The notes under the pieces: model-generated | Databases searched by the model: none | Seen by the model: the letters and a program-made list of their open reading frames with translations, nothing else | What the model was told of the DNA's origin: nothing | Program-made: the position numbers and the translations under genes | Shown: positions 1 to 64,000 of the stretch, piece by piece | How the letters are laid out: each line of letters starts with the position of its first letter | Numbering within the stretch: position 1 is the stretch's first letter | Assembly: GCF_002854065.1 (NCBI RefSeq) | Contig: NZ_CP024147.1 | Direction: 5' to 3' (one strand) | DNA length: 64,000 bases | Origin: Escherichia coli | GTDB lineage: Bacteria > Pseudomonadota > Gammaproteobacteria > Enterobacterales > Enterobacteriaceae

Positions 1-639
1 CATCATTACGCGCTGGCGCTGGTAATCATGCATCAGGAAGAACCACAGAATCGGAATGAACGCCGCTACCAGCACTACTGCGACGCCAATCAGACGCCAG
101 CTAAGGCCAGAGAGGAACAGTACAAACAGACCGGAAAGCGCAACGAGGATTGATGTTCCCAGGTCAGGCTGTGCAGCCACCAGCAGCGTGGGCATAAATA
201 TCAGCACCAGCGCGATGCCAGTGTTCTTCAACGATGGCGGGCAAACGTCGCGGTTGATAAAGCGCGCAACCATCAGTGGTACGGCTATTTTGGCAATTTC
301 CGACGGCTGAAAACGAACAATACCGAGGTCCAGCCAGCGTTGAGCGCCTTTAGAGATGGCACCGAAAGCATCTACCGCCACCAGCAAAATAATACAGATG
401 ATATAGAGATAGGGGGCCCAGCCTTCATAAACGCGTGGAGGAATTTGCGCCATCACCACCATGATGACCAGACCCATCGCGATTTGGCCGATTTTACGCT
501 CCATCATGCCAATATCCTGACCGCTGGCGCTCCAGATAACCAGGGCGCTGTAAACCAGCAATGCCAGTAAAATCAGCAGCATTGTGGGATCGAGATGGAC
601 TTTATCCCAGAATGTTTTTTTATTCGGATTATCCGTCAT
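1..639 (-). CDS. mrdB: Peptidoglycan glycosyltransferase RodA (SEDS family), N-terminal part only; gene runs off the window start
   Basis: Reverse-strand translation from ATG at 637-639 reads MTDNPNKKTFWDKVHLDPTML, matching RodA N-terminus; lies immediately downstream of mrdA as in the mrdAB operon. Antisense ORFs 56..310 and 340..570 are its shadow. Confidence 0.85.
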   Translation of the reverse strand, partial: MTDNPNKKTFWDKVHLDPTMLLILLALLVYSALVIWSASGQDIGMMERKIGQIAMGLVIMVVMAQIPPRVYEGWAPYLYIICIILLVAVDAFGAISKGAQRWLDLGIVRFQPSEIAKIAVPLMVARFINRDVCPPSLKNTGIALVLIFMPTLLVAAQPDLGTSILVALSGLFVLFLSGLSWRLIGVAVVLVAAFIPILWFFLMHDYQRQRVMM

Positions 640-641
640 GA

Positions 642-2543
642 TTAATGGTCCTCCGCTGCGGCAACCGCTGGATTTTCCGCAGGCAGATCGGTGTTGTTAT
701 CACCCAGCATAATGTGGTCGAGGATCTGGCGCATCAGCGTACCAACCGCCGGACCCGCGCCGCCGTTCTCCAGAATCATGGCGACAGCCACTTGCGGATT
801 GTTGTATGGCGCAAAGGCGGTCATCAGTTTGTGGTCACGTAAACGCTCGGCAATTTTGTGCGCATTATAGGTTTCGTTCGCTTTCAGACCGAAGACCTGA
901 GCGGTACCAGATTTCGCCGCAATTTTGTACGGTGCGCTGGCAAAGTATTTATGCGCCGTACCGTTAGGGCGGTTAGCAACACCGTACATACCGTCTTTCG
1001 CCAGCTCCCAGTAACCGGAATGAATATCGCCAACGGGCGGTTCATGCGGTTGTACCCATGGCACCTGTTTGCCGTCTTCGGCGGTGCTCATCAGCAAATG
1101 CGGAACCTTCACGATACCGTCATTAATCAGGATCATCAGTGCCTTACTCATCTGGATTGGGGTCGCTGTCCAGTAACCCTGACCGATACCAACCGGAATG
1201 GTGTCACCCTGATACCACGGTTTTTTAAAGCGTTTCTGTTTCCATTCGCGGGTAGGCATGTTGCCGGAACGTTCTTCCGCCAGGTCGATACCGGTATAAT
1301 GACCATAACCGAATTTACCCATCCATTCGGAGAGGCGATCGATCCCCATATCGTAGGCCACCTGATAGAAGAAGGTATCCGCAGATTCTTCCAGCGATCT
1401 TGTGACATTCAGACGCCCGTGGCCCCATTTTTTCCAGTCACGATAACGTTTTTCCGAACCTGGCAGTTGCCACCAGCCTGGGTCAAACAGCGTCGTATTG
1501 CGCGTGATCACCCCGGCGCTCAATGCCGAAACCGCCACATAGGGTTTAACTGTAGACGCGGGAGGATAAACCCCCTGTGTGGCGCGGTTCACCAGCGGTG
1601 TATTCGGGTCGTTCAACAAGGCGGAATAATCTTTGCTGGAGATACCGTCAACAAACAGGTTTGGGTCATAACTAGGCGTGGAAACCAGCGCCAGCACCCC
1701 ACCTGTACGCGGATCGGTGACTACCACAGCTGCGCGGCTACCCGCCAGCAGCGTTTCAATATATTGCTGGAGTTTGAGATCCAGCGTCAGGTAAATATCG
1801 TGTCCGGCTTGCGGTGGTACTTCTTTTAACTGGCGGATAACACGCCCACGGTTGTTAACTTCAACCTCTTCATAACCAGTCTGACCGTGCAGCACGTCTT
1901 CATAGTAACGCTCAATGCCCAGCTTACCTATATCATGCGTTGCCGCATAGTTGGCCAGTTTGCCGTCATTATTCAGGCGTTCGACGTCTTTATCGTTGAT
2001 TTTCGACACATAGCCGATGACGTGGGTCAACGCCGAACCGTAAGGATAGTAACGACGTTTATAGCCCTTAACTTCAACACCCGGAAAACGGTACTGATTG
2101 ACGGCAAAGCGAGCTACTTGTACTTCGGTCAGGTTAGTTTTCACCGGAATGGAGGTGAAACGGTGTGAACGTGCGCGCTCTTTTCGGAATGCAGCAATAT
2201 CGTCATCGGTCAGATCTACCACGCTGCGCAAAGCGTCCAGCGTTTGCTGCACGTTATCGACTTTCTCCGGCATCATTTCTATCTGGTAGATAGTGCGGTT
2301 GAGAGCCAGAGGGATACCATTACGGTCATAGATAATGCCGCGGCTGGGTGCGATAGGCACCAGCTTAATGCGGTTTTCATTAGAGCGGGTCTGGTAGTCG
2401 GTAAAGCGAACAATTTGCAGATTATACAGGTTGGCGATAAGCACGCCGGTCAGCAGCAAAATCCCCAAAAAGGCGACCAGCGCCCGGCGCACAAACAGCG
2501 CGGACTCTGCCGTATAGTCGCGAAAAGAGTTCTGTAGTTTCAT
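642..2543 (-). CDS. mrdA: Penicillin-binding protein 2 (peptidoglycan D,D-transpeptidase)
   Basis: 633-aa ORF; transpeptidase signature STVKP and conserved PBP2 architecture; operon context with rlmH-rsfS upstream and mrdB downstream. Confidence 0.95.
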   Translation of the reverse strand: MKLQNSFRDYTAESALFVRRALVAFLGILLLTGVLIANLYNLQIVRFTDYQTRSNENRIKLVPIAPSRGIIYDRNGIPLALNRTIYQIEMMPEKVDNVQQTLDALRSVVDLTDDDIAAFRKERARSHRFTSIPVKTNLTEVQVARFAVNQYRFPGVEVKGYKRRYYPYGSALTHVIGYVSKINDKDVERLNNDGKLANYAATHDIGKLGIERYYEDVLHGQTGYEEVEVNNRGRVIRQLKEVPPQAGHDIYLTLDLKLQQYIETLLAGSRAAVVVTDPRTGGVLALVSTPSYDPNLFVDGISSKDYSALLNDPNTPLVNRATQGVYPPASTVKPYVAVSALSAGVITRNTTLFDPGWWQLPGSEKRYRDWKKWGHGRLNVTRSLEESADTFFYQVAYDMGIDRLSEWMGKFGYGHYTGIDLAEERSGNMPTREWKQKRFKKPWYQGDTIPVGIGQGYWTATPIQMSKALMILINDGIVKVPHLLMSTAEDGKQVPWVQPHEPPVGDIHSGYWELAKDGMYGVANRPNGTAHKYFASAPYKIAAKSGTAQVFGLKANETYNAHKIAERLRDHKLMTAFAPYNNPQVAVAMILENGGAGPAVGTLMRQILDHIMLGDNNTDLPAENPAVAAAEDH

Positions 2544-2573
2544 CCGCTGCGTTTTCTACTCAAAGCTCCCTTA

Positions 2574-3041
2574 TCACTCACGGTGATAAGGATGGTTGGT
2601 GGTGATGCTCCACGCCCGGTACAGACTCTCTGCGACCAGCACGCGAACCAGCGGATGGGGGAGGGTAAGCGCCGACAGCGACCAGCTCTGCTCCGCCGCC
2701 GCTTTACAGGCAGGCGACAACCCTTCAGGCCCGCCAATCAGTAGACTGACGTCGCGACCATCCAGCTTCCAGCGTTCCAGCTCAGCGGCTAACTGCGGCG
2801 TATCCCAGGGCTTGCCTGGAATATCTAGGGTGACAATGCGGTTTTTGCCTGCGGCCGCCAACATCTGCTCACCCTCTTTGTCGAGTATGCGCTTGATGTC
2901 CGCATTCTTGCCGCGTTTTCCGGCCGGAATTTCAATCAGCTCGAAGGGCATATCTTTCGGAAAACGACGCAGGTACTCGGTAAAACCGGTTTGTACCCAG
3001 TCCGGCATTTTCGTTCCCACGGCGACAAGTTGCAGCTTCAC
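2574..3041 (-). CDS. rlmH: 23S rRNA (pseudouridine1915-N3)-methyltransferase RlmH
   Basis: 155-aa ORF of the SPOUT methyltransferase family, conserved position between rsfS and mrdA. Confidence 0.92.
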
Positions 3042-3044
3042 GCA

Positions 3045-3380
<336 letters not shown>

Positions 3381-3621
3381 TCAAATAGATAAAAATGGTC
3401 TGTCAGTATACCTGAACCAGAGGCGATTTCGGGACAATTGTCGCCGAATCGGCTTTCGAAAGTGGGCTATCATCCCACCCCGCGCCGCAGATTGCATCGC
3501 CATTTTTGTAAAACAATTTCTACAAAGTCGTGTCTGGCGGAAAAAGTCTGGCTGCGGAGAATATCAGCCTGCCCGGGGCTGTCAATGGTCGTTGCGGCTT
3601 ACCCGTAAAAAAACAGAAAAG

Positions 3622-4233
3622 TCATGCATTCTCGACCCCGATGGCACGGCTATTGAGGACGCGTAGCGTCGCGAATTTTTGGTTTATATCAATGGCGCTC
3701 CAACACCCCTGGTCAACGCGAAAATGCCACATAGACTCGGCAGGCATGCCAATTAGACGAGCAATTAACAGACTCAGTACGCCCTGATGGCTGACGACTA
3801 AAATATTCTGATAGTGCTGATATTCACTAAACCTTGCGATAAAGCGTTCCACTCGTTGCGAAAATGCCTGAAATCCTTCACCGTTCGTGGGGATAGCATG
3901 CTGCCAGTCATTGCACCACGCGCTATAGTTTTCGGCATCTTCTTGCATGAGGTCGCGATGATGTCGCATCTCCCAGTCGCCAAAAAACATTTCGTTGAGT
4001 TCAGGGATGATATGAACGGGCAGCTGGCGGTCACTGAGAACCAGTCGCGCGGTATGCTGTGCCCGTTCCAGTTCACTGCATAAAACCAGGTCAAAGGAAA
4101 CATCATCTAGCAGTGTATGCAGATTTTGCGCTTGCTCAATACCGCGTGCGGTCAGGGGTGTGGGAGCATGACCGCTGTACAGACCATCGACATTTGCTTG
4201 CGTTTCACCATGACGAATTAACCACAGTCGCAT
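3622..4233 (-). CDS. cobC: Adenosylcobalamin/alpha-ribazole phosphatase (histidine phosphatase family)
   Basis: ORF contains the histidine-phosphatase RHGE motif (LIRHGETQAN). Start placed at the second Met (MRLWLIRHGE) giving 203 aa; the ORF track starts one codon earlier. Confidence 0.88.
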   Translation of the reverse strand: MRLWLIRHGETQANVDGLYSGHAPTPLTARGIEQAQNLHTLLDDVSFDLVLCSELERAQHTARLVLSDRQLPVHIIPELNEMFFGDWEMRHHRDLMQEDAENYSAWCNDWQHAIPTNGEGFQAFSQRVERFIARFSEYQHYQNILVVSHQGVLSLLIARLIGMPAESMWHFRVDQGCWSAIDINQKFATLRVLNSRAIGVENA

Positions 4234-4256
4234 CATGCCCTCCGTAACGACAGGTA

Positions 4257-4898
4257 TCAGCGATACAAGCCTTGTTGGTTAATGTAAGTCAGTACCGGTT
4301 CCGGCAATAAATCCTCACACGATTCACCGTTTTGCAAACGTTCGCGGATGATGGTCGCCGAGATGTTAAACCACGGCGTTTCAGCCAGATAAATTTTACC
4401 TGCAGGCTGAAGGTGAAGATCTTCCGGGTTATGTGTCAAATGATCTTCCAGCCATTGCTGGTATTGCGGTTGCGCCATTTCAAGTGGGTAACCTGGACGC
4501 CGACAGACGATCAAATGTGCATTGTCGAGTATCGTTTCGTATTCGTACCAGGTCGGAAAGGTCAGCAATGAATCCTGACCAATAATAAACGCCAGCGGCA
4601 CGTCCGGTCCTTGTTCCTGCCGCCACTCTTTCAGTGTTTGCGCAGTGTAAGAGGGGGCATTGCGCTTTAGCTCGCGTTCATCAAGAGTAAATAATGGCTT
4701 GTCGGCAATCGCCAGTTCAAGCATGTGTTTACGCTGCACGCTGTTCGCTTCCGGCTGGGGACGATGCGGAGGAACATTATTAGGGATTATTGTGACCCGC
4801 GTCAGACCAATCAAATTCGCCAGCGTTTCCACGGGTTTTAGATGACCATAGTGCACCGGATCAAAGGTGCCGCCAAACAGAGCCTGTAAAGATTTCAT
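4257..4898 (-). CDS. nadD: Nicotinate-nucleotide adenylyltransferase
   Basis: 213-aa ORF with nucleotidyltransferase [11 protein letters not shown] motif at the N-terminus. Confidence 0.93.
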
Positions 4899-4899
4899 A

Positions 4900-5931
4900 T
4901 CAACCGTCGATAAATACGTCCGCCAGGGGTTTATGGCACAACAGAAGAGATAACCCTTCCAGCTCTGCCCACACTGACTGACCGTAATCTTGTTTGAGGG
5001 TGAGTTCCGTTCGTGTCAGGAGTTGCACGGCCTGACGTAACTGCGGCTGACTTAAGCGATTTAACGCTTCGCCCATCATGCGCCGGCGGTTCTGCCATAC
5101 CCGATGCTTATCAAACAACGCACGCAGTGGCGTATGGGCAGACTGGCGTTTCAGGTTAACCAGTAACAACAGTTCACGTTGTAATGTGCGCAACAAAATA
5201 ACCGGCTCGCTGCCTTCCAGACGCAGTTGCTGAAGAATATGCAACGCGCGCTTACTTTTTCCCATCAACAAAGCATCAACCCAATGAAAAGGGGTGAAAT
5301 GCGCGGCATCATTCACCGCCTGTTCAACGCGCGGTAATGTCAGTTTGCCGTCTGGCCAGAGCAGCGATAAACGCTCCAGTGCCTGAGCCAGCGCCAGCAG
5401 GTTACCTTCATAACAGTAGCAGAGCACCTGATTTGCAGCGTCATCCAGTTCTAAGTTGAGCTGTTTTGCGCGCGCAGCAACCCAGCGGGGAAGCTGAGCC
5501 TGCTCCGGTGTCTGACAGGTCACCTGCACGCTGCGATTCGCAAGAGCAGTAAACCAGGCGGCATTTTCTTGCGCTTTGCTTAATTTATTACCGCGGACGA
5601 TCAACAGCAGGTCGTCATGCAGAAGTCCGGTGAGTGTGAGAAGTTGTTCATTGATCGCCGCATTCGGTCCGTTTTCTGGTAACAACAGCAATAGCGTTTG
5701 TCGACTGGCAAACAGACTCATAGCCTGGCATAACGAAAAGATCGCATTCCAGTCAGTGTTGGGATCAATGGAAAAAGTGTGGTGTTCTTCGAATCCTTGT
5801 GCCGCAGCTACCTGACGAACAGCGTCCTGGCTTTCCTGCAATAACAGAGGATCGTTACCAAGTAAAAGATACGCCGCGCGCAGCCCTTCATTGAGCTGCG
5901 CGCGGAGTTGTTCCGGGTACAACCGAATCAT
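4900..5931 (-). CDS. holA: DNA polymerase III delta subunit
   Basis: 343-aa ORF; conserved nadD-holA-lptE-leuS order; stop overlaps lptE start. Confidence 0.92.
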
Positions 5932-6512
5932 CAGTTACCCAGCGTGGTGGAGACGCGTGCAGGCGTTGCCGGAGTATCCGTTGTGGTCGACGTCTGTTCT
6001 TCGTCGGAACGAATATCCGCAGCACGGATGCTTGGCAGCTTACGAATCAGCTGTTCGGCAGCACGGTCGTACATCTCTTTTACGATCATGTCTTGTTCGT
6101 TATCTTTCGCTAACGCCATTTGCGGGTTATCAAAGAACGAACGGAAGACTTTGGCGCTAATCGGGTAGATATCACGGCCGGGGATCAACACGGTCGCATT
6201 CACCGTCATGATCATCTGATACTCTGCTGTTTGACCGTTACGGAATACCGATGCGGTATCTTTCGCGATGCTCACTTTACCCAAACGCAGGGATGGAACG
6301 TCCTTACGCGTGGTTTCTTTATCAAGCAACTCGACACCATTCAGACGTAACTGGTTACGCACCGCACGGCTTAATGGCCCGTTCGGATCGCCTGAGTCCA
6401 GGATCATGACCTTCATAGTGGAAGGAACCTGCGTGGTGTCACGCAGATGCCAGCCACACCCGGCGGTGATTAACACCGCCAGAGATAACAACAATGTTGC
6501 CAGATATCGCAC
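5931..6512 (-). CDS. lptE: LPS assembly lipoprotein LptE
   Basis: 193-aa ORF with lipoprotein signal and lipobox (LITAGC); position between holA and leuS. Confidence 0.92.
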
Positions 6513-6526
6513 GCTTCCTCCCGCGC

Positions 6527-9109
6527 TTAGCCAACGACCAGATTGAGGAGTTTACCTGGTACGTAAATCACTTTACGTACAGTAACGCCATCAAGATATT
6601 TTGCTACCAGATGTTCCTGGCCAGCACGTTCGCGAACCTGTTCTTCCGTTGCGTCCACCGGAACGGTGATTTTGGCACGGACTTTACCGTTAACCTGCAC
6701 CACGACCAGCGTGGAGTCTTCCACCATCGCTTTTTCGTCAGCAACCGGCCACGGCGCGTTGTCGATATCGCCTTCGCCTTTCAGTTCCTGCCACAGCGTG
6801 AAGCAAATGTGCGGGGTGAACGGGTTAAGCATACGGACAACGGCCAGCAGTGCTTCCTGCATCAGAGCGCGATCCTGCTCGCCATCGGTCGGTGCTTTCG
6901 CCAGTTTGTTCATCAGCTCCATAATCGCCGCAATTGCGGTGTTGAAGGTCTGACGACGGCCGATATCATCGGTCACTTTAGCGATAGTTTTATGCACATC
7001 GCGACGCAGCGCTTTCTGATCTTCAGTCAGTGCATCAACGTTCAGTGCCGCAACATCACCTTTCGCAGTATGCTCGTACACCAGTTTCCAGACACGTTTC
7101 AGGAAGCGGTTAGCCCCTTCCACGCCGGACTCCTGCCATTCGAGAGTCATATCAGCCGGAGAAGCAAACATCATAAACAGACGAACGGTGTCCGCGCCGT
7201 AACGTTCAACCATCACCTGCGGGTCGATACCGTTGTTCTTCGACTTGGACATTTTGCTCATGCCGGTATAAACCAGTTCATGGCCTGCCGCATCTTTCGC
7301 TTTCACGATACGGCCTTTCTCGTCACGTTCAACGATAGCATCAACCGGGGAAACCCAGTTACGTTCGCCGTTTTCGCCAACATAGTAGAAGGCATCTGCC
7401 AGCACCATACCCTGACACAGCAACTGTTTCGCTGGTTCGTCAGAGTTCACCATGCCTGCATCACGCATCAGTTTGTGGAAGAAGCGGAAGTAGAGCAGGT
7501 GCATAATGGCGTGTTCGATACCACCAATGTAGATATCCACCGGCAGCCAGTAGTTAGCCGCTTCGGAATCCAGCATACCTTCTTTGTACTGCGGGCAAGT
7601 GTAGCGCGCATAGTACCAGGAGGACTCCATAAAGGTGTCGAAAGTGTCGGTTTCACGCAGTGCTGGCATACCGTTAACGGTAGTTTTCGCCCACTCCGGA
7701 TCTGCTTTAATCGGGCTGGTAATGCCGTCCATTACCACATCTTCCGGCAGGATCACCGGCAGCTGGTCGTCCGGGGTCGGCATTACGGTACCGTCTTCCA
7801 GCGTCACCATCGGAATCGGCGCGCCCCAGTAACGCTGACGGGAAACACCCCAGTCGCGCAGGCGGTAGTTCACTTTACGCTCGCCAACGCCCATCGCAGT
7901 CAGTTTATCGGCGATGGCGTTGAAGGCCGCTTCATGGTCAAGACCGTTGAACTCGCCAGAGTTGAACAGCACGCCTTTTTCAGTCAGGGCTTGCTGAGAA
8001 AGATCTGGCTCAGAGCCGTCAGCCGCCAGGATAACCGGTTTGATGTTCAGGCCGTATTTAGAGGCAAACTCGTAGTCGCGTTGGTCGTGCCCCGGAACCG
8101 CCATTACTGCGCCCGTGCCGTACTCCATCAATACGAAGTTTGCTGCCCAAACGGGAATTTCTTCGCCCGTTAATGGGTGAACAGCTTTAAAGCCAGTATT
8201 GACGCCTTTTTTCTCCATCGTCGCCATTTCAGCTTCAGCAACTTTGGTGTTACGGCATTCGTCAATAAAGGCCGCCAGTTCAGGATTATTTTCCGCCGCT
8301 TTCTGCGCCAGCGGATGACCCGCAGCTACCGCCAGGTAGGTACAACCCATAAAGGTGTCCGGGCGGGTAGTGTAAACGGTCAGCGTGTTGTCATAGTCGT
8401 TAACGTTGAAGGTGATTTCCACGCCTTCGGAACGACCGATCCAGTTACGCTGCATGGTTTTAACGGTGTCTGGCCAGTGATCCAGTTTATCCAAATCGTT
8501 GAGCAGCTCGTCAGCGTAAGCAGTGATTTTGATAAACCACTGCGGGATCTCTTTACGTTCAACTTTGGTATCGCAGCGCCAGCAGCAGCCGTCGATAACT
8601 TGTTCGTTCGCCAGTACGGTCTGGTCGTTCGGGCACCAGTTGACCGCAGAAGTCTTCTTATATACCAGGCCTTTTTTATACAGCTCGGTGAAGAATTTCT
8701 GTTCCCAACGGTAGTATTCCGGCGTACAGGTTGCCAGCTCGCGGCTCCAGTCATAACCAAAGCCCAGCATTTTGAGCTGGTTTTTCATATACGCGATGTT
8801 GTCGTACGTCCACGGTGCCGGAGCGGTGTTGTTTTTCACCGCCGCGCCTTCCGCAGGCAGACCAAACGCGTCCCAGCCGATCGGCTGCAGAACGTTTTTG
8901 CCCAGCATGCGCTGGTAACGGGCGATCACGTCACCGATGGTGTAGTTACGTACGTGGCCCATGTGTAGTCGACCAGAAGGATAGGGAAGCATAGACAGGC
9001 AGTAATACTTCTCTTTGCTCTCGTCTTCGGTTACTTCAAATGTGCGCTTCTCATCCCAATGAAGCTGTACTTTGGATTCTATCTCTTCCGGGCGGTATTG
9101 CTCTTGCAT
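6527..9109 (-). CDS. leuS: Leucyl-tRNA synthetase
   Basis: Class I aaRS signatures (HMGH motif, KMSKS-type MSKSK). Start set at MQEQYRPEE (860 aa); the ORF track extends 8 codons further upstream to 9133. Confidence 0.95.
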
Positions 9110-9344
9110 GGCAGCCAGTGGTCCTGTTTTCATTACGGCTACAAAAGTAGCGTTAGAGGTGGTTTTTCAGATCCGCATAGCATAGCCCAAACGTCCGCGT
9201 CAAAACAGCCTTTCGCGCACTCGACGTTGAAATGATGCCCGGATTATTCATACATTAATTTACAGAGTTTGTGGGCGTATTAGCAAAGCAAGGAACAAAG
9301 AACGTCTATTATTATAGTCAGTTAACGACCCGGGAGATGAAACG

Positions 9345-9827
9345 ATGAACAAGGTTGCTCAATATTACCGTGAACTGGTTGCGTCACTGAGCGAACGCCT
9401 GCGCAATGGCGAACGTGATATCGACGCACTGGTGGAACAGGCGCGCGAGCGCGTAATAAAAACAGGGGAGTTAACGCGAACCGAGGTCGATGAGCTGACG
9501 CGAGCTGTCAGACGTGACCTGGAAGAGTTCGCCATGAGCTATGAAGAGAGCCTGAAAGAAGAATCTGACAGCGTCTTTATGCGGGTGATTAAAGAAAGCT
9601 TGTGGCAGGAGCTGGCAGACATCACCGATAAAACGCAGCTTGAATGGCGCGAAGTTTTCCAGGACCTCAATCATCATGGGGTTTATCACAGCGGAGAAGT
9701 GGTCGGGCTGGGAAATCTGGTCTGCGAGAAATGTCACTTCCATCTCCCGATCTACACACCGGAAGTGCTGACGCTATGCCCGAAATGTGGTCATGACCAG
9801 TTCCAGAGACGCCCGTTTGAGCCGTAA
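9345..9827 (+). CDS. ybeL: DUF1451 zinc-ribbon protein YbeL
   Basis: 160-aa ORF with C-terminal CxxC...CxxC zinc ribbon (CEKCHFH ... CPKCGH). Confidence 0.85.
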   Translation: MNKVAQYYRELVASLSERLRNGERDIDALVEQARERVIKTGELTRTEVDELTRAVRRDLEEFAMSYEESLKEESDSVFMRVIKESLWQELADITDKTQLEWREVFQDLNHHGVYHSGEVVGLGNLVCEKCHFHLPIYTPEVLTLCPKCGHDQFQRRPFEP

Positions 9828-9857
9828 TAGTCTGATTTCGCACAGCAATAAAGAGAA

Positions 9858-9890
9858 TATGGGCCGAATGAAATTCCCCGGCCCTTGTTT
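9858..9890 (+). terminator. Intrinsic terminator after ybeL
   Basis: GC hairpin gggccg-loop-cggccc followed by a T-run (ttgttttta), directly downstream of the ybeL stop. Confidence 0.5.
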
Positions 9891-9896
9891 TTATCT

Positions 9897-10880
9897 CTAC
9901 AGTAAATCTTCAGTCTCACGAATTTCCTGACTGACATCTCTGGTTCCGGATGACTGAACTTTACGATACAGGTCGAGAGCCTGTCGGAGATCGACAGGTC
10001 TTCCTTCTCCGTAGTGATACATAATGGCCAGGTTATACCAGGCAGTGGCGTCATTGCATTCAGCGGCTTTCGTAAACCATTCAAAGGCAGCCTGATAATC
10101 TTTCTCAACGCCTTGTCCGTGTTTATACATATAACCGATGTTGACGTAAGCGCCGACGCTCCCCTGAGCGGCAGCCTTCAGATACCAGTACATCGCTTGC
10201 TTATAGTCCTGGTCCACCCCTTCGCCAGCGTTATAATCCCATGCAATTTGAAACTGAGCATGCCGATTACCCTGCTGTGCGCTTTTCAAATACCAGAATG
10301 CGGCGAGTGTCTCGTTTTGAGCAACGCCTTTTCCGTCTTCATAAAGATCGGCCAGATTGTTTTGCGCGTCACTATGGCCTTGTAATGCAGCTTGTTTGTA
10401 CCAGAAAAATGCCAGCGTATAGTCTTGTGCGACTCCGTTGCCATTTCTGTACATCCACCCAAGATTATTTTGCGCATAAGACATTCCGCTCTCCGCGGCT
10501 ATCTGATACCAGGCAACCGCTTCTTTATAGTTGGGGTCTTCTCCACGATCCAGTATCCAGCCAAGGGCGTTGGAAGCGAAAGTATGGCCTTGTAGGGCAG
10601 CTTTTTTCAGCCAGAAGATGGCTTGCTCATTATCTTTATGACGGCTTTTATCCTCGGTATACTTTTGCCCTAAGGAATACTGTGCTTCACAATGACCTTG
10701 CTCAGCGGCCAGCTTCAGCCAGTAAAAGGCCTTTTCGTCGTCCGGAGAGTCAATTGCGCTATCGCGATTATAATAAAACCCAACAATATATTGAGCCTCA
10801 CTATCGCCTTGTTCAGCACGTTCGATAATCTCATCTATTGACAAATTATCGCAGCAACTTGACGTAAAAATCATTATCAT
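9897..10880 (-). CDS. ybeQ: Sel1/TPR-like repeat protein
   Basis: 327-aa ORF made of repeated Sel1-type units (recurring A..W..KAA.QG...AQ..LG..Y motifs). Confidence 0.85.
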   Translation of the reverse strand: MIMIFTSSCCDNLSIDEIIERAEQGDSEAQYIVGFYYNRDSAIDSPDDEKAFYWLKLAAEQGHCEAQYSLGQKYTEDKSRHKDNEQAIFWLKKAALQGHTFASNALGWILDRGEDPNYKEAVAWYQIAAESGMSYAQNNLGWMYRNGNGVAQDYTLAFFWYKQAALQGHSDAQNNLADLYEDGKGVAQNETLAAFWYLKSAQQGNRHAQFQIAWDYNAGEGVDQDYKQAMYWYLKAAAQGSVGAYVNIGYMYKHGQGVEKDYQAAFEWFTKAAECNDATAWYNLAIMYHYGEGRPVDLRQALDLYRKVQSSGTRDVSQEIRETEDLL

Positions 10881-11037
10881 TTCCTTATGGTTGCAGATAA
10901 AAGATATTATATTTTTATGTGTTCCGTTTTTGCGTAAGTCTTATTTTATGCGTATTATGTTGTGTCGGAAAAGTATAAATAAATGAGCCTCGTAATGTAG
11001 TTTACATTCATTAAATGAATGTTTAAGGATAAATTAT

Positions 11038-11745
11038 ATGGACATAGAGTCGCAAAAAATATTGTTTGCACTTTCCACTCCGATGGAAATACGCAATGAA
11101 TGCTGTTTACCTTCGCATTCATCCCCCAAAATGTATTTAGGTACATGCTTTTTTGACCTTTCTTCCTCCTGGGGAATTGATGACCGTGATGACCTGCTGC
11201 GCACAATTCACCGAATGATCGATAACGGTCATGCCGCGCGGTTGGCAGGGTTTTATCACCGCTGGTTTCGTTATTCTCCATGTGAATGGCGTGACTATCT
11301 TGCTGAATTAAATGAGCAAGGTCAGGCTTATGCGCAATTTGTCGCCAGCACAGCCGAATGCTGTGGTGAGGGAGGAATTAAAGCATGGGATTATGTCCGG
11401 ATGGGTTTTTTAAGTCGAATGGGCGTACTTAATAACTGGTTGAGTGAAGAAGAAAGTCTATGGATCCAGTCGCGTATTCATCTACGGGCTCTACGTTATT
11501 ATAGTAACTGGCGGCAATACTTTGCCGGTTATACCTTTGGTCGGCAATATTGGCAGTCTCCCGAAGATGATAATCTGCCTTTATTACGTGAATTCTTAGC
11601 GCGTAAAGAATACGACGATTCCGGCAATGATATGTTTTATCAATTATTTGCCAGTGATGATGCGTATTACCCTACCTTGTCCTGGCAACCATTGGCTTAC
11701 TATTCTGCATGCCCGGAAACGCTTAAGGATATGAGCGACCTATGA
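11038..11745 (+). CDS. ybeR: DUF1266 family protein
   Basis: 235-aa ORF, paralogous to the ybeU product in this window (shared [20 protein letters not shown] core); stop overlaps djlB start. Confidence 0.85.
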
Positions 11746-13169
11746 AAAATTGCTGGAAGATCCTCGAAATAGAGGAAACGACTGACGTCGATATTATCCG
11801 CCGCGCTTATCTGGCGCTGTTACCGTCCTTTCATCCAGAAACCGATCCGCAGGGTTTTAAACAACTTCGTCAGGCGTATGAGGAGGCGCTACGGATTGCG
11901 CAGTCGCCTGCTAAATCTGTTTGGCAACCAGAAGAATATGAGGTAGCAGAACATGAAATTCTGCTCGCCTTTCGTGCGTTACTTGCCTCTGATAGCGAAC
12001 GTTTTCTGCCCTCCGCCTGGCAGCGATTCATTCAGCAATTAAATTATTGCTCGATGGAAGAGATTGATGAATTACGCTGGTCGCTGTGCACAATCGCCAT
12101 GAACACTGCCCATTTATCCTTCGAGTGCGTGGTGTTATTAGCAGAAAGATTGCGGTGGTTGCAGGAGGAAAACGTCGGGGAAATAGACGAAGAAGAACTG
12201 GAATCCTTTTTATATGCCATTGCGAAGGGGAATGTTTTTAACTTCCAGACCATTCTGCATCTGCCCGTTGCCGTGCAAAATGACACCATCGATTTTTACC
12301 AAATGTTCGCTCGGATTTGGTCATCGCATCCAGAATGGCTGACATTGTATTTAGCGCAACATCGCGCAGTGATTATCCCCGATGATGCAAAACTGCACAG
12401 AAATTTACTCCGCTGGTATAGCGCAGGTCGCCTGGGAATTCCCGAACTCCTGGATTACGCCCGGTCGTGGCGGGAAGCTGAACCTGATAATGAAGATGCG
12501 CGTTATTATGAATACGCGCAACGCGTCTATTGTGGAGAAGGCGAAAGCCTGCTGGCAGAACTTTGTGACTACTGGCACGAGTATCCCTCCACTCAGGCGG
12601 ATGCTTTAATGTTGCAATGGTGCCGTCAGCATCGAGTCGATTATTACCCATTAGTGGTGATGATGATTGAAGCTCGCGAACTGGTTAACGACCAGGGAAA
12701 ACCGCTACTTTATGTCCCCGGCGACAGCGCCCGTACGCGTTTTCATTTATACGAAATACTCAGCGATGAAAAACTCTCTGCGCTGGGGCGTTCACTGGTC
12801 GAGATGGTTTTGCACAAAGGACGTAAGCCGCGGATCTCACTCAAGCGTGATACAGAACATACCTTATGGCCATTATATCTAGTTGCCAAACAATTAGTGC
12901 AGGCCAGCCAACCTACAGAAGAATCATTAATGCCGATTGTAAGCCGTCTTGATGCAGAAGATCGTTGTCCACTGGAAGCATTAATTATTCGTCGATTATT
13001 AATTCAGGCGGCGAATTTTACCGAGAAGCAGACTGTTGAACCGGAGCCGCAACCGCAGCCAATGCCCGTTGCCGATGGTGGGCCAGGCTGTCTGGGCATC
13101 ATTAAAATTATTTTCTATATTTTTATCTTTGCTGGTTTGATAGGGAAAATACTCCATCTGTTCGGGTGA
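11742..13169 (+). CDS. djlB: Tail-anchored J-domain-like co-chaperone DjlB
   Basis: 475-aa ORF; N-terminal J-like domain with HPETDPQG in place of HPD, C-terminal hydrophobic anchor ([19 protein letters not shown]); paralogue of DjlC. Confidence 0.85.
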
Positions 13170-13178
13170 CAGTCGACG

Positions 13179-13733
13179 TTAATGTGCGGGAAGCCCGGCA
13201 AGTAATCTTTCCGCATTTTTGTAATGTTGTTTGGCGGCCAGTTTTAACCATTTTTGAGATTCATAATGGTTAACATTAATACCTGAGCCATTTCTGTAGA
13301 TCAAACCTAAAGTATATTGAGCATGAGCATACCCTTGTTCAGCTGCTTCCTTATACCAGAGAATTGCTTTACGGGTGTCGGGTTTGACCCCCAGACCTTT
13401 GAGGTAGATCCACCCCAGTTTACTTTGCGCGCGTGGATTTTCCTGTTCCGCTGATTGCTCATACCAGTATCTCGCCTGTGTATAATCCAGTGGTTTACCG
13501 TCGCTACCATGAAGATAAAATTCTCCAAGGCGATATTGCGACGTTGAGTGACCATGAATCGCGGAAAGCTCCGTGGCTGCCGTGGTGAATGGAAGACTGC
13601 CCGGTGAGCTTAAATAATCAAAGGCATAATTCACCATGGCTTTATCACGCAACGTCGTTTTCTTGGGTTGGCTAATACAGGTAATTGCTGCAACTATAAA
13701 AATTGCGAATATATACATTAATTTTTTATTCAT
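13179..13733 (-). CDS. ybeT: Sel1-repeat protein with signal peptide
   Basis: 184-aa ORF; N-terminal hydrophobic signal-like segment then Sel1-type repeats. Confidence 0.82.
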
Positions 13734-13834
13734 GTGTGAATGCTTCGATTTTCTTTTTATTTTGAAAGCGTCAAGTTTATACTCATCAATAATAAAAAAG
13801 TAGTCAGTTAATGCACTTAAGGGATTATTAACAA

Positions 13835-14542
13835 ATGAATAAGGAAGAACAATATTTTCTTTTTGCGCTTTCTGCGCCCATGGAAATACTTAATCAGGGT
13901 TGCAAACCCGCGCATGACTCGCCAAAAATGTATACCGGGATAAAAGAATTCGATCTCTCATCATCCTGGGGAATAAATAATCGTGATGATTTAATTCAGA
14001 CTATTTATCAGATGACTGATGATGGTCATGCTAATGATTTAGCTGGCTTATATCTGACATGGCATCGCTCTTCCCCTGAAGAGTGGAAAGCATTAATTGC
14101 TGGTGGCTCGGAGAGAGGGTTGATTTATACCCAATTCGTTGCCCAAACCGCTATGTGCTGTGGAGAAGGGGGAATCAAAGCTTGGGATTATGTTCGAATG
14201 GGGTTTCTGTCACGGGTCGGTGTGCTCAACAAGTGGCTGACGGAAGACGAGAGTTTATGGCTGCAATCGCGCGTCTATGTACGAGCTCACCATTACTATC
14301 ACAGCTGGATGCACTATTTTTCTGCCTATTCACTAGGGCGTCTCTACTGGCAATCTTCTCAGTGCGAAGACAACACTTCGCTACGCGAGGCGCTAACCCT
14401 GTACAAATACGATAGCGCCGGGAGTCGTATGTTCGAAGAACTGGCAGCGGGAAGCGATCGTTTCTATGCCACGCTTCCCTGGCAGCCATTAACTGTCCAG
14501 CCTGAATGCCCGGTAACGCTTAAGGATGTGAGCGACCTATGA
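13835..14542 (+). CDS. ybeU: DUF1266 family protein
   Basis: 235-aa paralogue of YbeR; stop overlaps djlC start. Confidence 0.85.
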
Positions 14543-15990
14543 AAACATGTTGGCAAATCCTCGAAATTGAAAGCACGACGCAAATAGACATTATCCGCCA
14601 GGCTTATCTTGCTCGCTTACCGTTATGTCATCCCGAAACCGATCCGCAGGGGTTTAAAGCATTACGCCAGGCCTATGAAGAGGCCCTGCGACTGGCGGTA
14701 AATCCTGTCGAGGAAGCAGATGATGAAGAAAAAGATGCCGCCGCTGAACATGAAATACTACGTGCATTCAGGACATTACTGGATTCAGAAAGTGATCGTT
14801 TTCAGCCTTCCGCCTGGCAGAAATTTATTCAGCAATTAAATACCTGGAACATGGAGGATGTCGATCAATTACGCTGGCCGCTGTGTGCAATCGCTATAGA
14901 AGCGCGATATCTTTCATTAAATTGTGCTTCTTTGCTGGCAGAGCGTTTGAACTGGCATTCGTTTAATGACAGCGAAGGAATAGATGAGGAAGAAAGGGAG
15001 GCTTTTCTTGAGGCCATTCAGGCTGGTGATTGTTTCGATTTCCTTAGCCTTCTGGAATATCCCATTGCGTTGCAGAACCAGACTGTTGAATATTACTTCG
15101 CGCTGGAACGTTGCTGTCGTTACCATCCTGACTATGTCACTGCGTTTTTGGCGATGGCAGGTCCGTGGTTAATTCCTGATGATGCGAAGTTGCATCGCAA
15201 ACTGTTGCGCTGGTACTGCTCGGTGCAAACAGGTATGGCGGAACTCATTCCTGTTGCCCAACAGTGGCAAACGGAAGAACCAGAAAGCGAAGATGCCCGG
15301 TATTACCAGTGTGCACAACGTTTGTACTGCGGCGAGGGGGAAAGCCTGCTTGCCGATCTCTGCGCGTACTGGGGAAGTTACCCATCTACACAAGCCGATA
15401 ATTTGTTGTTGCAGTGGAGCGCACAACATTGCCCGGATTATTTCGCGTTATTAGTGATGGTTATCGAAGCGCGGAGCATGGTAGATGCGCAAGGTAAACC
15501 GTTGAAATATGTTCCTGGTGAGAGCGCCCGGACGCGTCTGTTATGGGCGGAAATTTTACATAGCGGAAAACTATCGCCGTTAGGTCAATCGTTTATTGAG
15601 TCGCTATTCTTCAAACGCAAAGCATGGGCGTGGTGGAAATCGAGAGTCGGTAGCGAGACAGAAGAAGATTCACCGTTACTGGATTTGTATCGGGTAGCGG
15701 AACAGGTAGTACTTGAAGCGTTTCCGAAACAAGAGATGCTGGCCCGTCTTAATACAAGGCTGGAAGGCGGAGATGCTCATCCATTAGAGGCCATTATCAC
15801 CCGGATGCTGTTGACGAAAGTAAAACTCGAGCCGGAGGATGAAGATGTCGATGAGCCAACACCTGAAAACCATGAAGAAAAAAATGATGAGGATGAAAAA
15901 CCACAGAGCATTACCAGCATTATCAAAATCAGCTTAACGGTGCTGGTGATAGGTTATGCTCTCGGCAAAATCGCGATGTTGTTTAGTTGA
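14539..15990 (+). CDS. djlC: Tail-anchored J-domain-like co-chaperone DjlC
   Basis: 483-aa ORF; N-terminal J-like domain ([22 protein letters not shown]), acidic linker, C-terminal membrane anchor. Confidence 0.85.
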
Positions 15991-16003
15991 CGATGTGTTT
16001 TTT

Positions 16004-16046
16004 GCGCCGATGCCGGATGCAGCATTTACGCCGCATCCGGCAGCCG
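16004..16046. repeat. REP (repetitive extragenic palindrome) between convergent djlC and hscC
   Basis: gccggatgc...gccgcatccggc palindrome typical of enterobacterial REP units. Confidence 0.7.
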
Positions 16047-16049
16047 TGA

Positions 16050-17720
16050 TTATGGGATCTCAATGGCTAAATAAACGCTCGCCCGCCGCCTGACCTCATC
16101 GACGCGGGCCATATCGTTTGACTGCAGCGCCGCATCAAAATCGGTGATCACCCGGCCAATCTCTTCTCGCTCGTCACCCAGCGCCCGCGCCCACAACTCT
16201 TCCAGTTTGGCTTTAAAGGTACGATTGATGAGCATATCGCGCGGATAAATTTTCAATGCGGATAACCGCGTCCGACTCTCTTCAATCTGCTGCGCGCTCA
16301 ATGTTACCGGGCTGTGGTTAATCACTCTGGACTTAACGCTGCCGTCTTCCAGAAGCACGTCAACTTCAAGCAAGCCGTTGATATCATAACTAAAGCGAAT
16401 ATCAATCGACTGATAAGCTCCGGTTTTCTTCAACGGCACATCGAAGGATTCCACCAGAATGTTATTTTTAACTTTGTGGTTTTCTCCCTGATAGACGTTA
16501 ACCGTAATAGAATCCTGTTCCGGGTGCATGGTCGAGTAAGTTTCTACACGCGACACCGGTACTGTGGTGTTTCGTTCAATAATCGGCGAGAAAATGCCGG
16601 AAACGCCCTGGCGGTTAACTTCAACGCCCAACGAGTAAGGGCAAATATCAGTGAGGATCACTTCTTCAATATCTTCACTGCGTAAGCGGCAGGCGGCCTG
16701 GATTGCTGCGCCCAGCGCGACAATGGTGCTCGGATCGTAACTTTGATACGGTAATTTGCCAAACAGACGCACGGCGATTCGCTGCACCAGCGGCATTTGT
16801 GACGCGCCGCCAACCAGCACCAGACTGTCGATCTGACTCGGCTTCAGACGCGCATCGCGCAATGCCTGTTCAATCGGCACTCGCAAGCGGTTAAGCAGAG
16901 GCAACCACAAATCTTCCAGTTCGTTCTCGTAAAATTCGCACTCCAGCGTTTCTTCCTGGTACTGCCAGCGAATGTGCATTGGCAATTGATTGCTACATTT
17001 TGCCGCTTCCACACAGGCGTACAGGGCAGCCAGTTCGCTCTCGTTAAGGGCTGTTTTGGCGACTTCCGCGCGTTTTAAAACTTCATCGACCAGCATATGA
17101 GTAAAATCTTCGCCACCGAGGAAGTTATCGCCCGCTGAGGCGTGAACTTCAATCACCGGCGTGGCGTACTCAAGCACCGTAACGTCAAACGTGCCGCCAC
17201 CGAGATCAAATACCAGCGAGCGGGTGTTTTGTTGGGTATGCAGGCCATACGCCATCGCAGCTGCCGTTGGCTCATTAATCAGGCGAACTGCATTTAAACC
17301 GGCTAACTCCGCTGCTAAACGGGTATGCTTGCGTTGTTCATCGCTGAAATAAGCCGGAACAGAGATCACCACATCTTTAATCGGACGTTGCAGAAATTCT
17401 TCGGCATCTTCTTTTAATGAACGTAATACCAAAGAGGACAGTTCTGGCGCGTTAAATGTGTCGCTGCCTAACCGCCAGTTGGTATTACTGCCCATTGCAC
17501 GTTTAAATAACGCTGCCGTTTTATCCGGATGCGAAGTACGCCGTGATACAGCCGGTTTTCCGACTAAAATATGATTATTTTCATCCATGCTAATTATGGA
17601 TGGTGTTAAATATTCACCGAACTTATTTGGAATTAATTGCGCGGCACCGTCTTTCCAGACGGCAATTAAACTATTGGTAGTACCGAGATCGATACCAATG
17701 GCGAGTTCTGCATTATCCAT
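16050..17720 (-). CDS. hscC: Hsp70-family chaperone HscC (Hsc62)
   Basis: 556-aa ORF with Hsp70 ATPase signatures (IGIDLGTTNS; DLGGGTFD). Confidence 0.92.
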   Translation of the reverse strand: MDNAELAIGIDLGTTNSLIAVWKDGAAQLIPNKFGEYLTPSIISMDENNHILVGKPAVSRRTSHPDKTAALFKRAMGSNTNWRLGSDTFNAPELSSLVLRSLKEDAEEFLQRPIKDVVISVPAYFSDEQRKHTRLAAELAGLNAVRLINEPTAAAMAYGLHTQQNTRSLVFDLGGGTFDVTVLEYATPVIEVHASAGDNFLGGEDFTHMLVDEVLKRAEVAKTALNESELAALYACVEAAKCSNQLPMHIRWQYQEETLECEFYENELEDLWLPLLNRLRVPIEQALRDARLKPSQIDSLVLVGGASQMPLVQRIAVRLFGKLPYQSYDPSTIVALGAAIQAACRLRSEDIEEVILTDICPYSLGVEVNRQGVSGIFSPIIERNTTVPVSRVETYSTMHPEQDSITVNVYQGENHKVKNNILVESFDVPLKKTGAYQSIDIRFSYDINGLLEVDVLLEDGSVKSRVINHSPVTLSAQQIEESRTRLSALKIYPRDMLINRTFKAKLEELWARALGDEREEIGRVITDFDAALQSNDMARVDEVRRRASVYLAIEIP

Positions 17721-17803
17721 TGCATTTATATCTTGAAAGAAAAAGAGATAAACAGATTAAGACCACCCAGGTAACGCGTGGTGATCTTAATCAATGACGT
17801 GTG

Positions 17804-18739
17804 TTAAGCGTAAAATTTCAGACGATCGGCCAGTAAATCAACAAAGCTCTGACGATCAACATCGACCATTACAGTGGCATTCGGTTTATTGCCAGTCAGA
17901 TAATAATAATCAACAACCGTCATCCCCTGGGTATATTTCCCCTGTGTTTCCACGCCAACCCAGCGCTCAACAGTGGTAAACAACTCGGGTTTCAACAGCC
18001 AGGCGATGGTGCATGGGTCATGCAGCGGTGCGCCGACAAAGCCCCATTTTTCGTCTTTATGATATTCGAGGAAGAAATCCAGCAGTTCGGCAACAATGGT
18101 TGAAACAGGGTTGCCAATCGCGCGGAAACGCTCGGTGTCCTCACCGTGAATTTGTGCTTTGTGAGTAACATCCAGACCGGCCATCACCACCGGGATCCCT
18201 GACTGGAAGACAATTTCTGCCGCTTCCGGGTCAACGTAAATATTAAATTCAGCCGCAGGCGTCCAGTTACCCAGCCCCATAGCGCCACCCATAATCACGA
18301 TACGGGCAATTTTGCTATGCAGTTCCGGATGGCTATTGAGCAGCAAGGCAACGTTAGTTTGCGGTCCGGTAGAAACAATGGTGACAGGTTCCGCACTTTC
18401 ACGCAGCGTTTTCGCCATTAGCTCTACCGCCGTACAGTTTTGCGGTGCGAACGCCGGTTCCGGTAATGCCGGGCCGTCGAGACCGCTTTCGCCGTGCACA
18501 TTGTCCGCGATAATCAACTCACGCATTAACGGTTTTACCGCGCCGCCTGCTACCGGAATATCGGTGCGATTAAGCAAGGTCAGCATACGCAGAACATTGC
18601 GTAAGGTTTTTTCTGGTGTCTGGTTTCCGGCGGAAGACGTAATTGCTTTGACATCAAGCTCTGGTGAGGCGAGGGCGAGAACTATTGCGATAGCGTCGTC
18701 ATGACCTGGGTCGCAATCTAACAGAATTGGCAGTGCCAT
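17804..18739 (-). CDS. rihA: Pyrimidine-specific ribonucleoside hydrolase
   Basis: Nucleoside hydrolase motif DCDPGHDD near the N-terminus; start set at [10 protein letters not shown] (311 aa); the ORF track extends 11 codons upstream. Confidence 0.9.
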
Positions 18740-18856
18740 TGTTGCTCCTTGTTGTGTGCTTCTTTGCGACAAGGGTAACGCCAGGATGTAACAGATACGA
18801 GGGGCGAAACGATAAAGCGTGAGATGGCGCGCAATTGGGTATGCGCGCCAGAGTGA

Positions 18857-19582
18857 TTAATGCAGGATTTTCGCGAGGAAGTCTTTTGCGCGGTCCGATT
18901 TCGGATCATCGAAGAACGCATCTTTCGGCGAGTCTTCAACAATTTTACCCTCATCCATAAAGATCACCCGATTCGCCACTTTACGGGCAAAGCCCATTTC
19001 GTGGGTCACCACCATCATGGTCATCCCCTCGTTCGCCAGTTCCACCATCACGTCCAGCACTTCGTTGATCATCTCCGGGTCTAGTGCCGATGTGGGTTCG
19101 TCGAACAGCATCGCAATAGGATCCATACACAATGCGCGAGCAATTGCCACACGCTGCTGCTGGCCGCCGGAAAGCTGCGCCGGAAATTTATTGGCATGTG
19201 CGGAAAGTCCCACGCGCTCCAGCAATTTCAATGCTTTTTCACGAGCCGGTGCTTTATCGCGTTTAAGCACTTTCACCTGCGCTAGGGTCAGGTTTTCGAT
19301 AATCGACAGATGAGGGAACAGCTCGAAATGTTGGAATACCATCCCGACGCGAGAACGCAGCTTTGCCAGATCGGTTTTCTTGTCGTTAACCACGATACCA
19401 TCGACGGTGATTTCACCTTGCTGCACTGGTTCGAGGCCGTTGACGGTTTTAATCAGCGTTGATTTGCCGGAACCAGACGGGCCGCAAACCACCACCACTT
19501 CGCCTTTTTTCACTTCGGTTGAGCAGTCGGTCAGCACCTGAAAGTGACCATACCATTTTGAAACATTTTTCAGGGTAATCAT
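18857..19582 (-). CDS. gltL: Glutamate/aspartate ABC transporter ATP-binding protein
   Basis: Walker A (GPSGSGKST), ABC signature (LSGGQQQR), Walker B ([10 protein letters not shown]). Confidence 0.93.
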
Positions 19583-20256
19583 TATGCTGTCCTTCTTTTC
19601 AAGTAGCTGACCAACAACGACGCGCTAAGGCTAATAACGAAATAAACAAATCCGGCAAACAGGATCATCTCAACCTGCGTACCATCACGCTCACCAATGG
19701 TTGAGGCGGTACGGAAGAAATCGGCCAGAGATAACACATACACCAGCGAGGTATCCTGGAACAGTACGATGCCCTGAGTGAGCAGCAGCGGCACCATCGC
19801 GCGGAACGCCTGCGGCAGAATAATCAGTTTCATCGACTGCCAGTGAGTCATTCCCAACGCCAGCGCGGCGCTAGACTGACCACGAGAAATACTTTGAATA
19901 CCAGCACGGATAATCTCTGAATAGTAGGCCGCTTCAAACATCGAAAACGCCACCATCGCCGAAATTAAACGGATATCATTTTTTGGCGATAATCCCAGCA
20001 CGTTTTGCAGAAAACCCGGCACGATCAGGTAAAACCACAGCAAAACCATAACTAAAGGAATCGAGCGGAATACGTTAACGTAGGCTTTGGCAAACCACGC
20101 TACGGGCGCAAAGCTGGACAAGCGCATCACCGCCAGCATGGTGCCCCACAAAATACCAATCACGACTGCCGTGACGGTGATTTTCAGCGTGATCACTAGC
20201 CCGTCGAGCAGATATGGCAGGGAAGGGACAATGGAACTCCAGTCAAACTCGTACAT
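19582..20256 (-). CDS. gltK: Glutamate/aspartate ABC transporter permease
   Basis: 224-aa polytopic membrane ORF, overlapping start/stop with gltL and gltJ. Confidence 0.9.
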
Positions 20257-20996
20257 TATTTGCCCCCCATGTTGCCAGGCAGGCGAACTTTACGTTCAAC
20301 CAGCGTCATCACCAGCATGATAACCGCGTTAATCAACACATACGCTAGCGTAATGGCGGTAAACGACTCCCAGGCGTGAGCCGAGTAGTCGAGCAATTTA
20401 CCCGCCTGCGCTGCCATATCTACCAGACCGATGGTCGAGGCGATGGCGGAGTTTTTCACCAGGTTCATCATCTCTGAGGTCATCGGCGGGACGATAACGC
20501 GATAAGCATTAGGCAGCAGTACGTAGCGGTAAGCCTGCGGCAGCGTCAGACCCATCGCCAGCGCGGCATTCTTCTGCCCGCGCGGCAGCGACTGAATCGC
20601 GGCGCGTACCTGTTCGCAAACGCGAGCCGCAGTAAACAGCCCCAGGCAGAGCATGGAGGAGAGGAAAAACTGAATATTTGGGTCCAGTTCCGCCTTAAAC
20701 CACATGCCGATTTTTTCCGGCAGCAGCTCCGGGATCACCAGATACCAGGTAAAGAACTGCACAATCAACGGCACGTTGCGGAACAGTTCGACATACAACG
20801 TACCCAGACCGGAGAGAAAACGGTTTGGAACGGTACGTAAAATGCCGAAAAATGAACCGACGAGGAAAGCGATAATCCAGGCGCAGATCGACAAAGCGAT
20901 CGTCACCTGAAAACCACTCCAGATCCAACCAAGATAGGTGGTGTTGCCGAACGGAGCTTGTTGTAAAAAAATACCCCAGTTCCAGTCTATAGACAT
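20256..20996 (-). CDS. gltJ: Glutamate/aspartate ABC transporter permease
   Basis: 246-aa polytopic membrane ORF in gltIJKL order. Confidence 0.9.
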
Positions 20997-21005
20997 AAAT
21001 CTACT

Positions 21006-21165
21006 CCAGAAAAAAGAGGGTAGCAGCGTTAACTGCTACCCTCGAAGATTGTTACCCAGCGTATTGCGGTTTTCAGGCCCGATGGGGAACGACCATCAGG
21101 CGTATAGTCTGTCCGTGCTACGTAACAATTGAGAGGGCTGGAATTTCCGCCCCTGGTTCTTGTAA
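21006..21165 (-). ncRNA. sroC: Probable SroC sRNA (gltI 3'UTR / gltI-gltJ spacer fragment), ending in an intrinsic terminator
   Basis: 169-bp non-coding spacer between gltI stop and gltJ start, where E. coli SroC is described; contains hairpin gagggtagcag-cgttaa-ctgctaccctc (21016-21043) followed on the minus strand by TTTTTTCT. Confidence 0.45.
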
Positions 21166-22074
21166 TTAGTTCAGTGCCTTGTCATTCGGTTCTTTGAACA
21201 GTGCTTTCATTTCGTCTGACAGTTCGAAATTCATGTTCAGGTTTTTCGGCGGAATTGGATTTTTGAACCATTTATCAAACCATTTTTCCGCTTCACCGGA
21301 GGTCTGCACCTGAGCGATGGTGTCATCCATCAGCTTTTTGAACTGCGGATCGTCTTTACGCAACATGCAACCGTAGGCTTCCTGAGACTGCGGCTTGCCG
21401 ACGATATCCCAGTTGTCTGGTTTCTTCGCTTTCGCACGTTCACCGGCCAGCAGGGCATCATCCATCATAAAGGCAACGGCACGACCGCTTTCCAGGGTGC
21501 GGAAAGAGTCACCGTGATCTTTGGCGCTGATGATGCGCATATTCATTTTTTGCTCTTCATTCAGTTTGTTGAGCAAAACTTCAGAGGTAGTGCCGGAAGT
21601 GACGACTACGGCTTTGCCTTTCAGGTCGGCAAAATCTTTGATATCGCCGCCCTTTTTGGTCAACAGGCGCGTACCGACCACGAAAATAGTGTCAGAGAAA
21701 GCCGCCTGTTTTTGGCGTTCGACGTTGTTGGTGGTAGAACCACATTCAAAATCGAAAGTGCCGTTTTGCAGAAGAGGAATACGGTTTTGTGAGGTGATCG
21801 GAATCAGTTTCACCTGCAAGTCCGGTTTGTTGAGTTTCTTTTTCACTGCTTCAACAATGGCGTTGGAGTAATCCTGCGAATAACCCACCACTTTTTGCTG
21901 ATTGTCGTAATAAGAGAAAGGTACTGAAGATTCACGGTGACCGACGACAATCACGCCGTTTTTGGCGATTTTGTCCAGCGTACTGCCCGCTGCCGGGGCG
22001 GCGTCATCTGCCTGTGCCAGTCCTGCGGAAAGCGCAAGGGCCAGGATTGCTGTGGCAGGTTTACGTAATTGCAT
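21166..22074 (-). CDS. gltI: Glutamate/aspartate periplasmic binding protein
   Basis: Start set at MQLRKPATAILALALSAGLAQA (signal peptide; 302 aa); the ORF track extends 25 codons upstream. Confidence 0.9.
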   Translation of the reverse strand: MQLRKPATAILALALSAGLAQADDAAPAAGSTLDKIAKNGVIVVGHRESSVPFSYYDNQQKVVGYSQDYSNAIVEAVKKKLNKPDLQVKLIPITSQNRIPLLQNGTFDFECGSTTNNVERQKQAAFSDTIFVVGTRLLTKKGGDIKDFADLKGKAVVVTSGTTSEVLLNKLNEEQKMNMRIISAKDHGDSFRTLESGRAVAFMMDDALLAGERAKAKKPDNWDIVGKPQSQEAYGCMLRKDDPQFKKLMDDTIAQVQTSGEAEKWFDKWFKNPIPPKNLNMNFELSDEMKALFKEPNDKALN

Positions 22075-22392
22075 ATCCAACTCCTTTATCTTCTGCGTTA
22101 AGAACGCATGGATACCCGTTGTGAGTGTTTGTGTTGTTATCGTCTGCAACTTTATTGTGCAGTGTTGTGACTGTTAGGTAACATTTAGTTTGGGTAAATG
22201 TAAAGATATTGATGTTTTATTGTTTGTTTTTGCGAGGTGCACCGCACCATTCCGAAGCAAAATTCTTAAAATGCACTCTTTTGGTGCTACCGGTGGATTG
22301 CTGTGGTGCAACCGGGTTGTACTGATGCTGGTTAAAGCTTTGCCTGGTATAACAAAGCAATAGATGTGCCAAAGTTGGATAGGAGAATATTG

Positions 22393-22434
22393 TTATCCGG
22401 ATAATGCACTGATGCCGCATCCGGTGAGCGTGCC
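22393..22434. repeat. REP-like palindromic element between lnt and gltI
   Basis: tccggataa ... gatgccgcatccggtg resembles REP consensus. Confidence 0.4.
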
Positions 22435-22470
22435 GAAATATGGGATGTATTCCGGCACGATAAGAAGGGA

Positions 22471-24009
22471 TTATTTACGTCGCTGACGCAGACTCATCAA
22501 CACAGCAGCAAAACCAAACAGTGCCGTCAGCACCCACAGCGGCCAGTTGCCGGTACGTGCGTATGGTGTGAGTCCGGTGGTCGGCGTCACGTTAGTGGTT
22601 AACACCTCGCGGGTGAATTGCGGGATCATCGCCTGAATCTCACCCTGCGGGCCAATCACCGCCGTAATGCCGTTGTTGGTGCTGCGCAACAGTGGGCGCG
22701 CCAGCTCCAGCGCACGCATTCGCGCCATCTGGAAGTGCTGCCATGGACCAATAGACTTACCAAACCACGCATCGTTGGAGATAGTCAGCAGATAGTCGGT
22801 ATCCGGGCGGAAGTTATCGCGCACTTGCTCGCCGAGAATGATCTCGTAGCAAATAGCCGCAGTAAGCTCAATACCATTTGCCGACAGCGGCGGCTGGATA
22901 TATGGCCCACGGCTGAACGACGACATCGGCAGATCAAAGAACGGTGCTAACGGACGCAGAATCGACTCCAGCGGGACAAACTCGCCAAACGGCACCAGAT
23001 GGTTTTTGTTATAACGATCGGCTGATTCGTAGCTGTACGGTGCACCTTTACCCAGCGTGATGATGGTGTTGTAGGTATCGTAACGGTTCTGCTTATTAAG
23101 ACGCGCGTCAACAATCCCGGTCACCAGCGTACTCCCTTTATCACGCAACTCACCGTCCAGTGCTTTGAGGAACGGTTGCTGATTAATTTCCAGATCGGTT
23201 ATCGCCGACTCCGGCCAGATAATCAACGATGATTTGCCCATCAGTGGTGCCGTTGCGTTGTAGTAAATCTTCAGCGTATTAAGAAGCTGGCCTTCGTCCC
23301 ATTTCAGCGATTGCGGAATATCGCCCTGAACCATCGAAACCTGAATGGTTTTCTCCGGTTGTGGGGTAAACCACTGGATGTAACGCAGCGGGAAGGGAAG
23401 GGCAAACAGCACGACGGCCACCACCAGCGGACGCCAGTTGCGTTTGACTAACGCCAGTGCCAGCAGGCCGCTAACCATCATCAGCAGGAAGTTAATGGCT
23501 TCCACGCCCATTAGCGGTGCCAGCCCTTTTAACGGGCCATCAATCTGGCTATAGCCGAACTGTAACCACGGGAAGCCTGTCAGTACCCAACCGCGCAGAA
23601 ACTCGGTCACTTGCCAGAGAGCAGGGGCGGCAATCGCCACGCGCAGCCAGGTGGTTTTCGGCCACAGGCGCGACAGCACGCCAGCAAACAGTCCGGTATA
23701 CAGCGACAAATACGCTGCCAGCAGCACCACCAGGAAGATGTTAACCGGGCCAGGCATTCCGCCAAAGGTCGCGATGCTGACATAGACCCAGTTAATACCG
23801 CTGCCAAAGAGGCCAAATCCCCAGCAAAAGCCAATAGCGGCAGACTGGAGTGGACGGCGGTTAAAGGTCAACGCCTGAAGCCCCATCAGCGAAATAATCG
23901 CCGCAGGCCAGACGTCGTAAGGAGAGAAGGCCAGCGTTCCGCAGGCACCGCATAATAACGCCAGCAGCAGGCGAATGCGCTGGCGTTCAATTAATGAGGC
24001 AAAAGCCAT
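22471..24009 (-). CDS. lnt: Apolipoprotein N-acyltransferase
   Basis: 512-aa ORF: N-terminal polytopic membrane region plus C-terminal nitrilase-like domain; conserved ybeZ-ybeY-corC-lnt order. Confidence 0.93.
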
Positions 24010-24033
24010 GTAGTTATCTATCCAGTTTCGGTT

Positions 24034-24912
24034 TTATTCATCCAGCTTTGGCTGGGGTGAGTCATCCGGGATTTTGACATGAACCTGAATAATACGCCGA
24101 CTATCGGCCATCGCCACTTTGAACTGGTAACCGTCGATGTCGATGGTTTCGCCACGCGCCGGAAGATGCCCAAATGCCTGCATCACCAGACCACCGATAG
24201 TGTCGACTTCTTCATCGCTAAAGTGGGTGCCGAACGCTTCGTTGAAGTCTTCAATGGAAGCCAGCGCGCGCACGGTCCAGGTATGACGACTCAGCTGACG
24301 GAAGTCGATATCATCTTCTTCGTCATATTCGTCTTCAATCTCACCAACAATCAGTTCCAGGATGTCTTCAATGGTCACCAGACCGGAAACCCCACCGAAT
24401 TCGTCAATGACGATCGCCATGTGGTAACGCTGAGAGCGAAACTCTTTCAGCATCCGGTCTACGCGCTTACTTTCAGGAACGACAACCGCCTGACGTAACA
24501 CTTTGTCCATGCTGAAGGCTTCAGCATCGCTGCGCATAAACGGCAGCAAGTCTTTCGCCATCAGAATCCCTTCAATGTGATCTTTGTCTTCGCTAATCAC
24601 CGGGAAACGTGAGTGGGCGGACTCGATGATGACATCAAGGCATTCGTCCAGCGTCTGGTTGCGTTTCAGGGTAATCATCTGGGAGCGAGGGATCATGATG
24701 TCGCGGACGCGTTGGTCTGCGATGTCCATCACCCCTTCGAGCATATCGCGCGTATCTTCGTCGATAAGGTCGTTCTGCCCGGAATCACGGATCAGCGCCA
24801 GCAGTTCGTCACGGTTTTTCGGTTCACCGTGGAAAAGTTGGCTGAGTAACAGGGAGAAAAATCCCTTCTTGTTGCTTATCGTGTCACTACTGTGTGAATT
24901 GTCGTCGCTCAT
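24034..24912 (-). CDS. corC: CBS-pair / CorC-HlyC magnesium-cobalt efflux accessory protein
   Basis: 292-aa ORF, conserved position downstream of ybeY. Confidence 0.9.
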
Positions 24913-25001
24913 GGCGTCGTATGGGTTCTCATGTTAGTTAATCAAAACGCCGTCGTTAATCACCAACGGCGGGGACGTCTGCCAGTCAAATGCCTGGCAA
25001 A

Positions 25002-25469
25002 TTATTCTTTCTCGGCAATGTACGGATCCTCATAGCCCAGAGCAAGCATAATCTCTGTTTCGAGGGCTTCCATTTCTTCTGCTTCGTCATCTTCGATGTG
25101 ATCGTAACCTAACAAATGCAGACTGCCGTGCACCACCATATGCGCCCAGTGCGCCTCCAGTGGTTTGCCTTGCTCCTGTGCTTCCTTCTCAACCACCTGA
25201 CGGCAGATAACCAGATCGCCCAGTAGCGACATCTCCATGCCGGGCGGCACTTCAAACGGGAAGGAGAGCACGTTGGTCGGCTTATCCTTACCGCGATAGG
25301 TCAGATTGAGACTGTGGCTTTCGGCGGTATCGACCACGCGAATCGTCACTTCCGACTCTTCCTGAAACTGCGGGATCACCGCATTCAGCCATGTCTGAAA
25401 CTGGCTCTCTTCCGGTAACCCGGAATTATCTTCACATGCCAGTTGTAAATCGAGGATCACCTGACTCAT
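25002..25469 (-). CDS. ybeY: Endoribonuclease YbeY (16S rRNA 3' maturation)
   Basis: 155-aa ORF with the zinc-binding [11 protein letters not shown] motif. Confidence 0.93.
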
Positions 25470-26545
25470 TTTTGTTCCTGTTCTTCGCGCTTGCGTTCTG
25501 CCGCCAGCGCCGCTTTTCGTTTTTGTTCTGCTTCTTCCCAGGCTTCATAAGCGTTAACGATACGCGCCACCACCGGGTGACGAACCACGTCTTCGCTGTG
25601 GAAGAAGTTAAAGCTGATCTCTTCGACATCAGCCAGCACTTCGATGGCATGACGTAAGCCTGATTTAGTATTACGCGGCAGGTCGATCTGCGTGACGTCA
25701 CCGGTGATAACCGCTTTTGAGTTAAAACCGATACGGGTCAGGAACATCTTCATCTGTTCGATGGTAGTGTTCTGGCTCTCATCGAGAATGATAAATGCGT
25801 CATTCAGCGTACGACCACGCATATAGGCCAGCGGTGCGACTTCAATAACGTTGCGCTCAATCAGTTTCTCGACTTTCTCAAAGCCCAGCATTTCAAACAG
25901 CGCGTCGTACAGCGGGCGCAGATACGGGTCTACTTTCTGGCTTAAATCGCCAGGCAGGAAGCCCAGTTTCTCACCGGCTTCGACCGCCGGACGAGTCAGC
26001 AGAATACGACGAATTTCCTGACGCTCCAGGGCATCAACTGCTGCAGCCACTGCCAGGTAGGTTTTACCCGTACCCGCCGGGCCAACGCCGAAGGTAATGT
26101 CATGGTCGAGAATATTGGCGATGTACTGCGCCTGGTTTGGCGTGCGCGGCTTAATTACGCCGCGTTTGGTTTTGATATTGACCGCTTTGCCGTACTCCGG
26201 CACGCTCTCCGCGCTTTGCTCCAGTACCCTTGCTTCTTTAATCGCAAGGTGGATCTGTTCCGGTTCGATATCCTGAATCTGACCGCGCATCGGGGCAGTA
26301 TCGACATACAGGCTACGCAGAATGTCTGCCGCAGCGGTGACGCAAATCGGACGGCCGGTCAGTTTAAAGTGGTTATCGCGGCGATTGATCTCGATGCCGA
26401 GACGGCGTTCGAGCTGCTTGATGTTGTCATCAAACGGGCCGCACAGGCTCAACAGACGCGCATTGTCTGCTGGCTCCAGGGTGATTTCGCGAGTGTCTAT
26501 GTTCAAACCGTTCCTCTTATCTGTATGCCGCCGGAAGCTGAACAT
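25466..26545 (-). CDS. ybeZ: PhoH-like ATPase YbeZ
   Basis: Walker A GPAGTGKT; overlaps ybeY start. Start uncertain: first ATG gives 359 aa; a shorter product starting near [10 protein letters not shown] is possible. Confidence 0.88.
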
Positions 26546-26658
26546 TCACCGGCCTATAAGGAAATTATTCACGCCACAGGAAAAAGGCGCAAGCATTGCG
26601 ATAAAGATGGGGATAAAGAGAGAAAAAACAAGGCCCACCGGAACGGCAGGCCTGAGAA

Positions 26659-28083
26659 TTACGGCTGATAATAACCCACACCAAGGTCGTTTTCTTTGCG
26701 AGTACGGGCAATCACCGATTCCGGTGTTTCTGCCACGCGCAGACCCATTTCATCTTCAGTTCGCACCACTTTACCGCGCAGAGAGTTCGGGTAGACGTCG
26801 GTAATTTCTACATCGACGAATTTACCGATCATATCCGGTGTGCCCTCGAAGTTGACCACACGATTATTTTCGGTACGTCCGGAAAGCTCCATGATGCTCT
26901 TACGTGAAGTCCCTTCTACCAGAATACGCTGGGTGGTGCCGAGCATCCGACGGCTCCATGCCATCGCTTGCTGATTAATGCGCTCTTGCAGAATATACAG
27001 ACGCTGCTTCTTCTCTTCTTCCGGAACATCATCAACCATATCGGCGGCTGGTGTACCCGGACGTGCAGAGAAGATAAAGCTGTAGCTCATGTCGAAATTG
27101 ACGTCGGCAATCAGCTTCATCGTTTTCTCGAAGTCTTCGGTGGTTTCGCCAGGGAAGCCAACGATGAAATCAGAACTGATCTGAATATCCGGACGCGCCG
27201 CACGCAGTTTACGGATGATCGCTTTGTACTCCAGCGCCGTATGGGTACGTCCCATCAGGTTCAGAATACGATCGGAACCGCTCTGTACCGGCAGATGCAG
27301 GAAGCTCACCAGCTCCGGCGTGTCGCGGTACACTTCGATGATATCGTCGGTGAATTCGATCGGATGGCTGGTGGTAAAGCGAATACGATCGATCCCGTCG
27401 ATCGCTGCAACCAGACGCAGCAGATCGGCAAACGATCCGGTGGTGCCGTCGTAGTTTTCACCACGCCAGGCGTTCACGTTCTGACCGAGCAGGTTGACTT
27501 CACGCACGCCCTGAGCCGCAAGCTGGGCAATCTCAAACAGAATATCGTCGGACGGACGGCTTACCTCTTCACCACGGGTGTAAGGCACCACGCAGTAGGT
27601 GCAATATTTATTGCAGCCTTCCATGATGGAGACAAACGCGGTCGGCCCTTCGGCGCGCGGTTCCGGCAGACGGTCAAACTTCTCGATTTCCGGGAAGCTG
27701 ATATCTACCACCGGGCTGCGGTCGCCGCGCACGGAGTTGATCATCTCCGGCAGACGATGCAGCGTTTGCGGCCCAAAAATAATATCGACATAGTGGGCGC
27801 GCTGGCGAATGTGCTCGCCTTCTTGCGATGCCACGCAGCCGCCGACGCCGATAATCAGGTCTGGATTCTTCTCTTTTAACAGTTTCCAGCGGCCTAACTG
27901 ATGGAAGACTTTTTCCTGAGCCTTCTCGCGGATTGAGCAGGTGTTCAGCAGCAGCACATCCGCTTCTTCCGCCACGTCGGTCAGTTGATAGCCGTGGGTG
28001 GCATCCAGCAGATCGGCCATCTTCGATGAATCGTACTCGTTCATCTGACAGCCCCAGGTTTTAATATGGAGTTTTTTGGTCAT
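26659..28083 (-). CDS. miaB: tRNA-i6A37 methylthiotransferase
   Basis: 474-aa ORF with radical-SAM CxxxCxxC (CNKYCTYC) and N-terminal MTTase cysteines. Confidence 0.95.
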
Positions 28084-28228
28084 CGACTTGCTCTTGCGAA
28101 ATAGTAGCCAGGAATGCAGGGCGCATAGTGTAATGCTTTGCTGCCGTTGTGACCAGTATGAGCGTTATCAGCCCTTGGGGGTAAAAATCCTGTAAACTTA
28201 AAGCATATTGCTAACAGGATGATTGACC

Positions 28229-29404
28229 ATGACAAATCAACCAACGGAAATTGCCATTGTCGGCGGAGGAATGGTCGGCGGCGCACTGGCGCTGGGGCTG
28301 GCACAGCACGGATTTTCGGTAACGGTGATCGAGCACGCAGAACCTGCACCGTTTGTCGCTGATAGCCAACCGGACGTGCGGATCTCGGCGATCAGCGCGG
28401 CTTCGGTATCATTGCTTAAAGGGTTAGGGGTCTGGGATGCAGTACAGGCTATGCGTTGCCATCCTTACCGCAGACTGGAAACGTGGGAGTGGGAAACGGC
28501 GCATGTGGTATTTGACGCAGCCGAATTAAAGTTGCCGTTGCTTGGCTATATGGTAGAAAACACTGTCCTGCAACAGGCATTGTGGCAGGCGCTGGAAGCG
28601 CATCCGAAAGTAACGTTACGTGTGCCAACCTCGCTGATTGCGCTGCATCGCCATGATGATCTTCAGGAGCTGGAGCTGAAAGGCGGTGAAGTGATTCGCG
28701 CGAAGCTGGTGATTGGTGCCGACGGCGCAAATTCGCAGGTGCGGCAGATGGCGGGAATTGGCGTTCATGCATGGCAGTATGCGCAGTCGTGCATGTTGAT
28801 TAGCGTCCAGTGCGAGAACGATCCCGGCGATAGCACCTGGCAGCAATTTACTCCGGACGGACCGCGTGCGTTTCTGCCGTTGTTTGATAACTGGGCATCG
28901 CTGGTGTGGTATGACTCTCCGGCGCGTATTCGCCAGTTGCAGAATATGAATATGGCACAGCTCCAGGCGGAAATCGCGAAGCATTTCCCGTCGCGTCTGG
29001 GTTACGTTACACCGCTTGCCGCTGGTGCATTTCCGCTGACGCGTCGCCATGCGTTGCAGTATGTGCAGCCAGGGCTTGCGCTGGTGGGCGATGCTGCGCA
29101 TACCATCCATCCGCTGGCGGGGCAGGGGGTGAATCTTGGTTATCGTGATGTCGATGCCCTGATTGATGTTCTGGTGAATGCCCGCAGCTACGGCGAAGCG
29201 TGGGCCAGTTATCCTGTCCTCAAGCGTTACCAGATGCGGCGCATGGCGGATAACTTCATTATGCAGAGCGGTATGGATCTGTTTTATGCCGGATTCAGTA
29301 ATAATCTGCCGCCACTGCGTTTTGTGCGTAATCTTGGTTTGATGGCGGCGGAGCGTGCTGGCGTGTTGAAACGTCAGGCGCTGAAATATGCGTTAGGGTT
29401 GTAG
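28229..29404 (+). CDS. ubiF: FAD-dependent ubiquinone biosynthesis hydroxylase
   Basis: FAD-binding fingerprint IVGGGMVGGALALGL; start set at MTNQPTEIAIVGGG (391 aa); the ORF track begins two codons earlier. Confidence 0.9.
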   Translation: MTNQPTEIAIVGGGMVGGALALGLAQHGFSVTVIEHAEPAPFVADSQPDVRISAISAASVSLLKGLGVWDAVQAMRCHPYRRLETWEWETAHVVFDAAELKLPLLGYMVENTVLQQALWQALEAHPKVTLRVPTSLIALHRHDDLQELELKGGEVIRAKLVIGADGANSQVRQMAGIGVHAWQYAQSCMLISVQCENDPGDSTWQQFTPDGPRAFLPLFDNWASLVWYDSPARIRQLQNMNMAQLQAEIAKHFPSRLGYVTPLAAGAFPLTRRHALQYVQPGLALVGDAAHTIHPLAGQGVNLGYRDVDALIDVLVNARSYGEAWASYPVLKRYQMRRMADNFIMQSGMDLFYAGFSNNLPPLRFVRNLGLMAAERAGVLKRQALKYALGL

Positions 29405-29409
29405 CCTTA

Positions 29410-29510
29410 CAACATTGCCGGATGCGTGCCAACCGTAGGTCGGATAAGACGCGGCAGCGTCGCATCCGACATTGAAGGATAAGACGTGTCAACATCGCAT
29501 TCGACATTGA
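29410..29510. repeat. BIME/REP cluster downstream of ubiF
   Basis: Two REP-like units (gccggatgcg ... gtaggtcggataagacgcggcagcgtcgcatccgacat). Confidence 0.6.
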
Positions 29511-29520
29511 ATGAACGCAG

Positions 29521-29553
29521 AAAAGCAAAAAGCTCGCCGAAGCGAGCTTTTTT
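29521..29553. terminator. Bidirectional intrinsic terminator (end of tRNA operon on minus strand; also faces ubiF)
   Basis: Hairpin agctcgc-cgaa-gcgagct flanked by A-run and T-run, immediately 3' of glnX on the minus strand. Confidence 0.7.
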
Positions 29554-29557
29554 AATG

Positions 29558-29632
29558 TGGCTGGGGTACGAGGATTCGAACCTCGGAATGCCGGAATCAG
29601 AATCCGGTGCCTTACCGCTTGGCGATACCCCA
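29558..29632 (-). tRNA. glnX: tRNA-Gln (anticodon CUG)
   Basis: 75-nt reverse-strand cloverleaf sequence, anticodon loop UUCUGAUU, ends CCA. Confidence 0.95.
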
Positions 29633-29669
29633 ACTGGGTGCACTTACAAGGTAAGCGTCTTGAATAAAT

Positions 29670-29744
29670 TGGCTGGGGTACGAGGATTCGAACCTCGGAA
29701 TGCCGGAATCAGAATCCGGTGCCTTACCGCTTGGCGATACCCCA
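29670..29744 (-). tRNA. glnV: tRNA-Gln (anticodon CUG)
   Basis: Exact repeat of the glnX sequence. Confidence 0.95.
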
Positions 29745-29791
29745 ACAAATTGGTTTTGAATTTGCCGAACATATTCGACACATTCAGAATT

Positions 29792-29868
29792 TGGTGGCTA
29801 CGACGGGATTCGAACCTGTGACCCCATCATTATGAGTGATGTGCTCTAACCAACTGAGCTACGTAGCC
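29792..29868 (-). tRNA. metU: tRNA-Met elongator (anticodon CAU)
   Basis: 77-nt sequence whose reverse complement reads GGCUACGUAGCUCAGUUGGUUAGAGCACAUCACUCAUAAUGAUGGGGUCACAGGUUCGAAUCCCGUCGUAGCCACCA. Confidence 0.95.
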
Positions 29869-29883
29869 AGATTGTTTCTTCGA

Positions 29884-29958
29884 TGGCTGGGGTACCTGGA
29901 TTCGAACCAGGGAATGCCGGTATCAAAAACCGGTGCCTTACCGCTTGGCGATACCCCA
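29884..29958 (-). tRNA. glnW: tRNA-Gln (anticodon UUG)
   Basis: 75-nt Gln tRNA with anticodon loop UUUUGAU; same acceptor stem as glnX/glnV. Confidence 0.95.
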
Positions 29959-29992
29959 ATAACCGGGCGGTGAACCGCTTACTCGAAGAAGA

Positions 29993-30067
29993 TGGCTGGG
30001 GTACCTGGATTCGAACCAGGGAATGCCGGTATCAAAAACCGGTGCCTTACCGCTTGGCGATACCCCA
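29993..30067 (-). tRNA. glnU: tRNA-Gln (anticodon UUG)
   Basis: Repeat of the glnW sequence. Confidence 0.95.
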
Positions 30068-30090
30068 TCCGTACAACGCTTTCTGGTGAA

Positions 30091-30175
30091 TGGTGCGGGA
30101 GGCGAGACTTGAACTCGCACACCTTGCGGCGCCAGAACCTAAATCTGGTGCGTCTACCAATTTCGCCACTCCCGC
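30091..30175 (-). tRNA. leuW: tRNA-Leu (anticodon UAG), class II tRNA with long variable arm
   Basis: 85-nt sequence; reverse complement starts GCGGGAGUGGCGAAAUUGG and ends ...CCCGCACCA. Confidence 0.93.
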
Positions 30176-30183
30176 AAAAAAGA

Positions 30184-30260
30184 TGGTGGCTACGACGGGA
30201 TTCGAACCTGTGACCCCATCATTATGAGTGATGTGCTCTAACCAACTGAGCTACGTAGCC
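30184..30260 (-). tRNA. metT: tRNA-Met elongator (anticodon CAU)
   Basis: Identical to the metU sequence; first gene of the operon. Confidence 0.95.
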
Positions 30261-30299
30261 ATCTTTTTTTCGCGATACCTTATCGGCGTTGCGGGGCGC

Positions 30300-30328
30300 A
30301 TTATGCGTATAGAGCCTTGCAGCGTCAA
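30300..30328 (-). promoter_or_regulatory. Sigma70 promoter of the metT tRNA operon with GC-rich discriminator
   Basis: On the minus strand: -35 TTGACG (30323-30328), 17-bp spacer, -10 CATAAT (30300-30305), then GCGCCCCGC discriminator and an A-rich UP-like tract upstream. Confidence 0.6.
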
Positions 30329-30639
30329 CCTCTTTTTCAAGGAAAATTGCTCGAAAGTGACTGTTTGGTTAGGTTGCGAACAGCGTGGCGCTATATTCGT
30401 CAATTATTGTTTACTTTGTGTTTTTTCCCCACCCTACAGCCATTCTTTTGTCATACAGGATGAAATTCGGAATTTAACAATAGTGGTGGGAAATTAATCT
30501 ATGAAATACTGGCCTACAGTAATGAGTTGTCAAACAGTGATGTGGCAAACCCGGAACATTTCCTTACTGCATATCAGAATCAACAAGCACCTCAATAACT
30601 GAAACAGCCCCGGATTTCACCGGGGCTGTTTCGCATTTC

Positions 30640-32304
30640 TTACTTATACGCCGACTGGTGAACACCAACCGCGCGACCAGACGGATCGTCCATTTTCTTG
30701 AACGCTTCATCCCATTCGATCGCTTTAGCGGAAGAACACGCGACGGAAGGACCGCCCGGCACGCACTCAGCGGCGCTCGGAAGCGGGAATAGTTCTTCAA
30801 AGATCTCCCGGTACAGATACGCTTCTTTTGAGGTCGGTGTGTTGTACGGGAAGCGGAAGCGGGCAGTTTCCAGCTGTTGATCAGAAACCTGCTGCGCCGC
30901 CACTTCTTTCAGGGTGTCGATCCAACTGTAACCGACGCCATCGGAGAACTGCTCTTTCTGCCGCCAGGCCACGCTTGCGGGCAGGTATGACTCAAAACAT
31001 TCACGCAGGATGTGTTTTTCCATCTTGCCGTTACCGCACATTTTATCCTGCGGGTTAATGCGCATCGCCACGTCGAGGAATTTCTTGTCGAGGAACGGAA
31101 CGCGTGCTTCCACGCCCCAGGCTGACATCGCTTTGTTGGCACGCGCGCAGTCATACATATGGAGGGCCAGCAGTTTACGCACCGTCTCTTCATGCAGTTC
31201 TTTGGCATTCGGTGCTTTGTGGAAGTAAAGATAACCGCCGAACACTTCATCAGAACCTTCACCGGACAGCACCATTTTAATGCCCATCGCTTTGATCTTA
31301 CGCGACATTAAATACATCGGTGTTGAAGCGCGAATAGTGGTCACATCATAGGTTTCGATGTGGTAAATCACGTCGCGGATGGCGTCCAGACCTTCCTGTA
31401 CAGTGAAGTGAATTTCATGATGCACAGTGCCCAGATGGTTTGCCACTTCCTGGGCTGCTTTCAGATCCGGTGAACCCGGCAGACCTACAGCAAAGGAGTG
31501 TAACTGCGGCCACCAGGCTTCAGAGCGTTCCTGATCTTCCACGCGACGGGCTGCGTATTTCTTGGTGATAGCGGAAATAATTGAGGAATCCAGACCACCA
31601 GAAAGCAGCACACCGTAAGGCACATCAGACATCAGATGGCTTTTAACGGAATCTTCCAGAGCCTGACGCAGCTCGTTTTTGTCGGTGACATTATCTTTCA
31701 CCGCATCGTAGTCGAACCAGTCGCGATGATAATAAGAACGGATTTCGCCGTCCTGACTCCACAAATAGCTCCCCGCCGGGAACTCTTTAATCGTGCGGCA
31801 TACCGGCACGAGGGCTTTCATTTCTGAGGCCACATACAGCTGACCATGTTCGTCATAGCCCATATACAGTGGGATGATCCCCAGATGGTCGCGACCAATC
31901 AGGTAGGCATCTTTTTCGCTGTCGTACAGGGCAAAGGCAAACATGCCCTGCAAGTCGTCGAGAAATTCCGGCCCTTTTTCCTGATACAGCGCGAGGATCA
32001 CTTCACAGTCAGACCCTGTCTGGAACTGATAACGATCGCCGTATTCAGCGCGCAATGCCTGGTGATTGTAGATTTCACCGTTTACCGCCAGTACGTGGGT
32101 TTTTTGTTGGTTGTAGAGAGGTTGCGCCCCCGCGTTAACGTCAACAATTGACAGACGTTCGTGGGCGAGAATGGCGTTATCACTGGCATAAATACCGGAC
32201 CAGTCCGGGCCACGATGACGCATCAGGCGTGACAGCTCGAGTGCTTTCTTACGCAGCTCAACTGCGTCTGTTTTGATATCGAATACGCCAAAAATTGAAC
32301 ACAT
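30640..32304 (-). CDS. asnB: Asparagine synthetase B (glutamine-hydrolysing)
   Basis: Start set at MCSIFGV (N-terminal Cys nucleophile of class II amidotransferases; 554 aa); PP-loop SGGLDSS present. The ORF track extends 78 codons upstream. Confidence 0.93.
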   Translation of the reverse strand: MCSIFGVFDIKTDAVELRKKALELSRLMRHRGPDWSGIYASDNAILAHERLSIVDVNAGAQPLYNQQKTHVLAVNGEIYNHQALRAEYGDRYQFQTGSDCEVILALYQEKGPEFLDDLQGMFAFALYDSEKDAYLIGRDHLGIIPLYMGYDEHGQLYVASEMKALVPVCRTIKEFPAGSYLWSQDGEIRSYYHRDWFDYDAVKDNVTDKNELRQALEDSVKSHLMSDVPYGVLLSGGLDSSIISAITKKYAARRVEDQERSEAWWPQLHSFAVGLPGSPDLKAAQEVANHLGTVHHEIHFTVQEGLDAIRDVIYHIETYDVTTIRASTPMYLMSRKIKAMGIKMVLSGEGSDEVFGGYLYFHKAPNAKELHEETVRKLLALHMYDCARANKAMSAWGVEARVPFLDKKFLDVAMRINPQDKMCGNGKMEKHILRECFESYLPASVAWRQKEQFSDGVGYSWIDTLKEVAAQQVSDQQLETARFRFPYNTPTSKEAYLYREIFEELFPLPSAAECVPGGPSVACSSAKAIEWDEAFKKMDDPSGRAVGVHQSAYK

Positions 32305-32520
32305 AACCTTCTCCGTTAACCTGGTATTTGTTGCTTGTTGTGTTTGCTTGTTTAAAAAAATGCCGCAAAGCAGCACTGTGCGCAAGCGATTTGGCGGTGA
32401 AAAAATAAAAACGTAATGGTGATTGCTGATTTGTGAAAAAGGGGAGGGTGCGGTGATGTATTTATTGATGGATCGATAATTTTTGGCGAGTTTTATTGAA
32501 TGGTATGATTTTAATGATGG

Positions 32521-32556
32521 GTAAAAATAAGAAACCACGTCCTGAGACGTGGTTGC
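32521..32556 (-). terminator. Intrinsic terminator after nagD (end of nagBACD operon)
   Basis: Minus-strand hairpin aaccacgtc-tcag-gacgtggtt followed by tcttattttt. Confidence 0.65.
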
Positions 32557-32559
32557 TAT

Positions 32560-33312
32560 TCAGATAACGTCGATTTCAGCGACCGATGGGTAAATCCAGC
32601 TGGGGCGGAACGGCATACTGTCGATATCGTCGAGCGATGAAACACCAGAAAGCACCAGAATCGTCTCCAGACCGGCCTGGAAGCCGGCCAGAATATCGGT
32701 ACGCAGGTTATCGCCGACAATCACCGTTTCTTCCGAATGTGCCTGCATTTTGTTTAATGCCGCGCGGATAATCCACGGACTCGGCTTACCAACATAGAAC
32801 GGTTTGCGCCCGGAGATTTTCTCAATCCCTGCACACAACGCGCCACAGGCCGGATAAAAACCGCGCCCGTGAGTATCCGGGTTGGTGGCGATAAAGCGTG
32901 CACCGTTAGCGACGAAATAGGCCGCTTTATGCATCATGTCCCAGTTGTAGGAACGCGTTTCGCCAACAATCACGAAATCAGGGTTCACATCGGTAATAGT
33001 GAAACCGGCTTTGTACAGTTCATGAATCAGTGCGCCTTCGCCCACCACATACGCTTTCTTGCCTTCCTGGCGACGCAGGAAATCGGCGGTCGCCATCGCA
33101 GAGGTATAAAACACGCTGTCAGGTACATCGACACCGGCAGTGGCAAAGCGGTTCGCCAGATCTTGCCCGGTCTGCGAAGGATAGTTGGTCAGCAACACCA
33201 GCGGCAGGCCTTTATCCATAATCCCGTGCAAAAATTCCGCTGCACCCGGTACGGCGACGTTATCGTGCATCAGCACGCCGTCGATATCGCAAATTACATT
33301 TTTAATGGTCAT
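32560..33312 (-). CDS. nagD: HAD-superfamily ribonucleotide monophosphatase
   Basis: 250-aa ORF with HAD motif I (CDIDGVL); last gene of the nag operon. Confidence 0.92.
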   Translation of the reverse strand: MTIKNVICDIDGVLMHDNVAVPGAAEFLHGIMDKGLPLVLLTNYPSQTGQDLANRFATAGVDVPDSVFYTSAMATADFLRRQEGKKAYVVGEGALIHELYKAGFTITDVNPDFVIVGETRSYNWDMMHKAAYFVANGARFIATNPDTHGRGFYPACGALCAGIEKISGRKPFYVGKPSPWIIRAALNKMQAHSEETVIVGDNLRTDILAGFQAGLETILVLSGVSSLDDIDSMPFRPSWIYPSVAEIDVI

Positions 33313-33359
33313 GGACTACCCAGAATATTGACAACAATAAGCGCCACTATAAAAGCACA

Positions 33360-34580
33360 TTAATTTTCCAGCAAATGCTGGAGCAAAATACCGTTGAGCA
33401 TGGCGCGTTTTACCAGCGCAAAAGCGCCGATTGCCGAGCGGTGATCCAGCTCAGAACGTACCACCGGCAGATTAGTACGAAACGCCTTCAGCGCCTGAGT
33501 ATTAATGCAGCTTTCAATAGCAGGGAGCAGCACTTTATCGGCTTCCGTGATTTCTCCGGCAATAACAATTTTTTGCGGGTTAAACAGGTTGATGGCAATG
33601 GCGATGGTTTTGCCCAGATGACGACCGACATACTCAATCACTTCCGAGGCCAGGCTATCGCCTTTGTTCGCGGCTTTGCAGATAGTTTTGATGGTGCAGT
33701 CGTCCAGCGGCACGCGGCTCTGGTAGCCCTGCTTTAACAGATTCAACACCCGTTGTTCAATAGCGGCGTTGGCAGCGATAGTTTCCAGGCAGCCAAAGTT
33801 GCCGCAGTGGCAGCGTTCACCCAGCGGTTCGACCTGAATATGGCCAATTTCACCGACGTTACCGTTGCGGCCAATAAAAATGCGCCCGTTAGAGATAATC
33901 CCGGCCCCGGTTCCGCGATGGACACGCACCAGAATGGAGTCTTCGCAATCCTGACTTGCACCGAAGTAGTGCTCCGCCAGCGCCAGACTACGGATATCGT
34001 GACCAACGAAACAGGTCACTTTAAAACGCTCTTCCAGTGCTTCTACCAGCCCCCAGTTTTCTACCTGAATATGCGGCATGTAATGAATTTTGCCGCTGTC
34101 CGGGTCAACAAGCCCTGGCAGGATAACGGAAATGGCGATCAGCTCGCGCAGTTTGCGCTGGTAGCTATCAATAAACTGAGCAATGGCATTCAGCAGGGCA
34201 TGTTCCAGCGTCTGCTGGGTACGTTCCGGCAGCGGGTAATGTTCTTCTGCCAGCACTTTGCTGCTGAGATCAAACAGAGTGATGGTGGCGTCATGACGAC
34301 CAAGCCGTACGCCGATTGCGTGGAAATTGCGGGTTTCGGTGACGATGGAGATAGCGCGGCGGCCCCCGGTGGAGGCCTGCTGATCAACTTCTTTGATCAG
34401 CCCGCGTTCGATAAGCTGACGCGTAATTTTGGTTACACTGGCGGGGGCAAGCTGGCTTTGCTCGGCAATCTGAATCCGCGAGATTGGCCCGTACTGGTCA
34501 ATCAGGCGATAAACCGCCGCGCTGTTAAGCTGTTTTACGAGATCAACATTACCTATCTGAGCTTGTCCGCCTGGTGTCAT
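33360..34580 (-). CDS. nagC: N-acetylglucosamine repressor (ROK family)
   Basis: 406-aa ORF with N-terminal HTH and ROK zinc motif (CHCGNFGCLE). Confidence 0.93.
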   Translation of the reverse strand: MTPGGQAQIGNVDLVKQLNSAAVYRLIDQYGPISRIQIAEQSQLAPASVTKITRQLIERGLIKEVDQQASTGGRRAISIVTETRNFHAIGVRLGRHDATITLFDLSSKVLAEEHYPLPERTQQTLEHALLNAIAQFIDSYQRKLRELIAISVILPGLVDPDSGKIHYMPHIQVENWGLVEALEERFKVTCFVGHDIRSLALAEHYFGASQDCEDSILVRVHRGTGAGIISNGRIFIGRNGNVGEIGHIQVEPLGERCHCGNFGCLETIAANAAIEQRVLNLLKQGYQSRVPLDDCTIKTICKAANKGDSLASEVIEYVGRHLGKTIAIAINLFNPQKIVIAGEITEADKVLLPAIESCINTQALKAFRTNLPVVRSELDHRSAIGAFALVKRAMLNGILLQHLLEN

Positions 34581-34588
34581 ACTTTCTC

Positions 34589-36597
<2,009 letters not shown>

Positions 36598-36687
36598 TAT
36601 TCACCTCAATAAGTAAAATGTAAGCCGTTGGCGGATTAGGCATCTTTAAGCGTAACCTGGATTTGCGCAGACAGGCGTCAATCCGAC

Positions 36688-36712
36688 CTGATTTTTTGAA
36701 TGATAAAATAAG
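36688..36712. promoter_or_regulatory. Candidate NagC operator in the nagE-nagB divergent control region
   Basis: ctgattttttgaatgataaaataag, an AT-rich dyad of the type bound by NagC. Confidence 0.45.
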
Positions 36713-36752
36713 TTTTCTGGTTTAGCCAGTAAAAGGGAGTGATGATAACGAT

Positions 36753-36776
36753 ATTTGGTGACAAAACTCACAAAAG
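36753..36776. promoter_or_regulatory. Candidate CRP binding site between the two NagC operators
   Basis: atttGGTGAcaaaacTCACAaaag approximates the TGTGA-N6-TCACA consensus. Confidence 0.45.
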
Positions 36777-36785
36777 ACACGCGTT

Positions 36786-36807
36786 TAATTTGCGATACGA
36801 ATTAAAT
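36786..36807. promoter_or_regulatory. Candidate NagC operator (nagE-proximal)
   Basis: ttaatttgcgatacgaattaaa, an AT-rich palindrome with central CG-rich core. Confidence 0.45.
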
Positions 36808-36929
36808 TTTCACACACTCTGTAGCAGATGATCTAACAATCTGATTACAGAACATCGGCAGTACAATTTGCAGCAAAATAAAAATACGGCTTTAAACGAG
36901 CCAAATAGGGTTCTCGTAGGGGGAATAAG

Positions 36930-38876
36930 ATGAATATTTTAGGTTTTTTCCAGCGACTCGGTAGGGCGTTACAGCTCCCTATCGCGGTGCTGCCGGTGGC
37001 GGCACTGTTGCTGCGATTCGGTCAGCCAGATTTACTTAACGTTGCGTTTATTGCCCAGGCGGGCGGTGCGATTTTTGATAACCTCGCATTAATCTTCGCC
37101 ATCGGTGTGGCATCCAGCTGGTCGAAAGACAGCGCAGGTGCGGCGGCGCTGGCGGGTGCGGTAGGTTACTTTGTGTTAACCAAAGCGATGGTGACCATCA
37201 ACCCAGAAATTAACATGGGTGTACTGGCGGGTATCATTACCGGTCTGGTTGGTGGCGCAGCCTATAACCGTTGGTCCGATATTAAACTGCCGGACTTCCT
37301 GAGCTTCTTCGGCGGCAAACGCTTTGTGCCGATCGCCACCGGCTTCTTCTGTCTGGTGCTGGCGGCCATTTTTGGTTACGTCTGGCCGCCGGTACAGCAC
37401 GCTATCCATGCAGGCGGCGAGTGGATCGTTTCTGCGGGCGCGCTGGGTTCCGGTATCTTTGGTTTCATCAACCGTCTGCTGATCCCAACCGGTCTGCATC
37501 AGGTGCTGAACACCATCGCCTGGTTCCAGATTGGTGAATTCACCAACGCGGCGGGTACGGTTTTCCACGGCGACATCAACCGTTTCTACGCTGGTGACGG
37601 CACCGCGGGGATGTTCATGTCCGGCTTCTTCCCGATCATGATGTTCGGTCTGCCGGGTGCGGCGCTGGCGATGTACTTCGCAGCACCGAAAGAGCGTCGT
37701 CCGATGGTTGGCGGGATGCTGCTTTCTGTTGCTGTTACTGCGTTCCTGACCGGTGTGACTGAGCCGCTGGAATTCCTGTTCATGTTCCTTGCTCCGCTGC
37801 TGTACCTCCTGCACGCACTGCTGACCGGTATCAGCCTGTTTGTGGCAACGCTGCTGGGTATCCATGCTGGCTTCTCTTTCTCTGCGGGGGCTATCGACTA
37901 CGCGTTGATGTATAACCTGCCGGCCGCCAGCCAGAACGTCTGGATGCTGCTGGTTATGGGGGTTGTCTTCTTCGCTATCTACTTCGTGGTGTTCAGTTTG
38001 GTTATCCGCATGTTCAACCTGAAAACGCCGGGTCGTGAAGATAAAGAAGACGAGATCGTTACTGAAGAAGCCAACAGCAACACTGAAGAAGGCCTCAATC
38101 AACTGGCGACCAACTATATTGCTGCGGTTGGCGGCACTGACAACCTGAAAGCAATTGACGCCTGTATCACCCGTCTGCGCCTTACAGTGGCTGACTCTGC
38201 CCGCGTTAACGATACGATGTGTAAACGTCTGGGTGCTTCTGGTGTAGTAAAACTGAACAAACAGACTATTCAGGTGATTGTTGGCGCGAAAGCAGAATCC
38301 ATCGGCGATGCGATGAAGAAAGTCGTTGCCCGTGGCCCGGTAGCAGCTGCCTCTGCTGAAGCAACTCCGGCAACTACCGCTCCTGTAGCAAAACCGCAGG
38401 CTGTACCAAACGCGGTATCTATCGCGGAGCTGGTATCGCCGATTACCGGTGATGTCGTGGCACTGGATCAGGTTCCTGACGAAGCATTCGCCAGCAAAGC
38501 GGTGGGTGACGGTGTGGCGGTGAAACCGACAGATAAAATCGTCGTATCACCAGCCGCAGGGACAATCGTGAAAATCTTCAACACCAACCACGCGTTCTGT
38601 CTGGAAACCGATAAAGGCGCGGAGATCGTCGTCCATATGGGTATCGACACCGTAGCGCTGGAAGGTAAAGGCTTTAAACGTCTGGTGGAAGAGGGCGCGC
38701 AGGTAAGCGCAGGACAACCGATTCTGGAAATGGATCTGGATTACCTGAACGCTAACGCCCGTTCGATGATTAGCCCGGTGGTTTGCAGCAATATCGACGA
38801 TTTCAGCGGCCTTATCATTAAAGCTCAGGGGCATGTTGTGGCGGGTCAAACGCCGCTGTATGAAATCAAAAAGTAA
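36930..38876 (+). CDS. nagE: PTS N-acetylglucosamine-specific EIICBA
   Basis: 648-aa ORF: polytopic EIIC, EIIB cysteine motif (CITRLRL), C-terminal EIIA domain. Confidence 0.94.
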   Translation: MNILGFFQRLGRALQLPIAVLPVAALLLRFGQPDLLNVAFIAQAGGAIFDNLALIFAIGVASSWSKDSAGAAALAGAVGYFVLTKAMVTINPEINMGVLAGIITGLVGGAAYNRWSDIKLPDFLSFFGGKRFVPIATGFFCLVLAAIFGYVWPPVQHAIHAGGEWIVSAGALGSGIFGFINRLLIPTGLHQVLNTIAWFQIGEFTNAAGTVFHGDINRFYAGDGTAGMFMSGFFPIMMFGLPGAALAMYFAAPKERRPMVGGMLLSVAVTAFLTGVTEPLEFLFMFLAPLLYLLHALLTGISLFVATLLGIHAGFSFSAGAIDYALMYNLPAASQNVWMLLVMGVVFFAIYFVVFSLVIRMFNLKTPGREDKEDEIVTEEANSNTEEGLNQLATNYIAAVGGTDNLKAIDACITRLRLTVADSARVNDTMCKRLGASGVVKLNKQTIQVIVGAKAESIGDAMKKVVARGPVAAASAEATPATTAPVAKPQAVPNAVSIAELVSPITGDVVALDQVPDEAFASKAVGDGVAVKPTDKIVVSPAAGTIVKIFNTNHAFCLETDKGAEIVVHMGIDTVALEGKGFKRLVEEGAQVSAGQPILEMDLDYLNANARSMISPVVCSNIDDFSGLIIKAQGHVVAGQTPLYEIKK

Positions 38877-38880
38877 TCTG

Positions 38881-38975
38881 CTTTATGCCTGATGCGACGC
38901 TTGACGCGTCTTATCAGGCCTACAAAAGCTCAGTCCAGGTTGGATAAGACGCTTAAGCGTCGCATCCAACAATGA
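38881..38975. repeat. REP/BIME elements downstream of nagE
   Basis: gcctgatgcgacgc...gtcttatcaggcctac and ggataagacgcttaagcgtcgcatcc palindromes. Confidence 0.6.
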
Positions 38976-39143
38976 CGCAGGACTGGCAAAAGCGGTGGAG
39001 ATCTTCTCTGCCGCTTTTTTTTTCATCAATCATCCCCATAATCCTTGTTAGATTATCAATTTTAAAAAACTAACAGTTGTCAGCCTGTCCCGCTTATAAG
39101 ATCATACGCCGTTATACGTTGTTTACGCTTTGAGGAATCCACG

Positions 39144-40808
39144 ATGAGTGAGGCAGAAGCCCGCCCGACTAACTTTATTCGTCAGATCATCGATGAAGAT
39201 CTGGCCAGTGGTAAGCACACCACAGTACACACCCGTTTTCCGCCGGAGCCGAATGGCTATCTGCATATCGGTCATGCGAAATCTATCTGCCTGAACTTCG
39301 GGATCGCCCAGGACTATAAAGGCCAGTGCAACCTGCGTTTCGACGACACTAACCCGGTAAAAGAAGATATCGAGTATGTCGATTCGATCAAAAACGACGT
39401 AGAGTGGTTAGGTTTTCACTGGTCTGGTAACGTCCGTTACTCCTCCGATTATTTTGATCAGCTCCACGCCTATGCGATCGAACTGATCAATAAAGGCCTG
39501 GCGTACGTTGATGAACTGACGCCGGAACAGATCCGCGAATACCGCGGCACCCTGACGCAGCCGGGTAAAAACAGCCCGTACCGCGACCGTAGCGTTGAAG
39601 AGAACCTGGCGCTGTTCGAGAAAATGCGTACCGGCGGTTTTGAAGAAGGTAAAGCCTGCCTGCGTGCGAAAATCGACATGGCTTCACCGTTTATCGTGAT
39701 GCGCGATCCGGTGCTGTACCGCATTAAATTTGCTGAACACCACCAGACTGGCAACAAGTGGTGCATCTACCCGATGTACGACTTCACCCACTGCATCAGC
39801 GATGCCCTGGAAGGTATTACGCACTCTCTGTGTACGCTTGAGTTCCAGGATAACCGTCGTCTGTACGACTGGGTACTGGACAACATCACCATTCCTGTTC
39901 ACCCGCGCCAATACGAATTCTCGCGCCTGAATCTGGAATACACTGTGATGTCCAAGCGTAAGCTGAACCTGCTGGTGACCGATAAGCACGTTGAAGGCTG
40001 GGATGACCCGCGTATGCCGACCATTTCCGGTCTGCGTCGTCGTGGTTACACTGCGGCTTCTATTCGTGAGTTCTGCAAACGCATCGGCGTGACCAAGCAG
40101 GACAACACCATTGAGATGGCGTCGCTGGAATCCTGCATCCGTGAAGATCTCAACGAAAACGCCCCGCGCGCAATGGCGGTTATCGATCCGGTGAAACTGG
40201 TTATCGAAAACTATCAGGGCGAAGGCGAAATGGTTACCATGCCGAACCATCCGAACAAACCGGAAATGGGGAGCCGTCAGGTGCCGTTTAGCGGTGAGAT
40301 TTGGATCGATCGCGCCGATTTCCGCGAAGAAGCTAACAAGCAGTACAAACGTCTGGTGCTCGGTAAAGAAGTGCGTCTGCGTAATGCTTATGTGATTAAG
40401 GCAGAACGCGTCGAGAAAGATGCCGAAGGTAATATCACCACCATCTTCTGTACTTATGACGCCGACACCTTAAGCAAAGATCCGGCAGATGGTCGTAAAG
40501 TCAAAGGTGTTATTCACTGGGTGAGCGCGGCACATGCGCTGCCGGTTGAAATCCGTTTGTATGATCGTCTGTTCAGCGTGCCTAACCCAGGTGCTGCGGA
40601 TGATTTCCTGTCGGTGATTAACCCGGAATCGCTGGTGATCAAACAGGGCTTTGCTGAACCGTCGCTGAAAGATGCGGTAGCGGGTAAAGCATTCCAGTTT
40701 GAGCGTGAAGGTTACTTCTGCCTCGACAGCCGCCATTCCACTGCCGAAAAACCGGTATTTAACCGCACCGTTGGGCTGCGTGATACCTGGGCGAAAGTTG
40801 GCGAGTAA
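39144..40808 (+). CDS. glnS: Glutaminyl-tRNA synthetase
   Basis: 554-aa ORF with class I HIGH motif (YLHIGHAKS) and VMSKR (KMSKS-type). Confidence 0.95.
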
Positions 40809-40822
40809 TTTTAAGTTTTACC

Positions 40823-40997
40823 TGGCCGGGTGAAGCGTTTACGTCGCATCCGGCAAGGAACAGACAAACAGTTTCAAACGCTAAATTGCCTGATGCGCTA
40901 CGCTTATCAGGCCTACATGATCTCTGCAATATATTGAGTTTGCGTGCTTTTGTAGGCCGGATAAGGCGTTCACGCCGCATCCGGCAAGAAACATGCA
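40823..40997. repeat. BIME cluster of three REP units downstream of glnS
   Basis: Three REP-like palindromes (e.g. tgtaggccggataaggcgttcacgccgcatccggcaag). Confidence 0.7.
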
Positions 40998-41006
40998 AAC
41001 AATCCC

Positions 41007-41034
41007 AAACGCCGCGGTCTGCGGCGTTTTTTCT
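41007..41034 (+). terminator. Intrinsic terminator after glnS
   Basis: Hairpin aaacgccgc-ggtc-tgcggcg followed by ttttttctgctttt. Confidence 0.65.
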
Positions 41035-41387
41035 GCTTTTCTTCGCGAATTAATTCCGCTTCGCAATTTATCCATAAAATAAATTTAAAATAACAAAACA
41101 TAATTAAATAAAATATAACCGCTTTCATCTTGCTGGAAATTCACGCTTTTATTCTTCTGCAAGCCTTTCAACCGCAAACTTAAGCCTTGTAACAAAAATC
41201 ATCAAAATATGTGCGGTTGCTCATGTTCTTACATTCTGGTTACAGAAAGAGATTGATAATTCGCGTCGCGAAAAATAGTCTGTTCCTGTAGTCAGCGAGA
41301 CTTTTCTCAACGCTACTTTTTTAATTTTTATTTTTTTTCGCTGTTCACCTTTGGTGCAGCAATTTATACGTCAAAGAGGATTAACCC

Positions 41388-42794
41388 ATGCGTACGTTTA
41401 GTGGCAAACGTAGTACGCTGGCGCTGGCTATCGCCGGTGTTACAGCAATGTCGGGCTTTATGGCAATGCCGGAGGCTCGCGCCGAAGGATTCATCGACGA
41501 TTCAACCTTAACCGGCGGTATATATTACTGGCAGCGTGAACGCGACCGTAAAGATGTTACCGACGGCGACAAATACAAAACCAACCTTTCTCACTCCACC
41601 TGGAATGCCAACCTCGATTTTCAGTCCGGTTATGCTGCTGATATGTTCGGCCTTGATATTGCTGCGTTTACGGCGATTGAAATGGCGGAAAACGGCGACA
41701 GCTCTCACCCGAACGAAATCGCGTTTTCAAAAAGTAATAAAGCCTATGACGAAGACTGGTCCGGCGACAAAAGCGGTATAAGCCTGTATAAAGCTGCGGC
41801 CAAATTTAAATACGGTCCGGTTTGGGCGAGGGCAGGTTATATTCAGCCAACCGGTCAGACGCTGTTAGCGCCTCACTGGAGCTTTATGCCGGGTACTTAT
41901 CAGGGTGCGGAAGCCGGAGCGAATTTTGATTACGGCGATGCTGGTGCGTTGAGTTTCTCCTACATGTGGACCAACGAATACAAAGCACCGTGGCATCTGG
42001 AAATGGATGAGTTTTATCAGAACGATAAAACCACCAAAGTTGATTATCTGCACTCCCTTGGGGCGAAATACGACTTCAAAAATAACTTCATACTGGAAGC
42101 GGCATTTGGTCAGGCGGAAGGGTATATCGATCAATATTTTGCCAAAGCCAGCTACAAATTTGATATCGCCGGTAGCCCGTTAACCACCAGCTACCAGTTC
42201 TACGGTACGCGCGATAAAGTTGACGATCGCAGCGTCAACGATCTTTATGACGGCACCGCCTGGCTGCAAGCGTTGACCTTTGGTTACCGGGCGGCTGACG
42301 TAGTGGATTTGCGCCTCGAAGGCACCTGGGTTAAGGCTGAAGGTCAGCAGGGATACTTCCTGCAACGTATGACTCCAACCTACGCTTCCTCCAACGGCCG
42401 CCTGGATATCTGGTGGGATAACCGTTCCGACTTCAACGCTAACGGCGAAAAAGCGGTCTTCTTCGGTGCGATGTATGACCTGAAAAACTGGAATCTTCCA
42501 GGCTTCGCCATCGGCGCTTCCTACGTTTACGCATGGGATGCAAAACCTGCGACCTGGCAGAGCAATCCGGATGCGTACTACGACAAGAACCGGACTATTG
42601 AAGAATCTGCATACAGCCTGGATGCGGTCTACACCATTCAGGATGGCCGCGCCAAGGGCACGATGTTCAAATTGCACTTCACCGAATACGACAACCACTC
42701 CGACATCCCAAGCTGGGGCGGTGGTTACGGCAACATCTTCCAGGATGAGCGTGACGTGAAATTTATGGTAATCGCACCATTCACCATCTTCTGA
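41388..42794 (+). CDS. chiP: Chitooligosaccharide-specific outer-membrane porin
   Basis: 468-aa ORF with signal peptide and C-terminal aromatic beta-barrel terminus (FTIF); followed by chiQ. Confidence 0.9.
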
Positions 42795-42843
42795 TGCCCG
42801 ACGCGGCAGGTTTTGTGCCTGCCGCACATTTGAGGAATTTGCT

Positions 42844-43170
42844 ATGAAAAAACTGATTCTCATCGCCATGATGGCATCGGGGCTGGTGGCTTGTGCGCAA
42901 TCAACCGCGCCACAGGAAGACAGCCGTCTGAAAGAGGCATACAGCGCCTGTATCAACACCGCACAAGGTTCGCCAGAAAAAATTGAAGCCTGCCAGAGCG
43001 TGTTAAACGTGCTGAAGAAAGAGAAACAACATCAGCAGTTTGCCGACCAGGAAAGTGTACGCGTACTGGATTATCAGCAGTGTCTGCGTGCAACGCAAAC
43101 CGGAAATGATCAGGCGGTGAAAGCCGATTGTGATAAGGTCTGGCAGGAAATTCGCAGTAATAACAAATAA
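42844..43170 (+). CDS. chiQ: Small lipoprotein ChiQ
   Basis: 108-aa ORF with lipobox LVAC after a signal peptide; co-oriented 49 bp after chiP. Confidence 0.85.
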   Translation: MKKLILIAMMASGLVACAQSTAPQEDSRLKEAYSACINTAQGSPEKIEACQSVLNVLKKEKQHQQFADQESVRVLDYQQCLRATQTGNDQAVKADCDKVWQEIRSNNK

Positions 43171-43200
43171 GTGAGAGCTGTAACTCTCGCTTTTCTTATT
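43171..43200 (+). terminator. Intrinsic terminator after chiQ
   Basis: Hairpin gagag-ctgtaa-ctctc followed by T-rich tract. Confidence 0.5.
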
Positions 43201-43210
43201 TCCCTTGCAT

Positions 43211-43240
43211 AAAAAAGCCAACCTACAGGTTGGCTTTTCT
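43211..43240. terminator. Bidirectional terminator between chiQ and fur
   Basis: A-run, agccaacc-taca-ggttggct hairpin, T-run; serves fur on the minus strand. Confidence 0.7.
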
Positions 43241-43253
43241 CGTTCAGACTGGC

Positions 43254-43700
43254 TTATTTGCCTTCGTGCGCGTGCTCATCTTCGCGGCAATCGCCTTCGG
43301 CACAGTGACCGTAAAGATAGAGACTGTGGTTAGTCAGGCGAATGCCATGTTTTGCGGCAATTTCACGCTGACGCGCTTCGATGGAATCATCACTAAATTC
43401 GATAACCTTGCCGCAGTCGAGGCAGATCAGGTGATCGTGGTGATGTTGCTGTGTCAGTTCAAATACGGATTTACCGCCTTCAAAATTGTGGCGGGTGACG
43501 ATACCAGCGTCGTCAAACTGGTTCAGTACGCGATATACCGTAGCCAGACCAATTTCTTCACCCATATCGATCAGACGTTTGTATAAATCTTCCGCACTGA
43601 CGTGATGGTTGTCCGGCTCCTGAAGGACTTCCAGGATTTTTAAACGAGGAAGCGTTACTTTCAGGCCAGCTTTCTTTAGGGCGGTATTGTTATCAGTCAT
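43254..43700 (-). CDS. fur: Ferric uptake regulator
   Basis: 148-aa ORF with Fur metal-binding motifs (HHHDHLICLDCGKVIEF ... HSLYLYGHC). Confidence 0.95.
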   Translation of the reverse strand: MTDNNTALKKAGLKVTLPRLKILEVLQEPDNHHVSAEDLYKRLIDMGEEIGLATVYRVLNQFDDAGIVTRHNFEGGKSVFELTQQHHHDHLICLDCGKVIEFSDDSIEARQREIAAKHGIRLTNHSLYLYGHCAEGDCREDEHAHEGK

Positions 43701-43779
43701 GCGGAATCTGTCCTGTTACTAAGCGGTTCACTTCATTAGAAGAAGTGACAGAATTTGCTCTTGAGATAATGCGTATCAT
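43693..43779 (-). CDS. uof: uof leader peptide (28 codons) translationally coupled to fur
   Basis: Minus-strand ORF MIRIISRANSVTSSNEVNRLVTGQIPHD whose stop overlaps the fur start; matches the described upstream-of-fur ORF. Confidence 0.55.
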   Translation of the reverse strand: MIRIISRANSVTSSNEVNRLVTGQIPHD

Positions 43780-43783
43780 TATA
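43765..43783. promoter_or_regulatory. Fur-box-like sequence at the uof/fur leader
   Basis: Minus-strand TATAATGATACGCATTATC matches about 16 of 19 positions of GATAATGATAATCATTATC; overlaps the uof start codon and a TATAAT hexamer. Confidence 0.45.
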
Positions 43784-43988
43784 GAATTGCCACGCCTAAA
43801 TGAAAACCACAAGTCCCTGGCAAATATTGTTAATAAAAACGTGGCACAGCTTACATTTACAACGGCAAGGCCACTTGAACACCGGGACATTGTACAGGTA
43901 CAACAGCAAAAGTTACAAATTTGTAGCAATTATTTTGATTGGCATTATCTATTAATACGGCGTAGACATGAGTCTACGCCGCATCACA

Positions 43989-44519
43989 TCAGGCATTGAG
44001 AATTTCGTCGAGATGCAACTCTTCAGAAATCTGTTTAACCCATTTTTCTACACGTTCAGCGGTCAGTTCCGGCTGACGGTCTTCGTCGATAGCCAGACCG
44101 ACAAAGTGGTCGTCATCTGCCAGACCTTTTGATGCTTCGAAATGATAGCCCGCAGTTGGCCAGTGACCAACGATGGTTGCACCGCGCGGTTCAATGATGT
44201 CGCGGATGGTGCCCAATGCGTCGCAGAAATATTCGGCGTAATCTTCCTGGTCACCACAACCAAACAGCGCAACCAGTTTGCCATTGAAATCAATCTCTTC
44301 GAGAGTCGGGAAGAAGTCATCCCAGTCACACTGCGCTTCGCCGTAATACCAGGTTGGGATGCCCAGCAGCAGAATGTCATAAGCTTCCAGATCTTCTTTG
44401 CTGCTTTTTGCAATGTCATGGACATCGGCAACGTCTTTACCAAGCTGTTTTTGAATCATTTTTGCGATATTTTCGGTATTACCGGTGTCGCTGCCGAAAA
44501 AGATGCCAGTGATAGCCAT
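43989..44519 (-). CDS. fldA: Flavodoxin 1
   Basis: Start set at [16 protein letters not shown] (FMN-binding loop; 176 aa); the ORF track extends 39 codons upstream. Confidence 0.92.
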
Positions 44520-44658
44520 GAGTGAAATAACCTCTTGAAACTTATTGAAATGGGGGTGGAAAATTGCCCACGGATAAAGGCAATCATAGCAGAACAGGCA
44601 GTCTTGCGGAATCAGCAAACGAGCAGGACTGCACACTGTGCTACATGAAAGTGGAAAT

Positions 44659-44952
44659 TTAAACGATGCCCTGACTACGCAGCGCCGCCAGTTGCTGCAT
44701 TAACATCTCTTCGATCAGTTCGCTACGGCTCATATTGCGCGATTCCGCCAGCTCGTTCAGCGCCTCGACAGCTTCCGCGTTCAGCTTCAGTTCGACACGC
44801 TTAAGGCCACGTACTTTGTCGCGTTTTAGTTGGTTGCGTTTATTAATACGCAGCTGTTCATCGCGCGAAAGCGGATTAGTTTTCGGTCGTCCCGGTCGAC
44901 GCTCGTGCGCGAACAGATCTAATGTCGTACGGTCCGTTTGTTCTTTGGCCAT
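44659..44952 (-). CDS. ybfE: Small DNA-damage-inducible protein YbfE
   Basis: Start set at [14 protein letters not shown] (97 aa); the ORF track extends 23 codons upstream. Confidence 0.75.
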
Positions 44953-45070
44953 GATCTTGGTGACTTCGGGGGAAACAATCAGCCAGGCCTCTGCCCGGAT
45001 GGATAGCGCGCCATAATACATCAGCGCGATGAGTCACGCCAACGCCCACGCGCGGAAAGCGACGCGGACG

Positions 45071-45086
45071 CTGGGTTTTTAATCAG
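45071..45086. promoter_or_regulatory. Candidate LexA (SOS) box upstream of ybfE
   Basis: ctgggtttttaatcag fits CTG-N10-CAG spacing, about 120 bp upstream of the chosen ybfE start. Confidence 0.3.
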
Positions 45087-45091
45087 TTGCG

Positions 45092-45856
45092 TTAATCATT
45101 GAGATAGCGACGGATAGCGCGTAATACCGCATCCGGTTTTTCAGCATGGACCCAGTGACCCGCGCCTGCAATCACATGCGCCCGTGCCTGTGGAAATTGT
45201 GCCAGTAAATCATCACGGTACTGCTCGCTAACATACGGAGAATTACCACCAGGGATAAACAGGGCAGGGTGATCCCATGCCGGGATTTTCTCCCAACCCA
45301 CAATATGCGGATACTGATCCCACAATACCGGCACGTTAAAGCGCCACTCCCCGTCAACAAAAGATTTCAACAGAAACTGAATCACCCCTTCTTCATTAAG
45401 ATGCTGGCGCATTATTGCTGCTGCTTGCTGGCGAGTTTGTGCGTCCGATTCACTGACCGCGTTGATAGCCGCGAAAATCTCATCATGACGGCGTACGTGA
45501 TAGTCGACCGGTGCGATATCGATCGCCACCAGTTTATCGATGCGATCGGGGGCCAGTGCAGTAAGTGCCATTACCGCTTTACCGCCCATGGAGTGACCGA
45601 TAAATGTTGCTTTGTCGATCTGCAGTGCATCCAGGGTATCAACAAGATCCTGCGCCATCGTCGGGTAATTCATTACCGGATCTCTCGGTGAAAGACCGTG
45701 GTTACGCATATCAACCTGGATGATATTGTGATCGTTTACCAGATCGCGAGCCAGTACGCCAAGGTTGTCGAGGCTGCCAAACAGACCATGGACAAGAACG
45801 ATGGGAGAATTATTGTGCTGGTTTTGTGCAGTTTGCGCGCGGATATTCAATTTCAT
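45092..45856 (-). CDS. ybfF: Alpha/beta-hydrolase esterase
   Basis: 254-aa ORF with nucleophile elbow GHSMGG. Confidence 0.9.
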   Translation of the reverse strand: MKLNIRAQTAQNQHNNSPIVLVHGLFGSLDNLGVLARDLVNDHNIIQVDMRNHGLSPRDPVMNYPTMAQDLVDTLDALQIDKATFIGHSMGGKAVMALTALAPDRIDKLVAIDIAPVDYHVRRHDEIFAAINAVSESDAQTRQQAAAIMRQHLNEEGVIQFLLKSFVDGEWRFNVPVLWDQYPHIVGWEKIPAWDHPALFIPGGNSPYVSEQYRDDLLAQFPQARAHVIAGAGHWVHAEKPDAVLRAIRRYLND

Positions 45857-46040
45857 GGCAAAGTTCTTTTTTTCGCGTTGTCGGGTTAGGGTATTATGTT
45901 GACCATTGTGCCACAGGGCTGCAACAAATAAGGTTTATTCCGAGTTTTTCTGCAAGCCAGGCTTGACGCTATCCGCTGCCGGGATTTATTCATATACTCC
46001 TGGCGACTTGTATTCAGCTAAGACACTGCACTGGATTAAG

Positions 46041-46586
46041 ATGAAAACGATTGAAGTTGATGATGAACTCTACAGCTATATTGCCAGCCACACTAAGCAT
46101 ATCGGCGAGAGCGCATCCGACATTTTACGGCGTATGTTGAAATTTTCCGCCGCATCACAGCCTGCTGCTCCGGTGACGAAAGAGGTTCGCGTTGCGTCAC
46201 CTGCTATCGTCGAAGCGAAGCCGGTCAAAACGATTAAAGACAAGGTTCGCGCAATGCGTGAACTTCTGCTTTCGGATGAATACGCAGAGCAAAAGCGAGC
46301 GGTCAATCGCTTTATGCTGCTGTTGTCTACACTATATTCTCTTGACGCCCAGGCGTTTGCCGAAGCAACGGAATCGTTGCACGGTCGTACGCGCGTTTAC
46401 TTTGCGGCAGATGAACAAACGCTGCTGAAAAATGGTAATCAGACCAAGCCGAAACATGTGCCAGGCACGCCGTATTGGGTGATCACCAACACCAACACCG
46501 GCCGTAAATGCAGCATGATCGAACACATCATGCAGTCGATGCAATTCCCGGCGGAATTGATTGAGAAGGTTTGCGGAACTATCTAA
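46041..46586 (+). CDS. seqA: Replication-initiation negative regulator SeqA
   Basis: Start set at [22 protein letters not shown] (181 aa); the ORF track extends 45 codons upstream. Confidence 0.9.
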
Positions 46587-46611
46587 AACGTTGCAGACAA
46601 AGGACAAAGCA

Positions 46612-48252
46612 ATGGCAATCCACAATCGTGCAGGCCAACCTGCACAACAGAGTGATTTGATTAACGTCGCCCAACTGACGGCGCAATATTATGTACTGAA
46701 ACCAGAAGCAGGGAATGCGGAGCACGCGGTGAAATTCGGTACTTCCGGTCACCGTGGCAGTGCAGCGCGCCACAGCTTTAACGAGCCGCACATTCTGGCG
46801 ATCGCTCAGGCAATTGCTGAAGAACGTGCGAAAAACGGCATCACTGGCCCTTGCTATGTGGGTAAAGATACTCACGCCCTGTCCGAACCTGCATTTATTT
46901 CCGTTCTGGAAGTGCTGGCAGCGAACGGCGTAGATGTTATTGTGCAGGAAAACAATGGCTTCACTCCGACGCCTGCTGTTTCCAATGCCATCCTGGTTCA
47001 CAATAAAAAAGGTGGCCCGCTGGCAGACGGTATCGTGATTACACCGTCCCATAACCCGCCGGAAGATGGTGGAATCAAATACAATCCGCCAAATGGTGGC
47101 CCGGCAGATACCAACGTCACTAAAGTGGTGGAAGATCGTGCCAACGCACTGCTGGCCGATGGCCTGAAAGGCGTGAAGCGTATCTCCCTCGACGAAGCGA
47201 TGGCATCCGGTCATGTGAAAGAGCAGGATCTGGTGCAGCCGTTCGTGGAAGGGCTGGCCGATATCGTTGATATGGCGGCGATTCAGAAAGCGGGCCTGAC
47301 GCTTGGCGTTGATCCGCTGGGCGGTTCCGGTATCGAATACTGGAAGCGTATTGGCGAGTATTACAACCTCAACCTGACTATCGTTAACGATCAGGTCGAT
47401 CAAACCTTCCGCTTTATGCACCTTGATAAAGACGGCGCGATCCGTATGGACTGCTCCTCTGAGTGTGCGATGGCGGGCCTGCTGGCACTGCGTGATAAGT
47501 TCGATCTGGCGTTTGCTAACGACCCGGATTATGACCGTCACGGTATCGTCACTCCGGCAGGTTTGATGAATCCGAACCACTACCTGGCGGTAGCGATCAA
47601 TTACCTGTTCCAGCATCGTCCGCAGTGGGGCAAAGATGTTGCCGTTGGGAAAACGCTGGTTTCATCTGCGATGATCGACCGTGTGGTCAACGACTTGGGC
47701 CGTAAACTGGTAGAAGTCCCGGTAGGTTTCAAATGGTTTGTTGATGGTCTGTTCGACGGCAGCTTCGGCTTTGGCGGCGAAGAGAGCGCAGGGGCTTCCT
47801 TCCTGCGTTTCGACGGCACGCCGTGGTCCACCGACAAAGACGGCATCATCATGTGTCTGCTGGCGGCGGAAATCACCGCTGTCACCGGTAAGAACCCGCA
47901 GGAACACTACAACGAACTGGCAAAACGCTTTGGTGCGCCGAGCTACAACCGTTTGCAGGCAGCTGCGACTTCCGCACAAAAAGCGGCGCTGTCTAAGCTG
48001 TCTCCGGAAATGGTGAGCGCCAGCACCCTGGCAGGTGACCCTATCACCGCGCGCCTGACTGCTGCTCCGGGCAACGGTGCTTCTATTGGCGGTCTGAAAG
48101 TGATGACTGACAACGGCTGGTTCGCCGCGCGTCCGTCAGGCACGGAAGACGCATATAAGATCTACTGCGAAAGCTTCCTCGGTGAAGAACATCGCAAGCA
48201 GATTGAGAAAGAAGCGGTTGAGATTGTTAGCGAAGTTCTGAAAAACGCGTAA
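46612..48252 (+). CDS. pgm: Phosphoglucomutase
   Basis: Phosphoserine loop [11 protein letters not shown]; start set at [10 protein letters not shown] (546 aa). Confidence 0.94.
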
Positions 48253-48263
48253 ACACATTAAAT

Positions 48264-48297
48264 AAAAAAAGGGCGGTCGCAAGATCGCCCTTTTTTA
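48264..48297. terminator. Bidirectional intrinsic terminator between pgm and potE
   Basis: A7 - gggcggtcgc-aa-gatcgccc - T6 structure. Confidence 0.75.
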
Positions 48298-48307
48298 CTT
48301 TGCTTTT

Positions 48308-49627
48308 TTAACCGTGTTTATTTTTCAGTTCAAAGCGTGGTGATACCAGACCATACAGTGTCCAACCAAGGAAGGTCACGATGGAACCGTACAGCATGGC
48401 TTCTTCCCCGGATGAGTACAGCGCATAAAAGCTGTACATCGCGCCAACAAAAGCAACAAAGTTTGCAACTTTCGCTTTTGAGGGGGGCACATTAGCGACC
48501 TTCTGAATAATGACTAATGCCGCCATTGACAGAATATACGGAATGATATTGGTCACCACGGCCAGGTTAACCAGCACGTTGAACTGACTGTTTAGCGACG
48601 GGCTAATCGTCATCAGCGCCAACCCGCTCTGGATAATCACAATGGTCAACATTCCCTGCACCGGTGCATCCACTTTGGTTACACGGGAGAAAATTTTAGG
48701 GAAGTAGCCTTCATCAGATGAAGATTTAAACACCTGGGCAATGGTGAACTGCCAGCCAAGCAGCGAACCGCAGCAGGACATCACCATCAGCGCCATAATG
48801 ACTTTACCCACTTCCGGCGTGAACATCTGCGCGAAGGCCAGACCAAATGGTGCCGTTGAATTTGCCAGCTCCATATTTGGCACAATCCCGGCAATCACGT
48901 TGGTGGAGACGATATAAATCACCGCCGCACCTAACGTACCGCCGAGTACCGCGATTGGCACATTACGTTCCGGGTTTTCCACTACATCAGTATTTGCACA
49001 CGCAGACTCCAGACCAAGAAAAGCCCACAGCGTCATAGCGATGGAAGAACCTACCGCACTGAAGAACGGTGCATGATGCGGATTCCAGGAATCAACGTAC
49101 AGCGTCGGGCTAAACCAGAACCAGCCAATAATGCACAGACCGACGACCGGAATAATGACTCCCCACACAGTAATGCTACTGATTTGCCCGGTAATGCGCG
49201 CACCACCAAAGTTAGCCACGGTACAAATCCACAGCACCCCGATGGTCGCAAGACCAATCTGCACTGGCGACAAACTCGCGCCGAGCAGTTCGGTGCCGTA
49301 ACCAACCGCCGAAATAGCAATCGCGACGTTAGCAATCAGCAGTGAGACGCCGTAGGTATAGTTCGCCATAAAGTTACCGGATTTACCGAAAGCATACTCG
49401 GCATAACCGCCCATACCTCCTGATTTACGGCTGAACATACCGCATTTTGCGAATGCCCATGCCAGTGCCATTGAGCCTACGGCTGTCACCAGCCAGGAGA
49501 TAATTGAGATTGTCCCAACTTCGGCAAGCTTTGTCGGCAGCATGATGATACCGGAGCCCATCATGTTGACCATCGTCAGTATGGTTAACTGAACGACGCC
49601 CATTTTGTTCGATTTAGCCTGACTCAT
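48308..49627 (-). CDS. potE: Putrescine-ornithine antiporter (APC family)
   Basis: 439-aa 12-TM ORF overlapping the speF stop. Confidence 0.93.
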   Translation of the reverse strand: MSQAKSNKMGVVQLTILTMVNMMGSGIIMLPTKLAEVGTISIISWLVTAVGSMALAWAFAKCGMFSRKSGGMGGYAEYAFGKSGNFMANYTYGVSLLIANVAIAISAVGYGTELLGASLSPVQIGLATIGVLWICTVANFGGARITGQISSITVWGVIIPVVGLCIIGWFWFSPTLYVDSWNPHHAPFFSAVGSSIAMTLWAFLGLESACANTDVVENPERNVPIAVLGGTLGAAVIYIVSTNVIAGIVPNMELANSTAPFGLAFAQMFTPEVGKVIMALMVMSCCGSLLGWQFTIAQVFKSSSDEGYFPKIFSRVTKVDAPVQGMLTIVIIQSGLALMTISPSLNSQFNVLVNLAVVTNIIPYILSMAALVIIQKVANVPPSKAKVANFVAFVGAMYSFYALYSSGEEAMLYGSIVTFLGWTLYGLVSPRFELKNKHG

Positions 49628-51822
49628 AATTTTTCCCCTTTCAGCAGGGTGCTTTGCGCATCACGAGGCTTGATGACATAGCACCAAACTTGCTTACGAC
49701 CATCATGTTCTTCGATATAGACACCCTGCAGCTCCGGTGCAAAACCTGGCAGCAGGTTGATCCCTTCTTCCAGAGCGCTGAAGTAACGCAGAACAGCACC
49801 ACCCCAGATTTCACCCGGAACAACACACAGCACACCCGGAGGATAAGGAAGCGCACCTTCGGCAGCGATACGGCCTTCAGCATCCGGCAGACGAACCAGT
49901 TCCACTTCACCGCGTAAATAGGCGTAGTTGGCTTCTTGCGGATTCATGCTGACGCGTGGGAAGTGCTCCTTACGGAACATCTCTTTTTGCAGTTGTTTCA
50001 CGTTGTGGCGGGCATACAAATCATGCATTTCCTGACACAACTGACGCAGGGTATAACCGGCGTAGCGCTCTTCATGCTGTTTGTAGATGGAAGGTAGCAC
50101 TTCTGCTAATGGCGCGTCGGACTCAAGCAGTTTTTCGAAGCGTACCAGCAGGGCAACAAGTTGCTGAAGTTTGGCCATATCTTCTGCCGGAGTCAGCAGG
50201 AAGAGGATGGAGTTAAGATCGCATTTTTCCGGCACTACGCCATTTTCGCGCAGGAAGTTAGCAAGAATCGTCGCGGGTACACCGAACGCTTCATATTCGC
50301 CGTTACGTGCATCAATACCTGGGGTTGTCAGCAACAGTTTGCATGGATCGACAAAGTATTGATTCTCTGCATAGCCTTCAAAAGAATGCCAGTGTTCCCC
50401 TGGTACAAACTGGAAGAAGCGCAGATCAACCGCAATTTGCGCTGTTTCATACGACTGCCAGGGTTTACCATCCACCAGTTCAGGTATGAACGGACGAATA
50501 TGCTGACAGTTATCGAGGATCAGTTTGCGGGCATTAATGCCATTTACCACACAATCCATCCACATATTACGACCGCTGACACCTTCATGCATTTTGGCGT
50601 TGATATCCAGTGCGGCAAACAGCGGATAGAACGGGCTGGTGGAGGCATGCATCATAAAGGCGTTGTTCATGCGTTTGTGCGGTACATAACGCTGTTGCCC
50701 TTTGATGTGGCTGTCTTTTTTATGGATTTGTGAAGTTTGAGAAAAACCAGCCTGCTGTTTATGTACGGATTGCGTAACCAGAATACCCGGATCGTTCTCA
50801 TTAAGATCCAGCAACAGCGGCGAACAGTCAGCCATCATCGGAATAAACTGTTCATAGCCGACCCATGCGGAATCAAACAGGATGTAGTCACACAGATGAC
50901 CAATTTTATCCACCACCTGGCGGGCGTTATAAATCGTACCGTCGTAGGTGCCTAGCTGAATCACAGCGAGGCGGAACGGACGCGCCTCTTTTGCCCGTTG
51001 CGGTGCAACTTCTGTAATCAGTTCACGCAGATAACTTTCTTCGAAGCAGTGCGCATCAATACCACCGATAAAACCATACGGGTTACGTGCTGTTTCCAGA
51101 TAAACCGGTGTTGCACCAGCCTGTAGCAAGGCCCCGTGGTGGTTAGACTTATGGTTATTGCGGTCAAATAGCACCAGATCACCCGGTGTCAGCAGGGCGT
51201 TTAAAACCACTTTGTTAGAAGATGAAGTACCATTTAAAACGAAGTAGGTTTTATCGGCATTAAACACTTTTGCTGCATGTTGCTGTGCAATGCATGGCGC
51301 GCCTTCGTGAATCAGCAGATCGCCCATCGCGACGTCGGCGTTGCACAAGTCGGCACGGAACAGCGCCTCACCAAAGTATTCCACAAACTGATTCCCCGCC
51401 GGATGGCGACGGAAAAATTCGCCGCCCTGATGACCGGGGCAGTCAAATGCGCTGTTGCCCTGATTGACATAATCGACCAGTGCGCGAAAGAAAGGTGGGC
51501 GCAGTTGAGTTTCATAATGGCTGGCAGCGGTTTCTAACTGACGACCATAAAATTCTTTGCGTGCTTCTCCATGTTCGAAGACACCAGAAATACGTGAAAG
51601 ATATTCTGCTGGTATACGTTCTTCATTTTCCGTTGCAATAAAAACAGGAATGTCATAGCCAGTAGCGTCTATTTCATCGAGTTTTCCACGTTCAACATCA
51701 CTGACTGATAAAATAATGGCGGCAACGTCAATATAATTACTTTCGTCTATATTCACGCATGCACGATGAGTGGAAAAACAATCCGGGCAAGAACGACTAA
51801 CGGCAATTTTTAATTCTGACAT
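49624..51822 (-). CDS. speF: Inducible ornithine decarboxylase (PLP-dependent, fold I)
   Basis: About 732-aa ORF of the Orn/Lys/Arg decarboxylase family. Start ambiguous between ATG at 51831 (MNKMSELK) and 51822 (MSELKIAV). Confidence 0.92.
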   Translation of the reverse strand: MSELKIAVSRSCPDCFSTHRACVNIDESNYIDVAAIILSVSDVERGKLDEIDATGYDIPVFIATENEERIPAEYLSRISGVFEHGEARKEFYGRQLETAASHYETQLRPPFFRALVDYVNQGNSAFDCPGHQGGEFFRRHPAGNQFVEYFGEALFRADLCNADVAMGDLLIHEGAPCIAQQHAAKVFNADKTYFVLNGTSSSNKVVLNALLTPGDLVLFDRNNHKSNHHGALLQAGATPVYLETARNPYGFIGGIDAHCFEESYLRELITEVAPQRAKEARPFRLAVIQLGTYDGTIYNARQVVDKIGHLCDYILFDSAWVGYEQFIPMMADCSPLLLDLNENDPGILVTQSVHKQQAGFSQTSQIHKKDSHIKGQQRYVPHKRMNNAFMMHASTSPFYPLFAALDINAKMHEGVSGRNMWMDCVVNGINARKLILDNCQHIRPFIPELVDGKPWQSYETAQIAVDLRFFQFVPGEHWHSFEGYAENQYFVDPCKLLLTTPGIDARNGEYEAFGVPATILANFLRENGVVPEKCDLNSILFLLTPAEDMAKLQQLVALLVRFEKLLESDAPLAEVLPSIYKQHEERYAGYTLRQLCQEMHDLYARHNVKQLQKEMFRKEHFPRVSMNPQEANYAYLRGEVELVRLPDAEGRIAAEGALPYPPGVLCVVPGEIWGGAVLRYFSALEEGINLLPGFAPELQGVYIEEHDGRKQVWCYVIKPRDAQSTLLKGEKL

Positions 51823-51976
51823 TTTGTTCATCTCTTTATTTCAGGTAATAGCAGGTCCTCAATTTCTCAAAGGAGAAATCGATCACGCCGGAAAAAAGCA
51901 AAGCTCCACCGCTGATAAATAAATCAGTAGTTTGCTTTTTGCAGATGCAATAACCCAGACCAGCCCGGTAACTGGC

Positions 51977-52150
51977 TATACTCGTCATACTTCAAGTTGC
52001 ATGTGCTGCGTCTGCGTTCGCTCACCCCAGTCACTTACTCATGTAAGCTCCTGGGGATTCACTCGCTTGTCGCCTTCCTGCAACTCGAATTATTTAGAGT
52101 ATATACTCGTCATACTTCAAGTTGCATATGCTGCGACTCGAATTATGTAG
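51977..52150. repeat. ERIC/IRU-type repeat plus a truncated tandem second copy
   Basis: Core cgctcaccccagtcacttact / atgtaagctcctggggattcac (52019-52062) matches the ERIC consensus; 34-bp segment tatactcgtcatacttcaagttgcatRtgctgcg occurs twice (51977-52010 and 52103-52136), the second joined directly to the element's right-end motif actcgaattat. Confidence 0.7.
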
Positions 52151-52256
52151 AGTTTAAAAGGGTTAGCAGTATATGAGCACCGAGGGATACAGGTATTAAC
52201 CTGTAATGCTTAAAGTCAGGGAGACCTGTACGCTGGGGTGCCCTTTAGTCAGAAGA

Positions 52257-52361
52257 CTAGCGGGCATTAAAGAAATGAAAGTCAAAACTATTACGATGGG
52301 CAAACTTCATGATATGGGTTGTCCGCCTTATATGAGGCATTAAGCGGTTATTATTTTCCAT
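52257..52361 (-). CDS. speFL: speF leader arrest peptide SpeFL (34 codons)
   Basis: Minus-strand ORF MENNNRLMPHIRRTTHIMKFAHRNSFDFHFFNAR, upstream of speF; matches the described ornithine-sensing arrest peptide. Confidence 0.8.
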   Translation of the reverse strand: MENNNRLMPHIRRTTHIMKFAHRNSFDFHFFNAR

Positions 52362-52635
52362 TTACCTTTACCTCTTGCTGTGTCAGTTGAAGGTAGAGTT
52401 ATTCTATCCATGAAATGGCTATAATCTGTGAAGAAGATCAACAAAAAACGATCATACCCCAGATAATAAATCATTAATTATGAATAGCGCCATACTAGAT
52501 GCTGTTTTGTTACTTAAATGTTGTAATTTCGTGTTTTATATTTGCGTTAAGAAATTAAACCTGCCAAATAATAATATTTGGCGCAGGTTTAATAATAAAT
52601 TAATCACTATTTAGGCGAATTTATTGAATAAAAAT

Positions 52636-53313
52636 TCAAAGCATAAACCGATAACCAATCCCAGTTTCAGTAATAAAATGGCGAGGCCGGGCCGGGTCTT
52701 GCTCCAGTTTTTGTCGCAGATGCCCCATATAAATACGCAAATAATGACTGTGTTCGACCGCGTTTGGCCCCCACACCTGGTTAAGGAGTTGGCGCTGGGT
52801 GAGCACTTTCCCGGCATTATTCAGCAGCACCGCCAGCAGGCGGAATTCAATCGGCGTGAGATGCACCTCTTCCTCACCCCGGTGAATCACGCGGGCGGCT
52901 AAATCGACGGTAACATCGGAGAATTTCACCAGCGGATCGGGCGCGGTGGTGACAGAGTGGCGGCGTAATGCGACGCGCAGACGGGCCTGCAATTCGCCAA
53001 TGCCAAACGGCTTACTCAGATAATCATCCGCTCCGGCATCCAGCGCGGCGATTTTGTCGCTCTCTTCGCTGCGTGCGGAAAGCACAATCACCGGCACCGC
53101 GCTCCACTGGCGCAGGTCGCGGATAAACTCAATCCCATCACCATCGGGCAGGCCGAGATCGAGAATAATCAAATCTGGCTTACGGGTTGCCGCTTCCAGC
53201 AAGCCGCGTTGCAGCGTTTCGGCCTCAAAGACGCGCATCCCGTCGCCCTCCAGCGCCGTGCGCAGAAAGCGACGAATAGCCTGTTCATCTTCAACAATCA
53301 GAACGTTTGTCAC
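52636..53313 (-). CDS. kdpE: Response regulator KdpE (OmpR family)
   Basis: 225-aa ORF with receiver domain and winged-helix output; overlaps kdpD stop. Confidence 0.94.
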   Translation of the reverse strand: MTNVLIVEDEQAIRRFLRTALEGDGMRVFEAETLQRGLLEAATRKPDLIILDLGLPDGDGIEFIRDLRQWSAVPVIVLSARSEESDKIAALDAGADDYLSKPFGIGELQARLRVALRRHSVTTAPDPLVKFSDVTVDLAARVIHRGEEEVHLTPIEFRLLAVLLNNAGKVLTQRQLLNQVWGPNAVEHSHYLRIYMGHLRQKLEQDPARPRHFITETGIGYRFML

Positions 53314-55994
53314 ATATCCTCATGAAATTCTTCAAGTTCAGGAGCGGTTTGCTGGGGAAGTGTAACACGAAAACAGGCACCACCTTCCGGTCGGTTGAAC
53401 GCGGTAATGGTGCCGCCGTGTACATCCACAATCGCCCGACAAATTGCCAGTCCAAGCCCTACCCCCGGTACTGCCGACTCTTTATTCCCGCGAGCAAACT
53501 TATCAAATATCGTCTGCTCCTGGCCTGGCGGAAGACCGGGGCCGTTATCCCAGACATCCAGTTGTAGATTTTCGCCCTCAACGTGGGCATCGATACCAAT
53601 TTCGGCCTGCGCACCCGCATATTTCACTGCGTTCTCCAGCAAATTAATCAGCACCCGTTCAAAGAGTGGCCCGTCAACGTGGATTAAGGTCAGCGGTTCT
53701 GGCAGAGAAAGATTGATGGGCGACGATAAACCCGGTTCCAGCATTTGCAGCGCGCTGCCGACTACTTCTTCCAGCGTTAACCACTCTTTCTTCAAATTAA
53801 AGCCGCCGGACTGAATTCGCGCCATATCCAGTAGATTATTCACCAGTCGGGTAGTGTTCAGCACATGCTGACGAATCTCGCTGGCCTGGCGGGCGTGGGG
53901 TGATCCTTCGCTTGCCAGATCGAGCGTTAAGATTTCTGCCTGACCAAACAGCACCGTAAGCGGAGTGCGTAAATCATGCGAAAGCGCCGCCAGCAGGGCG
54001 TTGCGGATCTGTTCACGTTCGCTTGCCATCCGCGCCTGTTCTTCGCTGGCGGTCAGCGTCAGCCGCTCAAGCGCATTGGCGACTAACAGCGTAAACGTCT
54101 CCAGCAGGCGCTGCTGTTCCGGGATCATCAACTGACGCAGATTCCCCGGTTCCACCACCACCAGCCCGTAGGTTTTCTCACCGCTTTTTAACGGCAAAAT
54201 CTGGTACGGCACGCCGGGTAACGTGTCGGTGCCCGCACCCGCAGGCAGGCCTTTATCAAAACTCCACTGCGCGATGGCATCGTCCCACGGCGTCATTCCT
54301 TGCGGATGTGTTAACGGCTGCAATTTACCGTTGTCATCGGGCAACAACACCTGACTGCGGGCATGAAACGTGGAGGCAATAAATTGTTCGCTGGTGGCGG
54401 CGATGTCCTGCGGACTGCGGCCCACAGCCAGAGCTTTCGACATTTCATATAAGTGCCGTGTGCGTTGTTCGCGGTAACGGGCTACCCGCGCCTGATAACG
54501 CACGCCAGCAGTAAGGTTCCCGATCACCAGCCCGACGGTTAACATCACCGCGAAGGTCAGCAGATATTGCACATCAGAGACGGCGAGCGTGCCGCGTGGG
54601 GCGATAAAAAAGAGATCGAAACTCACCACATTAATGACGGTAGCAACCACCGAAGGCCAGCGTCCATAAAATAGCGCCACCACCACCACGCCAAGTAGAT
54701 ACAGCATCACCAGGTTGGCGGCATCAAACGCCATCAGCCACTGCATGGCAATTAAGGTGATAACGGCGCATAACGCGGCGGCAACCACGCATCCCTGAAT
54801 CTGTACCCGCCACTTGTCTTTAAAAGAGCGGCTATCCGGCGCGTTGTTAATCGTGCGGGCGGGTGGTTCATCAAGCGCGACCAGCACCTGATCGAGATCG
54901 GGGGCGATGCGCGCCAGTCGGTCAGCAAACGTTTCCCGACGCCACCAGCGGCGCGAGGCTGGGCGACCGAGAATAATCTTGCCGAGATTATGTTCACGGG
55001 CATAACGCACTACCGCTTTCTCTTCCGCTGGATCAGAAAGTGTTGCCGTCTCCGCGCCCAGCTCCTGCGCCAGACGTAAGGCGCTGAGAATTGCCCGACG
55101 TTTTTTCTCCGGTAAGCGATGCAGGGCAGGGGTTTCAACATACACCGCGTGCCAGACGCTACCCAGCCGCGCCGCCAGCCGCGCCGCCGCGCGGACCAGT
55201 TTCTCACTGCCGGTGTTATGCCCGATGCATAAAAGGATCGCGTCGCGCGTGTGCCAGACTTTCTCTTCGCCAGGATGCCCCCGCCAGGCGCGCATTTGCT
55301 CATCAACGCGATCGGCAGTACGGCGCAGTGCCAGTTCGCGCAGGGCGATCAGATTGCCTTTGCGGAAAAAATGTTCAATGGCGCGCTCCGCCTGCCCGGC
55401 AATATAGACTTTGCCTTCTTTCAGCCGCTGGCGCAGATCGTCCGGGGGCAAGTCCACCAGCACCACGTCGTCGGCGGCATCGAAAAAAGGATCGGGCACG
55501 GTTTCCCGTACCTGAATTCCGGTGACGCCGCTGACCACATCATTCAGACTTTCCAGATGCTGAACGTTGACGGTTGTGAAAACATCAATGCCAGCTTCTA
55601 GCAGTTCTTCGATATCCTGCCAGCGTTTAGGATGACGAGAACCTGGCGCATTACTGTGCGCCAGTTCGTCCATTAAGATCAGCGCCGGACGGCGGGCGAG
55701 GGCGGCATCGAGATCAAACTCGCTGATGTGCCGCCCACGGTACGCCAGGCGTTTTGGCGGCAGAACAGCCAGCCCTTCCAGCATGGCGGCGGTATCTTTC
55801 CGCCCGTGGGTTTCTACCACGCCAACCACAATATCCAGCCCTTGCGCCCGCAGTCGCTGGGCTTCTGCCAGCATCGCCCAGGTCTTCCCGACGCCTGCGC
55901 AGGCACCGAAGAAAACTTTCAGCTTCCCCCGATGCGGCGCGGCAGTTTGTTCCAGCAGACGATCGGGGTCGGGACGTAAGGGTTCGTTATTCAT
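53310..55994 (-). CDS. kdpD: Sensor histidine kinase KdpD
   Basis: Start set at [14 protein letters not shown] (894 aa); N-terminal KdpD domain with Walker-type GACAGVGKT, Usp domain, TM segments, HisKA (LSHDLRTPL) and HATPase. Confidence 0.94.
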
Positions 55995-56559
55995 CAAGTT
56001 TATCCAGCGCCAGATTGAGTTCGACAATGTTGACGACCGGCTGGCCGATATATTTCACCAGTGGTTGTTGGCTGTATTTTGCGATCAGTTGCGTGAGCTG
56101 TTCAACGCTGAGATTACGCGCTTTCGCTACGCGTGGGATCTGCCAGGCAGCCGCTTGCGGGGTGATGTTATTGTCCAGCCCGCTTGCCGACGCCGTCACC
56201 AGTTCAACCGGAACGTTCGCGCTGGCATCCGGGTTAGTGGCCCGTAATGCAGCAACGCGTGCGGCTATTAGTTTATCCAGCTCAGGGTTACTGACCGCCA
56301 GGTTGCTCCCGCCAGAAGCCTGTGGATTATAGGGCATTTCTGCCGTTGCCGACGGGCGACCATGAAAATAGCCGTTGCCGGTAAAATTCTGCCCGATTAA
56401 TGCCGAACCGCGCACCGTATCACCTTCACGAATCAACGAACCATTGGCCTGCCAGGGAAACCACCATTGCCCCAGCACGGTGGTCAGCAGCGGGTAAACG
56501 CCGCCAGTAATCAATAACAGAAAGATAAATGTCGATAATGCCGGACGTAATCCACTCAT
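55987..56559 (-). CDS. kdpC: K+-transporting ATPase subunit KdpC
   Basis: Start set at [16 protein letters not shown] (190 aa). Confidence 0.92.
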
Positions 56560-56567
56560 GGTAAACC

Positions 56568-58616
56568 TCACACCAGACCGCAAACGGTCAGCAGTAAATC
56601 AATGACTTTGATACCAATAAACGGCACCAGCAGCCCACCCAGACCGTAAATCCATAAGTTACGGCGCAACATGGCAGAAGCGGTAAGCGGTTTATAACTC
56701 ACACCTTTTAACGCCAGAGGAATCAAAAAGACGATAATCAAGGCGTTGAAAATGACCGCACTGAGAATGGCGGAGTCGGGCGAATGAAGGCGCATGATGT
56801 TCAGCGCATTTAACTGCGGATACGTTGCCGCGAACGCCGCCGGAATAATGGCGAAGTATTTCGCCACATCGTTGGCAATGCTGAAGGTGGTCAGCGAGCC
56901 ACGGGTCATCAGCATCTGTTTGCCAATGTGCACCACCTCGATCAACTTGGTCGGGTTAGAGTCGAGATCGACCATATTGCCCGCCTCTTTCGCCGCCTGG
57001 GTGCCAGAGTTCATCGCCACCGCGACATCTGCCTGCGCCAGCGCCGGAGCATCGTTGGTGCCGTCGCCGGTCATCGCTACCAAACGACCTTCCGCCTGAT
57101 ACTGACGAATCAATGCCAGCTTGGCCTCCGGTGTCGCTTCGGCGAGGAAATCATCGACGCCCGCTTCTGCAGCTATCGCAGCGGCAGTCAGACGGTTATC
57201 GCCGGTAATCATCACCGTTTTAATGCCCATTTGGCGCAGTTGCGCGAAGCGTTCTTTAATGCCGCCTTTAATGATATCTTTCAGCGCAATAACGCCCAGC
57301 ACACGAGAACCTTCCACCACCACCAGCGGCGTGGCTCCCTGACGCGCAACCTGATCGACTTTTTGATCAACATCGGCAGGGAAGTGACCACCGTTAGCCT
57401 CAACATGGCGGCGAATGGCATCGACAGAACCTTTACGGATCATGCGGTTGTCGATGTTGATCCCGCTCATCCGGCTTTGCGCAGTAAACGGTACAAAGGT
57501 GGCATGGAGCGACTGCACATCGCGTTCGCGCAGGTTAAAACGTTGCTTGGCGAGGATCACAATACTGCGGCCTTCCGGCGTTTCATCAGCCAGCGAAGCC
57601 AGTTGTGCGGCGTCAGCCAGCATTTTTTCATCCACGCCCTGCGCAGGGATAAACTCCGATGCCTGACGGTTACCGAGTGTGATGGTGCCGGTTTTATCCA
57701 GCAGCAGAACGTCAACGTCACCTGCCGCTTCAACTGCACGTCCGCTGGTGGCAATCACATTCGCGCCCAGCATCCGACTCATCCCGGCGACGCCGATCGC
57801 TGACAACAGGCCGCCAATAGTGGTTGGGATCAGACAGACCAGCAGCGCCACCAGTACCGTTACACTGACTGCATTACCACCCCACGCAGAAAACGGCCAC
57901 AGCGTGGCGGTTGCCAGTAAAAAGACGATAGTCAGGGCAATCAGCAGGATGGTCAGGGCAATCTCGTTCGGCGTTTTACGTCGCTGTGCGCCTTCCACCA
58001 TCGCGATCATCCGATCCAGAAATGTCTCGCCGGGGTTAACGCTACACTCAATCACCAGCCAGTCAGAAAGAATACGCGTGCCGCCGGTGACGGAGGCAAA
58101 ATCGCCGCCGGATTCACGGATAACCGGTGCCGATTCCCCGGTGATGGCGCTTTCATCGACCGATGCACCCCCTTCAATAACTTCACCATCGCAGGGGATA
58201 ATATCGCCAGCTTCTACTAGCACGATGTCACCTTTGCGCAGTTGATCGGCGGGAACTTTGTCCGCCGCAGCGCCATATTTCGGTTCGCGCAGCTTGCGGG
58301 CAAAGGCAGTTTTTTTCACCCCTTTCAGACTGTTGGCCTGCGCTTTACTGCGGCCTTCTGCCAGCGCCTCGGCGAAATTAGCGAACAGTACGGTGATCCA
58401 CAGCCAACCGCTAATGGCTGCGCTAAACAGCGCAATGCCGGGCATCGCACCGCTTGCCATCGCGATGCTAATACAGGTGGTCAGCAGACTGCCGATCCAG
58501 ACGATAAACATCACCGGATTGCGCCATTGCGCCTGCGGGTTTAATTTTTTCACCGCTTCTTTCAGCGCCTGAACGACAAGTGTTGGTTCGAATAGCGCCA
58601 GTTGTTTACGACTCAT
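56568..58616 (-). CDS. kdpB: K+-transporting P-type ATPase catalytic subunit KdpB
   Basis: 682-aa ORF with P-type phosphorylation motif DKTGT and hinge motif [10 protein letters not shown]. Confidence 0.95.
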
Positions 58617-58638
58617 ATTCAGTGCTCACTCAATATCA

Positions 58639-60312
58639 TCAGGAGAGATATTCCGCCACCGGACCAAGCGCCAGGGCAGGGATAAAGGTCAGTGCGCCAA
58701 CCAGCAACACGGTGCCGATTAACAGGCCAACAAACAGCGGGCCGTGCGTTGGCAGCGTGCCGGAGCTGGCGGGTTGGCTCTTTTTACTCACCAGCGAACC
58801 GGCAATTGCCATCACCGGGATAATCACCCCGAAGCGACCGACAAACATGCAGAACGCCAGTAAACAGTTCCAGAACGGAGAGTTGGCGCTTAATCCGGCA
58901 AAGGCGCTGCCGTTGTTGTTAGCGGCGGATGACACGGCGTACAGCACTTCGCTAAAACCATGCGGGCCAGGGTTGAGCATGGCGCTACGTCCGGCGTCGG
59001 TCATCATTGCCAGCGCCGCGCCCATCAGCACCAGCGTCGGGGTGACCAGAATCGCCAGTGCAGTCAGTTTCATCTCACGTACGTCGATTTTTTTACCCAG
59101 ATATTCCGGTGTACGACCAATCATCAGCCCGGCAATAAACACCGCCAGCAGGACAAACAGCATCATGCCGTAAAGACCAGAACCGACACCGCCGAATACC
59201 ACTTCACCAATTTGCATCAGCCACATCGGCACCATGCCACCGAGAGCGGTAAACGAATCATGCATCGCAATCACCGCGCCACAGGACGCCGCCGTAGTCA
59301 CGACCGCAAACAGGCTACTGACCAGCACGCCGAAACGGCTCTCTTTACCTTCCATATTGATGCTGCTGTCCGCACCCAGCGCCAGCAGATGAGGATTACC
59401 CTGAACTTCTGCCCACATCACCACGCCTACGCAGATGACAAAAATCACTGACATCGCCCACAGCAACATGCGCCCCTGGCGGCGATCGCCCGTCACTTCA
59501 CCAAAGGCAAAGCACAGCGCTGTTGGGATCAAGAAGATCGCCAGCATCTGCACGAAGTTGGTCAGTGCGGTTGGGTTTTCAAACGGATGCGACGAGTTGG
59601 CATTAAAGAAACCACCGCCGTTAGTGCCGAGCATCTTGATCGCTTCCTGAGAAGCCACCGGACCCATTGGTAACAGCTGTTGCGCTCCTTCAACGGTATT
59701 CACCGCCTGATAAGGCTGAAAGTTTTGCAGTGCACCTTGTTGAATAAAAAACAGTGCGATCAACAACGCCACAGGGACTAGCACCCATAACGTGATGCGT
59801 AGCAGATCGACCCAGGCATTCCCGAGTGTGCTCATGCTCTGGCGGGTAAATGCACGGATGAAGGCAAAAATCACCGCAATCCCGCTGGCGGCAGAAAGAA
59901 AGTTTTGCACCGTTAAGCCCGCCATCTGGCTGAAATAGCTCAACGTGGTTTCACCGCTATAAGATTGCCAGTTGGTATTCGTGACAAAGCTGACGGCGGT
60001 ATTCAGCGCCAGATCCCACGACAGCCCCGGCAACTGCTGTGGATTAAGCGGCAGATAGTGCTGACCGAGCAACATAAAAAACAGCACCGCAAGCCCCAGC
60101 ATGTTCAGGCCGAGAATGGCTGAGAGATACTGCTTCCAGTTCATCTCATGGTTAGAGACGCCAGGTAAACGAAAGAGTATACGTTCAACGCCCGCTGTAC
60201 CGGGAAGAGGAATATCATTAATCAACCGTGCCAGCCCGCTACCTAAGGGACGCGCCAGCACCATCAGCACCAGTAAAAACGTGGCGATCAATAAGAACCC
60301 TTGCGCAGCCAT
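58639..60312 (-). CDS. kdpA: K+-transporting ATPase channel subunit KdpA
   Basis: Start set at [16 protein letters not shown] (557 aa); start overlaps the kdpF stop. Confidence 0.94.
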
Positions 60313-60401
60313 CAGAACGCCTCCGCATTGATCAGGGCATAAACCAGATAACCCAGTAATAAAAACACCAGCAACACGCCGGCTATCACGCCTGCACTCA
60401 C
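60312..60401 (-). CDS. kdpF: KdpF small membrane subunit (29 codons, GTG start)
   Basis: Minus-strand GGAGG RBS then GTG AGT GCA GGC GTG... encoding (M)[28 protein letters not shown]. Confidence 0.75.
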
Positions 60402-60470
60402 AGTGCACCTCCAGTGGCCTAAAAGTGATACCGGAAGGGTAGAATTTTGGCTGCAAAGATTTCGCAAAAA

Positions 60471-60495
60471 TCTGCGGACGGGGTGTAAAAAAAGT
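60471..60495. promoter_or_regulatory. KdpE operator upstream of kdpF
   Basis: Minus-strand CCATTTTTATACTTTTTTTACACCCC, a T-rich sequence of the KdpE-operator type, about 70-95 bp upstream of the kdpF start. Confidence 0.6.
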
Positions 60496-60713
60496 ATAAA
60501 AATGGCAAAAGCCATGATTTAACTAATGTTTAGTATTAATTTAACTTTTGTGTAACTTAATTACAGGGTCAATGTAAATAAACCATCAATAAGCAAAAAT
60601 AAGTGGTCGGATGAGTAGTAAAATTACACAAAAGGCGGTACTATTTTCATCAGATAAACAAATTCATTTTTCCGGTGCTATTCACCGGGTAGATACAAAA
60701 GGGGGAGAAAAGT

Positions 60714-60920
60714 ATGGAACTCTACAGAGAATATCCTGCATGGCTTATCTTTTTACGCCGTACTTATGCGGTTGCAGCGGGCGTTCTGACGCTGCCTTTC
60801 ATGCTTTTCTGGAAAGACCGCGCCCGCTTTTACAGCTACCTGCACCGCGTCTGGTCGAAAACCAGCGACAAACCGGTGTGGATGGATCAGGCCGAAAAGG
60901 CAACCGGTGATTTTTACTGA
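60714..60920 (+). CDS. ybfA: Small DUF2517 protein YbfA
   Basis: 68-aa [26 protein letters not shown]..., in the position downstream of the kdp promoter. Confidence 0.8.
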
Positions 60921-60935
60921 TTGCCTGCGCGCTTA

Positions 60936-60963
60936 AGCCAGCCTCGTATCAGGGGGCTGGTTT
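60936..60963 (+). terminator. Intrinsic terminator after ybfA
   Basis: Hairpin agccagcc-tcgtatcag-ggggctgg followed by ttt. Confidence 0.5.
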
Positions 60964-61704
60964 ATGTGTTTTACATCAACGTCTTCCATGATAATTAACA
61001 TGGAAGACGTTTACATCGTGTTATTCATTTCATCACTGTTTTAGCATCAAGTTTCGATAGTATCCTTTTAAAGGGCGGCTCAGGATGCGGTCGCCTCCAT
61101 TGTTGCTCTAAGCAACTATGTCGTCAGAAATCTTCAGTTAGGTTGCATACTCCATTACACACTTTCCTGAAACCTCAGGGGAAGGTGAGAAAGCCCCTGT
61201 CACTTTTGCTCATTCCAGCATCTAAATAAATTCCGAATTTTGCTATTAACATCGCTACCGCAAGAAAAGCAGATAGTAAAGAGAGTAATATATACTTTAT
61301 TGATATATTAAGAATAATTAATTGTTAACATATCTAATGCAATAAGATGTGTTGTTGTTAATAAAAAGCTTATAGATTTATAGTTAATAATTAAAACGCA
61401 TCCGATATTTCAGCTTTTTCTATGCAAGATACAATTTTATAAGGTGTCCATTTTTATATGGAGGCGGTAGCGTGTCTGTTACTAGTGGTTTTATTTGCAT
61501 GGTGAATATATTGGGATTGTTAAATGCATAACGATGTATCCGTTCTGGTCGTTGTAAACATTGCTAATTGCTTAATATTATTAGTGATTATGGCTGGAAA
61601 GATAAAATGTGTGATAAACGGTGATGGATATCACCTTCATGACTAAAAAATAAATAAAAACCCATCAATAAATAATTCATTTATTAAAAAGGACTCATAC
61701 CAGT

Positions 61705-62157
61705 ATGACGGAGTATTATCTCAATGAAACTGTTGTAACTTTTCCCGGGAATATTATTCAGGACAGTACGATTAATATGCTGCGCCTCAGCGATCCCGAC
61801 GCTGCACTCATTATCAGTCGGGGCCAGATGCAGGAAGGAGACGAATTAGCCTCCCAGATTGAACAGCAAATGAAAAAACTGGAGAAACAGGTAAAGGATC
61901 TTCACTACACGCCAGTTCAGGTAACACGGGTAGGGATTAATGACGGTGAACAAGGGCTGGAAATACAGAGCCAGTTTCTCCGGGGTAACGAGCAGGTGTA
62001 CCAGTGTCAGGTGGCATTTGTATTGCCGGGTGAGCGGGTCATGATGGCCTTCACCTACGCCAGAACCACACCGCTGACCCCGGCAGATATGACGCGCTGG
62101 GCTGAAATTAAAAAGAATCTGCGCTTCAGGATGCGGCAGGAAGCCAGGACGAATTAA
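61705..62157 (+). CDS. Eag-family (DUF1795) chaperone of a type VI secretion prePAAR effector
   Basis: 150-aa ORF whose N-terminus (YYLNETVVTFPGNIIQDSTINMLRLSDPDAALIISRGQ) has the DUF1795 pattern; ends 18 bp before an Rhs ORF that begins with a prePAAR motif. Confidence 0.75.
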   Translation: MTEYYLNETVVTFPGNIIQDSTINMLRLSDPDAALIISRGQMQEGDELASQIEQQMKKLEKQVKDLHYTPVQVTRVGINDGEQGLEIQSQFLRGNEQVYQCQVAFVLPGERVMMAFTYARTTPLTPADMTRWAEIKKNLRFRMRQEARTN

Positions 62158-62175
62158 TCATACAGGGAACGGGAC

Positions 62176-64000
62176 ATGGAAGAGGCATTCTGGGCGGCAA
62201 GACAGGGTGATGCCCTGCTGCATACGTCGTTTATGGCAGATGTGCTGGGGGCGGTGCTGGAGGTGGCCGCAAATGTCGTTATTGATGCTCTCATTGTCGG
62301 CACAACCTCGTTACTGGCGGCGTCAGTGGGGTTCACGATGGGGTGCACGGCCGTCGTGCTGACCGGTTTTGTGGCGGGTGTGGCGATGGTGTACACCGGC
62401 GTGACAGAAAAGGTCAGCGAAGCCTGTTCAGCCCTCGCAGATATGCTTTTCCCGCCTCAGATTGAAGGTTACATCCTCACCGGCTCTGGTGACACATGGA
62501 TCAACAGCAAACCTGCCGCGCGGGCAGCGGCGACTGCGGCATCGCGGCAGGACATTGAGGCGCAGGAGGCGCAGTCGAAGGCGGAACAGGAAGAAGCGCA
62601 GCGTCAGGAGGATGCCAGAACGTTCCGGGATGTGGCCGGGGAATATCTGGAAATGGCGGGGGCCATAGCCCTGGCGGTTAACCCGGTGACAGGGCCTGTG
62701 CTGATGTCCCGGGCGCTGCACGACCAGCTCAGTACGGAAGAAGGGCGTTCTGAAATGGTGGATGGCGTGACACATTTTGTGTCGGAACTATGGCAGCCCA
62801 CTGTGGCCAGTGCGGCCCCGGGCTCCACCCCGACCCCTGACGATAAAATCGACTGCCATAAACATCCTTCCTCACTGACGCAGTTTCTCGCACAAAAAAA
62901 AGCTGCCTTTCTGGATGACCCCCTGGGAACGGCCCTTAACCTGCTGAGTCCGGACGGTATGCTGGAAACCGCCTTTCAGGGAGTGAATGCGGTTATTGGC
63001 AGCATCAGTAATCTGTTCAAAGGCGATGACGAGCCGCCCGCAGCGGAATATATCGCGGAAGGCGCGCGGGATGTGCGTATCAACAGCCAGCCGGCGGCAC
63101 GCAGCGGGGCACGCTGTACCTGCGAGGCCAGGGTGGTGAATGAGCCGGGGAACGGGGCGTTTGTGTCACCGGATGTGCGCATTGGCGGTCCGTTACTGGT
63201 GGTCAGGGATATCAGAAGCGGCAGGTCGCAGATAACCCTGGTGGCAACTGTGGCGCTGATGTTTCTTCGCCCGGGCAAAATGCTTTCTAAAATCGCCTGT
63301 TTTGCTGCCAGTGTCGGGATGAGCATGCTGGCGCAGAAGGCCACCAGAGCCCTTCCGCATCCGGTCAATGCCGCCACCGGGGCCAAATACCTTGCCGATG
63401 ACGATGACTTCGATTTCAGTCTGCCGGGCCACTTTCCGCTGGACTGGCAGCGCGTGTACAGCAGTCGTGACGAACGCACGGAAGGAATGTTTGGTCAGGG
63501 CTGGAGTGTGATGTATGAAGTCAGCCTGGTGCGCACACCGGGTAACGCGGACGAAAACTGCATGACCTTTGTGTCGGGCATGGGGCGACGCCTGGATATG
63601 GAAGCCGTGCTGCCGGGGAGCGGGTTTTACAGCCCCGGCGAAGGACTGGCAGTCCGGCGTGGTGAGCAGGGGCACTGGCTTATCAGCAGCGATGATGGAC
63701 AGTTTTTTCTGTTTGAAGCCGACCCGCACAACCCGCAGCGCCAGCGGCTGAAAATGCTGGGCGACCGTAACAGCAACTGTCTGAATCTGTACTACGACGA
63801 CCGGGGACGTATCACTGAAATCAGCGGCGAACAGCAGCGTCCGTGCATCCGTCTGTATTACGAACTGGCGGCGCATCCCCGGCGGATGACACAGATTTAT
63901 CAGCATTTCCCTGAGACTGCACCTTTACTGCTGCGTCGTTACAGCTATGACGAGGCCGGCCACCTGAACGGCGTGTACGACAGCACGGGGCACCTGCTGC
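62176..64000 (+). CDS. Rhs-family polymorphic toxin, N-terminal 608 codons (prePAAR, TMD, PAAR, start of YD repeats); continues past the window end
   Basis: Own translation from ATG 62176: MEEAFWAARQGDALLHTSF (prePAAR AARxxDxxxH), hydrophobic helices aa 21-75, PAAR motifs (TWINSKPAAR; VRINSQPAARSGARCTC), second hydrophobic segment aa 352-388, then YD-repeat sequence (NLYYDDRGRITEISG; YSYDEAGHLNGVYDSTGHLL). No stop before base 64000. Confidence 0.85.
   Translation, partial: MEEAFWAARQGDALLHTSFMADVLGAVLEVAANVVIDALIVGTTSLLAASVGFTMGCTAVVLTGFVAGVAMVYTGVTEKVSEACSALADMLFPPQIEGYILTGSGDTWINSKPAARAAATAASRQDIEAQEAQSKAEQEEAQRQEDARTFRDVAGEYLEMAGAIALAVNPVTGPVLMSRALHDQLSTEEGRSEMVDGVTHFVSELWQPTVASAAPGSTPTPDDKIDCHKHPSSLTQFLAQKKAAFLDDPLGTALNLLSPDGMLETAFQGVNAVIGSISNLFKGDDEPPAAEYIAEGARDVRINSQPAARSGARCTCEARVVNEPGNGAFVSPDVRIGGPLLVVRDIRSGRSQITLVATVALMFLRPGKMLSKIACFAASVGMSMLAQKATRALPHPVNAATGAKYLADDDDFDFSLPGHFPLDWQRVYSSRDERTEGMFGQGWSVMYEVSLVRTPGNADENCMTFVSGMGRRLDMEAVLPGSGFYSPGEGLAVRRGEQGHWLISSDDGQFFLFEADPHNPQRQRLKMLGDRNSNCLNLYYDDRGRITEISGEQQRPCIRLYYELAAHPRRMTQIYQHFPETAPLLLRRYSYDEAGHLNGVYDSTGHLL

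Follow-up and report, generated by a model that had tools for sequence, protein, structure and literature searches.

Gene content of the ybeL-rihA block

The window analysed here is a stretch of 64,000 nucleotides of Escherichia coli DNA, which carries a block of seven genes between ybeL and rihA (Table 1). The coordinates and strands assigned to these genes in a preliminary description agree with the list of open reading frames, and the gene names were right, the same region, at 100% identity, being annotated on an E. coli chromosome as ybeQ, ybeR, djlB, ybeT, ybeU, djlC and hscC. The stop codon of each DUF1266 gene had also been said to overlap the start codon of the following J-protein gene, as is found for ybeR/djlB (4 nt, ATGA, 11742-11745) and alike for ybeU/djlC (14539-14542), and the convergent orientation of hscC and djlC is borne out by coordinates and strands. 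The spacer between the two latter genes comprises 59 bp with a GC content of 59%, and the REP-type palindrome within it probably forms, judging from its sequence, a shared transcript end of djlC and hscC. A scan for promoters and terminators returned sites no commoner than in shuffled sequence.

Table 1. Genes and other features of the block between ybeL and rihA; positions are those of the window.
Feature	Position	Strand	Description
Whole insertion/deletion block	9829..17797		From the ybeL stop to the rihA end; defined by empty-site strain L003
ybeQ	9897..10880	-	Sel1-repeat protein, 327 aa; RefSeq start 2 codons downstream
Divergent ybeQ/ybeR control region	10881..11037		26.8% GC
ybeR	11038..11745	+	DUF1266 protein, 235 aa, all-alpha
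djlB	11742..13169	+	HPE J-protein with putative TPR-like helical domain and C-terminal tail anchor; PF27158 DjlB_C_2nd (precomputed Pfam)
ybeT	13179..13733	-	Short Sel1-repeat protein, 184 aa; between both DUF1266-J pairs
Divergent ybeT/ybeU control region	13734..13834		27.7% GC
ybeU	13835..14542	+	DUF1266 paralogue of ybeR
djlC	14539..15990	+	HPE J-protein, paralogue of djlB; predicted TPR-like solenoid and tail-anchor helix; published HscC co-chaperone
REP-type palindrome	16009..16041		In the convergent djlC/hscC spacer; read from sequence
hscC	16050..17720	-	Specialised Hsp70, 556 aa

The duplicated unit

The block had been described as a tandem duplication of a three-gene unit consisting of a Sel1, a DUF1266 and a J-protein gene, but the unit that is duplicated comprises two genes only, encoding the DUF1266 protein and the J-protein. 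In-register similarity of DNA and protein, with a period of 2797 bp, is restricted to ybeR-djlB versus ybeU-djlC, and the paralogue pairs are related yet diverged, as had been proposed, with YbeR and YbeU 59% identical without gaps and DjlB and DjlC 51% identical. YbeQ and YbeT, on the other hand, are unlike in length and N-terminus and display only generic similarity at the level of the Sel1 repeats (about 35%), out of register with the 2797-bp period, and the repeat search gave other spacings for their matches. The divergent promoter regions of ybeQ/ybeR and ybeT/ybeU could not be aligned and show no homology. Likewise, Salmonella and Citrobacter harbor the same DUF1266-J duplication at the same site in the order Sel1, DUF1266, J, DUF1266, J, HscC, the pairs being 11 nt apart and neither ybeT nor any other second Sel1 gene being present, and relatives of YbeT at least 71% identical are annotated from Escherichia only. 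Thus, even though the order Sel1 (minus), DUF1266 (plus), J (plus) is found twice in E. coli and the island is AT-rich, a tandem duplication of all three genes following recent horizontal acquisition is very improbable, given also that the site was already occupied before these genera split.

HscC and its J-proteins

The Hsp70 of the block, which is named hscC in RefSeq, belongs to the HscC subfamily and is distinct from both DnaK and HscA, as its best NCBIfam models are those of DnaK (388 bits) and HscA (380 bits) and the respective cut-offs of 648 and 709 are far from reached; an identity to DnaK of about 28% is given in the literature. When an EEVD-like tail, to which a TPR or Sel1 protein might attach, was sought in HscC, the C-termini were found to be conserved within genera, with no clear acidic motif. 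DjlB and DjlC both display HPE instead of HPD in their J domains (FHPETDP and CHPETDP, respectively), a motif already noted in the literature (PMC13254874, PMC10410713). The link of HscC to both J-proteins made in the preliminary description holds for DjlC, for which it has been published and is not new: in the account of Kluck (2002) given in a review (PMC8215388), DjlC stimulates the ATPase of HscC, whereas DnaJ, CbpA and HscB do not. For DjlB the link is assumed from similarity.

The tail anchor attributed to the J-proteins is supported by single hydrophobic segments close to the C-terminus of DjlB (450-468) and DjlC (464-482) and by a confident terminal helix in the DjlC model, and membrane insertion of DjlC as a tail-anchored protein has been published (PMC8215388). 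From its structural model, DjlC is predicted to consist of a J domain, a TPR-like solenoid and a tail anchor. The long J-proteins of other genera (880-960 aa) end in a DUF805 domain, and only the first approximately 315 residues of DjlB and DjlC are common to them.

A conserved module of DUF1266, HPE J-protein and HscC

A scan of one genome per species with a DUF1266 profile from a narrow alignment yielded 78 loci; the single peptide pattern of this alignment undercounts the family. The main new result of this work is a conserved three-gene module, in which a DUF1266 protein, an HPE J-protein and HscC are found together in all 74 loci that are not cut short. These 74 complete loci are distributed over Escherichia, Klebsiella, Erwinia, Rahnella, Pectobacterium, Brenneria, about 55 species of Pseudomonas and Marinobacter, and more distant DUF1266 proteins form part of such a trio in Vibrio aerogenes and, with another gene order, in Clostridium carboxidivorans. 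Since the flanking genes vary between genera, with housekeeping neighbors in other genera, the trio represents the conserved unit. The DUF1266 stop codon overlaps the J-protein start codon in each of the 85 gene pairs, by 4 nt in 79, by 1 nt in five and by 10 nt in one; the HPE motif is present in 84 of the 85 J domains, the Hsp70s are orthologous to HscC, with 47-76% identity to the E. coli protein, and each DUF1266 paralogue keeps its own J paralogue across genera. The combination is also found in a single chain, as the Paenibacillus protein P0357 carries DUF1266 together with TPR repeats and a DjlB-like J domain of the HPE type. The Clostridium J-protein also includes TPR repeats, and as a membrane anchor is absent from it, membrane tethering is not universal.

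The synteny that the preliminary description proposed as a check is therefore strong for these three genes and does not extend to the Sel1 genes, which accompany the module in Escherichia, Salmonella and Citrobacter only, with ybeT confined to Escherichia. Both Sel1 proteins contain tandem repeats of this type: precomputed PF08238 (Sel1) matches exist for YbeT and for a ybeQ remnant, RefSeq names YbeQ a Sel1 family protein, and both match NCBIfam Sel1-type models (such as MerG, MotX and AlgK), all below cut-offs. YbeT displays an N-terminal hydrophobic segment (residues 5-23) and YbeQ none. The YbeQ orthologues of Salmonella and Citrobacter are just 51-54% identical to it, and YbeQ may be regarded, from sequence and distribution, as an accessory, lineage-restricted partner.

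The DUF1266 proteins and their predicted complex with the J-protein

YbeR matches PF06889 (DUF1266) with an E-value of 2.8e-46 over model positions 2-175 of 175, and YbeU belongs to the same family by its identity to YbeR. The domain is all-alpha and without a solved structural relative. Residues H65, D118, R121, R127, E139 and several tryptophans are invariant, and the C-termini are conserved and acidic. When YbeU and DjlC were modelled as one chain joined by a linker, using a genome-paired alignment, the prediction for the 748 residues reached a pLDDT of 83.6 and a pTM of 0.75, a value hard to attain unless both proteins are placed in one confident frame. Based on this single fused-chain prediction, DjlC is probably in complex with YbeU. 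In Firmicutes, DUF1266 is also fused to domains of a cell-surface type (Cu_amine_oxidN1, SLH, LRR_5), which indicates that it is not associated with an Hsp70 system in every context. The literature searched gives no role for DUF1266, YbeQ or YbeT, in agreement with the earlier statement that the roles of these partners are unassigned. A group of 193-aa DUF1266 proteins annotated as "putative tRNA ligase" was considered as a third paralogue and rejected, as they are truncated ybeU alleles.

Composition, age and loss of the block

The block has a GC content of 46.8%, against 51.2% for the window, of which it is the lowest 7.8-kb stretch, and the AT-richness claimed for its intergenic regions is evident in both divergent control regions (Table 1). 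The GC3 of its genes is 0.38-0.47, compared with 0.59-0.67 in leuS, ybeL and gltJKL (0.52 in rihA). The horizontal acquisition suggested from such composition stands in an ancient sense only and fails as a recent event. In fact, the ybeL-rihA site is occupied by the block in four genera, namely Escherichia, Salmonella, Citrobacter and Klebsiella (K. spallanzanii, in which the module adjoins ybeL), and no hallmark of mobility, whether integrase, tRNA target or flanking direct repeats, was found in the list of open reading frames, the repeat search, the Rfam scan or the indel junctions. Comparison of E. coli lineages with sister Escherichia species gave dN/dS values of 0.02-0.06 for hscC, 0.05-0.10 for ybeR and ybeU and 0.10-0.20 for djlB and djlC, all well below 1 and thus indicative of purifying selection.

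Among complete E. coli genomes, about 68% carry the full block, about 14% a partly deleted one and about 18% none of it, which makes about 32% with some or all of the block missing. In the empty-site strain L003, the match to the window runs to 9828 and resumes at 17798. Considering the shared site, the missing mobility genes and flanking repeats and the purifying selection, this polymorphism is best read as deletion. The E. coli and Salmonella proteins share 83% identity in the case of HscC, 58-65% in that of DUF1266 and 45-56% in that of Djl, as compared with 92-93% for YbeL and RihA, which flank the block; at the level of sequence, the putative motor HscC is conserved and its partners are diverging. 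The matches of the module to E. coli "plasmids" are mostly chromosome-sized records or fragments, and the only plasmid cases that look genuine are those of Erwinia persicina. Extra open reading frames of no recognised family gather at the site in relatives, with no match in NCBIfam or PADLOC.

A putative membrane-tethered Hsp70 machine

We hypothesize, with a probability of roughly 0.55, that the block encodes a dedicated membrane-tethered Hsp70 machine in which the DUF1266 protein is an unrecognised subunit, and that it constitutes the third Hsp70 system of E. coli in its complete form. HscC would be the single, shared ATP-driven motor, and DjlB and DjlC would act as co-chaperones held on the cytoplasmic side of the inner membrane; both would combine a J domain of the HPE type with a TPR-like alpha-solenoid and an anchor at the C-terminus, the latter corresponding in most other Gammaproteobacteria to a predicted multi-pass DUF805 domain. 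YbeR and YbeU are expected to be made in fixed proportion to their own J-protein via the overlapping stop and start codons, and each DUF1266 protein may bind its cognate J-protein at the latter's conserved N-terminal part and serve as the subunit that gives it specificity or an adaptor. The one motor would in this way be served by YbeR-DjlB and by YbeU-DjlC, two diverged adaptor pairs that presumably originated from an old two-gene duplication, and YbeQ and YbeT could be repeat scaffolds that joined later in particular lineages and extend or adjust the set of binding partners.

A different and clearly less probable role for the DUF1266 protein is that of a dedicated client, handed over as YbeR or YbeU by DjlB and DjlC to HscC for remodelling or activation at the membrane, like IscU for HscB-HscA. 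The three proteins HscA, HscB and IscU, an Hsp70 with its J-protein and client, are dedicated to iron-sulfur cluster assembly, and the module mirrors the isc operon in that a specialised Hsp70 is encoded together with a J-protein exclusive to it and one more conserved partner, with no general chaperone role. The fidelity of each DUF1266 paralogue to its J paralogue across genera would also suit a client, and the polar and aromatic residues that are invariant could belong to the active site, or to a ligand site, of a protein with a function of its own. Nevertheless, the partner families of both systems are unrelated, the J-protein is here membrane-anchored and predicted to be repeat-rich, and no pathway is connected with the module. 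Moreover, J domains are normally fused to a client-binding part, as in class C J-proteins (for example PMC8215388), and DUF1266, being naturally fused to a J domain and TPR repeats in one lineage, looks more like a client-binding module than a client, which favors an adaptor. The fixed 1:1 synthesis via overlapping codons is likewise typical of the subunits of a complex.

The speculation of the preliminary description, a conflict-related system, takes the form of an anti-phage or envelope-attack response in which chaperones would detect an invader at the membrane and their partners, evolving fast, would bear the mark of an arms race. An AT-rich block under the control of H-NS, SlyA and LeuO, as reported in the literature, resembles foreign DNA, and its presence/absence polymorphism, the divergence of the partners relative to their neighbors at the syntenic site (45-65% versus 92-93% identity to Salmonella), the extra open reading frames in relatives and the plasmid-borne module of Erwinia persicina point in the same direction. 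In the literature ybeT scored in a phage TraDIS screen, but the ybeT knock-out behaved as wild type with the phage of that screen. Furthermore, the seven proteins gave in PADLOC-DB 2.0 only marginal, chance-level matches of the Sel1 proteins to PtuA, with no stretch passing, the extra open reading frames in relatives are equally without a PADLOC match, no effector domain is recognisable, and in PHROGs matches are limited to generic Sel1 and Hsp70 proteins, with none for DUF1266 or Djl. Taken with housekeeping rather than defence neighbors in other genera, a site filled in four genera, a module present in dozens of Pseudomonas species and gene-wide dN/dS of 0.05-0.20, these results render a conflict system unlikely. 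The GTPase/Hsp70 conflict systems described by Kaur et al. (2020) have a different architecture.

It is just as doubtful that the block is in E. coli a cryptic, decaying remnant without present function, in which case conservation elsewhere would say little about this species. During growth the module proteins do not reach the detection limit (PMC8215388), the block is H-NS-silenced in laboratory growth and dispensable according to the literature, and decay would explain its absence or partial deletion in the genomes counted above as well as the truncated ybeU alleles. All seven genes are, however, intact in most genomes, dN/dS of 0.02-0.20 denotes purifying selection, and deletion phenotypes, namely sensitivity to Cd2+ and a UV phenotype, have been published (PMC8215388). 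With no greater probability, the trio, together with its Sel1 additions in Escherichia, might be a membrane surveillance device rather than a housekeeping chaperone, in which DUF1266 and the scaffolds recognise a foreign or damaged protein at the inner membrane and HscC triggers a protective or suicidal response; such a device would account for H-NS silencing, for partners that diverge fast and for a block that is often lost.

The dedicated Hsp70 machine proposed here occupies the same locus as the published HscC-DjlC pair (Hsc62-Hsc56; Kluck et al. 2002; PMC8215388), in which, in the account available from the review, HscC is the Hsp70 and DjlC its tail-anchored ATPase stimulator. As published, this system has two components in the literature searched, and a survey of J-proteins (Barriot et al. 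2020) may already note the DUF1266 neighborhood. In contrast to that pair, the module described here contains an invariant DUF1266 third gene with overlapping codons across many genera, its J-protein is predicted to be TPR-like, and the Sel1 genes are lineage-specific additions. The architecture predicted for DjlC, a J domain with a TPR-type solenoid in one protein, would resemble that of the eukaryotic DNAJC7/TPR2 and DNAJC3/p58IPK, in which the solenoid binds partners and the J domain fires Hsp70. DjlA, a membrane-anchored class C J-protein of E. coli (see PMC8215388), similarly brings an Hsp70 to the inner membrane, but its anchor is N-terminal, its motif is HPD, its partner is DnaK, and neither a DUF1266 gene nor a dedicated Hsp70 is known to adjoin it.

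HscC, a little-studied Hsp70, was described more than 20 years ago, and its published picture consists of HscC and DjlC. If DUF1266 is an obligate third part, earlier biochemistry used an incomplete machine, and the search for clients gains a handle through YbeR and YbeU. The association also provides a first functional context for the Pfam domain DUF1266, which, from Clostridium to Pseudomonas, is recurrently combined with J domains and TPR-type repeats, either in separate genes or in fused form.

Table. Genes of the ybeQ-hscC block (window positions)
Gene	Position	Strand	Description
ybeQ	9897-10880	-	ORF; Sel1-repeat protein
ybeR	11038-11745	+	ORF; DUF1266 protein
djlB	11742-13169	+	ORF; HPE J-protein
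ybeT	13179-13733	-	ORF; Sel1-repeat protein
ybeU	13835-14542	+	ORF; DUF1266 protein
djlC	14539-15990	+	ORF; J-protein
hscC	16050-17720	-	ORF; Hsp70

Gene content of the block

The block is flanked by leuS-ybeL and rihA-gltLKJ and aligns at 100% identity with an annotated E. coli chromosome bearing the ybeQ-hscC gene names, which match the gene list given in the preliminary description; the coordinates and strands of its seven ORFs were likewise exact. YbeR is a full-length DUF1266 match (Pfam, E 2.8e-46), and residues 4-47 of DjlB give a weak DnaJ match in which HPE replaces HPD. HscC scores far under the DnaK and HscA cut-offs, in accordance with its initial description as a non-canonical Hsp70. 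The overlap of the DUF1266 stop with the J-protein start, also seen beforehand, is 4 nt at both ybeR/djlB and ybeU/djlC, where the junction reads CTATGAAA. A REP-type palindrome (TGCCGGATGCAGCATTTACGCCGCATCCGGCA, window 16009-16041) occupies the convergent djlC/hscC spacer, and an Rfam scan gave no match inside the block. The old product name of ybeU and ybeR in some records and papers, "predicted tRNA ligase", was unsupported in every search run.

A proposed dedicated Hsp70 machine with a putative third subunit

Already in the literature are the HscC-DjlC pair, which the preliminary description had noted, the tail anchor and the Cd2+ and UV phenotypes (PMC8215388), as well as the HPE motif (PMC13254874 and PMC10410713). 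Within the literature searched, no paper was found that discusses DUF1266, YbeR/YbeU or YbeQ/YbeT in relation to HscC. What appears to be new is an invariant DUF1266 partner coupled to the J-protein, the broad distribution of the DUF1266/J/HscC trio, the predicted TPR-like nature of the J-protein and the DUF805 form of its anchor, a J-TPR-DUF1266 fusion, and a duplication history corrected to two genes. We hypothesize that the system is a dedicated Hsp70/J-protein machine with a previously unrecognized third subunit, DUF1266, which would make the question of HscC function more directly testable.

A DUF1266 profile scan of one genome per species (100,044 species) yielded 78 loci, the ORFs of which were searched locally with the E. 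coli proteins. DUF1266 and a DjlB/DjlC homologue, both on the plus strand, were found together with an HscC orthologue in all 74 loci not cut short, and this is the outcome of the gene-neighbourhood analysis proposed in the preliminary description. The trio is present in Escherichia, Klebsiella, Erwinia, Rahnella, Pectobacterium, Brenneria, about 55 Pseudomonas species and Marinobacter, HscC being convergent in all but the latter, and its Hsp70s share 47-76% identity with E. coli HscC; the published identity between HscC and DnaK is ~28%. Vibrio aerogenes has a more distant DUF1266 protein within the same trio, and in Clostridium carboxidivorans an Hsp70, a J-TPR protein and DUF1266 follow each other in that order on a single strand. 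The flanks vary by genus (nitrate/nitrite reductase, a PAS-GGDEF-EAL protein, rlmJ, glutathione reductase, methionine aminopeptidase), and therefore the trio is the unit. The Sel1 genes, initially included in the cassette, do not share this synteny, as a search as permissive as E 1e-3 gave no Sel1 protein in the loci of any genus other than Escherichia, Salmonella and Citrobacter.

The J-protein has a length of 880-960 aa in all but the enteric short forms, its homology to DjlB/DjlC being confined to the first ~315 residues (the J domain and the first helical part), and HPE is found in 84 of the 85 J-proteins paired with DUF1266. The C-terminus of the long form is a DUF805 membrane domain (Pfam, E 1.8e-7), and the same fragment is labelled DUF805 by RefSeq in Erwinia. 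DjlB and DjlC end in one hydrophobic helix instead, consistent with published work in which DjlC behaves as a tail-anchored protein (PMC8215388). The Clostridium J-protein has Pfam TPR matches and no anchor. On the Erwinia persicina plasmid p_Cp2 (L092, 6998-10361) the annotation splits the long J-protein into four pieces, of which the final one is named DUF805.

Putative role of DUF1266

Four findings suggest that DUF1266 and the J-protein are physical partners. The adjacency of their genes is invariant and the codons overlap, by 4 nt in 79/85 pairs, 1 nt in five and 10 nt in one. Likewise, each DUF1266 paralogue has kept its own J paralogue through the divergence of Escherichia, Salmonella and Citrobacter. 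In Paenibacillus, a single polypeptide of 497 aa (P0357; L085, 233-1726) contains DUF1266 as well as a DjlB-like HPE J domain and TPR repeats. Finally, the structure predicted for a fused YbeU-DjlC pair reached a pTM of 0.75 over 748 residues, a value that would hardly be attainable unless more than 483 residues, the length of DjlC, were placed in one frame. Some Paenibacillaceae records show this cluster with the J domain and DUF1266 on separate proteins.

By analogy with IscU, DUF1266 could be a client of the machine, and we regard this as a serious rival. Nevertheless, J domains are usually fused to the client-selecting part, and consequently the P0357 fusion favours DUF1266 as a putative adaptor or specificity subunit rather than a client. 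The domain has invariant or near-invariant residues (W45, H65, W117, D118, R121, R127, E139, W158, Y161, G168, W172 and W216) and a conserved acidic C-terminal tail. Among the longer proteins of the DUF1266 alignment (A3, P0276-P0357), it is fused to Cu_amine_oxidN1 (7/40), TPR (4-5) and LRR_5 (two), and also to SLH and peptidase M54, and one protein has two DUF1266 domains. DUF1266 thus also serves in probable cell-surface proteins of Firmicutes, and these fusions suggest a general binding module, probably recruited by the HscC system. In such a machine, residues 1-315 of the J-protein, common to all, would be the candidate site for the constant partners HscC and DUF1266, and its variable rear part, together with the Sel1 proteins, may provide lineage-specific contacts.

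Duplication history

The preliminary description regarded YbeR/YbeU and DjlB/DjlC as diverged paralogues, and in fact these are 59% (zero gaps) and 51% identical, respectively. The DNA repeats at 11681-12100 and 14478-14897 (two repeat families) are 74-77% identical and spaced by 2797 bp, exactly the offset of the ybeU start from that of ybeR and of the djlC start from that of djlB. The proposed three-gene unit must however be reduced to two genes, DUF1266 and J-protein, since the in-register repeat takes in this pair only and the Sel1 genes do not fit. YbeQ (327 aa) is devoid of a hydrophobic segment, whereas residues 5-23 of YbeT (184 aa) form one; their similarity is ~35%, in several alternative repeat registers, and their DNA matches are spaced by 2526 and 2847 bp as compared with the 2797-bp repeat. 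No alignment was found between the two AT-rich divergent intergenic regions (ybeQ/ybeR and ybeT/ybeU).

At the same site, Salmonella enterica and Citrobacter amalonaticus present the order Sel1(-), DUF1266, J, DUF1266, J, HscC(-), with 11 nt between the first J gene and the second DUF1266 gene and ybeT absent. YbeU and DjlC are 64-65% and 56% identical to the second pair of these genera, against 60-63% and 45% for the first, and YbeR is nearer to the first pair. This weak but consistent positional orthology places the two-gene duplication before the Escherichia/Salmonella/Citrobacter split and makes ybeT a later Escherichia addition; YbeT relatives of at least 71% identity carry annotations from Escherichia only. 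The positive charge around the hydrophobic segment of YbeT is balanced (+3/+3), and neither a standard lipobox nor a signal-peptidase site was found at its N-terminus; the Sel1 repeats may be cytoplasmic or periplasmic. One published table lists YbeT as an outer-membrane protein.

Age and constraint

The GC content of the block is 46.8% against 51.2% for the window, the lowest of any 7.8-kb stretch within the 64 kb, and the divergent intergenic regions are at ~27%, in agreement with the AT-richness noted beforehand. GC3 is 0.38-0.47 in the block genes and 0.53 in hscC, compared with 0.59-0.67 in leuS, ybeL and gltJKL and 0.52 in the adjacent rihA. In published transcript data, ybeT and ybeU-djlC are listed in the H-NS and LeuO regulons, and their transcripts increase upon SlyA over-production (PMC5797941); a DUF1266 gene of strain 042, not mapped to this locus, was up ~300-fold in one of two temperature columns of an hns table (PMC7582179).

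Among 5426 complete E. coli genomes, ~3697 have at least 80% of the block, ~750 a shorter form, and ~980 lack it wholly. One shorter form among those sampled, seen in urinary isolate 81009 and an O25:H4 strain, lacks window 10235-13041, which removes ybeR completely and the greater part of both ybeQ and djlB. A truncated ybeU of 193 aa (L086, 8001-8582) in some strains already partially deleted indicates that the second unit also decays. In empty-site strains the ybeL-rihA gap is 36 bp with a REP-like palindrome (L003, 4530-4565) different from that of the djlC/hscC spacer. The indel junctions lie at window 9828 and 17798, where neither direct repeats nor mobility genes were found. The polymorphism is best explained by deletions of an ancestral block, because the same site is occupied in Salmonella, Citrobacter and other Escherichia species; in Klebsiella spallanzanii a single DUF1266-J-HscC set adjoins ybeL. 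Hence, of the horizontal acquisition initially suggested, the foreign-looking composition stands and a recent event does not, and any horizontal origin would predate the divergence of these genera. The module can travel, as it is found on non-mobilizable plasmids of 130-165 kb in Erwinia persicina.

The E. coli and Salmonella versions of YbeL and RihA, which flank the block, are 92-93% identical, those of HscC 83%, of the DUF1266 proteins 58-65%, of the J-proteins 45-56% and of YbeQ 51%. In a comparison of E. coli lineages with sister Escherichia species, dN/dS was 0.00-0.05 for flanking genes, 0.02-0.06 for hscC, 0.05-0.10 for ybeR/ybeU, 0.06-0.14 for ybeQ/ybeT and 0.10-0.20 for djlB/djlC. 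All genes are therefore under purifying selection and are not pseudogenes, but constraint on the HscC partners is several-fold weaker than on the HscC motor.

The speculation that the block is a conflict system draws on its AT-richness, silencing, presence/absence polymorphism and the fast divergence of the HscC partners, but has a low probability, given that none of the seven proteins has a credible PADLOC match, nor do the extra ORFs at this site in relatives, that PHROG gave no match to DUF1266 or Djl, that no effector domain was found in the block nor defence-type neighbours in other genera, and that a single phage-screen hit in ybeT failed to recur with a knock-out.

The ybeL-rihA site gathers extra ORFs in relatives, with no match to NCBIfam or PADLOC: two Djl-like ORFs upstream of ybeQ in Escherichia sp. 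MOD1-EC7003 (L008, 4445-5800), a 314-aa ORF in Citrobacter amalonaticus (L006, 7205-8149) and a 412-aa ORF in the hscC-rihA interval of Salmonella (L004, 15399-16637). Elsewhere in the window, the small RNA sroC (21008-21170, minus strand), beside the glt transporter genes, and a cluster of seven tRNA genes (29561-30260, minus strand) are ordinary for this E. coli region.

Follow-up and report, generated by a model that had tools for sequence, protein, structure and literature searches.

The stretch of non-K-12 Escherichia coli DNA analysed here as a whole (64 kb; hereafter the window) carries the gene order ybeL, ybeQ (-), ybeR-djlB (+), ybeT (-), ybeU-djlC (+) and hscC (-), in which ybeQ and ybeR diverge from a common spacer (Table 1). 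Since the annotated start of ybeQ maps to 10874, this spacer measures 163 bp; as the first-pass annotation of this DNA had remarked, the region is very AT-rich, the G+C content of 10881-11037 being 26.8%. In MG1655 the site under study lies at 676676-676696, with the ybeR ATG at 676711. Matches to the 251 bp around it occur in 3839 of 5426 complete E. coli genomes, almost always as a single copy, with K-12 93% identical to the window and only two genomes reaching at least 99% identity over those 251 bp; among the approximately 3850 matching places, two lie on plasmid-typed records. The ybeQ-ybeR spacer (10875-11037) is unusually polymorphic compared with the paralogous ybeT-ybeU spacer (13734-13834), which is almost invariant among the E. 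coli loci compared. Some strains also differ in the flanking genes: ybeQ is a pseudogene with an internal stop in ATCC 11303, DL21 and one O157:H7 strain (L003, L004 and L053), all three with an intact ybeR, and in strain LR-50 (L055, position 204) the ybeR start codon is ATA, not ATG, in a gene still annotated with the K-12 protein. One O157:H7 genome (TR01, H31) carries the window allele with 100% identity over 61 nt, against 83.6% in other O157:H7 genomes (H85-H88), a pattern which suggests that recombination may have occurred at the locus.

Table 1. Features of the ybeQ-ybeR region, in window coordinates
Feature	Position	Strand	Remarks
ybeQ	9897..10874	-	Sel1 repeat protein; divergent neighbour; annotated start is the second ATG
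Candidate ybeR promoter TTGCGT-17-TATTAT	10930..10958	+	8/12 matches; putative, below the promoter-scan threshold
Inverted repeat AATGTA-gtt-TACATT	10994..11008	+	Overlaps the left arm of the palindrome
Dyad frame 10-1-10	11003..11023	+	21 bp; basis of the allele alignments and pair counts
Perfect palindrome	11004..11022	+	19 bp; as RNA, 8-bp stem with 3-nt loop
Mini-ORF ATG AAT GTT TAA	11015..11026	+	Three codons, inside the right arm; stop overlaps the Shine-Dalgarno sequence
ybeR Shine-Dalgarno sequence AAGGA	11025..11029	+	ATG follows after 8 nt; no variation among the Escherichia alleles
ybeR	11038..11745	+	DUF1266, 235 aa; 4-nt overlap with djlB

The palindrome reads ACATTCATT-A-AATGAATGT, exactly as previously annotated: one central base separates two 9-bp arms that match perfectly. 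It goes no further, since a T stands on either side, at 11003 and at 11023. The A of the ybeR ATG comes 16 nt after the last palindrome base, with 15 nt in between, which confirms the distance given earlier, and a gap of 2 nt separates the palindrome from the Shine-Dalgarno sequence. It had also been proposed that the palindrome overlaps the ribosome-binding site or the -10 element of ybeR, and neither placement held: the Shine-Dalgarno sequence is located downstream of the palindrome, and no convincing -10 element could be placed on it, a TTNAAT reading being rejected for lack of the key A at position 2. In the 21-bp frame the outermost bases form A-T in the alleles of K-12, B and O157 and G·T in two others; the window has T×T there. 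Two other features share these bases. The AATGTA-gtt-TACATT repeat is confined to the window allele family and is missing in K-12 and the other alleles. The mini-ORF has an ATG or GTG start in nearly all alleles and is probably incidental; as a cause of conservation it was rejected, its frame and stop being lost in Salmonella-type orthologues.

In this one spacer, a palindrome of this kind is unlikely by chance. Dinucleotide-preserving shuffles of 10881-11037 (n=20000) yielded perfect arms of at least 9 bp in 191 cases when loops of up to 5 were allowed and in 100 cases with loops of up to 1, and the 64-kb window contains 10 distinct palindromes of the same class (11 hits, one site being found at two loop sizes) versus about 2 expected. 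A whole genome should nevertheless hold a few such palindromes by chance, and therefore it is conservation that must carry the argument. Other perfect palindromes in the window, with arms of 9-12 bp, lie at 29527-29552, 43213-43238, 41007-41029 and 43958-43981; two of these four consist of an A-run, a G+C stem and a T-run, as in typical bidirectional terminators.

Alleles of the dyad and their base pairing

Alleles were collected from complete genomes, from a metagenome scan anchored on the downstream flank and from three other Escherichia species; one more came from a locus whose YbeR, in a protein cluster carrying the name E. fergusonii, shares 93% identity with that of the window. This yielded 11 distinct Escherichia alleles (Table 2). 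The dyad persists in every one of them, even though 10 of its 21 positions are variable. Variable columns are more frequent in the dyad than in the left spacer (32/107) or the translation start region (5/18), and they are unevenly divided between the arms, with 3 variable positions in the right and 6 in the left. The centre is A, T, G or C depending on the strain, the five central bases being essentially free, and the core ATTCA/TGAAT is invariant save for one C>T change that gives a G·U pair. As DNA, the alleles of the window, K-12, B, O157 and L057 have perfect arms of 9-10 bp, and the other 6 of 11 are asymmetric. The most variable part of the spacer is the 22 bp directly 5' of the palindrome (10981-11002), in which 16 of 22 columns differ among 12 Escherichia sequences and no conserved repeat was found.

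Table 2. Escherichia alleles of the 21-bp dyad frame
Allele	Outer left	Left arm	Centre	Right arm	Outer right
K-12	A	ATATTCATT	T	AATGAATAT	T
B	A	ATATTCATT	G	AATGAATAT	T
O157	A	ATATTCATT	C	AATGAATAT	T
L057	T	ATATTCATT	A	AATGAATAT	T
Window	T	ACATTCATT	A	AATGAATGT	T
PE164	T	ACATTCACT	A	AATGAATGT	T
2013C-4830	G	ATATTTATT	T	AGTGAATAT	T
E1V33	G	ATATTCATT	G	AGTGAATGT	T
MOD1-EC7003	A	GTATTCACT	T	AGTGAATAT	T
E. whittamii	A	ATATTCATT	T	TGTGAATAT	T
N96	A	ATATTCACC	G	GATGAATAT	T

Base pairing was scored on 12 in-register sequences, namely the 11 Escherichia alleles and one Salmonella enterica orthologue. On the + strand 94.2% of the cells pair, a value reached by 1 of 500 column shuffles, and the covariation score of 0.285 was reached by none of 500, statistics that are modest given that related sequences can beat shuffles without any structure; with 8 alleles only, the shuffle control was not significant (67/500). 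Sliding the partner columns as a control left 35-46% pairing. Four pairs are changed on both sides in the 12 sequences, and T-A to C-G switches, in one direction or the other, occur at l3/r8, at l9/r2 (with T·G intermediates in other alleles) and at l10/r1. All four combinations exist at l9/r2, where PE164 and N96 have a C×A mismatch.

The same helix read on the - strand is 85.8% paired with a covariation score of 0.133, and further pair types number 5 there versus 11 on the + strand. The covariance model built from the 11 alleles (R1) scores the window with 32.9 bits on the + strand and 25.7 bits on the - strand. Single-step transitions from Watson-Crick pairs within Escherichia gave G·U on the + strand at 5 sites and C·A at 1 (l9 T>C), a count for which p is about 0.1. 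Pairing thus fits the ybeR-sense strand better than the opposite one, by a weak margin, and this strand asymmetry leans towards an RNA element over a DNA operator.

Relatives outside Escherichia and other copies

Orthologues of YbeR outside Escherichia are 57-67% identical, and their upstream DNA was inspected. Only the right arm, TGAATAT, is clearly kept there; it stands 16-25 nt before the ATG at loci with a ybeQ-like gene divergent upstream (L058, L059, L062 and L068). A clear hairpin, TTCATTT-tct-AAATGAA, is present upstream of the Salmonella salamae orthologue (L062), and L061 reads TATATTCA-tat-TGGGTATG, that is, the E. coli left arm with two A>G changes leading to G·U pairs. The S. enterica-type spacers (L059 and L068) pair only through several G·U, and no convincing hairpin was found in the L058 spacer. 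These hairpins in L059, L061, L062 and L068 were picked by eye, and equal stems arose in 6-29% of shuffles of the upstream DNA; they were accordingly set aside. The covariance model of the Escherichia alleles found no counterpart at the equivalent position outside Escherichia, its best hit there being a Kluyvera locus, 64-89 nt upstream of the ATG (E = 0.1). Because the hairpins picked by eye were non-significant and were not recovered by the model, we treat the element as Escherichia-wide, with relatives elsewhere at most degenerate. As for orthologous spacers, on which the first-pass annotation had let its proposal depend, the dyad is kept in all 11 Escherichia alleles and at best partially in other genera.

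The gene neighbourhood also varies among these genera. Salmonella-type loci (L058, L059, L062 and L068) have a second DUF1266-DjlB-like pair directly after the first, without a ybeT-like gene in between, and several other genera have no ybeQ, ybeL being followed directly by a ybeR-like gene. A fragment that shares 97% identity with E. coli YbeR is encoded on a 384-bp contig filed under Caballeronia mineralivorans (L012, Burkholderiales), probably through contamination of that assembly.

A scan of the 64-kb window for degenerate matches retrieved no second copy of the motif beyond chance. Places matching the site have a median of 1 and a maximum of 2 per E. coli genome, too few for a repetitive extragenic palindrome or a miniature mobile element. 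In Rfam no family reached its gathering score, the best matches (15-24 bits versus thresholds of 38-80) belonging to unrelated eukaryotic or other families. Our literature search found no paper with the palindrome sequence or on ybeR regulation, and the products of the genes nearby are confined to Sel1, DUF1266 and DnaJ-type proteins, none with a DNA-binding domain.

Transcription and predicted folding of the ybeR leader

A promoter and terminator scan of 10780-11140 gave no site at threshold. The TTGCGT-17-TATTAT candidate sits in the best-conserved block of the spacer and, if it were the ybeR promoter, as its sequence and conservation might suggest, the hairpin would lie within a transcript leader of about 70 nt. 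The sole published ybeR start (Kim et al. 2012, PMC3415461), which we placed on the window by means of the 51-nt upstream sequence given in supplementary file 2 of that study, is at 10672 (+), 366 nt upstream and antisense inside ybeQ, and was defined by 14 reads. The ybeQ start in the same study lies 617 nt upstream inside ybeR, at about 11491 (-), with 6 reads. Both starts, if real, would have the palindrome transcribed on both strands, and they imply long, mutually antisense leaders; their read counts are low. That mapping reports these distant starts only and none inside the spacer. The supplements consulted for the Cappable-seq and SMRT-Cappable-seq papers carry no entry for the locus, and a Term-seq supplement (PMC7815308) lists no 3' end within the spacer. 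The sequence TCCTTA at 10882-10887, the complement of the ybeQ Shine-Dalgarno sequence, is perfectly complementary to TAAGGA at 11024-11029, at the ybeR Shine-Dalgarno sequence, and therefore a long + strand leader would carry an anti-Shine-Dalgarno sequence 136 nt upstream.

Genomic SELEX has shown that the RNA polymerase holoenzyme and H-NS bind the spacer, and predicts for ybeQ the promoter CTGACG-17-AATAAG (Shimada et al.); the dyad centre is located about 80 bp upstream of the ybeQ start predicted in that work. Overexpression of SlyA raised the paralogous ybeT 4.1-fold and ybeU-djlC 2.8-fold, and both are listed in the H-NS regulon, which indicates that the locus is under transcriptional control. 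It is H-NS-bound and poorly expressed.

As an isolated RNA the hairpin is predicted to fold with -5.5 kcal/mol in the window (z = -3.85) and with -3.6 kcal/mol in K-12 (z of about -3.8), and it is included in the RNAalifold consensus structure. Of the pairs in the stem only 1-2 are G-C, and the sequence after it is UUU. When the hairpin is modelled in about 105 nt of leader, its predicted occupancy differs between alleles, from 0.01 to 0.83 (mean 0.42; K-12 0.22, E. whittamii 0.05, 2013C-4830 0.01). Both the Shine-Dalgarno sequence and the ATG are outside the stem, and in the models the mean unpaired probability of the former is 0.81 with the hairpin forced versus 0.57 in the remaining ensemble, its exposure being equal or higher with the forced hairpin in every allele (0.67 versus 0.68 in N96). 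Since forcing the hairpin raises this exposure, the stem would expose the ribosome-binding site, not hide it. Two alternative pairings were discarded. An outer helix, in which part of the AUG can be paired and the Shine-Dalgarno sequence enclosed by an internal loop, exists in the window allele family only; being absent from K-12 and the other alleles, it is not conserved. Pairing of the left arm with the Shine-Dalgarno sequence (UAUUC/GGAUA) was dropped because the window allele weakens it.

Explanations for the palindrome and the surrounding gene island

The palindrome looks like an ordinary, modest regulatory element of a familiar class. Our working interpretation, which we put forward tentatively as one that may well prove wrong, is that it is kept as a small RNA stem-loop in the ybeR-djlB leader beside the ribosome-binding site. 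This reading best fits the compensatory changes and the strand bias, and it is supported by the published + strand start, because a transcript beginning 366 nt upstream would place the palindrome in ybeR-sense RNA. The weakness of the hairpin, the modest statistics, the C×A mismatches, the lack of a counterpart at the equivalent position outside Escherichia, the 14 reads behind the sole start and the poor expression of the H-NS-bound locus count against it. We infer both that the palindrome is transcribed within this leader and that the stem-loop matters. The ybeR-sense transcript would fold an A/U-rich stem-loop of 8-9 bp with a loop of 3-5 nt, ending 2 nt before the Shine-Dalgarno sequence; by tying up the A/U-rich upstream leader, it would leave the Shine-Dalgarno sequence and the start codon single-stranded, and it may also slow decay or provide a docking site. 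The hairpin could thus be regarded as an insulator or stabiliser beside the ribosome-binding site, and not as a sequestering switch. Its closest known analogues are leader stem-loops such as hp2 in the 5' UTR of E. coli ompA, which lies directly 5' of the ribosome-binding site. Leader stem-loops of this type share with ybeR a local 5' UTR hairpin a few nucleotides before a single-stranded Shine-Dalgarno sequence, from which an effect on mRNA stability or ribosome access would be expected and no on/off switch. The stem at ybeR differs from these in being purely A/U-rich and of much lower stability, and nothing implicates a partner such as Hfq or RNase E.

It is doubtful, though by no means far-fetched, that the palindrome has no function at all, having arisen by chance and been inherited by all Escherichia while its arms were matched by quasi-palindrome template switching, with the right arm constrained only as part of the translation start region. 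Template switching at quasi-palindromes is established in E. coli, where changes are copied from one arm to the other, and the ybeR site resembles such quasi-palindromes: its inverted repeat is short and near-perfect, and the two arms have changed in a coordinated way. About 1% of the spacer shuffles yield such a palindrome, so that a genome with thousands of spacers should hold several, and the arms, with the unequal numbers of variable positions given above, are as polymorphic as neutral spacer. It also agrees with a neutral origin that other genera keep the right arm only, that l9/r2 occurs in all four states, that the statistics are modest and that predicted RNA occupancy is low in several alleles. 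Pairing retention nonetheless exceeds both the shuffle and the slide controls, and the 22 bp just upstream have diverged far more than the dyad and hold no conserved repeat. In addition, template switching gives perfect complements, and so leaves unexplained why G·T states, which are imperfect, persist in many ybeR alleles with a bias to one strand.

We consider it unlikely that the site is a DNA operator, in which a dimeric factor would bind ATATTCA and TGAATAT with five uncontacted bases between them and control the promoter of ybeR, of ybeQ or of both. The invariant core with a free 5-bp centre is certainly the classic layout of dyad-symmetric operators (7-5-7), as are the perfect dyad in the commonest alleles and the location in a divergent promoter region, and both the binding of RNA polymerase holoenzyme and H-NS to the spacer in genomic SELEX and the response of ybeT and ybeU-djlC to SlyA, together with their place in the H-NS regulon, point to transcriptional control at the locus. 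On the other hand, more than half of the alleles lose DNA symmetry, mostly by + strand G·U changes that an operator would not favour, and compensatory changes in both half-sites are unexpected for a protein site; the substitutions preserve RNA pairing and not DNA symmetry. Unlike known operators, the site has no known cognate regulator and no mapped promoter overlap, and it stands alone, with a median of one place per genome and no second motif copy in the window; no DNA-binding protein is encoded by its neighbours, and no paper with the sequence was found. We know of no E. coli motif that fits both its sequence and its spacing, those of Fur, ArgR, MetR, NarL/NarP, TorR, CRP, FNR, KdgR, ArcA and PmrA, as well as the RcsAB box, SlyA (TTA-N6-TAA), IHF, Fis and NsrR, having been considered without a fit.

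The two alternatives of the first-pass annotation, an operator or a hairpin hiding the ribosome-binding site, have therefore fared differently in their parts: a hairpin as such is favoured by the strand asymmetry and by the compensatory and G·U changes, and sequestration is contradicted by a Shine-Dalgarno sequence lying outside the stem. A sequestering or terminating RNA, which would either conceal the ribosome-binding site as a thermometer or riboregulator does or act as an intrinsic terminator or attenuator, is largely refuted by this anatomy and is the reading to which we give least credence. Its appeal lies in a weak A/U-rich stem near the start of an operon that encodes a J-domain co-chaperone, features shared with RNA thermometers of the fourU and ROSE types, and in the three U after the stem and the ability of the outer helix of the window allele to enclose the Shine-Dalgarno sequence. 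The ybeR stem nevertheless lacks the pairing of Shine-Dalgarno and AUG that defines such thermometers, both elements being outside the conserved stem, and forcing the hairpin increases exposure; the outer helix is not conserved and no Rfam family matches. As to a terminator, the scan gave no site, no 3' end has been published in the spacer and there is neither a G+C-rich stem nor a run of at least 5 U. It is scarcely less improbable that the stem-loop of our working interpretation is a specific RNA operator, bound by a protein that sets ybeR-djlB translation and that might come from the HscC/DjlB/YbeR/YbeQ module or be a factor active after relief of H-NS silencing. Were this true, an orphan Hsp70 system would gain a dedicated post-transcriptional control element, and the weak A/U stem would be tuned to open or close upon binding or with temperature.

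The genes ybeQ, ybeR-djlB, ybeT, ybeU-djlC and hscC make up an island that is silenced by H-NS and surrounds an orphan Hsp70. This island is poorly understood, and a conserved ybeR leader element would be the first cis-acting control feature proposed for it. A reading of the cluster as a defence system was discarded, PADLOC giving weak repeat-type hits only. Whether the palindrome is an RNA element or neutral, the expected effect is small; if neutral, it would still be a tidy natural case of a palindrome persisting through a hypervariable spacer. An RNA mechanism can be told apart from a DNA mechanism by means of natural alleles such as E1V33 and 2013C-4830, in which the arms are asymmetric as DNA but still pair as RNA through G·U.

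Within the island, the paralogous ybeU has no equivalent of the palindrome, as had been noted before, its upstream region containing only the 6-bp repeat GTTAAT/ATTAAC (13807-13832) with arms 14 nt apart, the intervening loop enclosing the ybeU Shine-Dalgarno sequence AAGGGA. Across the ybeT start codon (- strand), the inverted repeat ATTCA-tgtg-TGAAT at 13728-13741 has arms identical to the core of the ybeR palindrome, a coincidence that may be due to chance; it is conserved in the E. coli loci compared, with one variant, ATTCATATGTGAAT.

Follow-up and report, generated by a model that had tools for sequence, protein, structure and literature searches.

His-Pro-Glu in place of His-Pro-Asp in the J-like domains of DjlB and DjlC, encoded near the Hsp70 gene hscC

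Two paralogous genes near hscC in Escherichia coli encode J-like domains that carry His-Pro-Glu (HPE) where His-Pro-Asp (HPD) would be expected, which raises the question of whether HPE is the true HPD counterpart and whether its glutamate makes the interface with HscC a dedicated one. To our knowledge, HscC is the least understood of the bacterial Hsp70s, with cadmium and UV phenotypes as its only ones. The role of the glutamate bears on how pairs of J-domain proteins and Hsp70s stay insulated from each other. Our analysis indicates that HPE is very probably a genuine, functional HPD counterpart in a DjlB/DjlC subclass, whose exclusivity most likely stems from a whole co-evolved surface with Glu as one element. 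The substitution itself is real but already described, as the distinguishing mark of J-domains that serve HscC alone: it is stated for DjlB and DjlC in PMC10410713 (Malinverni et al., 2023) and in a 2026 review (PMC13254874). HPE and the exclusive pairing with HscC are established in the chaperone field, and the finding as such adds nothing new there.

The djlB-djlC locus and its two HPE tripeptides

We analysed a window of 64 kb, the whole stretch of DNA presented, which contains the E. coli ybeQ-ybeR-djlB-ybeT-ybeU-djlC-hscC region. Open reading frames and domain searches identified ybeQ (9897..10880, minus strand), which encodes a Sel1-repeat protein upstream of ybeR, and ybeR itself (11038..11745, plus strand), which encodes a DUF1266 protein and whose stop codon shares an ATGA with the start of djlB. 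The open reading frame of djlB (ybeS; 11742..13169, plus strand) encodes 475 aa, and identical DNA is named djlB in RefSeq. A further Sel1-repeat gene, ybeT (13179..13733, minus strand), lies between the two DUF1266-J modules. The second module comprises ybeU (13835..14542, plus strand), a DUF1266 paralogue of ybeR with 59% identity, and djlC (ybeV; 14539..15990, plus strand; 483 aa), the djlB paralogue, recognised by its open reading frame and RefSeq annotation and again joined to its neighbour by an ATGA overlap of stop and start. The gene for the 556-aa specialised Hsp70, hscC (ybeW; 16050..17720, minus strand), lies 60 bp downstream of djlC in convergent orientation.

DjlC and DjlB are 51% identical overall and 76% identical over residues 1-55, and YbeQ and YbeT share 38% identity over 124 aa. 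The position of ybeQ and ybeT beside the DUF1266-J pairs suggests a duplicated three-gene unit (Sel1/DUF1266/J). The DUF1266-then-J order was also found in two other loci (L002 and L012), and a genome scan gave DUF1266 matches in at least 14 HPE loci; 13 are strong matches in gammaproteobacterial loci. PADLOC defence-system models gave no match to DjlB, DjlC, YbeR, YbeU, YbeT or HscC, and NCBIfam models gave none to DjlB, DjlC or the DUF1266 proteins.

Both paralogues read H31-P32-E33-T-D-P-Q-G-F, the HPD-equivalent tripeptide with its conserved extension (11832..11858 in djlB and 14629..14655 in djlC, both on the plus strand); the HPE codons themselves occupy 11832-11840 and 14629-14637. This bears out the sequence-only reading, which had proposed HPE in place of HPD in both copies and had given residues 30-40 of DjlB and of DjlC exactly as we read them. 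The range that it assigned to the observation, 11742-14700, opens with djlB and closes shortly after the DjlC motif, so that it spans two genes and is not one feature. A degenerate DNA pattern for HPETDPQG matched exactly twice in the window, with 0.00 matches expected from 100 shuffles.

Alignment of the tripeptide was consistent across methods. When aligned by MAFFT with the E. coli proteins DnaJ, CbpA and DjlA, as had been proposed, and also with HscB, both sequences placed HPE on HPD, and phmmer comparison with solved J-domains did the same. The Pfam DnaJ model (PF00226) aligned residues 4-47 to profile positions 2-51 of 63. As single sequences, DjlB and DjlC scored 21.9 and 19.4 bits against this model, both below its 27.8-bit gathering cut-off, and some relatives exceed the cut-off (P0135 at 30.1 bits). 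Similarity to J-domains was established through a family profile (A2, 81 members), which returned 40 matches in the PDB, all of them J-domains (best E = 3.5e-8). The J-like domain (residues 1-55) was assigned to 11742..11906 in djlB by Pfam, profile, AlphaFold2 and Foldseek, and to 14539..14703 in djlC by its Pfam DnaJ match and MAFFT alignment with the E. coli J-domains, both on the plus strand.

The AlphaFold2 model of DjlB has helices at residues 4-8, 16-26 and 36-54, corresponding to J-domain helices I, II and III only, and H31-P32-E33 falls in the predicted loop of the helix II-III hairpin (27-35; pLDDT about 87-92). The top Foldseek matches were all J-domains, for example 5nro_B at an rmsd of 2.1 Å over 53 columns. 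The literal HPD of a canonical J-domain is replaced by HPE in both proteins, and no helix IV is predicted; in the model, residues 58-68 are disordered, and the helix that follows them (72-82) is part of the body. The predicted layout of DjlB comprises the J-like domain, a disordered linker, an all-alpha body (72-432) and a C-terminal transmembrane tail anchor, with a terminal hydrophobic helix at 451-474 and pLDDT below 50 at 58-68 and 433-449. This body and anchor match the class, in which Pfam PF27158 (DjlB_C_2nd) is annotated on homologues and distant relatives, and DjlC has been described as a tail-anchored inner-membrane protein (PMC8215388). The DjlB helical body gave no significant match to PDB folds, the best being weak and TPR-like (E ≥ 0.15), and a lookup of structures for HscC, DjlB and DjlC returned none.

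A true HPD elsewhere in either protein had been named as the result that would overturn the assignment, with HPE then a coincidence of a mistaken alignment, and an HPD does occur at residues 196-198 of DjlC (RYHPDYV). This stretch sits in the helical body, reads HPE in DjlB and is not one of the conserved positions when full-length sequences are aligned, whereas four independent alignments put HPE on HPD and the model places HPE in the helix II-III loop. Residues 196-198 are refuted as the equivalent by phmmer, MAFFT, the PDB profile search and the structure model alike, and neither DjlB nor DjlC contains another J-type HPD. We give this explanation virtually no credence.

Conservation of the glutamate and linkage to HscC-type Hsp70 genes

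All 113 close homologues carry HPE. Among 106 representatives at 50% identity that include the J region, chosen without motif selection, we found 89 HPE, 12 NPE and 3 other xPE tripeptides, giving Glu in 104; the two exceptions are a canonical DnaJ-like protein with HPD and a frameshifted fragment. We also scanned genomes with Asp/Glu left free, using a degenerate DNA pattern that requires DP-[QE]-GF-xx-LR, so that the proportions are not population frequencies: the matches listed comprise 84 NPE, 36 HPE, no HPD and 1 chance NPD, with Glu in 120 of the 120 genuine matches among them. Glu is kept in all orthologues examined, a result contrary to the other outcome that had been named as refuting, a lack of HPE conservation among orthologues. 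One base substitution would turn GAR into GAY, so that the lack of Asp implies selection for Glu.

The conservation extends beyond the tripeptide. The class motif [H/N]-P-E-x-D-P-x-G-F, which covers the helix II-III loop and the start of helix III, reads HPETDPQGF in both proteins. In alignment A2, whose members were picked by regular expression, G38 never varies, and D35, P36 and F39 are each conserved to 90% or more. The equivalents of the essential DnaJ residues (Y23, H31, P32 and F39) are retained from phylum to phylum, and purifying selection is evident.

An HscC-type Hsp70 gene (556-566 aa) adjoins the J gene in 6 of the 6 metagenomic loci with a complete Hsp70 gene, and the Hsp70s of the metagenomic loci are 43-60% identical to HscC versus 33-37% to DnaK; in a seventh metagenomic locus (L013), the contig breaks off within the Hsp70 gene and shows only its N-terminal part. 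In the genome scan, 64 of the 120 loci listed contain an HscC-type Hsp70, which in every case matches HscC with a better score than either DnaK or HscA. The gene adjoins the J gene in 15 of the 18 listed genome loci that have 3 kb or more of DNA on each side. HPE and NPE J-like domains adjoin HscC-type Hsp70 genes across distant phyla, and the linkage to HscC that marks the DjlB/DjlC class is present here.

These patterns bear on whether the domains are degenerate, incapable of Hsp70 stimulation and with HPE as a relic. The type IV J-like proteins, such as human DNAJB13, also depart from the HPD consensus and are presumed unable to stimulate Hsp70, and such decay would fit the sub-threshold Pfam scores of both DjlB and DjlC, the helix IV missing from the model and the loss of the canonical Asp. 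Conservation across phyla of the HPE motif together with Y23, H31, P32 and F39, and of the linkage to an Hsp70 gene, speaks against it; in DjlB and DjlC the variant residue is invariant rather than drifting. The stimulation of the HscC ATPase by DjlC is reportedly 8-fold. [quoted passage not shown] We consider degeneration highly improbable.

The HscC interface and the origin of specificity

The premise that J-domains need HPD, from which the sequence-only reading started, rests on D-to-N and H-to-Q mutants; HPE is described as the only triad replacement that seems tolerated (PMC13254874). According to PMC10410713, roughly 2,900 J-domains carry HPE, about 1,700 of them prokaryotic, with DjlB and DjlC named as examples, and about 1,200 are eukaryotic J-domain proteins. 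HPE counts there as a rare variant of the triad, and the survey differs from our account in that its available text reports no [H/N]PE-x-DP-x-GF motif, Asn variants or HscC linkage.

Compared with DnaJ, the DjlB/DjlC domain has the same helix I-II-loop-III layout with the tripeptide at the same loop position, and DnaJ Y25, H33, P34, F47, R22, K48 and K51 are kept as Y23, H31, P32, F39, R20, K40 and R43. It differs in having Glu for Asp35, a helix II-III loop about 6 residues shorter, no predicted helix IV and, in E. coli DjlB and DjlC, Leu/Ala for K26/R27. It also differs in function, in that this type of domain does not work with DnaK: the DjlC J-domain cannot substitute for the one in DnaJ (Kluck 2002, cited by PMC1906734 and PMC8215388).

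To compare the partner surfaces, we took the HPD-contact residues of DnaK from PMC8215388. HscC keeps R146, Q341, L356 and P388 (DnaK R167, Q378, L391 and P419) and has N448 for DnaK D481, S444 for D477 and T357 for L392; a 4-residue deletion removes the equivalent of DnaK D211, a loop deletion that PMC8215388 had noted. Across the 55 partner Hsp70s of the loci listed, R167 is retained in 55 and Q378 in 52, and the deletion of 209-212, L392T and D477S/T each occur in 55 and D481N in 52 (DnaK numbering). The DjlC-HscC pair resembles HscB-HscA, in which a specialised Hsp70 likewise has a J-protein reserved for it and encoded close by; both pairs are GrpE-independent, and both Hsp70s lack the D211-region loop. 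HscB, however, keeps HPD, and HscA retains D481 and L392, which are Asn and Thr in HscC-type proteins.

DjlB and DjlC would act as membrane tail-anchored co-chaperones, with H31-P32-E33 exposed in the II-III loop of an N-terminal three-helix J-like domain. If the DnaK-DnaJ complex (5NRO) is taken as a guide, this domain would bind HscC in its ATP state across the interdomain linker. The contacts to be expected are a bond from His31 to the linker backbone at HscC L356, packing of Pro32 against P388, and bonds from Glu33 to R146 and Q341. Such docking would trigger ATP hydrolysis by HscC at the inner membrane. Exclusivity may arise on the J side from the loop shortened by about 6 residues, the absence of helix IV and, in the enterobacterial copies, the change of the DnaJ K26/R27 charges to Leu/Ala; on the HscC side, the deleted D211 loop and the changes of D477 to Ser/Thr, D481 to Asn and L392 to Thr may contribute. 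DjlB is presumably an HscC partner too, the biochemistry covered by PMC8215388 being that of DjlC.

The Asp-to-Glu exchange could instead be the specificity switch by itself, with Glu33 barring productive docking on DnaK and HscA, being required for HscC and thereby keeping the HscC system apart from the general chaperone network. Consistent with this, Glu is invariant and Asp never occurs in the class, among the matches listed and in the homologue sets, although it lies one base change away, and the class is strictly associated with HscC-type Hsp70s. In addition, HscC-type proteins have Asn for DnaK D481, an SBD residue in contact with R167/I168 when ATP is bound; this exchange could alter the local geometry at the Arg to which the acidic residue binds. 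The direct partners of Asp35, R167 and Q378, are nevertheless unchanged in HscC, and many other interface differences could account for specificity. Moreover, the eukaryotic HPE J-domain proteins, about 1,200, are reported in lineages without HscC (PMC10410713 and PMC8215388), and the literature searched yielded no E-to-D or D-to-E swap experiment. We regard a switch by Glu alone as unlikely and favour the whole co-evolved surface. The proposal of a dedicated interface with HscC is upheld for the DjlB/DjlC-HscC pairing, through stimulation of HscC by DjlC only and through gene linkage; Glu as its cause is only partly supported, with R167 and Q378 kept in HscC and other interface positions differing.

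Asn-Pro-Glu relatives

Many relatives, mostly from Lachnospiraceae, carry NPE, making Glu more conserved than His. These J-domains adjoin HscC-type Hsp70 genes and otherwise look fully conserved; NPE J-proteins with a neighbouring Hsp70 are encoded, for example, in Hungatella hathewayi DSM 13479 (L045) and Acetatifactor muris (L071). The NPE variants may be undescribed; our literature searches for NPE together with the HPD motif and Hsp70, and for the phrase HPE motif together with J-domain, returned no match.

The NPE relatives would matter more than HPE itself because they run against the rule that the triad His is indispensable. If NPE J-domains are active, the HscC branch would trigger ATP hydrolysis without the His-linker contact needed in every tested Hsp70 system. 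We tentatively propose, while holding it rather doubtful, that in the HscC-linked J class Glu is the one indispensable triad residue and His is dispensable, the exclusion of Asp marking Glu as a determinant of insulation against DnaK.

As a candidate for a partner position co-varying with His/Asn, we considered DnaK position 170, which is Ser in 36 of 41 NPE partners versus 1 of 14 HPE partners in the loci listed. We rejected it, as it follows the Lachnospiraceae lineage: an HPE locus from Lachnospiraceae has Ser, and NPE loci of Massilia, Asticcacaulis and others have Asn. NPE J-domains are abundant among Clostridia, Lachnospiraceae included, with scattered cases among Alpha- and Betaproteobacteria.

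Position and fold of the HPE tripeptide

The sequence-only reading had reported HPE in place of the canonical HPD in the J-like domains of both DjlB and DjlC, and its residue numbering was correct: H31-P32-E33-T-D-P-Q-G-F is present in DjlB (11832-11858) and in DjlC (14629-14655), and the window contains two matches to a degenerate HPETDPQG pattern, with zero expected. All four alignments placed HPE opposite HPD, namely phmmer against solved J-domains, including DnaJ in 5NRO, 1XBL and 1BQZ; MAFFT with DnaJ, CbpA, DjlA and HscB of E. coli MG1655; the Pfam DnaJ model; and a profile built from 81 family members and searched against the PDB, which returned 40 matches, all of them J-domains (best E = 3.5e-8). 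The HPE observation is accurate and goes far beyond what chance would give, and an HPD equivalent located elsewhere in the proteins did not hold up on examination.

A second tripeptide of the HP[D/E] type was observed at residue 196, reading HPD in DjlC (15124-15132) and HPE in DjlB (12327-12335); it lacks J-domain context and is absent from the conserved columns of the family alignment. The DjlC HPD (residues 196-198) was rejected as the real triad, as it lies inside the helical body and DjlB carries HPE at the same place.

The AlphaFold2 model of DjlB 1-80, computed from the family alignment, has helices at residues 3-8, 16-26 and 36-54 (pLDDT 87-89 across 11-50), with HPE in the predicted loop 27-35 and disorder after the third helix. 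The best Foldseek matches of this model in the PDB were all J-domains (5nro_B, rmsd 2.1 A over 53 columns), with weak E-values (0.05-0.2), as expected because the J-like domain is so small. In the full-length model (mean pLDDT 84.8), the three-helix J-like domain is N-terminal to a disordered acidic linker (58-68), followed by an all-alpha body (72-432) without a significant match among PDB folds, a second disordered stretch (433-449) and a terminal hydrophobic helix (451-474). This predicted layout agrees with the tail-anchored topology published for DjlC (PMC8215388). The helix II-III loop of DjlB and DjlC is some six residues shorter than in DnaJ, no helix IV is predicted in DjlB, and the Pfam match ends at profile position 51 of 63. 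DnaJ residues Y25, H33, P34, F47, R22, K48 and K51 correspond to like residues in both proteins (Y23, H31, P32, F39, R20, K40 and R43), whereas K26 and R27 are replaced by Leu and Ala.

Conservation of the triad glutamate

Conservation among orthologues was confirmed in the 120 closest database clusters (Escherichia, Salmonella, Citrobacter, Enterobacter and others), where all 113 with an intact N-terminus carry HPE followed by [TSNI]-DPQG. Full-length DjlB, used as the query in an exhaustive HMMER search of 1.84 billion representatives, recovered 2,246 proteins; the best 146 were aligned to DjlB 1-52 without use of the motif, and the J region was present in 106. Among these, 89 carry HPE, 12 NPE, and one each SPE, PPE and LPE; one is a canonical DnaJ-like protein with HPD, and one a frameshifted fragment. 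We further scanned one genome per species with a DNA pattern encoding [H/N]-P-[D/E]-x-D-P-[Q/E]-G-F-x-x-L-R, in which the third residue could be either Asp or Glu. This yielded at least 121 matches, and those listed comprise 84 NPE, 36 HPE, no HPD and a single NPD, the last a chance match that contains an in-frame stop and lies outside any J-domain context. Because Glu and Asp codons differ by one base change and Asp is wholly absent from the genuine matches listed, selection for Glu is indicated. Glu is more conserved than His in the DjlB/DjlC class.

The Asn-Pro-Glu variant is the most interesting by-product of this analysis. It accounts for 84 of the 120 genuine genome-scan matches listed (loci within L015-L133), including Hungatella hathewayi (L045), Acetatifactor muris (L071), Massilia rubra (L086), Sandarakinorhabdus (L101) and Asticcacaulis (L118), and was also found in the database-search proteins P0233, P0238, P0247 and P0248. 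Its carriers are mostly TPR proteins of 1,000-1,200 aa from Lachnospiraceae and other Clostridia, with others in Alpha- and Betaproteobacteria, and 10 of the 11 fully flanked NPE loci among the matches listed adjoin an HscC-type Hsp70 gene. To our knowledge, the triad His is regarded as essential in all J-domains tested. The literature searched contained no mention of an NPE triad. This variant is found repeatedly, in several lineages, and the Hsp70 interface positions checked show no change that goes with it.

Gene order and linkage to HscC-type Hsp70 genes

In this E. coli chromosome segment the gene order is leuS - ybeL - ybeQ - ybeR - djlB - ybeT - ybeU - djlC - hscC - rihA, with djlB (11742..13169, 475 aa) and djlC (14539..15990, 483 aa) on the plus strand and hscC (16050..17720, 556 aa) on the minus strand. 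Positions 11000-17800 match, at 100% identity, RefSeq E. coli genomes annotated with these gene names, and at least 80% of this segment is found in 3,698 of 5,426 complete genomes. Positions 9897-15990 look as if a three-gene unit had been duplicated in tandem (ybeQ/ybeR/djlB and ybeT/ybeU/djlC), the unit encoding a Sel1-repeat protein (ybeQ, ybeT; minus strand), a DUF1266 protein (ybeR, ybeU; plus) and a J-protein (plus). Identity is 38% for YbeQ/YbeT, 59% for YbeR/YbeU and 51% overall for DjlB/DjlC, rising to 76% across residues 1-55. In both copies the DUF1266 gene precedes the J gene, and its stop codon overlaps the J-gene start by 4 nt (ATGA).

The same order and 4-nt overlap were observed in the metagenomic neighbourhoods L002 (2202-5569) and L012 (5285-8685). 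Among the genome-scan matches listed, DUF1266 matches occur in 13 gammaproteobacterial HPE loci (L014, L023, L028, L030, L033, L038, L039, L058, L062, L064, L084, L092 and L104) and in no NPE locus. Together these observations suggest that DUF1266 proteins form a third part of the HscC system in proteobacteria, coupled to it at the level of translation. In the literature searched, DUF1266 is mentioned by one paper. On an Oscillibacter contig (L048), two HPE J-proteins in tandem (5045-5083 and 8416-8454) lie directly downstream of a single HscC-like Hsp70 gene, an independent instance of the E. coli-type arrangement of two J-proteins per HscC.

Distant relatives share the N-terminal domain and are much longer (~890-1,240 aa), carrying the DjlB_C_2nd region (PF27158), TPR repeats and, in some, a DUF805 membrane domain. 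A complete Hsp70 gene (559-566 aa) lies beside or near the J gene in six of eight metagenomic neighbourhoods inspected, its product being 43-60% identical to HscC versus 33-37% to DnaK; in L013 the Hsp70 N-terminus is at the contig end, and L005 is too short to tell. An Hsp70 ORF was found in 64 of the 120 genome-scan loci listed, most of the others being too short to be informative; for each of these Hsp70s the score against HscC exceeds those against DnaK and HscA. Where the J gene is complete and flanked on each side by 3 kb or more, the proportion is 15 of 18 loci listed. Among the taxa represented are Pseudomonas, Yersinia, Rahnella, Budvicia, Gilliamella, Massilia, Asticcacaulis, Paenibacillaceae, Clostridium, Oscillibacter and many Lachnospiraceae.

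The HscC surface and the proposed role of Glu33

HPE in DjlB and DjlC is already known, being named in PMC10410713 and PMC13254874, which lowers the interest of the finding. HscC is stimulated by DjlC alone, with DjlB assumed to act likewise (PMC8215388), the DjlC J-domain is unable to replace that of DnaJ (PMC1906734), and a 2026 preprint recognises DjlC-type J-domains with HscC as one of three bacterial pairing classes. Our search found no solved structure of HscC, DjlB or DjlC. When DnaJ is in complex with DnaK, its H33 makes a bond with the backbone of linker residue L391, P34 packs on P419, D35 bonds R167 and Q378, and E206, D211, E217 and D477 stand opposite basic J-domain residues (PMC8215388). 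HscC keeps R167, Q378, L391, P419, E206 and E217 (R146, Q341, L356, P388, E184 and E191), lacks D211 through a four-residue deletion also noted in that review (PMC8215388), and substitutes D477 by Ser, D481 by Asn and L392 by Thr. Across 55 Hsp70s encoded beside HPE or NPE J genes in the genome-scan loci listed (L014-L129), R167 is kept, 209-212 deleted, and linker L392 changed to T, K421 to S, K414 to Arg and D477 to S/T in all 55; Q378 is kept in 52 and D481 is N in 52. With R167 and Q378 kept and D211, D477, D481 and L392 changed, the residues predicted to receive the acidic side chain are thus unchanged in different surroundings.

The HPE loop most likely acts as HPD does elsewhere and sets off ATP hydrolysis in HscC; it would be delivered by membrane-anchored DjlC and, we infer, by DjlB, with Glu33 predicted by homology to contact HscC R146 and Q341. 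The DjlC J-like domain is active, since its stimulation of the ATPase has been published. The sequence-only reading of a dedicated, non-promiscuous interface with HscC agrees with current opinion apart from the postulated causal role of Glu. That Glu itself confers the exclusivity seems rather unlikely. In its favour, Asp is never seen at this position in the class, and the D481N change adjoins the Arg that would receive the acidic side chain; in ATP-bound DnaK, D481 of the SBD clamps on R167/I168, and D481A raises basal ATPase 80-fold (PMC8215388). Against it, the direct partners R167 and Q378 are conserved in HscC and, according to PMC10410713 and PMC8215388, HPE occurs in ~1,200 eukaryotic J-proteins without HscC. 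The exclusivity of the DjlB/DjlC-HscC pairing is best explained by the co-evolved surface as a whole.

The changes around the J-domain docking site (D481N, D477S/T, L392T, K421S, K414R and the 209-212 deletion) form a signature common to HscC-type Hsp70s, within which the Oscillibacter loci L048 and L123 represent a divergent subgroup that keeps D481.

Follow-up and report, generated by a model that had tools for sequence, protein, structure and literature searches.

The spacer between gltI and gltJ in the window (the whole 64,000-nucleotide stretch of Escherichia coli DNA analysed here) carries sroC, which our sequence comparisons confirm as a well-characterised and already known small RNA (sRNA) locus of E. 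coli. With a probability of roughly 95%, sroC is processed from the gltI transcript and its product, SroC, acts as a sponge of the sRNA GcvB by the published mechanism. The identity of the locus follows from a full-length Rfam match, near-identity to K-12 sroC, and an identical geometry relative to the flanking genes. The features of the locus are compiled in Table 1.

Rfam sroC (RF00369) is matched at 21170..21008 on the minus strand with 168.4 bits (gathering score 45, E = 2.6e-35). The match spans model positions 1-163 of 163, is thus not truncated, and represents the single non-tRNA Rfam match in the whole 64-kb window. Relative to curated K-12 sroC (b4763, annotated as ncRNA at NC_000913 686681-686843), 162 of 163 nucleotides are identical, and 200 of 201 if the flanks are included. 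In K-12 as in the window, sroC overlaps gltI by 5 nt and leaves an 11-nt gap to gltJ. The original prediction had linked the spacer to the SroC sponge and proposed an alignment with annotated sroC as a check. This alignment and the Rfam score of 168.4 bits bear it out, in agreement with the literature, according to which the spacer yields the SroC sponge via processing. The predicted coordinates hold for the intergenic spacer, while the RNA itself occupies 21170..21008, a trivial difference. Throughout, SroC nucleotide n corresponds to window position 21171 - n. For the 5′ end, two options exist, 21170 as in the E. coli annotation, or 21173, the Salmonella equivalent located 3 nt upstream. A 401-bp region containing sroC was found at 5,431 places in 5,421 of 5,426 complete E. 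coli genomes, with a median of 1 per genome. Among the E. coli records compared, sroC is named only in the curated K-12 entry and is missing from the PGAP annotation of NZ_CP182139.1, NZ_CM128593.1, and other listed records. Automatic RefSeq (PGAP) annotation thus misses sroC here and in nearly all other E. coli genomes.

Table 1. Position of sroC, its structural elements, and associated features. Positions refer to the window unless another locus is given.
Feature	Position	Strand	Basis or remark
sroC, 163-nt SroC sRNA	21008..21170	-	5′ end in last gltI codons, 3′ end after terminator U-run
Stem-loop 1, SroC nt 18-37	21134..21153	-	MFE fold; helix 1 84% paired in 65 species
G41A, SroC nt 41 = A	21130	-	G in K-12
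Long interrupted stem, SroC nt 42-123	21048..21129	-	MFE fold; helices 2-5 66-98% paired
BS1 GGACAGAC, SroC nt 57-64	21107..21114	-	Perfect complement of GcvB nt 156-163 (R3/SL4)
Stem-loop 2, SroC nt 70-94	21077..21101	-	9-bp stem, 7-nt loop
BS2 UCGUUCC, SroC nt 79-85	21086..21092	-	Perfect complement of GcvB nt 13-19 (SL1)
Rho-independent terminator	21010..21043	-	Stem 21043..21016, U6 21015..21010; terminator scan
C/A-rich element AACAACACAAACACUCACAAC, gltI 5′ UTR, GcvB R1 target	22118..22138	-	Sequence; described in PMC4474525
gltI	21166..22074	-	NCBIfam NF008063, 667.6 bits; annotated gltI in CUWW06 and K-12
gltJ CDS	20256-20996	-	Annotation of near-identical genome CUWW06
gltJ, gltK, gltL (permeases and ATPase)	18857..20996	-	GltK equivalog, 479 bits
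Interrupted sroC, Yokenella regensburgei	L068:4100-4330	-	ERIC/IRU-like repeat after stem-loop 2
Interrupted sroC, Enterobacteriaceae bacterium RIT691	L014:~6860-6940	+	ERIC/IRU-like repeat after stem-loop 2

On the minus strand, the genes around sroC are arranged in the order hscC, rihA, gltL, gltK, gltJ, gltI (ybeJ), lnt, corC. The gltI stop codon (TAA) is located at 21168-21166 and the gltJ start codon (ATG) at 20996-20994. The unusually long non-coding spacer that had been predicted between both genes covers exactly 20997-21165 (169 bp). It is exceptional within the operon, because the remaining junctions, gltJ/gltK at 20256 and gltK/gltL at 19582, are overlaps of one base each. The gltJ Shine-Dalgarno sequence GGAG (21007..21004) lies in the 11 nt between the SroC 3′ end and the ATG. 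Based on the literature, we infer for this copy that gltJKL are expressed only through read-through of the sroC terminator.

E. coli CUWW06 and strain 100416 match the wider neighbourhood (17000-25000) with ~100% identity. Compared to CUWW06, the window shows two mismatches (8002 and 22194) before the register is lost at 32412, between asnB and nagD, indicating an indel relative to this genome. IS5D, which sits in the lnt-gltI intergenic region of K-12 MG1655, is absent from the window (22075-22470) and from its nearest relatives, and a REP-like palindrome, CACCGGATGCGGCATCAGTGCATTATCCGGATAAC, is located just after lnt at ~22427-22393 (-). Further away, the ubiF-asnB interval contains seven tRNA genes (Gln, Gln, Met, Gln, Gln, Leu, Met; 29558-30260, minus strand), an arrangement that is usual for E. 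coli.

The RNA encoded by the spacer is highly structured, as had been proposed. The segment 21170..20997 folds with a minimum free energy (MFE) of -65.8 kcal/mol, compared to -44.1 +/- 3.7 kcal/mol for 200 dinucleotide shuffles, none of which folds as well (z = -5.8). In the MFE fold, CUCA at nt 38-41 is single-stranded and separates stem-loop 1 from the long interrupted stem, which ends in stem-loop 2 and holds BS1, one of the two GcvB-pairing sites, in an internal-bulge region. The terminator reads GAGGGUAGCAGU-UAAC-GCUGCUACCCUC followed by UUUUUU on the coding strand. It thereby forms a 12-bp stem with seven G-C pairs and a 4-nt loop (SroC nt 128-155), corresponding to the strong hairpin and U-run expected at this end of the spacer, and represents the strongest terminator-like site in a 2.1-kb scan (9 sites versus 2.6 expected). 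By analogy with other Hfq-bound sRNAs, the terminator likely also supplies the Hfq-binding tail of SroC. A consensus scan, which constitutes weak evidence, detected no sigma-70-like promoter on the minus strand of 20500-22600, including the interior of gltI. That no such site is found inside gltI fits an origin of SroC by processing.

To compare the locus across species, we scanned 100,044 species genomes with the DNA pattern CACGGACNNACTATA-N5-12-GGTCGTTCC, which requires both BS1 and BS2. The scan returned 67 loci, all in Enterobacteriaceae (Escherichia, Salmonella, Citrobacter, Klebsiella, Raoultella, Enterobacter, Kluyvera, Kosakonia, Phytobacter, Yokenella, and others). Sequences of 64 distinct Enterobacteriaceae species were aligned with the window; being selected by the pattern, they are no independent test of BS1 and BS2 conservation, which we take from published work (PMC4474525). 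RNAalifold applied to the raw MAFFT alignment missed stem-loop 1 because of indels, and the MFE structure of the window was mapped onto the alignment instead. In this mapped structure, 89.7% of cells are paired, compared to 35-51% in controls with the partners shifted by 1-3 columns (slid controls). The covariation score amounts to 0.209 versus at most 0.073 in the slid controls, and 0 of 500 shuffles reached the observed value.

Changes on both sides of a pair occur at 17 of 47 pairs of the mapped structure. Stem-loop 2 is best supported, with 97.3% of cells paired and compensatory changes at six of its nine pairs across the 65 species; one of these pairs occurs as AU in 29, GC in 24, and CG in 9 cases. 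Compensatory changes are also found at eight pairs in helices 2-5 of the long stem, and helix 1 of stem-loop 1 has changed on both sides at two pairs. Helix 7 of the terminator is 97.7% paired across species, and 63 of 65 species rows retain the stem. None of the pairs with compensatory changes involves a base that the search pattern prescribes. Taken together, the alignment of the 64 other species supports a conserved SroC fold.

Between genera, the terminator differs in length. In Escherichia and Kluyvera, an insertion (alignment columns 159-170) lengthens its stem to ~12 bp, in contrast to 6-7 bp (GGGTAGCGCTGCTACCC) in Salmonella, Citrobacter, Klebsiella, Enterobacter, and Kosakonia. Terminator leakiness may thus differ between genera. 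In two species, Yokenella regensburgei and Enterobacteriaceae bacterium RIT691, an ERIC/IRU-like repeat (…AGTGAATCCCCGGGAGCCTACTCAAGTAAGCGACTGGGGTGAACGAGG…) interrupts sroC after stem-loop 2. The usual terminator, CTTCGAGGGTAGCTCTGCTACCCTTT, follows ~170 nt further on in Yokenella, and the Rfam score of the interrupted copies drops to 64-68 bits.

Both GcvB-pairing sites were identified by exact-complement and short-window searches against K-12 GcvB. BS1 (8 nt) and BS2 (7 nt) are 14 nt apart, a spacing identical to the published one, and BS2 coincides exactly with the apical loop (7 nt) of stem-loop 2. In agreement with BS2 as a loop, structure probing places G84 at the tip of SL2 (PMC4474525). 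Within BS1, C60 of SroC pairs with G160 of GcvB, and within BS2, C84 pairs with G14. These pairs correspond to C63/G160 and C87/G14 in Salmonella, where the numbering is that of E. coli plus 3, and the compensatory Salmonella mutants C63G/G160C and C87G/G14C validate BS1 and BS2, respectively (PMC4474525). Complementarity to GcvB over 7-8 nt is not rare by chance, as at least two 8-mers with complementarity to GcvB occur in 11.5% of shuffled SroC sequences, and the weight of BS1 and BS2 therefore rests on their coincidence with the validated sites. Two further matches, SroC 101-108 with GcvB 189-196 and SroC 146-152 with GcvB 114-120, fall into the terminator or a stem and were put down to chance. 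Likewise, the end-to-end RNAduplex energy of SroC and GcvB (-78.8 kcal/mol) is meaningless, since it ignores intramolecular folding.

Of 5,426 complete E. coli genomes, 5,425 contain the partner gene gcvB, and 5,389 have it with at least 99% identity. Moreover, the gltI 5′ UTR itself carries the C/A-rich element targeted by R1 of GcvB, and its duplex with GcvB nt 56-95 reaches -43.0 kcal/mol compared to -27.7 +/- 3.4 kcal/mol for shuffles. With this target retained, the published feed-forward loop is, as judged from the sequence, structurally complete here. Further SroC targets are reported in PMC9438474, namely MgrR, which is sponged, and fliE/flhBAE, which are repressed. For MgrR, a simple prediction yields only an imperfect duplex between SroC 66-88 and MgrR 17-38 (-15.9 kcal/mol).

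Compared with the published SroC (Miyakoshi, Chao & Vogel 2015, PMC4474525), the copy in the window thus has the same locus, coding strand, terminator, and fold, and the two GcvB-pairing sites and their 14-nt spacing are alike. For its 5′ end, RNase E dependence, and Hfq binding, we infer by analogy that the properties of the K-12 and Salmonella RNAs carry over. Transcription from the single gltI promoter would partly halt at the leaky terminator (21043-21010), giving rise to a monocistronic gltI mRNA, and the remaining transcription would pass into gltJKL. In published work, transcripts from the single gltIJKL promoter either span the whole operon or stop, as monocistronic gltI mRNA, at this leaky terminator, and RNase E, acting in a 5′-P-dependent and Hfq-guided manner, trims the terminated mRNA to SroC (PMC4474525). 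Trimming of this kind, dependent on the 5′ end and guided by Hfq, would here produce a stable, tightly folded RNA of ~163 nt with a 5′ monophosphate.

Together with Hfq, SroC would pair with GcvB twice, via BS1 with R3/SL4 and via the BS2 loop with SL1. This pairing would turn GcvB into a substrate of RNase E, while SroC would survive and thus act catalytically. Depletion of GcvB by SroC has been found to need Hfq; decay of GcvB depends on RNase E without co-degradation of SroC, and sroC deletion extends the GcvB half-life from 1.7 to >15 min (PMC4474525). In E. coli, the half-life of GcvB is ~3.8 min with SroC versus >16 min without it, and that of SroC exceeds 16 min whatever its 5′ phosphorylation state (PMC10250213). 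SroC is the partner in up to ~70% of the GcvB chimeras recovered by RIL-seq in stationary phase (PMC9299463). Loss of GcvB would consequently de-repress many amino-acid and peptide transporter mRNAs, among them gltI itself via the R1 target in its 5′ UTR, thereby forming a feed-forward loop.

SroC shares a parental mRNA terminator, a 5′ monophosphate generated by RNase E, and Hfq dependence with the 3′-UTR-derived sRNAs CpxQ, SdhX, NarS, MalH, and OppZ. These sRNAs originate from operon ends, whereas SroC arises inside an operon via a leaky terminator. Further, their targets are mRNAs, while the main target of SroC is another sRNA. In this respect, SroC resembles the chbBC spacer acting on ChiX, 3′ETS-leuZ acting on RyhB and RybB, and AgvB acting on GcvB, which likewise are RNA by-products that reduce the activity of an Hfq sRNA by pairing with it. 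SroC directs GcvB to RNase E decay via two separate sites and is not consumed. In contrast, AgvB sequesters GcvB at R1 without destabilising it, and the chbBC spacer opens ChiX to decay by another route.

The single difference from K-12 SroC is G41A at 21130. Counted by a 55-mer centred on nt 41, in which any 28-nt megablast word must include this base, the A allele occurs in three complete E. coli genomes (CUWW06, 100416, and GF4-3), and 5,418 genomes carry G. Together, both alleles account for all 5,421 genomes, of 5,426 complete ones, that have the locus. In all 64 other Enterobacteriaceae species representatives, nt 41 is G. In the MFE fold, the long stem is closed by pairing of G41 with C124; loss of this pair through the exchange costs 3.6 kcal/mol, with SroC MFE values of -62.7 kcal/mol for A and -66.3 kcal/mol for G. 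In the Rfam consensus, G41 pairs with C127 instead, as part of a UCUCG/CGAGG helix, which shares nucleotides with the terminator base. Because G41A is located outside BS1 and BS2, A41 SroC is expected to keep its sponge function.

In addition to encoding SroC, the spacer might hold a switch that conditions termination. Conserved nucleotides outside the GcvB contacts have been noted before, and regulated termination has been raised as a possibility (PMC4474525, Miyakoshi et al.). A conditional switch of this type would involve the invariant block CCCUCUCGAUUG (nt 34-45), whose UCUCG (nt 37-41) would pair with CGAGG (nt 127-131), occupy the base of the terminator stem, and thereby favour read-through into gltJKL. 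G41A would weaken this helix and also the base pair at which the long stem closes, and would shift the ratio of SroC to gltJKL output. The UCUCG/CGAGG helix is formable in 95.1% of species cells, a value reached by 209-234 of 500 shuffles, and no covariation beyond shuffles was detected for it in the 65-species alignment. That the spacer also holds a termination switch on which G41A acts is therefore doubtful, and we regard it as improbable.

Even less probable is that the spacer works in cis only. It would then serve as an attenuator within the operon and as a 3′ stabiliser, thereby keeping the ratio of GltI to GltJKL high, as in other ABC operons that begin with the binding protein, and the released fragment would be inert here, e.g., due to G41A. 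The terminator indeed directly precedes the gltJ Shine-Dalgarno sequence, its leakiness generates the monocistronic gltI mRNA needed for an excess of binding protein (PMC4474525), and G41A alters an invariant base. A role in trans is compatible with such a role in cis, however, and both GcvB sites are intact in the window, with G41A outside of either. Moreover, activity in trans was demonstrated in Salmonella by deletion, point-mutant, and compensatory experiments (PMC4474525) and in E. coli by plasmid and strain experiments (PMC9299463, PMC10250213). A terminator alone would also leave the invariance of BS1 and BS2 unexplained, although the species set was selected on both sites. These observations strongly favour the GcvB sponge over an inert by-product.

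Two further readings can be dismissed almost entirely. A mechanically listed plus-strand ORF at 20938..21132 (64 codons, GTG start) might encode a small protein on the opposite strand, but related species differ by indels whose lengths are not divisible by three (e.g., an insertion of 1 nt at column 60 and a gap of 7 nt at columns 116-122), substitutions are compensatory pairs in RNA stems rather than wobble-position changes, the frame overlaps the gltJ start in antisense, and the Rfam structural model accounts for the region fully. Just as implausible is a dispersed repetitive extragenic element (REP/BIME or ERIC); although such elements are frequent between ABC-transporter genes, and ERIC-like DNA has inserted into sroC of the two other species mentioned above, the sroC region is single per genome, the 64-kb window contains only one Rfam sroC match, and the spacer lacks a REP or ERIC consensus.

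Apart from the rare single-nucleotide variant, sroC at this locus holds no new biology. G41A represents a natural mutant for asking what role the conserved non-pairing nucleotides of SroC play, and likewise a natural probe of the regulated-termination idea. The GcvB regulon comprises roughly 1% of E. coli genes, most of which serve the uptake and metabolism of amino acids and peptides. As a textbook case of a sponge derived from an mRNA, SroC ties the expression of the Glu/Asp transporter to this whole regulon.

Follow-up and report, generated by a model that had tools for sequence, protein, structure and literature searches.

The closest described system to the locus considered here is the metT operon of Escherichia coli, which in K-12 MG1655 comprises the genes glnX, glnV, metU, glnW, glnU, leuW and metT (b0664-b0673); one of them, glnV, is the classic supE suppressor locus. 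Mohanty and Kushner (PMC2241853) report that a full-length seven-tRNA transcript is detected on northern blots, that its terminator is removed primarily by RNase E, and that the tRNAs are separated afterwards by RNase P, with RNase E also helping to separate the last three, metU, glnV and glnX. Kime et al. (PMC3985628) add that an in vitro precursor is cleaved efficiently by RNase E and attribute this to direct entry that is independent of a 5′-monophosphate. A systematic deletion study classed the metT unit as essential because every gene with a CAU (elongator), UAG, UUG or CUG anticodon lies in it (PMC11480407). The operon matters, and is essential, because it carries every tRNA-Gln, elongator tRNA-Met and tRNA-Leu(UAG) gene of E. 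coli.

Here, we analyzed a 64,000-nucleotide stretch of E. coli DNA (contig NZ_CP024147.1; hereafter the window), for which an earlier note had annotated such an operon. With a probability of about 97%, the locus is the E. coli metT operon, expressed as one transcript from a sigma-70 promoter of the stable-RNA type, ending at a terminator after glnX and processed by RNase E and RNase P. This operon is already known in detail and its content is textbook material; therefore, its rediscovery adds nothing new, and the annotation, although correct, is ordinary.

Results

Seven tRNA genes between ubiF and asnB

[quoted passage not shown] In the direction of transcription it contains metT, an elongator tRNA-Met(CAU) gene (30260-30184); leuW, for tRNA-Leu(UAG) (30175-30091); glnU, for tRNA-Gln(UUG) (30067-29993), and the identical glnW (29958-29884); metU, an elongator tRNA-Met(CAU) gene identical to metT (29868-29792); and glnV, for tRNA-Gln(CUG) (29744-29670), followed by the identical glnX (29632-29558). 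All seven lie on the minus strand, and each assignment draws on ARAGORN, the Rfam model and the K-12 annotation. ARAGORN read the anticodons, in this order, as cat, tag, ttg, ttg, cat, ctg and ctg, and reported no tRNA genes besides these seven in the 64-kb window. The 3′ CCA is genomically encoded in all of them. The order of the genes and their position between ubiF and asnB, as described in the earlier note, were thus confirmed, and its span for the operon, 29521-30330, accurately runs from the terminator up to the -35 hexamer. No gene failed in the covariance-model scan: RF00005 scored all seven at 57.6-71.1 bits, compared with a gathering score of 29 bits, and each match spanned the full model (positions 1-71).

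Identity is complete within each Gln pair (75/75 for glnU and glnW, 75/75 for glnV and glnX) and between metT and metU (77/77), and the Gln(UUG) and Gln(CUG) isoacceptors share 68 of 75 positions. These Gln copies had been described as near-identical tandem repeats that could be mistaken for a repeat array; the description was apt, and our repeat search did group the Gln genes into one family of four direct repeats, spaced by 112, 214 and 109 nt. Four units of about 82 nt recurring at spacings of 109-214 nt might suggest a CRISPR-like or REP-like array with no tRNA function, and ARAGORN assigns Met to any CAT anticodon, so that the CAU genes might encode initiator tRNA or tRNA-Ile2 and not elongator tRNA-Met. 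However, every repeat unit scores 57-71 bits under the tRNA covariance model, and we rejected a repeat array in place of genes since none of the units falls short of a full tRNA score. The CAU genes match K-12 metT and metU, annotated as tRNA-Met(CAU), at every base, and their acceptor end is paired (G1-C72), whereas initiator tRNA has a 1-72 mismatch. Furthermore, metT and metU are handled as elongator genes in published work (PMC11480407, PMC6265465). The probability of either alternative is virtually negligible, and we retained the assignment of seven tRNA genes with two for elongator tRNA-Met.

The segment 29300-30600 was matched in 5424 of 5426 complete E. coli genomes, and the genome of strain 100416 is 100% identical to the window across it. 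According to the annotation of the strain 100416 record, the asnB CDS lies upstream on the minus strand (30640-32304), and ubiF, the convergent downstream neighbor, lies on the plus strand (28229-29404), the latter also being located by tblastn synteny. The asnB gene ends with its own terminator hairpin (30600-30633, minus strand; terminator scan, fold of -27.3 kcal/mol, z = -6.2), which insulates the tRNA promoter from read-through out of asnB.

The MG1655 metT operon agrees with the window in its seven genes, in their order and in the flanking asnB and ubiF, and by alignment all tRNAs, the promoter hexamers, the discriminator and the terminator are identical in the window. Between the asnB and ubiF coding regions, the two differ at five single bases, which is strain-level variation. 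The comparison of MG1655 with the window gave a leader A-run and a metT-leuW T-run that are each shorter by one base, one substitution in the metU-glnV spacer, and one substitution plus one 1-nt indel in the upstream region; a few further substitutions lie within ubiF.

A conserved promoter of the stable-RNA type

The promoter elements named in the earlier note, the hexamers TTGACG and CATAAT and the discriminator, were all recovered. On the minus strand, the promoter scan placed the -35 hexamer TTGACG at 30328-30323 and the -10 hexamer CATAAT, 17 nt past it, at 30305-30300, and the GC-rich discriminator GCGCCCCGC directly follows CATAAT at 30299-30291. This was the single sigma-70-like site within 29000-31000, and it matches 10 of the 12 hexamer positions. 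One consensus match in this 2-kb region, compared with 2.0 expected, is by itself not above chance; therefore, it is conservation and published work that support the promoter.

Searching one genome per species for exact patterns yielded 120 Enterobacterales loci with the Met-Leu junction, and the promoter comparison covered the 116 Enterobacterales loci having enough upstream sequence. TTGACG was retained in 112 of these 116, CATAAT in 114/116 and the GCGCCCCGC discriminator in 110/116. The 17-nt spacing of the hexamers was kept in 116/116, its length being fixed while its sequence drifts freely among loci. In 115/116 loci, the 12 nt preceding the -35 hexamer included a run of at least five A. 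The conserved A/T-rich, UP-element-like region of the window adjoins the -35 hexamer on the minus strand (30331-30350, with an A-tract at 30337-30333) and presumably resembles a proximal UP subsite. Farther upstream, the conservation profile of 115 distinct Enterobacterales upstream sequences revealed a conserved block at 30362-30400 (minus strand), approximately 70-108 nt upstream of the inferred start, which is a candidate activator site of the FIS type.

Judging from the position of the -10 hexamer, transcription probably starts at about 30292-30293, 7-8 nt past it, which corresponds to approximately 697166 in K-12. This start agrees with the in vitro metT precursor, which begins at CGCAACGCCG (PMC3985628), and with the leader-plus-metT species of approximately 125 nt that PMC2241853 reports for RNase P mutants.

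The promoter had also been labeled stringent-type and growth-rate-regulated. We consider this label plausible because of the signature that the promoter carries, in which an A-tract precedes a near-consensus -35 hexamer, the spacer is 17 nt long and the discriminator is GC-rich; the combination of sigma-70 hexamers with a GC-rich discriminator, as expected of a stable-RNA promoter, is present. GC-rich discriminators have been tied to stringent and supercoiling control of stable-RNA promoters (PMC8422995, citing Travers 1980). The searchable literature yielded no direct measurement of how the metT promoter responds to ppGpp/DksA, FIS or growth rate.

A terminator probably shared with ubiF

Scanning, folding, conservation and a published probe all point to an intrinsic terminator at 29517-29552, with features on both strands. 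Its hairpin, AAAAAGCTCGC-TTCG-GCGAGCTTTTT (29552-29527), begins 5 nt past glnX and is followed on the minus strand by GCTTTTCTGC; read on the plus strand, the GC stem runs into TTTTTT. The terminator scan recognized it as an intrinsic terminator with 11 pairs, a loop of 4 and a T-rich tail. In PMC2241853, this hairpin is the Rho-independent terminator of the metT operon and is used by the tRNA transcript, and a terminator probe picks up the full-length transcript in RNase E mutants.

The earlier note described the terminator as shared and bidirectional; that it would serve both the tRNA operon and ubiF appears well supported by comparison of sequences. The opposite strand offers a U-tract and the genes converge, as expected of a bidirectional terminator: by tblastn synteny, ubiF was convergent in 89/89 loci with ubiF detected downstream, and asnB lay upstream on the same strand in the 78 of these that allowed both sides to be judged. 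Among 103 loci of other species, the hairpin was flanked by both an A-rich 5′ and a T-rich 3′ sequence in 68, and by the T-rich flank only in 11. The stem itself varies in a compensatory manner in other genera (GCTCGC/GCGAGC, GCCCGC/GCGGGC, GCCTGC/GCAGGC). The A-rich 5′ flank is conserved although the tRNA operon does not need it, which speaks for the hairpin being used from the ubiF side, too.

An opposing view is that the hairpin ends the tRNA operon only and that ubiF transcripts end or are stabilized elsewhere, for example at REP elements. In the window, two tandem 35-nt REP-like palindromic units, which we take to be REP elements, occupy 29442-29511 (both strands; repeat search), and they are stable when folded on the ubiF strand. 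Owing to these two intervening units, 122 nt lie between the E. coli ubiF stop (29404) and the hairpin. In addition, the simple terminator scan listed the hairpin on the minus strand only, and we found no experiments on ubiF 3′ ends in the literature, nor anything specific on a bidirectional ubiF/glnX terminator. However, the scan skipped the plus-strand site because the A:T pairs are absorbed into the stem and leave no T-tail; when the GC stem is considered alone, six T come next on the plus strand, and both directions give an equally stable fold (-17.1 kcal/mol on the plus strand and -17.9 kcal/mol, z = -3.95, on the minus strand). The two conserved flanks, one of them an A-tract for which the tRNA operon has no need, likewise speak against termination in one direction only. 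So does the convergence of ubiF in all 89 detected loci, many of which have no REP in between. Among the downstream flanks inspected by eye, without a tally, REP-like sequence was seen only in Escherichia loci, and in many other genera approximately 90 nt separate the ubiF stop from the last tRNA and no REP can be seen in this interval. Thus, a terminator serving the tRNA operon alone seems unlikely, and we favor a shared one.

A possible helix between the leader and the metT-leuW spacer

Conservation, complementarity and folding delimit a 5′ leader of approximately 32 nt (30261-30292, minus strand). Its positions 30262-30269, eight paired positions, are complementary to the metT-leuW spacer TCTTTTTT (30176-30183, minus strand). 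More broadly, the leader end CGCGAAAAAAAGAT is complementary, in 15 of 17 positions, to the spacer with the first leuW bases, TCTTTTTTGCGGG, and in the minimum-free-energy fold this pairing lengthens the metT acceptor stem. Between the window and K-12, one A of the leader run and one T of the spacer run have changed together.

We assessed covariation in an ungapped alignment of 77 distinct sequences, in which eight pairs join leader positions -2 to -9 with spacer positions +1 to +8, using as controls 500 shuffles, which ignore shared ancestry, and a slid register. Standard pairs filled 83.0% of cells, compared with 76.3% after shuffling and at most 67.9% in a slid register, so that approximately 17% of helix cells were unpaired. 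Changes on both sides were observed at 7 of the 8 pairs (shuffle mean 4.1, with the observed count reached in 4/500 shuffles) and in 34 cells (12.3 after shuffling, 38 at the +1 slid register), and the covariation score was 0.207 (0.114 shuffled, at most 0.155 slid). Except for the pair count, every measure gave an observed value that 0/500 shuffles reached. In the +1 slide, both counts of both-sided changes were as high as observed, and the register control therefore separates the helix only by the percentage paired and the covariation score. Individual compensatory changes include G:C to C:G in Tatumella and matching T:A interruptions in Edwardsiella and Hafnia. The lengths of the leader A-run and the spacer T-run are modestly correlated (Spearman 0.38). 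In a permutation of duplex energies between cognate and non-cognate leader-spacer combinations, 0/5000 permutations reached the observed value; as this procedure ignores phylogeny, we relied on the pair counts and the slid-register control. Altogether, a leader-spacer helix around metT is probable on comparative grounds.

The consequences of such a helix are more speculative. The last nine or so leader nucleotides (the A-run and GA) could pair with the spacer (TC and the T-run), and the resulting conserved helix would prolong the metT acceptor stem in the primary transcript and could hide the 5′ RNase P site of metT until RNase P has acted at leuW and the spacer has been trimmed away by exonucleases, which would impose a 3′-to-5′ order of processing. 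In PMC2241853, the 5′ leader is retained by every intermediate that builds up in RNase P mutants, and the helix, if real, would explain this. The first 18 or so nucleotides of the leader, GCAACGCCGAU(G)AAGGU, are almost invariant across loci and contain a small hairpin, GCC-GAUAA-GGU, in which other complementary pairs replace GCC/GGU in the most divergent loci, four in number; this segment may work at the RNA level and not just as part of the promoter. We regard this combined proposal as tentative and, on balance, somewhat doubtful. No mention of a leader-spacer helix was found in the accessible portions of the published papers on metT-operon processing, and it is possibly a new detail at an otherwise known locus.

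One transcription unit and a variable array

The sequence holds one promoter-like site and one terminator, consistent with a single transcript. The metT and metU repeat units, which match at 94% over 93 nt, are alike for 16 nt upstream of the tRNA, and PMC2241853 describes a metU-glnV-glnX species in RNase E mutants; both could be read as traces of an old duplication that left separate promoters for two transcription units, metT-leuW-glnU-glnW and metU-glnV-glnX. However, the promoter scan found no sigma-70-like sites inside the array, the glnW-metU spacer measures only 15 nt, and the same text ascribes the 5′ end of the metU-glnV-glnX species to RNase P. The full-length transcript on the northern blots refutes an internal second promoter for practical purposes, and two separate units are very improbable. 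We therefore kept a single unit that begins at the metT promoter.

A survey of 97 complete arrays revealed that the composition of the array varies. The seven-gene order Met-Leu-Gln-Gln-Met-Gln-Gln was present in 44/97, a count to which the window itself and two reference loci of E. coli contribute; the second Gln(CUG) gene was absent in 23/97, the second Gln(UUG) gene was absent in 8/97, and the remaining arrays were other copy-number variants. Unequal recombination between identical copies would be expected to produce such copy-number variation. The 16 nt shared upstream of metT and metU indicate that part of the leader was duplicated, and they would be consistent with a Met-(Leu)-Gln-Gln unit having been duplicated long ago. 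In a small fraction of E. coli genomes labeled complete, the arrays were implausibly short or absent; strains CEA224S and MC1061 (NZ_CP166080.1, NZ_CP195014.1) are examples of shortened arrays. We did not accept these shortened arrays as real polymorphism; since the extreme ones would lack essential tRNAs (PMC11480407), they are judged to be probable assembly collapse. Identical tandem copies thus appear to confuse genome assemblies.

Discussion

Overall, the gene identities and order, the flanks, the promoter hexamers, the discriminator and the tandem Gln repeats given in the earlier note all held, and its annotation of the metT operon, made from sequence only, is accurate. No evidence speaks against the identification. 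We infer regulation by ppGpp or growth rate, the exact start and the use of the terminator by ubiF.

The course of expression can be outlined as follows. Sigma-70 RNA polymerase would start approximately 7 nt past CATAAT, near 30292, from a promoter that appears to be built like those of rRNA and tRNA genes, and transcription stops at the hairpin and U-tract just past glnX. RNase E removes the terminator stem-loop first, RNase P then cuts the 5′ end of each tRNA and separates the seven units, and exonucleases trim the 3′ ends to the encoded CCA. The conserved leader-spacer helix, if true, is a possible determinant of the order in which RNase P acts.

When compared with other stable-RNA promoters, the metT promoter resembles those of tyrT, hisR/argX and rrn P1 in its strong -35 hexamer and in the GC-rich discriminator that separates the -10 hexamer from the start, and perhaps also in its A/T-rich upstream region and conserved upstream block. 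The tyrT promoter carries the same GCGCCCCGC, followed by ...CCGATAAGG. In contrast, the rrn P1 spacer is 16 nt long, whereas that of the metT promoter is 17 nt. With respect to processing, the metT operon is similar to valV-valW, leuQPV and secG-leuU in that RNase P, and not RNase E, separates the tRNAs and that the terminator stem-loop must be removed first, as described in PMC2241853. It differs from these three operons in that RNase E cuts downstream of metU as well.

Results and discussion

The metT operon of this Escherichia coli contig, a minus-strand array of seven tRNA genes (29558-30260), is preceded by a 5' leader. On the minus strand, the end of this leader, an A-run followed by GA (30262-30269), can pair with the TC and T-run of the metT-leuW spacer (30176-30183). 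The paired positions covary in a set of 77 distinct sequences from Enterobacterales, in support of a conserved helix that would lengthen the acceptor stem of metT. Relative to the K-12 reference locus, the window carries coordinated 1-nt changes in the leader A-run and the spacer T-run.

Further upstream, a block at 30362-30400, approximately 70-108 nt 5' of the inferred transcription start, is conserved among 115 Enterobacterales sequences and may represent an activator site of the FIS type. Beyond it, 7 nt past the stop codon of asnB, lies a strong hairpin (30600-30633; -27.3 kcal/mol, z = -6.2), which is likely the asnB terminator. This predicted terminator likely guards the tRNA promoter against read-through. 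On the other side of the operon, a repeat search identified two tandem 35-nt REP-like palindromic units (29442-29511) between the ubiF stop codon and the terminator that follows glnX. Among the downstream flanks displayed, REP-like sequence was confined to Escherichia loci, as judged by eye and uncounted, and in many non-Escherichia genera approximately 90 nt separate the end of ubiF from the last tRNA gene. Elsewhere in the window, a full-length match to the sroC sRNA (RF00369; 21008-21170, minus strand, 168 bits) was found, the sole further Rfam family in the 64 kb besides tRNA.

The number of Gln and Met genes in the operon differs between Enterobacterales (loci L003-L122), with variants of six or eight genes, some with an added Lys tRNA and others with a repeated Met-Leu-Gln unit. 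This variation in Gln and Met copy number fits unequal recombination among the identical gene copies. Within E. coli, 28 of 5426 assemblies labeled complete hold five or fewer tRNAs in the array. That of strain CEA224S (NZ_CP166080.1, 2750-2770) has none, its junction falling exactly at the 5' end of metT and the 3' end of glnX, and that of MC1061 (NZ_CP195014.1) retains one Met and one Gln gene. Since the latter two are spaced by 47 nt, as are metU and glnV, the remaining Gln gene is probably of the CUG type. Because the missing tRNAs are essential, such extreme shortening probably reflects assembly collapse of identical repeats.

Conservation is also pronounced at the start of the leader, where the first ~18 nt (GCAACGCCGATAAGGT; 30275-30292, minus strand) vary almost not at all across 116 loci, so that conservation reaches well past the discriminator. 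A small GCC-GAUAA-GGU hairpin in the early leader shows complementary replacements in those loci that diverge most. A motif resembling GCAACGCCGATAAGGT is present in tyrT, another stable-RNA promoter of E. coli.

What the first reader, a model, noticed from the sequence alone, without database searches (positions are those of the whole stretch)
36598..36929. nagE / nagB divergent control region: two NagC-type operators flanking a CRP site
Two AT-rich dyads (36688-36712 and 36786-36807) bracket a TGTGA-N6-TCACA-like site, consistent with the repression loop described for the nag regulon. A similar dyad (aattaattccgcttcgcaatttat, about 41046-41070) upstream of chiP may be a NagC site as well.
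Basis: partly seen in the sequence, partly recalled or inferred. Interest (0 to 1): 0.25.

Follow-up and report, generated by a model that had tools for sequence, protein, structure and literature searches.

The report
Known E. coli nagE-nagB control region

Summary
Confirmed and already known. The window is E. coli chromosome (asnB-nagDCAB / nagE-glnS-chiP-chiQ-fur), and 36598-36929 is exactly the nagB-nagE spacer.

- **Operators.** Both dyads are letter-for-letter the published NagC operators. The nagB operator is 36690-36712 (centre 36701) and the nagE operator is 36784-36806 (centre 36795), 94 bp apart.
- **CRP site.** GGTGA-N6-TCACA lies at 36757-36772, between the two operators.
- **Matrix test.** A matrix built from seven other NagC sites ranks these two operators and the known chiP operator as the top three hits in 64 kb.
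- **Conservation.** In 58 nagB-nagE spacers (window plus 57 loci) from Enterobacterales, Aeromonadales, Vibrionales and one Pasteurellaceae, operator spacing is 94 bp in 48 and 93 bp in 9. The CRP site sits at a fixed offset, while the sequence between sites and the leader lengths drift. The one exception has no nagC gene in the fetched locus.
- **Mechanism.** This fits the published NagC repression loop. The nagE operator is intrinsically weak (A/T at +/-11) and depends on the strong nagB operator.

Interest is low.

The parts
35797..36597 (-). nagB (glucosamine-6-phosphate deaminase), first gene of nagBACD
   Evidence: NCBIfam NF001685 at 627 bits, full length; RefSeq annotation in an identical E. 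coli locus
33360..34580 (-). nagC, the ROK-family repressor that binds the operators
   Evidence: NCBIfam NF047937 TransRegNagC at 719 bits, above the 650 cut-off; annotated nagC
36690..36712 (-). nagB operator (BoxB), strong NagC site, centre 36701, G at both -11 and +11
   Evidence: Exact match to the published CTTATTTTATCATTCAAAAAATC; 14.4 bits with the independent 7-site matrix, rank 3 in the window; mean conservation 1.53 bits per column across 48 species
36700..36705 (-). inferred nagB -10 hexamer TATCAT, inside BoxB; inferred start about 36693
   Evidence: Read from the sequence. A start at 36693 puts the CRP centre at -71.5. Inference plus my recollection of Plumbridge and Kolb 1991; the transcription start was not tested here
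36723..36728 (-). inferred nagB -35 hexamer TGGCTA (TAGCCA on the plus strand), 17-bp spacer
   Evidence: The only conserved block between BoxB and the CRP site in the 48-species stack
36754..36775 (.). CRP (CAP) site, core GGTGA-N6-TCACA at 36757-36772, centre 36764.5
   Evidence: 9 of 10 core positions. In the 58 spacers it lies 63.5 bp (48) or 62.5 bp (7) from the BoxB centre and 30.5 bp (53) or 29.5 bp (2) from the BoxE centre; in two of the remaining three (Aeromonas L051, L057) an equally good match tied with the canonical-position one. Mean conservation 1.39 bits per column
36784..36806 (+). nagE operator (BoxE), weak hybrid NagC/Mlc-type site, centre 36795, T/A at -11/+11
   Evidence: Exact match to the published TTTAATTTGCGATACGAATTAAA; 17.8 bits, rank 2; A/T at +/-11 as described in PMC4288165; mean conservation 1.62 bits per column
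36790..36795 (+). inferred nagE -35 hexamer TTGCGA, inside BoxE
   Evidence: Read from the sequence; inference
36813..36818 (+). inferred nagE -10 hexamer CACACT (17-bp spacer); inferred start about 36826, CRP at -61.5
   Evidence: Read from the sequence; weakly conserved, consensus CAAACT. The stringent sigma-70 scan does not report it, as expected for a CRP-dependent promoter. Inference
36930..38876 (+). nagE (GlcNAc-specific PTS IIABC transporter)
   Evidence: NCBIfam NF007608 at 1448 bits; annotation
   Evidence: Exact match to PMC3098098 Table 1; top matrix hit in the window at 20.9-22.6 bits; identical in 23 of 28 loci and one substitution in the other five
41032..41054 (.). E. coli counterpart of a conserved distal NagC-like site upstream of chiP (TCTGCTTTTCTTCGCGAATTAAT); right half intact, left arm degenerate
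   Evidence: 223 bp upstream of the proximal centre. In other species the element nnnnATTCGCgnnGCGAATTAAT lies 221-237 bp upstream in 20 of 28 loci, at 6.7-19 bits. The E. coli copy scores only 7.1 bits. Binding not tested
   Evidence: TT/AA at +/-5,6 is present, but the central CG pattern is out of phase by 1 bp. It scores -9.0 bits in this register and 9.7 bits one base to the right, where TT/AA is lost. Seen only in the two Escherichia sequences

Best explanation
This is the divergent nagE / nagBACD control region of E. coli.

- **Repression.** Without GlcNAc, NagC (encoded four kb away in the same operon) binds the strong nagB operator at 36690-36712. That operator covers the nagB -10 and start. 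Through a DNA loop of about nine helical turns (94 bp centre to centre), NagC also binds cooperatively to the intrinsically weak nagE operator at 36784-36806. That operator covers the nagE -35. Both promoters are shut together.
- **Activation.** cAMP-CRP binds at 36754-36775 inside the loop. It lies about six turns from one operator and about three from the other. After induction it activates both weak promoters from class I positions (about -61.5 for nagE, -71.5 for nagB).
- **Induction.** GlcNAc-6-phosphate releases NagC.

Shown here: the identity of the sites, their statistical standing, their spacing and their conservation. Taken from the literature: NagC and CRP binding, the loop requirement and the inducer. 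Inferred: the exact hexamers and transcription starts.
For: - **Gene identities:**. The spacer matched in 5424 of 5426 complete E. coli genomes, at 99% identity or more in 5409.
- **Operators:** both are letter-perfect copies of the published sites.
- **Independent matrix:** the 7-site matrix ranks the three known operators 1-2-3 in 64 kb, and the next best hit is 12.0 bits.
- **Invariant positions:** TT/AA at +/-5,6 is present in both. The nagB operator has G/G at +/-11 (the high-affinity NagC type). The nagE operator has T/A, exactly the atypical feature said to make it loop-dependent (PMC4288165).
- **Spacing:** 94 bp, the same as in MG1655 coordinates.
- **Conservation:** across 58 spacers, spacing is 94 bp in 48 and 93 bp in 9. 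The CRP site is at a fixed offset. The distance from BoxB to the nagB ATG ranges from 64 to 270 bp, and from BoxE to the nagE ATG from 93 to 185 bp. Conservation peaks on the three sites and the nagB -35, and is low between them.
- **Negative control:** the single exception, Bisgaardia (L060), has no nagC hit in the fetched locus.
- **Literature:** looping at nagE-B is stated in PMC4288165 and PMC5401889.
Against: - No binding, looping or transcription start was measured here. The primary footprinting papers (Plumbridge and Kolb 1991, 1993, 1995, 1998; Plumbridge 2001) were not readable in the held library. The -61.5/-71.5 assignment and the 133-bp distance between starts therefore rest on my recollection and on geometry.
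- The CRP core alone is not significant in 64 kb.
- The stringent promoter scan does not find either promoter.
- PMC4288165 writes the nagE operator as '-11A,+11T', whereas the plus strand reads T at -11 and A at +11. Either way it is an A/T pair.
Confidence: 0.95

Rival explanations
1. The dyads are Mlc operators, or are shared by Mlc and NagC, so the glucose regulator Mlc rather than NagC controls nagE.
For: The nagE operator has A/T at +/-11, the hallmark of Mlc sites. The NagC and Mlc logos are otherwise indistinguishable (PMC4288165). A/T at +/-11 of this operator is conserved in the 57 spacers that have the operator pair.
Against: - The nagB operator has G/G at +/-11, the NagC type.
- PMC4288165 states there is no cross-regulation at physiological protein levels. 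It also states that the nagE operator is preferentially regulated by NagC when the nagB operator is present.
- nagC is encoded in the operon.
Confidence: 0.03
2. The two operators act independently by simple promoter occlusion, and no loop is involved.
For: Each operator overlaps a core promoter element (-10/+1 of nagB, -35 of nagE). Occlusion alone could therefore repress.
Against: - The literature states that a single wild-type nagE operator is not regulated by NagC and needs the nagB operator (PMC4288165).
- The 93/94-bp spacing is held in 57 of 58 spacers, while the sequence between the sites and the flanking lengths drift. Independent sites would not require this. One caveat: the shared CRP site, serving two promoters, also constrains the distances.
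Confidence: 0.04
3. The dyads are chance A+T-rich symmetry in a promoter region, with no regulatory role.
For: The spacer is 62% A+T, and such DNA produces more matrix hits.
Against: Even on a 65-70% A+T background, the chance of hits this strong in 332 bp is about 0.015-0.03 and 0.002-0.003. The sites are also identical to experimentally compiled operators and conserved across three orders.
Confidence: 0.005

Closest known systems
E. coli K-12 nagE-nagBACD regulatory region (BoxE, BoxB, CAP site; Plumbridge and Kolb)
   Same: It is the same locus. Both 23-bp operators are identical, the 94-bp spacing is the same, the CRP site lies between them, and nagC sits in the operon.
   Different: Nothing in the control region differs. 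The strain is not MG1655: the distance from the nagE operator to the chiP operator is 4471 bp here, against 4405 bp from the FITBAR MG1655 coordinates.
Other two-operator NagC targets (chb, glmU, fimB) and the gal and lac repression loops
   Same: Cooperative binding of one repressor to two separated operators, with looping; CRP is also involved (PMC5401889).
   Different: Here the loop is short (94 bp) and encloses the CRP site. It closes two divergent promoters at once, and one operator is deliberately weak.
Mlc operators (ptsG, ptsHI, manX, malT, mlc)
   Same: The same 23-bp quasi-palindrome with TT/AA at +/-5,6. The nagE operator shares the A/T at +/-11 (PMC4288165).
   Different: The nagB operator has G/G at +/-11, and regulation in vivo is by NagC.

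Membership tests
NagC/Mlc (ROK repressor) operator | 23-bp quasi-palindrome with invariant TT at -6,-5 and AA at +5,+6 | tested here: met
   BoxB has TT at 36695-96 and AA at 36706-07 around centre 36701. BoxE has TT at 36789-90 and AA at 36800-01 around centre 36795. The rule comes from PMC4288165.
NagC/Mlc (ROK repressor) operator | High score with a matrix built from independent known NagC sites | tested here: met
   14.4 and 17.8 bits, ranks 3 and 2 of 64 kb. 0.29 hits of at least 14.4 bits are expected per 64 kb.
NagC/Mlc (ROK repressor) operator | Identity with experimentally defined operators | tested here: met
   Exact string matches to the nagB and nagE entries of PMC3098098 Table 1.
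High-affinity NagC site (as opposed to Mlc site) | C or G at positions -11 and +11 | tested here: met
   BoxB has G and G. This row refers to BoxB only.
High-affinity NagC site (as opposed to Mlc site) | C or G at +/-11, applied to the nagE operator | tested here: not met
   BoxE has T and A. This is the documented peculiarity of the wild-type nagE operator, which is weak and loop-dependent (PMC4288165). It is therefore a NagC-regulated site of hybrid type, not a stand-alone high-affinity NagC site.
Repression loop between two operators | Two operators on the same helical face at a conserved distance | tested here: met
   94 bp is 8.95 turns at 10.5 bp per turn. Spacing is 94 bp in 48 and 93 bp in 9 of 58 spacers, while the leader lengths vary 64-270 and 93-185 bp.
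Repression loop between two operators | Repression lost when one operator is removed or the phase is shifted | not testable with these tools
   Stated in the literature (PMC4288165; PMC5401889; title of Plumbridge and Kolb 1993).
CRP class I activator site | Match to TGTGA-N6-TCACA | tested here: met
   9 of 10 positions at 36757-36772. Alone it is at chance level in 64 kb, but it is conserved at a fixed offset in 55-56 of 58 spacers.
CRP class I activator site | Centre near -61.5, -71.5 and similar positions relative to the transcription start | tested here: inconclusive
   The hexamers read from the sequence give starts at about 36826 and 36693, hence -61.5 and -71.5. No start-site data were available.
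   -9.0 bits in the TT/AA register, and present only in Escherichia. The known operator is at 41255-41277 (22.6 bits). The conserved distal element maps to 41032-41054.

The most novel reading that the evidence does not exclude
The least ordinary reading concerns chiP, not nagE-B.

Many Enterobacterales carry a conserved second, distal NagC-like operator (nnnnATTCGCgnnGCGAATTAAT). In 20 of 28 loci it lies 221-237 bp upstream of the near-invariant proximal chiP operator. The distances fall into two classes about one helical turn apart (221-226 and 233-237 bp). This suggests a second NagC loop.

I could not read Plumbridge et al. 2014. The label 'ybfM proximal' in PMC3098098 implies that a distal site was already known to those authors, so this may not be new.
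Probability: 0.15. Interest if true: 0.3.

Novelty: already known. Interest (0 to 1): 0.08.

Why it matters
It matters little as a discovery. The nagE-B loop has been a textbook example of short-range repression looping with an enclosed CRP site since the early 1990s.

The check is useful as a calibration.

The comparative data add a clean illustration that the loop geometry is what selection holds constant:

- The 93/94-bp spacing is kept.
- The CRP offsets are fixed.
- The weak A/T at +/-11 of the nagE operator is kept.
- All of this holds across Enterobacterales, Aeromonadales and Vibrionales, even where nagE itself has been replaced by a 55%-identical allele.

Tried and rejected
- **Primary papers.** I tried to read PMC29661, PMC2446801, PMC147383 and PubMed 24593230. 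None is held, so the footprint boundaries, transcription starts and any chiP distal-site data could not be quoted.
- **Rfam.** A permissive scan of 36300-37200 gave only a snoRNA match at E = 0.64, which is chance. No structured RNA explains the region.
- **Promoter scan.** The stringent sigma-70 scan finds neither nag promoter. It reports only a hit on the minus strand (first hexamer at 36624, second hexamer ending at 36596) that abuts the nagB start codon, at chance frequency.
- **CRP core.** Its window-wide significance is not above chance. I therefore relied on positional conservation.
- **Background simulation.** A Markov-chain simulation timed out. I replaced it with an exact score-distribution calculation.
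Rejected as the best candidate on matrix score and lack of conservation.
- **Weaker matrix hits.** Hits of 11.5-13 bits at 52125, 52536, 12998, 43195, 5180 and 36595 are at the frequency expected by chance. I did not pursue them.

Full report
**What the window is.** The ORFs around the finding are asnB, nagD, nagC, nagA and nagB on the minus strand, and nagE, glnS, chiP, chiQ on the plus strand, followed by fur. All match NCBIfam equivalog models above their cut-offs, except the chiQ ORF, which had no NCBIfam match and is identified from RefSeq annotation, and the asnB ORF, whose listed start lies 78 codons upstream of where the model match begins. The 332-bp interval 36598-36929 is exactly the spacer between the nagB and nagE start codons. 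It matched in 5424 of 5426 complete E. coli genomes, at 99% identity or more in 5409. RefSeq annotation of an identical locus gives the same gene names.

- The left dyad contains GATTTTTTGAATGATAAAATAAG at 36690-36712.
- The right dyad is TTTAATTTGCGATACGAATTAAA at 36784-36806.
- Between them lies GGTGACAAAACTCACA at 36757-36772, which matches 9 of the 10 specified positions of TGTGA-N6-TCACA.

**Identity with known operators.**

- Table 1 of the FITBAR paper (PMC3098098) lists ten E. coli NagC operators compiled from El Qaidi and Plumbridge 2008 and from J. Plumbridge. The nagB entry (CTTATTTTATCATTCAAAAAATC) and the nagE entry (TTTAATTTGCGATACGAATTAAA) are exact matches to the two dyads. The 'ybfM proximal' entry (GATAATTCGCGTCGCGAAAAATA) matches 41255-41277 upstream of chiP.
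- Table 2 of that paper gives MG1655 coordinates. These put the two nag operators 94 bp apart, as in the window, where the centres are 36701 and 36795.
- PMC4288165 gives the rules for these sites. They are 23-bp quasi-palindromes whose only invariant positions are TT/AA at +/-5,6. High-affinity NagC sites have C or G at +/-11, and Mlc sites have A or T there.
- Both dyads have TT-N9-AA. The nagB operator has G at both +/-11. The nagE operator has an A/T pair at both.
[quoted passage not shown] **Is it more than chance?**

- I built a symmetric matrix from the seven listed NagC sites that lie outside this window and scanned all 64 kb. The three best positions are the chiP operator, the nagE operator (17.8 bits) and the nagB operator (14.4 bits). 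The next best hit is 12.0 bits.
- From the exact score distribution, 0.29 hits of at least 14.4 bits are expected per 64 kb on a uniform background. On a 65% A+T background the chance within a 332-bp spacer is about 0.015 for the nagB-level score and 0.0016 for the nagE-level score.
- The CRP core alone is not significant window-wide (2 matches found, 1.87 expected). Its support comes from position and conservation.

**Comparative test.**

- One scan of species-representative genomes with NagB returned 80 loci. In 57 of them nagE lies divergently upstream of nagB. These cover Enterobacterales, Aeromonas, several Vibrionaceae, Moritella and one Pasteurellaceae.
- I took the two best matrix hits in each of the 58 spacers (window included). 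The centre-to-centre distance is 94 bp in 48 and 93 bp in 9.
- The best CRP core between the operators lies 63.5 bp (48) or 62.5 bp (7) from the nagB operator. It lies 30.5 bp (53) or 29.5 bp (2) from the nagE operator. In two Aeromonas spacers an equally good match tied with the canonical-position one.
- By contrast, the distance from the nagB operator to the nagB ATG ranges from 64 to 270 bp, and from the nagE operator to the nagE ATG from 93 to 185 bp. Indels are therefore tolerated outside the loop but not inside it.
- In an ungapped stack of the 48 spacers with 94-bp spacing, mean information is 1.53, 1.39 and 1.62 bits per column over the nagB operator, CRP site and nagE operator. It is 0.27-0.66 bits between and outside them.
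- The only other conserved block, TAGCCAG at 36723-36729, is the complement of a -35-like TGGCTA placed 17 bp from TATCAT (36705-36700). This is the hexamer pair I assign to the nagB promoter.
- The A/T pairs at +/-11 of the nagE operator, and G or C at +11 (G in 54 of 57) of the nagB operator, hold in nearly all species. The asymmetry of a strong and a weak operator is thus itself conserved.
- The single exception is Bisgaardia (L060). It has no nagC hit in the fetched locus and no operator pair, but it keeps a CRP site. This is a natural negative control.

**Mechanism.**

- Shown here: the identity, placement, spacing and conservation of the three sites, and the presence of nagC in the operon.
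- From the literature: NagC represses nagE-BACD until GlcNAc-6-phosphate accumulates (PMC10634360). [quoted passage not shown]
- Inferred from geometry:
  - 94 bp is 8.95 helical turns.
  - The CRP centre is 6.05 and 2.9 turns from the two operators.
  - The nagB operator covers a TATCAT -10 and a start near 36693.
  - The nagE operator covers a TTGCGA -35, with CACACT as -10 and a start near 36826.
  - This places CRP at -71.5 and -61.5, both standard class I positions.
  - My recollection is that the published starts are 133 bp apart, which agrees, but I could not read the primary papers. The stringent promoter scan does not report these weak, activator-dependent promoters.

**Rivals.**

- Mlc control is suggested by the A/T at +/-11 of the nagE operator. 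It is contradicted by the G/G nagB operator and by the published lack of cross-regulation.
- Independent occlusion without looping is contradicted by the published failure of the single nagE operator to repress, and by the fixed spacing.
- Chance is excluded.
- No Rfam family explains the region.

**The chiP remark.**

- The quoted string lies at 41048-41071. In the register that keeps TT/AA at +/-5,6 (41049-41071) it scores -9.0 bits, because its central CG pattern is one base out of phase. One base to the right it scores 9.7 bits but loses TT/AA.
- The established chiP operator is 206 bp downstream at 41255-41277. It is the best hit in the window. It is identical in 23 of 28 loci from Escherichia to Edwardsiella, Yersinia and Serratia, with one substitution in the other five. 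Repression of chiP by NagC is published (PMC4098024; a 2026 preprint).
- Many species carry a second conserved element, nnnnATTCGCgnnGCGAATTAAT. In 20 of 28 loci it lies 221-237 bp upstream of the proximal site, in two classes about one helical turn apart.
- The E. coli counterpart is TCTGCTTTTCTTCGCGAATTAAT at 41032-41054, 223 bp upstream of the proximal centre. Its right half is intact and TT/AA is present. Its left arm is degenerate and runs into the T-tract that follows the glnS terminator stem (41007-41029). It scores 7.1 bits.
Whether NagC binds there in E. coli cannot be decided here.

**Verdict.** The system is already known in detail, and interest is low. The comparative result (invariant loop geometry across three orders) is a tidy confirmation rather than a discovery. 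NagC regulon comparisons have been published (Yang et al. 2006, cited).

Noticed in passing
window 41255-41277: The established high-affinity NagC operator of chiP (GATAATTCGCGTCGCGAAAAATA) is the best NagC matrix hit in the window. It is identical in 23 of 28 loci spanning Escherichia, Citrobacter, Enterobacter, Yersinia, Serratia, Hafnia and Edwardsiella, with one substitution in the other five. This is unusually strict conservation for an operator.
   Followed up: yes
window 41032-41054; e.g. L011, L018, L040, L049 glnS-chiP spacers: A second, distal NagC-like site (nnnnATTCGCgnnGCGAATTAAT) is conserved 221-237 bp upstream of the chiP proximal operator in 20 of 28 loci, in two distance classes about 11 bp apart. 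In E. coli only its right half survives. It may form a second NagC loop. I could not read Plumbridge et al. 2014 to see whether this is described.
   Followed up: partly
L003 3669-5684 (minus strand); L008, L010-14, L016-18, L021-23, L025-30, L032-40 and others, compared with window 36930-38876: nagE occurs in two deeply diverged forms at the same syntenic slot. One is a K-12-like form of 648-651 aa. The other is 672-679 aa and only 52-62% identical. Both score above the cut-off of the GlcNAc IIBC model (window NagE; L003 NagE). Their distribution cuts across genera: Enterobacter cloacae versus E. asburiae, and Cedecea sulfonylureivorans versus C. neteri. The NagC/CRP architecture is the same with either form.
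   Followed up: partly
L003 (record titled Escherichia coli strain SCPM-O-B-8794): Its nagE is a mosaic. The IIC-IIB part is 96-100% identical to that of Enterobacter asburiae (L008) over the first 400 alignment columns, falling to 87-92% towards the IIB end, and the last roughly 150 residues (IIA) are 98-100% identical to E. coli. The flanking nagB, glnS and chiP are 99-100% E. coli. The 5' 1.5 kb of this allele has no megablast match in 5426 complete E. coli genomes.
   Followed up: partly
L060 (Bisgaardia hudsonensis), nagB-nagE spacer: This is the only divergent nagB-nagE spacer without the 93/94-bp operator pair. The fetched locus also has no nagC hit, yet it keeps a near-perfect CRP site (AGTGATATTTATCACA).
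   Followed up: partly
window about 40830-41000: The glnS-chiP spacer holds several REP-like palindromes (recognised from my own knowledge of the GCCGGATG...CATCCGGC type). The distance from the nagE operator to the chiP operator is 66 bp longer than in the MG1655 coordinates printed in PMC3098098, so the window is not MG1655.
   Followed up: no
window 36595-36617: A weak NagC-like matrix hit (CATTATTCACCTCAATAAGTAAA, 11.5 bits) overlaps the nagB start codon and ribosome-binding region. It is at a score level expected by chance.
   Followed up: no
window 36887-36903: A short hairpin (CGGCTTTAAACGAGCCA) lies in the presumed nagE 5' leader. On the minus strand it is followed by a T-run and is reported as terminator-like, at chance frequency.
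   Followed up: no
window 52125-52147, 52536-52558, 52616-52638: Three NagC-like hits of 11-13 bits cluster within 500 bp in an A+T-rich stretch. They are near the chance level, and I did not identify the genes there.
   Followed up: no
PMC4288165 text compared with window 36784 and 36806: The paper describes the wild-type nagE operator as '-11A,+11T'. The sequence printed in PMC3098098 and found in the window reads T at -11 and A at +11 on either strand. This is a small wording discrepancy that does not affect the A/T-pair argument.
   Followed up: yes
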